NCBI GenBank assembly: GCA_964014485.1 | Contig: CAXHAT010000172.1 | Coordinates: 1 to 16,795, forward strand | Direction: 5' to 3' | From: an uncultured Deferribacteres bacterium | GTDB taxonomy: Bacteria; Zhuqueibacterota; Zhuqueibacteria; Zhuqueibacterales; Geothermadaptataceae | Length of the DNA: 16,795 nt | Part shown: positions 1 to 16,795 of the stretch, piece after piece | Layout of the letters: every line of letters starts with the position of its first letter | Numbering within the stretch: position 1 is the first letter of the stretch | The notes under the pieces: generated by a model | What the model saw: the letters and a program-made list of their open reading frames with translations, nothing else | What the model was told of the DNA's origin: nothing | Database searches by the model: none | Translations under genes and position numbers: made by a program

Positions 1-323
1 GGAAACGAAACGTAGCCTCCCTTGGAAAAAGTGAGCGTCGGCTTGAGCTTAAAGATCAGCCAGATCGCTTGCAAAATCCCGATTTTTACGCGAGCGACGT
101 CCAGCAGATTTTGCCAACTGAAGTAGCGCCGCAGTTTTCCAGCGGAAATGGAGTAGAAAGGAATGCCCGTTTTACCGATGGTCGCTTCTTCGATGCTGTT
201 GGCCGAGCCGATGTAGTGAGCGGTCCAGCCGTTTTCTTGCAGTTTTTCCAACAGCGCAATATTAGGCCCGACGTGCCCGAAGGTGCCGCCGCCGGTCAGA
301 ATGATTTTTTTTTGATGGTTCAT
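1..323 (-). CDS. murG: MurG glycosyltransferase (lipid II GlcNAc transferase, GT28), N-terminal part; runs off the left edge
   Basis: Not in the ORF track. Manual translation from the ATG at 323 gives MNHQKKIILTGGGTFGHVGPNIALLEKLQENGWTAHYIGSANSIEEATIGKTGIPFYSISAGKLRRYFSWQNLLDVARVKIGILQAIWLIFKLKPTLTFSKGGYVSF. It contains the MurG motifs GGGTxGH, GKLRRY and SKGGYVS, with no stop before the window edge. Confidence 0.93.
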   Translation of the reverse strand, partial: MNHQKKIILTGGGTFGHVGPNIALLEKLQENGWTAHYIGSANSIEEATIGKTGIPFYSISAGKLRRYFSWQNLLDVARVKIGILQAIWLIFKLKPTLTFSKGGYVSF

Positions 324-324
324 T

Positions 325-1110
325 TTATTCTGTCTTTAAAGCGCGATCCAGATGAGTGTACCCGCCGTCGACATAAATGCGTTGTCCGGTAATATGCGAC
401 GCTCGATCCGAGGCGAGAAAAGCGACCGTGTCGGCGATTTCCTGCGGCGTGGTCATCCGTGCTCCCAATGGAATTCTTTTTTCAATGTGTCGCAGAGCTT
501 CCTCCGGGTTGGGCTGTGTCGCAATCCACTTCTCATAAAGCGGCGTCCAGACTTCCGCCGGAACGACTTCGTTGACGCGTACGCCGTGCGGCAAAAAATC
601 CACCGCCCATTCACGCGTGAGAGCGGCAATCGCGCCTTTTGCCGCAGCATATCCGGAAGTTCCGCCCTGCCCGGTTGTTGCCACTTTCGATCCGATGTTG
701 ACGACGACGCCTCGCGAGGCGACGAGCGCATCTTTGGCGAAATGCAGCATCGCAAAATAATGCATCAGATTTCGATTCAATGACTGTTGAAAATCTTCAA
801 TCGAAGCGCTCAGCCCTGCGCCGTCATTGATCCCGGCGTTGTTGATCAGGCCATCGATCCGTCCCTGAGTTGTCAGCGTTTTTTCAACGGCGTTTTTGCA
901 ATCGCTTTCCTGGCAAAGATCGGTTTGAATAAATTGTGCGCGTTTCTCTGCGCTTTTTAGTCGCGCAACCAGAGCTTCGCCCCGCTCCCGGTCACGATCC
1001 AGGATGACGGGAACCCCGTCTTCCGCTGCGAAGGTTCGCACAATCGCCTCACCAATCCCGCTCGCCCCGCCAGTGACGATGAAAATTTTATCTTTAAGGT
1101 TTAAGTTCAA
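325..1110 (-). CDS. Classical SDR oxidoreductase, L-fucose dehydrogenase-like
   Basis: TGGASGIG NAD-binding motif, NNAG, catalytic YAAAK. The segments NNAGINDG, TGQGGTSGY, LTREWA, PAEVWTPLY and VDGGYTHLDRAL match my recollection of bacterial L-fucose dehydrogenases. TTG start. SDR call is firm; substrate is inferred. Confidence 0.85.
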   Translation of the reverse strand: MNLNLKDKIFIVTGGASGIGEAIVRTFAAEDGVPVILDRDRERGEALVARLKSAEKRAQFIQTDLCQESDCKNAVEKTLTTQGRIDGLINNAGINDGAGLSASIEDFQQSLNRNLMHYFAMLHFAKDALVASRGVVVNIGSKVATTGQGGTSGYAAAKGAIAALTREWAVDFLPHGVRVNEVVPAEVWTPLYEKWIATQPNPEEALRHIEKRIPLGARMTTPQEIADTVAFLASDRASHITGQRIYVDGGYTHLDRALKTE

Positions 1111-1194
1111 ATTCTTCGATTCTCGTAATTATCGAACTCTCGGATTCGAAGCAGGACTGTTTCAAACTTTTTGTAAAGCATCACATAAAATGTA

Positions 1195-1222
1195 GTAGGG
1201 GTTCAAAATTTTGAACCCCTAC
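1195..1222. repeat. GTAG-type REP-like perfect palindrome, copy 1
   Basis: GTAGGGGTTCAAAATTTTGAACCCCTAC is a perfect 28-bp palindrome. A second copy lies at 11920-11947. Confidence 0.85.
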
Positions 1223-1289
1223 ATACTGTATGTTTACGATCCAGCCGCTGTAATTTTCTTGTGAATTGGAAAGGTGTTATTCAAACGCT

Positions 1290-1350
1290 CACTACCTGAC
1301 ACTTTTTACAAATTGCCGTTCAAAGTTGGCGAGAAGGCCGCGGTTGCCAT
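1290..1350. repeat. Truncated, diverged left-half copy of the MITE-like element at 12441-12640
   Basis: CACTACCTGACACTTTTT is identical to 12441-12458. Similarity continues about 40 bp further (TGGCGAGAAGGCCGCGGTTGCCAT vs TGGCAAAAAGGTCGGAATTGTCAT). Confidence 0.75.
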
Positions 1351-1366
1351 TTAATTGAATTGTTTC

Positions 1367-2329
1367 TTAAACGCTCTTGCTGTGTCGCAGCCGATCAATC
1401 GCCACGGCCATCACAATCACCGTCCCGGTCACAATCTGCGTGACCCAGGGCGGCCAGCCGTTGAGCTGACATCCTGTTCGAATCACAGTCATGATCATGG
1501 CGCCGACCATCGTGCCCAAAATTGAGCCTTCTCCGCCGGAAAGACTGCCGCCGCCGATCACAACCGCAGCGATGACTTCCAGTTCCAAACCAACGGCGCC
1601 GATGGGATCGCCTTGCTCCTGGTACGACATGAGCATGAGTCCAGCCAATCCCGCAAAAGCCCCGGCGGCTGCATAAACAAAAAGCTTGATGCGTTCAACC
1701 GCAATGCCGCAAAGAATAGCCGTTTTTTCGTTTGAACCGACCGCGAAAATATGTCTGCCTAATCTCGTGTAGCGTAACATTCCGGCTGCCAGCGCCGCCA
1801 GCAAGAGCATGAGCCAGGCGCCGGGCGGGATGAGCTGCCACTTCTGTCCCGGCGGCAAAGTTGCGAGCAAATCGCTGAGCCAGGTTTGAGAAACGTTAAT
1901 CGGAATGCTGTTGGAAAGCCCTTTGGCGAACCCGCGAATGACGAGCAGCGTGCCTAGGGTCACGATAAAAGGCACGAGCCGGAATCGCGTGATGAGAAAG
2001 CCGTTCAAAAGACCGCTGATCATGCCCGCCAGAATGCAGCCGACGGCAACAAAAACTGGCGAAAGCCCGGCGTCTTCCAAAATGAGCGCCGCGACCACGG
2101 AGCAGAATGCAATCATTGAACCGGCGGAAAGATCGATGCCGCCGGAAATAATGACCAGCGTCATGCCGATTGCCGCCACGCCGACGATGACGGTTTGCTG
2201 CACCATGGTTTCAACCGCTGTGAGCGAAGTGATTTTTGCATTGAGGACGGCAAAAAAAGTGTAGACCAATACGAGCGCGAACAGCGGCCCGAATGCGCGC
2301 AACAGGTTCAAAATGCGTGTTCTGTTCAT
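1367..2329 (-). CDS. Monosaccharide ABC transporter permease (RbsC/BPD_transp_2 family)
   Basis: Highly hydrophobic, with motifs GMTLVIISGGIDLSAGS, PFIVTLGT, TRLGRHIFAVGSNE and ELEVIAAVVIGGGSLSGGEG. I prefer the start at ATG 2329 (MNRTRIL) because the ORF-track start at 2374 lies in the putative promoter. Confidence 0.92.
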   Translation of the reverse strand: MNRTRILNLLRAFGPLFALVLVYTFFAVLNAKITSLTAVETMVQQTVIVGVAAIGMTLVIISGGIDLSAGSMIAFCSVVAALILEDAGLSPVFVAVGCILAGMISGLLNGFLITRFRLVPFIVTLGTLLVIRGFAKGLSNSIPINVSQTWLSDLLATLPPGQKWQLIPPGAWLMLLLAALAAGMLRYTRLGRHIFAVGSNEKTAILCGIAVERIKLFVYAAAGAFAGLAGLMLMSYQEQGDPIGAVGLELEVIAAVVIGGGSLSGGEGSILGTMVGAMIMTVIRTGCQLNGWPPWVTQIVTGTVIVMAVAIDRLRHSKSV

Positions 2330-2362
2330 CTTTTCATTCTTCGATCGTCGGGTGTTTGGTTG

Positions 2363-2390
2363 AAAATAGTACATTGACGGCGCATGTCAA
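2363..2390 (-). promoter_or_regulatory. Putative sigma70 promoter for the permease, overlapped by a TTGAC-N7-GTCAA inverted repeat
   Basis: Minus strand reads TTGACA-N16-TATTTT. The inverted repeat spans 2374-2390. Confidence 0.45.
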
Positions 2391-2465
2391 CCAATACGGT
2401 CTCGCGTGATCGGCGTCGTTTTCTTGTTCCATGCGCCGAAGCCCAAATTCTCACGGTCTCAAAGC

Positions 2466-2494
2466 TTGACAGTCCGATTCGTAAGCCTTATCTT
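2466..2494 (+). promoter_or_regulatory. Putative sigma70 promoter for the DUF6206-SRPBCC-SCP2/R2lox operon
   Basis: TTGACA (2466-2471), 17-nt spacer, TATCTT (2489-2494), 35 nt before the GTG start. Confidence 0.7.
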
Positions 2495-2529
2495 TGTAAA
2501 AATTCAAGTGTCATCACCGCACTGCTGTT

Positions 2530-3453
2530 GTGAGCTCCTACGAAAAGCTACTCCGCAATTTCGAGAATCAGCTCGACCCCGCCCGCCCGGACAAGGGCCG
2601 TTTTCCTGCAAAAATCGTCGGTTACGGCGAAATTTCTTCAGTGCTTCAAATTCCCGGCGCGGAAGAAATCGTTTTCAAGCGCATGCCGCCCTTTGCGTCT
2701 CAAAACGCGATTGAGAATCATGCCCGTCTGATCGAAAAATACTGCGAAAAATTGTTTGAGGCGGTTGGGGTGCAATGTCTCCCGTTTCAGTTTTATCCCA
2801 TAAAAAACGGCGAAGCTGAAAACATCGCGTACATTTCTCAGCCCTACATTGATCCTGCGTTTGTTGGCAACAAATACTTGCGAAATTGCTCGTCGGACGA
2901 ACATCGGGCGATTGCGGACGCACTGGCGGAACTTCTTTTGAAATTGCATCGCTGGAACAAGCGGCGGAACACGGAAACGGCCATAGGGCTTGACGCCCAG
3001 ATTTCCAATTGGGTCTTTCGCAACGGCCCGGAAAAGCCGGAATATCTCGATTATTCAACGCCGTTTCTACGCTTGAAGGGACAAGATCAGCTCGACTCGG
3101 AAATTTTTCTCCGGAGCATGCCGTTTTTTCTGCTTCCGCTCGTGCGTTCTTTCTTCCTGCAAGAAATTTTGGATCGTTATTTTAACATGCGCGCCGTTGC
3201 GGTCGATCTCATCGCTAATCTTTACAAGGAGAAGCTGTCGGCGCTGATTCCGCTGTTCGTCGAGCGTTTTAACGCGCATTTCAGCACGGGCGGCATTGAA
3301 CCAATAACTAAAAATGAGGTAAAGGCTTACTATCGTCAAGATGCGAAAATGTGGGCTTTGTTACTCAATTTCCGGCGCTTCGACCGATTTCTCCATCGGA
3401 ACGTTCTGCGCAAGAAATACAATTTTATTTTGCCTGGAAAAGTTGAGCGTTAA
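2530..3453 (+). CDS. DUF6206-like protein with protein-kinase-like motifs
   Basis: 307-aa ORF. Motifs GYGEISSV, FKRMP, GLDAQISNW, YLDYSTP and terminal FILPGKVER match my recollection of DUF6206. GTG start is uncertain. Confidence 0.7.
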   Translation: MSSYEKLLRNFENQLDPARPDKGRFPAKIVGYGEISSVLQIPGAEEIVFKRMPPFASQNAIENHARLIEKYCEKLFEAVGVQCLPFQFYPIKNGEAENIAYISQPYIDPAFVGNKYLRNCSSDEHRAIADALAELLLKLHRWNKRRNTETAIGLDAQISNWVFRNGPEKPEYLDYSTPFLRLKGQDQLDSEIFLRSMPFFLLPLVRSFFLQEILDRYFNMRAVAVDLIANLYKEKLSALIPLFVERFNAHFSTGGIEPITKNEVKAYYRQDAKMWALLLNFRRFDRFLHRNVLRKKYNFILPGKVER

Positions 3454-3496
3454 AACTTCGATCAAGCAGCATTAACAACAAATATGGAGAATTAAA

Positions 3497-3928
3497 ATGC
3501 CGGACATCGTTCATCAATTCCCAATCAAGGCTCCGCTGGAAGAGGTTTTTAAAGCCGTTTCCACGCCCGCGGGGTTGGACGCATGGTGGACCTTGACATC
3601 GTTGGGAAAAGCGGCGCGCGGGGAAGTTTATGAATTGGGGTTCGGCCCGGAATATGATTGGCGAGCAAGCGTTTCTAAATGCACGCCGTACTCTGAATTC
3701 GAACTCAAAATAACGCATGCCCAGGATGATTGGTTAAATACGGTGATTGGATTTCAACTAAAAGAAAAAAACGGCGCCGCCGAGGTGCTGTTCTATCACA
3801 AAGGCTGGCCGGAAAATAACGATCATTACCGCATCTCATCTTATTGCTGGGCGATGTATTTGCGGCTGATGAAACGTTATGTCGAAAACGGCGAAGTGGT
3901 GGAATACAGTAATCGATTGGATGCGTGA
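3497..3928 (+). CDS. SRPBCC/START-like (AHSA1-type) domain protein
   Basis: IKAPLEEVFKAVSTPAGLDAWW ... FYHKGW ... CWAMYLRLMKRYVENG. RBS GGAGA upstream. Confidence 0.88.
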   Translation: MPDIVHQFPIKAPLEEVFKAVSTPAGLDAWWTLTSLGKAARGEVYELGFGPEYDWRASVSKCTPYSEFELKITHAQDDWLNTVIGFQLKEKNGAAEVLFYHKGWPENNDHYRISSYCWAMYLRLMKRYVENGEVVEYSNRLDA

Positions 3929-3934
3929 GGCGAA

Positions 3935-5293
3935 ATGACCTACGAAGCTTTTACAGACGCCTGGGCAAAATCCTGGGCGCGAAAACTCAATCAAAACGAG
4001 GCTTACAAACAGGCCGCGAGAAATTGGGAATGGCCCGTCGGGATGGTTTTGGAAAAGGACGAGCGGCAGGGTGTATTCGAGGATCGCCGGTTGCTTGTCG
4101 ATCTTTGGCGGGGCGAGTGTCGTGAGGCTCGCACTTGTACGCAGGAAGAGCTTGAAAATGCGGATTATATCATCGGCGGTTCGTTGGAAAATTGGAAAAA
4201 TATCTTTCACGGCGAACTTGATCCGATGCTGGCGCTCATGCGCTGAAAGCTCAAATTGCAAAAAGGCGGCATGTTCGTTTTAGCACGCTACGGAGCCGCT
4301 GCGAAGCAACTTGTGCTCTCAGCAACGCAAACGCCGACGCATTTTCCCGGCGGAAACGGTGCAACTGTAAAGAACGATTTGCAAAACGGACACGCCCAAA
4401 ACGCGTCTGTTAGAACAGGATTTCAAACAACATCGCGCGGCCTGCGGCGCGACAGTTTTCCGATGCGGCTTTTTCAAAAGGCCAAAAAGCACGGCGTTTG
4501 GAACCCGCAAAATATTGATTTCAGCAAAGACGTTGAAGACTGGAAGGGCCTGGACGATCTGGAGCGCGAAGTGATCTTGCATCTCACCTCGCTGTTTCAG
4601 GCCGGTGAAGAATCCGTCACCGAAGATATTCTACCGCTCATCATGACCGTCGCGCGCGAAGGACGGATTGAAGAAGAAATTTACCTGACGTCATTTCTTT
4701 GGGAAGAAGCCAAGCACGTTGAATTCTTCGATCGTTTTTTGCGAGAAGTGGCGCAAGAAAACAGTGACTTGTCCCGCTTTCACGTGCCGAGTTACGGGAC
4801 AATATTTTATGACCGTCTGCCAAACGCCATGAACGCATTATTGACCGATCCTTCCCCGGCCGCACAAGTACGCGCCTCGGTCATTTACAATATGATCGCG
4901 GAAGGAACGCTTGCGGAGACGGGTTACTACAGCTATTTCAAAACGCTCGAAGAGTATGACTTGCTGCCCGGCATTCGCGAAGGCGTCGGTCTCTTGAAAC
5001 GCGATGAATCGCGGCATATTGCGTACGGCATTTACCTGCTCTCCCGCCTTGTTTCCGCCGATCCGTCATTGTGGAAAGTTCTCGAGCAAACGATGGCAGA
5101 GATGCTCGAACCGGCTCTGGAAATTATCAACGAGACATTTGGCAGCTACGAAGTTTTGCCGTTCAACATGCGCCAGGAAGACTATCTTGAGTACGCGATG
5201 AATCAATTTAACAAGCGTATGAACCGACTTGAACGCGCCCGCGACCAGAGTTTGGAAGAAATTGAAAAAGAAGCTGAGCGCGAGTTGGTTTAG
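3935..5293 (+). pseudogene. SCP2 sterol/lipid-binding domain fused in frame to R2lox, interrupted by one in-frame TGA at 4244-4246 (nonsense mutation, sequencing error or readthrough)
   Basis: ORFs 3935-4246 and 4256-5293 share one frame. The junction reads ELDPMLALMR*KLKLQKGGMFVLARYGAAAKQLV, which is the SCP2 motif DPxxAxMxGKLKL with Gly replaced by TGA. No other stop occurs in 453 codons. RBS GAGG precedes ATG 3935. Confidence 0.7.
4271..5293 (+). CDS. R2-like ligand-binding oxidase (R2lox, Mn/Fe ferritin-like) domain; intact portion downstream of the TGA
   Basis: WNPQNIDFSKD, AGEESV, EEAKH, YNMIAEGTLAETGY and DESRH contain all six metal ligands, plus the Val (EESV) and Tyr (IYNM) that form the ether cross-link in the Mycobacterium and Geobacillus R2lox proteins. 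The first in-frame ATG after the stop is at 4271 and has no well-spaced RBS. Confidence 0.9.
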   Translation: MFVLARYGAAAKQLVLSATQTPTHFPGGNGATVKNDLQNGHAQNASVRTGFQTTSRGLRRDSFPMRLFQKAKKHGVWNPQNIDFSKDVEDWKGLDDLEREVILHLTSLFQAGEESVTEDILPLIMTVAREGRIEEEIYLTSFLWEEAKHVEFFDRFLREVAQENSDLSRFHVPSYGTIFYDRLPNAMNALLTDPSPAAQVRASVIYNMIAEGTLAETGYYSYFKTLEEYDLLPGIREGVGLLKRDESRHIAYGIYLLSRLVSADPSLWKVLEQTMAEMLEPALEIINETFGSYEVLPFNMRQEDYLEYAMNQFNKRMNRLERARDQSLEEIEKEAERELV

Positions 5294-5382
5294 CGCCAAA
5301 ATATCCGGGGTGAATCGACCAACCAGACAGTAGCGCAAAGACGATCAAATCCAATAGCATTTAAGCAAATATTTTCTTATAA

Positions 5383-5421
5383 CATGCTTCGTCCTGGAGG
5401 TCTGAAATACGACGAAGCGTG
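5383..5421 (+). other. Intergenic stem-loop upstream of ribH
   Basis: CATGCTTCGTC pairs with GACGAAGCGTG (11 bp, one G-U) around a 17-nt loop. No U-tract follows. Confidence 0.5.
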
Positions 5422-5477
5422 ACACGTCTCCGCAGGCGATAATTTTGAAATCAATACTCTGAAATAAAGAAAGCAGA

Positions 5478-5951
5478 ATGGCAAAAGTAATTGAAGGTCA
5501 ACTCTCAGCGGTGGGAAAACGGTTCGCTCTCATCGTCGGGCGGTTTAATAGTTTTTTATCTCAGCAAATTGAACAAGGCGCGGTGGATTGCTTGGTGCGT
5601 CACGGCGCAAACTCCGACGATATTCAAATTATTCGCGTGCCCGGCTCCTTTGAAATTCCGATGGCGGCGGCAAAAGTCTTGAAAGAAAAAGACGTCGACG
5701 CGGTCATCGGGCTCGGCGTGCTTGTGCGCGGCGCCACCCCGCATTTTGATTACATCGCCGGGGAGGTGACGAAAGGGCTTGGACAACTGGCGCTGCAACA
5801 TGAAAAACCCGTGACTTACGGCGTCATCACCGCCGACACTTTGGAGCAAGCCGTTGAACGCGCCGGAACAAAAGCCGGGAACAAAGGCTGGGACGCCGCA
5901 TTAGCCGCATTGGAAATGGTGAGTTTGTTCGAAAATCTCGAGGAGAAATAA
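5478..5951 (+). CDS. ribH: 6,7-dimethyl-8-ribityllumazine synthase
   Basis: GRFNSF, VPGSFEIP, RGATPHFDYIA, EQAVERAGTKAGNKGWDAA. Confidence 0.98.
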   Translation: MAKVIEGQLSAVGKRFALIVGRFNSFLSQQIEQGAVDCLVRHGANSDDIQIIRVPGSFEIPMAAAKVLKEKDVDAVIGLGVLVRGATPHFDYIAGEVTKGLGQLALQHEKPVTYGVITADTLEQAVERAGTKAGNKGWDAALAALEMVSLFENLEEK

Positions 5952-5955
5952 CGGC

Positions 5956-8184
5956 ATGTTCTTTTCCTGCCGAAAAAGCCTGCCGCCGTGGCTTCCGCCT
6001 CTGCTTTTTATCTTCCTTTTCGCTGTTTCAGCACACGCCCAATTCAGAAACTGGCGAACTTTTACGAATATGCAATCCATGGTTCGTCTTGTCGCTTCAG
6101 ACGGAAACATTTGGGCGGCGACGACAGGCGGCCTCCTGCAATTCACCCCCGCCGAAAACAATTTTTCTCTCTTCACCAACGCCGAAGGCCTTTCCTCAAA
6201 TGACATTTCCGCGCTAGCTTTGGATAAGCTCGGGCGCGTCTGGGTCGGCCAGCGTGACGGCAACATCAATATTTACGATCCGGCCAACGACGAGTTTGAG
6301 ACGATCATCGAATACCGAAATTTCGTGATCAACGACATTTTGACCGCCGGGGATACCGTGTACATTGCGCTGACAAACGGCGTTGGCGAATACAGAATTG
6401 ACAAGGCGGAGCCAAAGGAGATTTACAAGCAGCTCGGCACGGTTTTCAATAAGGAGATTCCAGCCACAAGGCTCTGGCTCGCAGCCAACACACTGTTCGT
6501 CGGGACGGACGCGGGCGTTGCAAGCGCCGGGCTGGATCAGCCAAATTTGAAAGCGCCGCAAAGCTGGCAAAACACGACGACAGCGCATGGCCTGCCGTCA
6601 CGAACGATCACCGGTTTTGCTGATTTTCAGGGTCAAGTCATCGTCGCCACGAATCGTGGACTGGCCGCCTGGAACGGCGAGGCTTGGACCGCCGCGAACG
6701 GAAATCTGCCGGACAACGATATTCTCGCCCTTTCATCTGGCGATGAAGGCAACGGCGAAGCGCTCGTTGTCGCCACGGTCAGCGGGGTTTTTATTTCTAT
6801 CGATCTACAAAACTGGGAATTGTACGGCGGTTTTTCAGGCTACATGAAGGACGTGACCATCACTGACAATAAGATTTGGGGCGCGTCAAACAATCAAGGC
6901 CTGGCGTCTTATGAAGGCGACTGGCAATGGACGACCTTTGAACCGAACACGCCAAAAACAAACAAGTACAGCGCCCTCGCCGTCGATCAAGACGGCACGC
7001 TCTGGGCCACTTCCGGCGGCGACGGTTTTCTTTCTTATGACGGCGAAACCTGGAACGCCTGGGAAGAGTTCGGCAGCGACGCTTTGGGCGACTACCGCGC
7101 CGTTATTATTGACGATTTCAATCGCCCCTGGATGGGCGTTTGGGGACGCGGCGTGCGCGTGCTTTCGCAAACCGAAAACGGTGCACAGCTCGACACTATC
7201 GACGCGTTTACCGGCGAGCTTGCCACCAGCACCAACAATAACCTGAATTTCCCCGTCGTCACAGCGCTGGAAAAAGACGCCAGCGGCAATATCTGGATTG
7301 CAAATTGGGGCGCAATATCCGGCCAAGTCATCGCCGTTGTAACACCGGACGGCGAATGGGGTTATTTTTCTACAACAGGGGGCGCGGTTAAATCGGACGT
7401 GATCAATCGGCTTTATGTCGATACATTTGGCCGCGTTTGGTACGGCACCGGCAACGTCGGCGTCGGCGTTATCGATCACAAAGGCACGCCGCTCGATCCG
7501 TCGGACGATGAATATTTCCCCAACGCCATTTCGAACAGCGAGCTTTTTTCTCCTGTCATCACCGGCTTGACCGGCAATAGTGACGGCACGATTTTCATCG
7601 GCACCAACGAAGGTTTGAACACCTGGTTTTCAAATCAGGTTTCGCGCCAGTTCGGACTCATCAGCACAGACATTCGCGTCGCGCGTATCGACCCGGCGTT
7701 TAACATTTGGATCGGCGCTAGCGGCGGCGTTACCGTGATCGCGGCGGACGGGTCGATCTTGGAAAATTTCACCACAGGCAACAGCCCGCTCGTGAGTAAC
7801 AGCGTGACGGACTTTGCCTTCGATTCACAGAACGGAACAGCGTATATCGGCACCACAAACGGGCTGTCCGCTGTCTCGACGCCGTTTACCGAAGCAAAAT
7901 CTGATTTTGAGCAGCTCTCCGGGTTTCCAAATCCGTTCATTATTGGCGATGGCGGAGAAAGCTTCACGGTCACCAACCTTGTCTTGAATTCCGGGGTTCA
8001 AATATTTACCGAAGACGGACGGCTGGTGAGAAAACTGGAAGCTGCGGATATTCTTGGCCCGCAAGCTCGTTGGGACGGCAAAGACGCCAACGGCAACTAC
8101 GTCGCCAGCGGCGTTTATCTGTTTGTCGCATTCACCAATCAGGGCCTGAGCGCAACCGGGAAAGTCGCCGTTATTCGAAAATAG
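5956..8184 (+). CDS. PorZ-like secreted beta-propeller protein (Reg_prop repeats) with C-terminal T9SS/FlgD-Ig sorting domain
   Basis: Signal peptide ending AHA-Q. Repeated IWxxTxGGL and GLSSNDISALALD blades. C-terminus FPNPF ... IFTEDGRLVRKL ... WDGKDANGNYVASGVYLF ... GKVAVIRK is typical of PorZ. Confidence 0.8.
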   Translation: MFFSCRKSLPPWLPPLLFIFLFAVSAHAQFRNWRTFTNMQSMVRLVASDGNIWAATTGGLLQFTPAENNFSLFTNAEGLSSNDISALALDKLGRVWVGQRDGNINIYDPANDEFETIIEYRNFVINDILTAGDTVYIALTNGVGEYRIDKAEPKEIYKQLGTVFNKEIPATRLWLAANTLFVGTDAGVASAGLDQPNLKAPQSWQNTTTAHGLPSRTITGFADFQGQVIVATNRGLAAWNGEAWTAANGNLPDNDILALSSGDEGNGEALVVATVSGVFISIDLQNWELYGGFSGYMKDVTITDNKIWGASNNQGLASYEGDWQWTTFEPNTPKTNKYSALAVDQDGTLWATSGGDGFLSYDGETWNAWEEFGSDALGDYRAVIIDDFNRPWMGVWGRGVRVLSQTENGAQLDTIDAFTGELATSTNNNLNFPVVTALEKDASGNIWIANWGAISGQVIAVVTPDGEWGYFSTTGGAVKSDVINRLYVDTFGRVWYGTGNVGVGVIDHKGTPLDPSDDEYFPNAISNSELFSPVITGLTGNSDGTIFIGTNEGLNTWFSNQVSRQFGLISTDIRVARIDPAFNIWIGASGGVTVIAADGSILENFTTGNSPLVSNSVTDFAFDSQNGTAYIGTTNGLSAVSTPFTEAKSDFEQLSGFPNPFIIGDGGESFTVTNLVLNSGVQIFTEDGRLVRKLEAADILGPQARWDGKDANGNYVASGVYLFVAFTNQGLSATGKVAVIRK

Positions 8185-8245
8185 CACATCTTGTATTTTT
8201 GAGAGTTAATTCCCCAACGTCAGCCAGAAATAAAGCCGCAGGTGT

Positions 8246-8411
8246 TTGTCATTTGCGGTCATTTACTTCGTGTCATTGGTCATTGAATTTTGGTGTTTGG
8301 AATTTATTTGTGATTTGGAGTTTGTTTTTTGGGATTTAAGTCTTACACAAAATGGCAGAAAACAACTCAGCAGACGCTAAACGCCTACAGCCTAAAAACC
8401 TAAACCGCTAA
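8246..8411. repeat. Two degenerate heptamer tandem-repeat tracts
   Basis: 8246-8337: TGGTCAT TGAATTT TGGTGTT TGGAATT ... TGGAGTT TGTTTTT TGGGATT. 8368-8411: GCTAAAC GCCTACA GCCTAAA AACCTAA. Confidence 0.65.
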
Positions 8412-10118
8412 ATGTTAAAATCCGTTACCATCAAAAACTACGCATTGGTCGAGGAAACCGAGATCCGTTTTGACGTTGGTCTGAACGTGGTGACCGGTGA
8501 GACGGGCGCGGGGAAATCGATGGTTATCGGCGCGATTGGCGCGCTTTTGGGCGAAAGAACCTCCGTTTCCGTCTTGCGCGAGGGCGCCCAGAAAGCCGCT
8601 ATTGAGGGCGTTTTTGCCGTCGAGCATTTGAGCGTTTTGCAAAGCTGCTTGATCGAAAGCGATCTCGCCAGCGACGATGGATTGCTAATTTTGAGACGCG
8701 AGATTCTTGCCAGCGGGCGCAGCAGAGCTTTTGTCAATGACACCCCAGCCACGCTCGACCAGACTGAAAAAATTGCCGCTTTTCTGGTCGATCTCCACGG
8801 CCAGCACCAACACCAATCGCTTTTGAAGGTTGCCGAGCACATCAAATTTATCGACGCTTTCGCCGATCTTGGCGAACAATGTCACCGCGTTGCGAACTGC
8901 TTTGCACAGGCGGAAAAAGCGCGCGCCGCTTACGAAGAATTGCTCCAGGAGCAAAAAACACGCATCGAACAGCGCGATTATTTGGCCTTCCAATTGGACG
9001 AAATCGACAATCTCAACCCCCAGCCCGATGAAGAAAGCGAACTTTTGAACGAAGAAAAGAAATTGGCGCACGGAACGGAATTGCTGCAATCCTGCGACGA
9101 GGTCGTCAATCTGCTTTATGAAAACGAAGCTTCCGCGAACGATCTTTTGGGCGCAGTTGTGAATCGATTGCAAAAATTGGCTGAATACGATTCCGCGCTT
9201 GAGAAACAGACGCAAGAAGCGGAATCAGCTCTGATCGCCGTTGAAGAAATCGCGAAATCATTACAATCTTATGTGCATAATATCGACGTGGACCCCGCCC
9301 GCCTTGACGAAGTGCGTTCGCGGCTCTCGGCGTTCGCCGGATTGAAGAAAAAATACAGCGCCGACTTCGACGGCGTTTTACAGAAGCGAGACGAACTTCA
9401 GCAAAGCCTGCAACGCATTGAAGCGATGGATGATCTGGTCTCGCAGGCGCTAGAAAACTGGCAAATAGCAATTCAGGAATATGAATCTGCTGCGGGCGAT
9501 CTTTCACAAGCACGTAGGGCCGCGGCGCAAGAAATCACCCGGCGCGTGCCGGAAATCCTGGCGGAAATCGGCATGTCGGGAAGCCGGTTTGAAGTGAAAA
9601 TTTCGCCGGAATTTGCGGAAGACGGCTGGTGTACGGTTGAAGGACGAAAGTGTAAAGCTTTCCCAAACGGCTACGACCGCGTTGAATTTTTCATCTCGGC
9701 GAACCCCGGTCAGCCCACTCGCCCATTGGCCAAAATCGCTTCCGGCGGGGAAATCTCGCGCATTATGCTCGCCTTGAAAAGCCTGATCGCCCACGCCGAC
9801 GCCGTGCCGGTTTTGATTTTTGATGAAATTGATATTGGCATTTCAGGGCGCGTGGCGCAGTCCGTGGGTAAGTTGCTGCGCAAGCTTGCCGAGTCTCATC
9901 AAATTGTTTGCATCACCCATCTGCCGCAAATCGCCGGCGCCGGTTCAACCCATTTTTTGGTGGAAAAAAGCCAACGCAACGGCTCCACTTCGACAAATGT
10001 GAGAAAGCTTGCCGAATCCGAGCGCAGACGCGCGATTGCATCCTTGTTGGCCGGAGAAGAAATTTCCGAAGCGCAGTTGGAAAATGCGGAAGCGTTGATC
10101 GAACAAGCCAGGCTTTAG
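8412..10118 (+). CDS. recN: DNA repair protein RecN
   Basis: Walker A TGETGAGKS, DLHGQHQHQSL, coiled coil, ASGGEISRIMLALK, LIFDEIDIGISG, CITHLPQIA. Confidence 0.98.
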   Translation: MLKSVTIKNYALVEETEIRFDVGLNVVTGETGAGKSMVIGAIGALLGERTSVSVLREGAQKAAIEGVFAVEHLSVLQSCLIESDLASDDGLLILRREILASGRSRAFVNDTPATLDQTEKIAAFLVDLHGQHQHQSLLKVAEHIKFIDAFADLGEQCHRVANCFAQAEKARAAYEELLQEQKTRIEQRDYLAFQLDEIDNLNPQPDEESELLNEEKKLAHGTELLQSCDEVVNLLYENEASANDLLGAVVNRLQKLAEYDSALEKQTQEAESALIAVEEIAKSLQSYVHNIDVDPARLDEVRSRLSAFAGLKKKYSADFDGVLQKRDELQQSLQRIEAMDDLVSQALENWQIAIQEYESAAGDLSQARRAAAQEITRRVPEILAEIGMSGSRFEVKISPEFAEDGWCTVEGRKCKAFPNGYDRVEFFISANPGQPTRPLAKIASGGEISRIMLALKSLIAHADAVPVLIFDEIDIGISGRVAQSVGKLLRKLAESHQIVCITHLPQIAGAGSTHFLVEKSQRNGSTSTNVRKLAESERRRAIASLLAGEEISEAQLENAEALIEQARL

Positions 10119-11863
10119 ATTTTGCGAATATGTACGGCTTTCAAATCCGGCAGTCGCTCCCCAACTTTTAGCAGCGGCCTAATTTGAAGCGCCGTGATTC
10201 CAGCGGGCAATTTTAGCTTTCCCGCCAAATGTTTTCCCCATGTTTTTTCATAAACTTCTCCGCGCGGCACGCGATCCGGGCTTGGGATTTGGTCTTGCAG
10301 AAATGCCTGATCGATTTCCGTCTGCAATTTTTCTCCGCCAGCTTCTATCGAAAATCTCGCTCCAGCATTCTCCGGTGCGCAGGCATACTCCAGTAAAATT
10401 TCATACTCTCCGGAAGCGACGAATTTTACCGGCCATTCAAGCCAAGCCCGCTCGCGCGTCCAGTTCGTGGCCCAATCATTGGCCCAGCCCCAGCGGTCGT
10501 TATAGCTGATTCCGCCGCCGTTGTCTTTGTGCAATTCCGCCTCGTGTGCAGGTAAAATAACGAGCGGGTTTTCTGCATGACCAATCTGCGTCGGAATACG
10601 ACTTTTTTCGCCCTCGCCTACTTCAACAAGCCAGTCGTCGTAAGCGTCTTTGAGTTCGCGAGTCAGCTCAACTTCATTTTGCGACAAATCATTTTTTTGC
10701 CCCGGATCGTTGATCATATCAAACAGCGAAACGCCGTCGTCGTTCACGTACAAACGGTGCGTTTGCGTGCGCAGGCCGCCGCGATTTTGCCACTGCGTGA
10801 AAATCGTACGATCCGGCCAATCCGCGTCGCCTCCTTGAATTAACGGAACGAGACTTTTGCCGTCCAGGAGAAAATTGTCAGGCGTCTCGGAGCCGGTTAT
10901 TTCCGCAAGCGTCGGCAAAACGTCGATGTGCGCCGCGATTTTTTCGACGGTTTTTCCGGCGGGAATTTGCCCCGGCCATTTGATGAAAAACGGAACGCGG
11001 ACGCCGCCTTCATGAGCGTGCGCTTTTCTCCCGCGCATCCCGCCGTTGAATCTGTCGGAATTCGGGCCGTTGTCAGTGAGGAAGATGACGATGGTGTTTT
11101 CGGTCAACCCGGTTTCGTCCAGCTTGCGCAAAATCCTGCCGACGTTGTCATCGATATTTTCACACATGGCATAGGCGCTGGCGGTCAAATCATCCAAACC
11201 GCGCGCTTTGTATTTGTCGAAATATTTGTCAGGCGCTTGAAACGGCGAGTGTGGCGTGTTGTAAGGAACATAACAAAAAAACGGCTGGCTCTTGTTTTTC
11301 TCGATGAAATCAATCGCTGCGTCTGTGAACACATCGGCAACGTATCCTTCGGTTTGCACCAATTCACCGTTGTGTTCCAAAGTCGTGTCAAAATAATTGT
11401 TCCAATGCCCTGCGCTGAAGCCAAAAAATTCATCGAAGCCCTGCCCGTTTGGCGAATGCGGGTAGTGCGCGCCGTTGTGCCATTTTCCAAAACAGCCGGT
11501 GGCGTAGCCGTTCTTTTTTAAAAGTTCCGCGATGGTCATTTCTTCTTCGCGCATCGTTTCTCGCGTTCGCGTCACGCCGTGCACGCCGGTACGCTGATCG
11601 TAGCGTCCGGTCAAGAGGCTTGCTCGCGTCGGCGCGCATACCGGGCTGACGTAAAAACGGTCAAACCGCGTTCCCGCCGCAGCCAGCGCGTCGAGATTTG
11701 GCGTATCGATCAGGTTGTTGCCGTGAGAACGGATGTCGCCCCAGCCCTGATCGTCGGTCATAATGAGTATGATATTTGGCTTTTGCAAGTCCTGCGGTTT
11801 TTGGCAGGCGGTAGACAGGAAGAGAATAAATAAGAGAATCGGAGTTCCGGCGTTTAGCTTCAT
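10115..11863 (-). CDS. Formylglycine-dependent (S1) sulfatase, predicted lipoprotein, with a C-terminal beta-sandwich/CBM-like extension
   Basis: PNIILIMTDDQG, CAPTR (CxPxR) followed by ASLLTGRY, GKWH, TDNG, EGGVRVP. Start placed at ATG 11863 (MKLNAGTPILLFILFLSTAC, lipobox-like) because the longer ORF-track start runs through a REP palindrome. Overlaps the recN stop by 4 bp. Confidence 0.93.
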   Translation of the reverse strand: MKLNAGTPILLFILFLSTACQKPQDLQKPNIILIMTDDQGWGDIRSHGNNLIDTPNLDALAAAGTRFDRFYVSPVCAPTRASLLTGRYDQRTGVHGVTRTRETMREEEMTIAELLKKNGYATGCFGKWHNGAHYPHSPNGQGFDEFFGFSAGHWNNYFDTTLEHNGELVQTEGYVADVFTDAAIDFIEKNKSQPFFCYVPYNTPHSPFQAPDKYFDKYKARGLDDLTASAYAMCENIDDNVGRILRKLDETGLTENTIVIFLTDNGPNSDRFNGGMRGRKAHAHEGGVRVPFFIKWPGQIPAGKTVEKIAAHIDVLPTLAEITGSETPDNFLLDGKSLVPLIQGGDADWPDRTIFTQWQNRGGLRTQTHRLYVNDDGVSLFDMINDPGQKNDLSQNEVELTRELKDAYDDWLVEVGEGEKSRIPTQIGHAENPLVILPAHEAELHKDNGGGISYNDRWGWANDWATNWTRERAWLEWPVKFVASGEYEILLEYACAPENAGARFSIEAGGEKLQTEIDQAFLQDQIPSPDRVPRGEVYEKTWGKHLAGKLKLPAGITALQIRPLLKVGERLPDLKAVHIRKI

Positions 11864-11919
11864 CGTGCGGCCTTGTTTGAGAAGTGTTTCATGTTGCAGG
11901 AAAAATTTAGGGCGTTTCT

Positions 11920-11947
11920 GCATGGGTTCAAAATTTTGAACCCCTAC
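11920..11947. repeat. GTAG-type REP-like palindrome, copy 2
   Basis: Minus strand GTAGGGGTTCAAAATTTTGAACCCATGC, 26/28 identical to 1195-1222. Confidence 0.85.
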
Positions 11948-12025
11948 CAGCCTAATGCAGACTAAGACTACCATAATTAATTGATTTTACGCGACAGCCG
12001 TGCCGCCGTAGAAACTCTCGTCAAA

Positions 12026-12052
12026 GTCATTTCCGCGCAGGCGGGAATCCAG
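12026..12052 (+). repeat. GTCAT/dRS3-like palindromic repeat
   Basis: GTCATTTCCGCGCAGGCGGGAATCCAG has one mismatch to the ATTCCC-N8-GGGAAT core. A degenerate inverted partner ends in GAAATGAC at 12251-12258. Confidence 0.7.
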
Positions 12053-12081
12053 GGGCTGTGCGCGATTGACTATATTTACGG

Positions 12082-12205
12082 CTCGTTCCCAAACTCCGGT
12101 TTGGGAATGAAAATGGACGTGAAACTCCAGTTTCGAACCAAAGACCTCAGTCGAAACTGGAGTTTCGAGTGCAATTGCGTTCCCAATCCAGAGATTGGGA
12201 ACGAG
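12082..12205. mobile_element. 124-bp REPIN/MITE-like element built from four hairpins
   Basis: Ends CTCGTTCCCAA ... TTGGGAACGAG. Outer hairpins TTCCCAAAC-TCCG-GTTTGGGAA and GTTCCCAATC-CAGA-GATTGGGAAC. Inner pair GAAACTCCAGTTTCG (12121-12135) and CGAAACTGGAGTTTC (12152-12166) are exact reverse complements. Confidence 0.8.
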
Positions 12206-12440
12206 AATTTTGAACGTCTCGAAATTAGGTTGACGGTAATGCGCCTCTGCGAAATGACGTTGACAAACGGATGCTGTATTGTGGAGCTGCCGCGTAACAT
12301 CAGATCAGTAATTTACTTTCACTGCGAATTTTATCAACTCAGCCAGACCGAATTTTCTTTTGCGTCAATTGCCCTAGCCGCCTCGTTTGTCACATCTTTA
12401 CATTTTCTAAAACGTTCCGTAATTTGACAATTCGAAATTT

Positions 12441-12640
12441 CACTACCTGACACTTTTTGTATTGGCTTCTAAAACTGGCAAAAAGGTCGGAATTGTCATG
12501 CTGGAAGCATCTTTTTTAATCCGCCCCTTGAACTTTTGAGCATGATCTGTACTGGGCGATGACAAAGATTCTTTCAGAATGACAAAACGGGGCCCTTCGA
12601 CGGCTCGAAAATGCAGTTTACAAAAAAGTGTCAGATAGAG
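12441..12640. mobile_element. About 200-bp MITE-like element with terminal and internal inverted repeats
   Basis: CACTACCTGACACTTTTTGTA (12441-12461) vs the reverse complement of 12619-12640, CTCTATCTGACACTTTTTTGTA. Internal IR at 12493-12511 and 12567-12585 (16/19). Partial second copy at 1290-1350. Confidence 0.72.
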
Positions 12641-12692
12641 AGTTCAAAATTCAAACTCAAGCCGTTCGCAAATGCAAAACCAGGAGCGCGTC

Positions 12693-14963
12693 ATGCGAAT
12701 TCATTTTCTGCGACAAATTTCCACGATTACTCTGTGTTCCTTTTTGATTGCCGGATTCTCATTTGCACAGGAACGCGGCAAGGCGCTCTACGATTTAATG
12801 GGCGAAGGCAATTTAACAAAAACCGAAGGTGTGCGCAGCGTTACGTGGCTGCCGGGCGGCAAGGGTTACTTGCACAAGCAACAGGAAAACGGGCGTACGG
12901 AATATTTCAGCGTCGATCCCAAAACTGAGAAAGAAACGCCGCTCTTTAGCTCGGCGATTATGCAAACGCTTGGCAAACAGTTCTTAGCGATCAACGGCTT
13001 TGACGCCGACGCGCCGCTATTTGAAGATTTTGAATTCGTTCTTGGCGGCGACGCAATCACTTTTGAAAAAGAAGGCAAATACTTTCTTTTCAACCTGAAA
13101 GATCAAAAACTGCGACAACTCAAACGCAAAAAAGTTGAGAAGCAGCCGTTCTCCGACGGTCTCATGCGACGCATGGCAACGAGCCAACTCTGGAACGGCG
13201 AATATTCGCCTAATTTCAACCATTTCGCCTTCGTCAAGGACTACGATCTTTACCTCACCAACACTGAGACCGGCGATGAAGTCCGCGTTACAACTGACGG
13301 CAACGAGCAAGTTTTTAACGGTCGCCCGAACTGGGTTTATCCTGAAGAATTCGGGCAACTCACGGCATACTGGTGGTCGCCGGACGGCCAAAAACTGGCT
13401 TACTACAAATATCTGGAAGGTGACGTTCACAAATATCCGCTGGTTTATGATCTCAAGCCCGAAGCCGGGCTGGAAATGCAGAGTTACCCTAAAGCCGGCG
13501 AAACCAACCCCACGGTCAATCTTTTTGTCTATGATCTGCAGAGCGGCGAACACGTACAGGTCAAGACGCAGAGCCATCCCAACAATTACATCATCAAGCC
13601 AACATGGCGCAACGATGGTTCAGAGTTGCTTTTTCAACGCATGAATCGTCGCCAGAACAAGCTTGAACTCGTTGCGGCCAGCCCCGCTTCCGGCAGAACG
13701 CGCGTCATTTTTGAGGAGAGCGAAGACGCCTTCATTAACACCCACAACGATTTTTACCAATTCGCCGACGGAAAGAGCTTTCTCTGGAGCAATGAGCAAT
13801 CCGGCTGGCGGCATCTTTACATTTTCGATTGGCAAGGAAAAGAAGTGCGGCAAATCACTGAAGGCCCTTGGGCTGTTCGGAGCGTGACGCACGTAGACGA
13901 AAAAGGCGGATGGATTTACTTCACTTCTCACAGCGAAGACGGCCTGGAAACGCACTTCAACCGCGTGCGATTGGACGGCAAAAAATTGACGCGTTTGACC
14001 AAAGAACCGGGGTCGCATTTCGTCAGCATGGATCCGGCGGGCAAGTATTACACGGACATGTTTTCGTCATTCACCGCGCCGACGACGATGAACCTGCATG
14101 CCGCCAACGGTCAAAAGATTCGCAACATGCTCTCGACCAACACGGAAGCGCTGGACGAGCTTGGGCTGGAAGAGCCGGAATTGGTTATGGTGAAAGCAGC
14201 TGACGGAAAGACGGATTTGCACGGCATGCTTTTTAAACCGGCGGGCTACGATCCCGGGCAGCAATATCCGCTGGTCGTGAGCGTCTACGGCGGGCCGCAT
14301 TCGAAAATGCTCCGAAATTCGTTTCAGAAAGACAGGTTTGAGCAACGACTGGCTCAGCTTGGATTTATGGTTTGGAAAATGGACAATCGCGGTTTGACCA
14401 GTCGCGGCAAGACGTTCGAAACGGAAACTTACCTGAAACTGGGCGACGTCGATTTGGAAGATCAGGCCGCAGGGGTGGAATTCATTACCCAGCGCCCGTA
14501 CATCGACGGTTCGCGCGTCGGCGTTTACGGCCACTCATACGGCGGCTACATGACGAGCATTGCGTTGCTGAAAAAACCGGAGCTTTTTCACGTCGGCGTG
14601 GCGGGTGCGCCGGTGACGGACTGGCGGAATTATGATACGATTTATACCGAACGCTACATGCGCACGCCGCAGGAAAACACGGCAGGCTATGACACAGGTT
14701 CAGCGTTGAAATTCGCAAAAAACCTGCAAGGCAAGCTGCTGTTGATCCACGGTTCGATCGACAACAACGTGCATCCGGGAAATACGATTCAATTAATTGA
14801 AGAATTGGTGAAAGCGGAAAAGCAGTTTGATCTCATGTTCTACCCGCAGCAACGCCACGGCATTCGCGGCGCGGGCGGCAGGCATTACCGGCAGCTCAGG
14901 ACGGATTATTTCATCAAACATCTCAATCCAAATCCTGTGAAGCAGCAGCCGAAAACGGATTGA
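12693..14963 (+). CDS. Dipeptidyl peptidase IV-like S9B serine peptidase, secreted
   Basis: Signal peptide ending SFA-Q. NWVYPEEF Glu-Glu motif, YPKAGETNP, VYGGP, GHSYGG (Ser), DNNVH (Asp), QRHGI (His). RBS AGGAG 6 nt before ATG 12693. Confidence 0.95.
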   Translation: MRIHFLRQISTITLCSFLIAGFSFAQERGKALYDLMGEGNLTKTEGVRSVTWLPGGKGYLHKQQENGRTEYFSVDPKTEKETPLFSSAIMQTLGKQFLAINGFDADAPLFEDFEFVLGGDAITFEKEGKYFLFNLKDQKLRQLKRKKVEKQPFSDGLMRRMATSQLWNGEYSPNFNHFAFVKDYDLYLTNTETGDEVRVTTDGNEQVFNGRPNWVYPEEFGQLTAYWWSPDGQKLAYYKYLEGDVHKYPLVYDLKPEAGLEMQSYPKAGETNPTVNLFVYDLQSGEHVQVKTQSHPNNYIIKPTWRNDGSELLFQRMNRRQNKLELVAASPASGRTRVIFEESEDAFINTHNDFYQFADGKSFLWSNEQSGWRHLYIFDWQGKEVRQITEGPWAVRSVTHVDEKGGWIYFTSHSEDGLETHFNRVRLDGKKLTRLTKEPGSHFVSMDPAGKYYTDMFSSFTAPTTMNLHAANGQKIRNMLSTNTEALDELGLEEPELVMVKAADGKTDLHGMLFKPAGYDPGQQYPLVVSVYGGPHSKMLRNSFQKDRFEQRLAQLGFMVWKMDNRGLTSRGKTFETETYLKLGDVDLEDQAAGVEFITQRPYIDGSRVGVYGHSYGGYMTSIALLKKPELFHVGVAGAPVTDWRNYDTIYTERYMRTPQENTAGYDTGSALKFAKNLQGKLLLIHGSIDNNVHPGNTIQLIEELVKAEKQFDLMFYPQQRHGIRGAGGRHYRQLRTDYFIKHLNPNPVKQQPKTD

Positions 14964-15024
14964 GAAAATTCGCGGTAGAGCCGATTTACAGAGTGAATCT
15001 CCCAGACATTCGGAAAACTCTCTA

Positions 15025-15053
15025 TTGCGGCTCAAGCCTGATTACGCTATTTT
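15025..15053 (+). promoter_or_regulatory. Putative sigma70 promoter for the toxin-antitoxin pair
   Basis: TTGCGG-N17-TATTTT, 43 nt before ATG 15097. Confidence 0.4.
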
Positions 15054-15096
15054 TTTTTGCAGCGTGTTAAGGTTAGGCAACCAATGAGGTTTTGTC

Positions 15097-15294
15097 ATGG
15101 AATCTAAACGCAATCTAAACCTTAGCCCGGAACTTGTTCAAAAAATGCAAGCGCTGATCCGTGAAGGTTGGTTCAAGGACGAGAATGATTTTATTGAAAC
15201 CGCTGCGCGCTACTATTTGGAGCGGCACTCGGAAAAGATGTGGGCAGAATATGTCGAGCATGAAGTAAAAGCCGGCCTTTATGAAACGTTTTGA
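15097..15294 (+). CDS. Ribbon-helix-helix (CopG-like) putative antitoxin
   Basis: 65 aa. RNLNLSPELVQKMQALIREGWFKDENDFIETAARYYLE fits a beta-helix-helix pattern. RBS GAGG. Overlaps the next gene by 14 bp. Confidence 0.75.
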   Translation: MESKRNLNLSPELVQKMQALIREGWFKDENDFIETAARYYLERHSEKMWAEYVEHEVKAGLYETF

Positions 15295-15778
15295 GGCGGC
15301 AGTCGCTGACGCCGGCCCCTTAATCCATCTTGATGAATTGGATTGGCTGTTTGTTCTTGAAACATTTAATGCAGTTTGGGTGCCTGCGGAAGTCTCGGAA
15401 GAAGCTAGCGCTCATCGTCCGGCATGGCGAACGGCTGCGCCGGACAATGTATTCATCGAATCCGTTCCTGAAAAGGCGCATCTAAACCACCAAGAAAAGA
15501 TAGCCCGCCTTGACAAAGGAGAACGAGCGGCGCTGGCGCTCTGCCAAGAGCGCTCAAACGCACTTTTTCCATGCGATGATTTGCAGGCCAGAATAGTAGC
15601 GGACGAAATGAATATACAGGTCATGGGAAACCTCGGTTTACTGTTGCCCGCCGCTCGATACTCCCTGAGAACAAAAGTGCAAGTTCGCAGCGTTTTAAAA
15701 AAAATCCCCACCCATTCCACCCTTCATCTGAAATCGACTCTTCCGGCAAAAGCAATCAAGGCTCTTCAAGAAAGCTAA
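15281..15778 (+). CDS. PIN-domain protein (DUF3368/VapC-like putative toxin)
   Basis: VADAGPLIHL, VPAEVSEE, LDKGERAALAL, DDLQAR and GNLGLL carry the PIN acidic residues. Confidence 0.85.
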   Translation: MKRFEAAVADAGPLIHLDELDWLFVLETFNAVWVPAEVSEEASAHRPAWRTAAPDNVFIESVPEKAHLNHQEKIARLDKGERAALALCQERSNALFPCDDLQARIVADEMNIQVMGNLGLLLPAARYSLRTKVQVRSVLKKIPTHSTLHLKSTLPAKAIKALQES

Positions 15779-15992
15779 ATCCATTCATTGCGCCTCAAGC
15801 AAACCGTAAAAACGCTGCCTTGCTTTTCTGAACTTTTAACGGACAATTCTTTGAAATATTGGCTGCCCTGGTCGGCCTCGCGAGCATTTTGAAGATGAAG
15901 GCGAGAACAAGTCGACGAAAACCATCCCGCCTCGCGTCGAAAAATCATCTGTTTTAAAAATCTCTCCATTGTTTTTCATGTCGGTTCAGGCT

Positions 15993-16427
15993 CTACACTT
16001 CAATACCCAATTGCGCGAAAATGCCTGGGATTCCGCCATCTTCGGGCACGGCGACTTCGCACTTGGTCACTTGACCGTCGCGGCAGGTGAGGACAATGTC
16101 TTCTTTTGGGTTCTTGAACGATTTATCGGTTGCCGGAATTATGCCTAAGTCCATAAAAATCAAATCCCAATCGTTGGTGTGCGTCCCTTGTATTCGCACC
16201 CAGGCGTTCACTGAATCATCAGAGTGTCCAGCGATCTCAAAATTGTTGTGGTAATCAGGATTTGCAGCGAGAATGTTCTGGCTCCAAACCAGGAATTCTG
16301 CTTTGCTAAGCGGCTCCGGAGCGGGTCCGATCAACTGAAAATCGTCCGAGGTCAAAGCGTCATACGCTTTCCAATCGCCTTCGCGCAGCGCCATTCCCCA
16401 TTTTGTTGCAAGTTCAGCATTGTTCAT
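15993..16427 (-). CDS. SnoaL-like / ester cyclase (NTF2-fold) protein
   Basis: GDWKAYDALTSDDF, ILAANPDY, IQGTHTND, IPATDKSF, RDGQVT. RBS AGGAG 7 nt before the ATG. Confidence 0.82.
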   Translation of the reverse strand: MNNAELATKWGMALREGDWKAYDALTSDDFQLIGPAPEPLSKAEFLVWSQNILAANPDYHNNFEIAGHSDDSVNAWVRIQGTHTNDWDLIFMDLGIIPATDKSFKNPKEDIVLTCRDGQVTKCEVAVPEDGGIPGIFAQLGIEV

Positions 16428-16531
16428 TTTTGATCTCCTGTGTTATGTGAATGAATACGAATGTACAAACTGGATTTTTCCCTTGAAATTCGAACTAACA
16501 CTGCTTCTTTCGACGGGCCGCTAAGTGGGTG

Positions 16532-16570
16532 TTTTTTTTTGACGGGATGAACAGAATCGACCGGATTTTT
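16532..16570. repeat. Degenerate 9-mer tandem repeat (consensus about GACAGGATT) flanked by T-tracts
   Basis: T9, then GACGGGATG AACAGAATC GACCGGATT TTT. Confidence 0.5.
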
Positions 16571-16624
16571 GGCATAAAACCGACATTCCGCACACAAGAA
16601 TTGGAGATGGAAATAATTTCTTTC

Positions 16625-16755
16625 TCTCATTAGCACCGTCCTTCAGGGCGGTGACAAGAGCGTCCTTCACCCTTCTCCCCACCGCGCAAGCGCGGCGGGG
16701 AGAAAAAAAGTGTGATTTTGCCAAAAGCCCGGCTTGAAAGCCGGGGCTAATGAGA
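16625..16755. mobile_element. 131-bp REPIN-like inverted REP doublet with a central hairpin
   Basis: Ends TCTCATTAGC ... GCTAATGAGA (10-bp perfect IR). Left hairpin CACCGTCC-TTCA-GGGCGGTG, right hairpin CCCGGCT-TGAA-AGCCGGG, central hairpin 16673-16704. Confidence 0.75.
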
Positions 16756-16795
16756 TGCAAAATCTCATCAGGCGCAAAAGACGTCTTGCAGCCGA

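Follow-up and report, generated by a model that had tools for sequence, protein, structure and literature searches.

The window, that is, the whole stretch of DNA analysed here (16,795 nucleotides from an uncultured Deferribacteres bacterium; GCA_964014485.1, contig CAXHAT010000172.1), contains a gene at 3935-5293 whose 453 codons lie in one frame, with a lone internal TGA and a final TAG (Table 1). The initial annotation had proposed that the two open reading frames listed at this position are one, and this is what the translation gives, the TGA being the sole interruption. Read through, the product has 452 amino acids, in which Pfam places an SCP2 domain (PF02036) at residues 23-109 and PF00268 at residues 182-432. 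The SCP2 domain spans the TGA, as had also been proposed: PF02036, with a gathering score of 21.3, reaches 25.7 bits on the read-through protein versus 17.5 on the 103-residue piece that precedes the stop. The AHSA1/SRPBCC-family gene upstream is probably co-transcribed with the fusion gene; it is absent from the neighbour clusters common to at least three loci and is thus no conserved partner of the fusion. It lies on the same strand together with a DUF6206 gene (2530-3928 for the two), which is likewise not conserved with the fusion, and 5478-8184 encodes a lumazine synthase and, behind it, a PorZ-like beta-propeller protein that has an Ig-like domain at its C-terminus and scores below the PorZ cut-off.

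Table 1. Features of the SCP2-R2lox gene and its upstream neighbour (window coordinates).
Feature	Position	Strand	Description	Basis
AHSA1/SRPBCC-family gene	3497..3928	+	upstream of the fusion gene	PF08327, E 2.5e-11
RBS-like GAGG	3927..3930	+	4 nt before the ATG; overlaps the stop of the upstream gene	sequence
SCP2 sterol-carrier-type domain	3935..4348	+	residues 1-138; Thermus TT1886-like subfamily	PF02036; 1wfr/2cx7; model versus 2cx7
In-frame TGA	4244..4246	+	codon 104	GGC (Gly) in contigs from two samples
Inter-domain linker	4349..4414	+	residues ~139-160; flexible, unconserved	low pLDDT; variable length in fusions
R2-like ligand-binding oxidase domain	4415..5293	+		NF006202; alignment to 4hr0/3ee4/7qbp; structure match to 4hr0

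The N-terminal domain belongs to the same SCP2 subfamily as Thermus thermophilus TT1886 (1wfr, 2cx7), with which it shares 40% identity. The sequence matches to 1wfr and 2cx7 have E-values of 3e-28 and 6e-28, and the predicted domain superimposes on 2cx7 with a Z-score of 22.5 and an rmsd of 1.6 Å over 130 residues. TT1886 is a stand-alone protein, whereas the SCP2 domain of the window is joined to an R2lox. We take TT1886 to be the FadR-regulated TTHA0401, which presumably adjoins a zinc dehydrogenase. The available sections of one publication list the operon with TTHA0401 and term the gene hypothetical (PMC5597230). Behind the SCP2 domain a linker is present, as initially described, but the Gly/Asn-rich composition emphasized in that description is not conserved, since the linkers of homologues are mostly Ala/Pro-rich (119 fusions; length 9-45 residues, median 20).

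R2lox proteins are O2-activating enzymes with a dinuclear Mn/Fe (or Fe/Fe) site and a long hydrophobic channel. The claim that the C-terminal part is a complete R2lox without a further stop is borne out for residues ~160-448, which score 434.2 bits against a cut-off of 315 for NF006202 and 280.6 against 194 for NF006200, the NCBIfam assignment being R2-like ligand-binding oxidase. The stand-alone proteins GkR2loxI (4hr0), MtR2lox (Rv0233, 3ee4), SeR2lox (7qbp) and SaR2lox (6qrz/7qbk) share its fold (TM 0.88-0.94 of target among the top ten matches), the six metal ligands and the Tyr/Val pair at 37-42% identity, and differ from the window protein in having no SCP2 domain. By alignment to 4hr0, the dimetal ligands E225, E258, H261, E323, E358 and H361 are all present, and the complete set is found in 125 of 128 fusions; the Geobacillus counterparts are numbered E69, E102, H105, E167, E202 and H205 in the accessible part of PMC10867098. 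The residues from which a Tyr-Val ether link would form are also in place (V228 and Y318, equivalent to V72 and Y162 of the Geobacillus protein), the valine being conserved in 126 and the tyrosine in 125 of the 128 fusions. Column 265, which we take to be the position of the radical tyrosine in class Ia R2 and of a phenylalanine in R2lox, is F265 in the window protein and is occupied by Phe in 114, Cys in 12, Leu in two and Tyr in none of the 128 fusions. Four relatives of the same order (L082-L085) carry Cys at this column. A class I ribonucleotide reductase beta subunit was considered and rejected, given 46.4 bits against a cut-off of 237 for NF007186 and a Phe at 265 in place of the radical tyrosine. 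This R2lox is the sole PF00268 match in the source genome (a 97%-complete assembly), which leaves that assembly without an identified class I ribonucleotide reductase small subunit. In three distant fusions of the 128 (P0128, P0170, P0213), Lys replaces a metal-ligand Glu, E225 or E323 (both in P0170), and the cross-link Tyr is missing; judged by these substitutions, they are possible metal-free lipid-binding pseudo-enzymes.

The internal TGA is covered by two contigs from public runs, X1 (depth 7.4) and X3 (depth 4), which stem from two samples of one study, and both carry G for T4244 and C for A4246, so that the codon reads GGC. These are the sole differences listed, and the eight X1 pieces otherwise match the window exactly. 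The three public runs that hold the region all belong to one marine metagenome study, and RNA datasets are not among the public runs listed as containing it. A glycine at this position, as initially suggested, agrees with the homologues, in which column 104 is Gly in 81, Arg in 36, Ser in two and Cys in none of 119. Furthermore, TGA terminates 1362 of the 3702 open frames of at least 300 codons in the source genome. Because TGA is thus an ordinary stop in this genome and contigs from two samples read GGC, the TGA is most likely an error of this assembly or a minor allele; with coverage being thin, the error is what we infer, and a minor real allele could still exist, since X1 is possibly the window's own source and Logan contigs lose rare variants. 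The TGA version matches contig C61 over just 16 bases, too short to suggest a misjoin, and phage records gave no match.

That the TGA is a real nonsense allele of the sequenced strain, leaving a decaying pseudogene or an R2lox with a stub initiated at the ATG at 4271, appears improbable. Two changed bases within one codon would be unusual for a simple error, the loss of rare variants from Logan contigs would hide such an allele, and the gene occurs in none of the nine same-family genomes searched and in four of 40 relatives overall. In addition, this protein departs from the consensus at seven highly conserved columns against a median of three, but at least seven such departures are also found in 12 of the 119 proteins, so that decay is not indicated, and the conserved-column comparison across these 119 proteins gave no support for relaxed selection on the fusion gene. 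The metal ligands are all intact, the break falls in the middle of a domain, unlike in natural splits, the 103-residue product forms a one-member cluster, and the GGC reading of both covering contigs, in the case of X1 within otherwise identical sequence, speaks against the allele as well, as does the position of the codon ~50 nt from the stretch that the X1 contigs leave uncovered (4295-4462). Recoding of the TGA, as selenocysteine or under genetic code 4 or 25 (in the latter as Gly), is practically out of the question: the genome does have a tRNA-Sec and a hairpin does form downstream, but the hairpin loop UUUAGC lacks the opening G of bacterial SECIS loops, and stop usage, the absence of Cys from column 104 and the GGC contigs all rule against it. 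In itself, the stop codon is biologically of no interest.

The joining of the two domains is a genuine Rosetta-stone fusion, as had been put forward. Among the 120 matches listed, one is the window's own downstream piece and the other 119 all contain both domains, 118 of them covering at least 95% of the query, with the two-domain calls coming from profiles built from that same set. The description of the fusion as hidden from annotation applies to this assembly only, as 46 of these 119 matches are already annotated with PF02036 and PF00268; the fusion is real, common and already in the databases as sequence. Of 230 genome loci, the best 80 were classified; this set is skewed toward fusions because the query itself is fused, and it comprises 35 fused loci, 19 with a separate SCP2 gene nearby and 26 without a local SCP2. 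By phylum, these 80 loci include 24 fused and three split forms in Gemmatimonadota, five fused, 15 split and two without SCP2 in Acidobacteriota, four fused in Balneolota and one fused in Calditrichota. The opposite expectation, that homologues always encode the two domains as separate genes with an independent R2lox start, does not hold, since fusion prevails among the close homologues. Operons in which the two genes are split, with a stop, ribosome-binding site and start of their own, do also occur, and these split forms are natural: the stop lies just past the end of the SCP2 domain, the frames vary, and most of the R2lox genes have their own start and a purine-rich site. Of the 19 separate SCP2 genes, 18 are directly upstream of R2lox and one lies 1.2 kb upstream. 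One fusion of 591 residues (P0336) has ~145 additional residues N-terminal to SCP2, which may be due to a gene call that starts too early or to a third domain.

The association of the two domains extends beyond the fused loci, and it is not obligate. The subfamily is encoded elsewhere (E<=1e-18) in 14 of the 26 genomes whose locus has no SCP2; four more have weak matches only (one of them, G054, unpublished) and eight have none. Within the phylum of the window, R2lox is present in four of 133 genomes, and strong matches to the SCP2 subfamily (E<1e-40) occur in the same four, always in one frame. In 151 genomes of Deinococcota, 27 have the SCP2 subfamily, 22 have R2lox and 15 have both, counts that kinship inflates; seven of the 22 R2lox genomes lack the SCP2 subfamily of the window and 12 of the 27 SCP2 genomes lack R2lox. 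In a FastTree phylogeny of 165 R2lox domains, midpoint-rooted and with many weak nodes, fused and split forms interleave, and two fused proteins (P0198, P0137) fall in distant clades. P0137 has the reverse domain order, the only such case among the 120 listed of 443 matches, and a further protein (P0142) is fused to another SCP2 subfamily, the one present in Rhodococcus R2lox operons (38% over 58 residues, E 6e-10). Given the interleaved tree, the distant positions of P0198 and P0137, the reverse order of the latter and the other SCP2 subfamily of P0142, the pairing seems to have arisen on three or more occasions.

Across phyla, no conserved neighbours of the fused genes were found among 135 neighbour proteins scanned (nearly all from 198 same-strand candidates), and these include no recurring alcohol dehydrogenase (ADH), aldehyde dehydrogenase (ALDH), ferredoxin or other electron-transfer protein, which is why the pathway considered below is borrowed from non-fused operons. 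A 5'-nucleotidase gene lies 3' of the genes in ten loci of one cluster (nine split, one fused), and in one genome (G107, L141:2725-4485) an AidB-like acyl-CoA dehydrogenase is encoded directly 3' of the fusion. Non-fused loci are richer in this respect. A four-gene run of SCP2, zinc ADH, R2lox and ALDH is found at three of them (L136, L137, L077), and plasmid pROB01 of Rhodococcus opacus B4 (L152:4879-12297) encodes in a row an ADH, R2lox, an FAD oxidoreductase, a ferredoxin, an ALDH, SCP2 and a fatty acid-CoA ligase. The same gene set is split into two blocks in R. oxybenzonivorans, and Rhodococcus sp. 008 combines an ADH, a reductase and a ferredoxin with R2lox. No description of the pROB01 operon was found in the literature searched; judged by gene content, its layout would fit the needs of an alkyl-chain hydroxylase that feeds beta-oxidation. 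The source genome of the window has candidate homologues of the ADH, ALDH, ligase and ferredoxin on other contigs; a search of it for the Rhodococcus-type reductase gave no match at E<=1e-10. Apart from R2lox loci, the SCP2 subfamily of the window adjoins ADH genes without R2lox (L124, L125, L092, L093, L145). In L092, L093 and L145 a stand-alone SCP2 gene is directly 5' of an iron-containing ADH, with an aldehyde:ferredoxin oxidoreductase further along in L145, a gene order that suggests SCP2 may serve as a carrier of fatty alcohols or aldehydes.

Structure prediction with AlphaFold2 on an alignment of 128 fusions gave a confident model of the window protein (pLDDT 94.6, pTM 0.90), in which only the linker is low (~61, residues 141-160) and the R2lox part superimposes on 4hr0 with a Z-score of 37.3 and an rmsd of 1.6 Å over 278 residues. 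A structure search returned no solved chain covering both domains (best query TM 0.62). For the reverse-order fusion P0137, an unpaired alignment, each row of which covers one domain only, gave a pTM of 0.87. As R2lox makes up ~2/3 of the chain, values near 0.9 would imply a confident relative placement of the domains in both orders, the two values standing without a negative control and without a comparison of interfaces. The linker-free case is a naturally split pair (L002), modelled as two R2lox copies plus SCP2, which scored 0.53 (runs 0.61, 0.53 and 0.38) against 0.02 for the best control, with at least 86% contact agreement between runs, a partner pLDDT of at least 87 and no interface returned. 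In a benchmark whose counts apply just roughly to this job, the mark was reached by 116 of 157 solved complexes and by two of 215 mismatches, scores at or below 0.60 accounting for only 18 of the 157 and for both mismatches. The prediction thus lends weak support to the formation of an SCP2-R2lox complex in L002. Inter-domain covariation in 166 natural fusions (effective number 97) gave scattered top pairs, the alignment being too shallow. In the G-H gating loop, conservation of F402, Y405, L412 and Y417 (the last a Phe in most homologues) reaches 97-98% at SCP2-linked loci, as against 69-85% where the locus has no SCP2 and 19-38% among distant R2lox; as a docking signature this pattern was set aside, since it is confounded by kinship.

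The physiological substrate and the partner of R2lox are a long-standing question, and the accessible sections of a recent article name the finding of partners as a route to its solution (PMC9314684). There, C16/C18 hydroxy fatty acids are described to co-purify with R2lox, a flexible gating loop is described and a delivery partner is proposed, and haloarchaeal gene clusters are cited in which R2lox is accompanied by ferredoxin and sterol carrier proteins (Kumar 2020, cited in PMC9314684), while the words "fusion" and "fused" are absent from that article. An alkane monooxygenase activity of GkR2loxI was claimed from the loss of alkanes in crude lysates, and the E202A/H205A mutant retained most of the activity; the sections available report alkane loss only (PMC10867098). 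A term search of PMC4118035 turned up neither fusions nor sterol carriers, and no description of an SCP2-R2lox fusion was found in the literature searched, mostly without subscription papers and supplements. Haloarchaeal (Kumar 2020, in the accessible part of PMC9314684) and Rhodococcus clusters resemble the fusion in bringing R2lox and SCP2 together, tied to the oxidation of long-chain hydrocarbons or lipids. They differ from it in that the genes are separate, that the Rhodococcus SCP2 belongs to another subfamily than that of the window, and that the fused loci have no electron chain and dehydrogenases nearby. An annotated SCP2 was present in none of the four haloarchaeal R2lox plasmid loci viewed, so that the published cluster was not reproduced. 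As analogues, the SCP2 domain of UbiJ in the ubiquinone complex (PMC9499169) and the hand-over of aldehyde from AAR to ADO (PMC9314684), as far as the available text of both sources goes, illustrate how an oxygenase can receive a hydrophobic chain from a carrier or partner; they involve other enzymes, substrates and architectures and are not the same system.

In our view the most likely reading, about which we are evenly balanced, is that the SCP2 domain either supplies long alkyl chains to an R2lox acting as an alkyl-chain hydroxylase or relieves it of the products. The tethered SCP2 would extract from membranes or lipid droplets a long alkyl chain of poor solubility, dock on R2lox and exchange the ligand with the R2lox channel, where the chain would be hydroxylated. 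By analogy to the operons of other bacteria, an ADH, an ALDH and an acyl-CoA ligase encoded elsewhere would take the alcohol into beta-oxidation, and electrons would be supplied in trans by a ferredoxin and its reductase; SCP2 may act either in the delivery of the substrate or in the removal of the alcohol product. A wider version of this reading is tentative and, we think, somewhat doubtful. According to it, SCP2 would be the dedicated docking carrier partner of R2lox in a soluble Mn/Fe hydroxylase, widespread among bacteria of soils and sediments, that acts on long alkyl chains (alkanes, ether or wax lipids), a unit recruited several times, with two SCP2 subfamilies and in both domain orders. 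In that case one would expect the SCP2 cavity to retain the natural substrate during purification, and turnover to be seen once carrier, ferredoxin and reductase are supplied.

It is rather unlikely that the SCP2 domain is instead a tethered lipid buffer or membrane anchor that does not dock, and that raises the local substrate concentration or absorbs the fatty-alcohol product for an ADH without channelling. The free variation of the linker in length and sequence, the frequent location of this SCP2 subfamily beside alcohol dehydrogenases rather than R2lox, and the existence of genomes with R2lox only would all suit such a role, and a model of the enzyme complex that contains UbiJ puts the SCP2 domain of UbiJ at the membrane interface (accessible part of PMC9499169). 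The confident two-domain models in both fusion orders and the weak support above controls for the linker-free pair L002 argue against it.

Another alternative, which we consider unlikely, keeps the carrier role and changes the substrate to a biomass lipid, such as an alkyl ether, a wax ester or an isoprenoid chain, which would be hydroxylated or oxidatively dealkylated to aldehyde and alcohol. It would agree with the carriers of the fusion, mostly Gemmatimonadota (24 fused), Acidobacteriota, Balneolota and Calditrichota, which are organic-matter degraders rather than oil specialists, and with the presence of both ADH and ALDH in the operons. Furthermore, R2lox pockets vary among orthologues and the co-purified acids are deemed misleading by the authors in the available sections (PMC9314684). 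The published hints, however, favour alkanes, namely the induction by hexadecane in a haloarchaeon (cited in the same sections of PMC9314684) and the lysate assays (PMC10867098, likewise available in part).

The remaining alternative, that SCP2 carries a lipid-soluble reductant (quinol) which re-reduces the dimetal site, is very improbable: it would explain the lack of a ferredoxin partner and of any recurring electron-transfer neighbour beside the fused genes, and the Ubi complex offers an example of SCP2 domains that bind quinone intermediates (PMC9499169, available sections), but ferredoxin, reductase and SCP2 are found together in the Rhodococcus operons, and SCP2 is therefore no substitute there.

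Through its recurrence, the fusion points to SCP2 as a candidate partner of R2lox. Single-chain constructs are offered by harmless cultured hosts, Halalkalibaculum roseum (WP_165140284.1) and Rhodohalobacter halophilus JZ3C29 (L029), and the R. opacus B4 operon provides a candidate electron chain for reconstitution. In R. opacus B4 (L152), and similarly at L154 and L155, R2lox lies within what looks like a complete operon for alkyl oxidation, and on a Mycobacterium plasmid the "hypothetical protein" encoded directly after R2lox (L156:8137-8547) proves to be an SCP2 that annotation had missed, of the Rhodococcus type at 60% identity.
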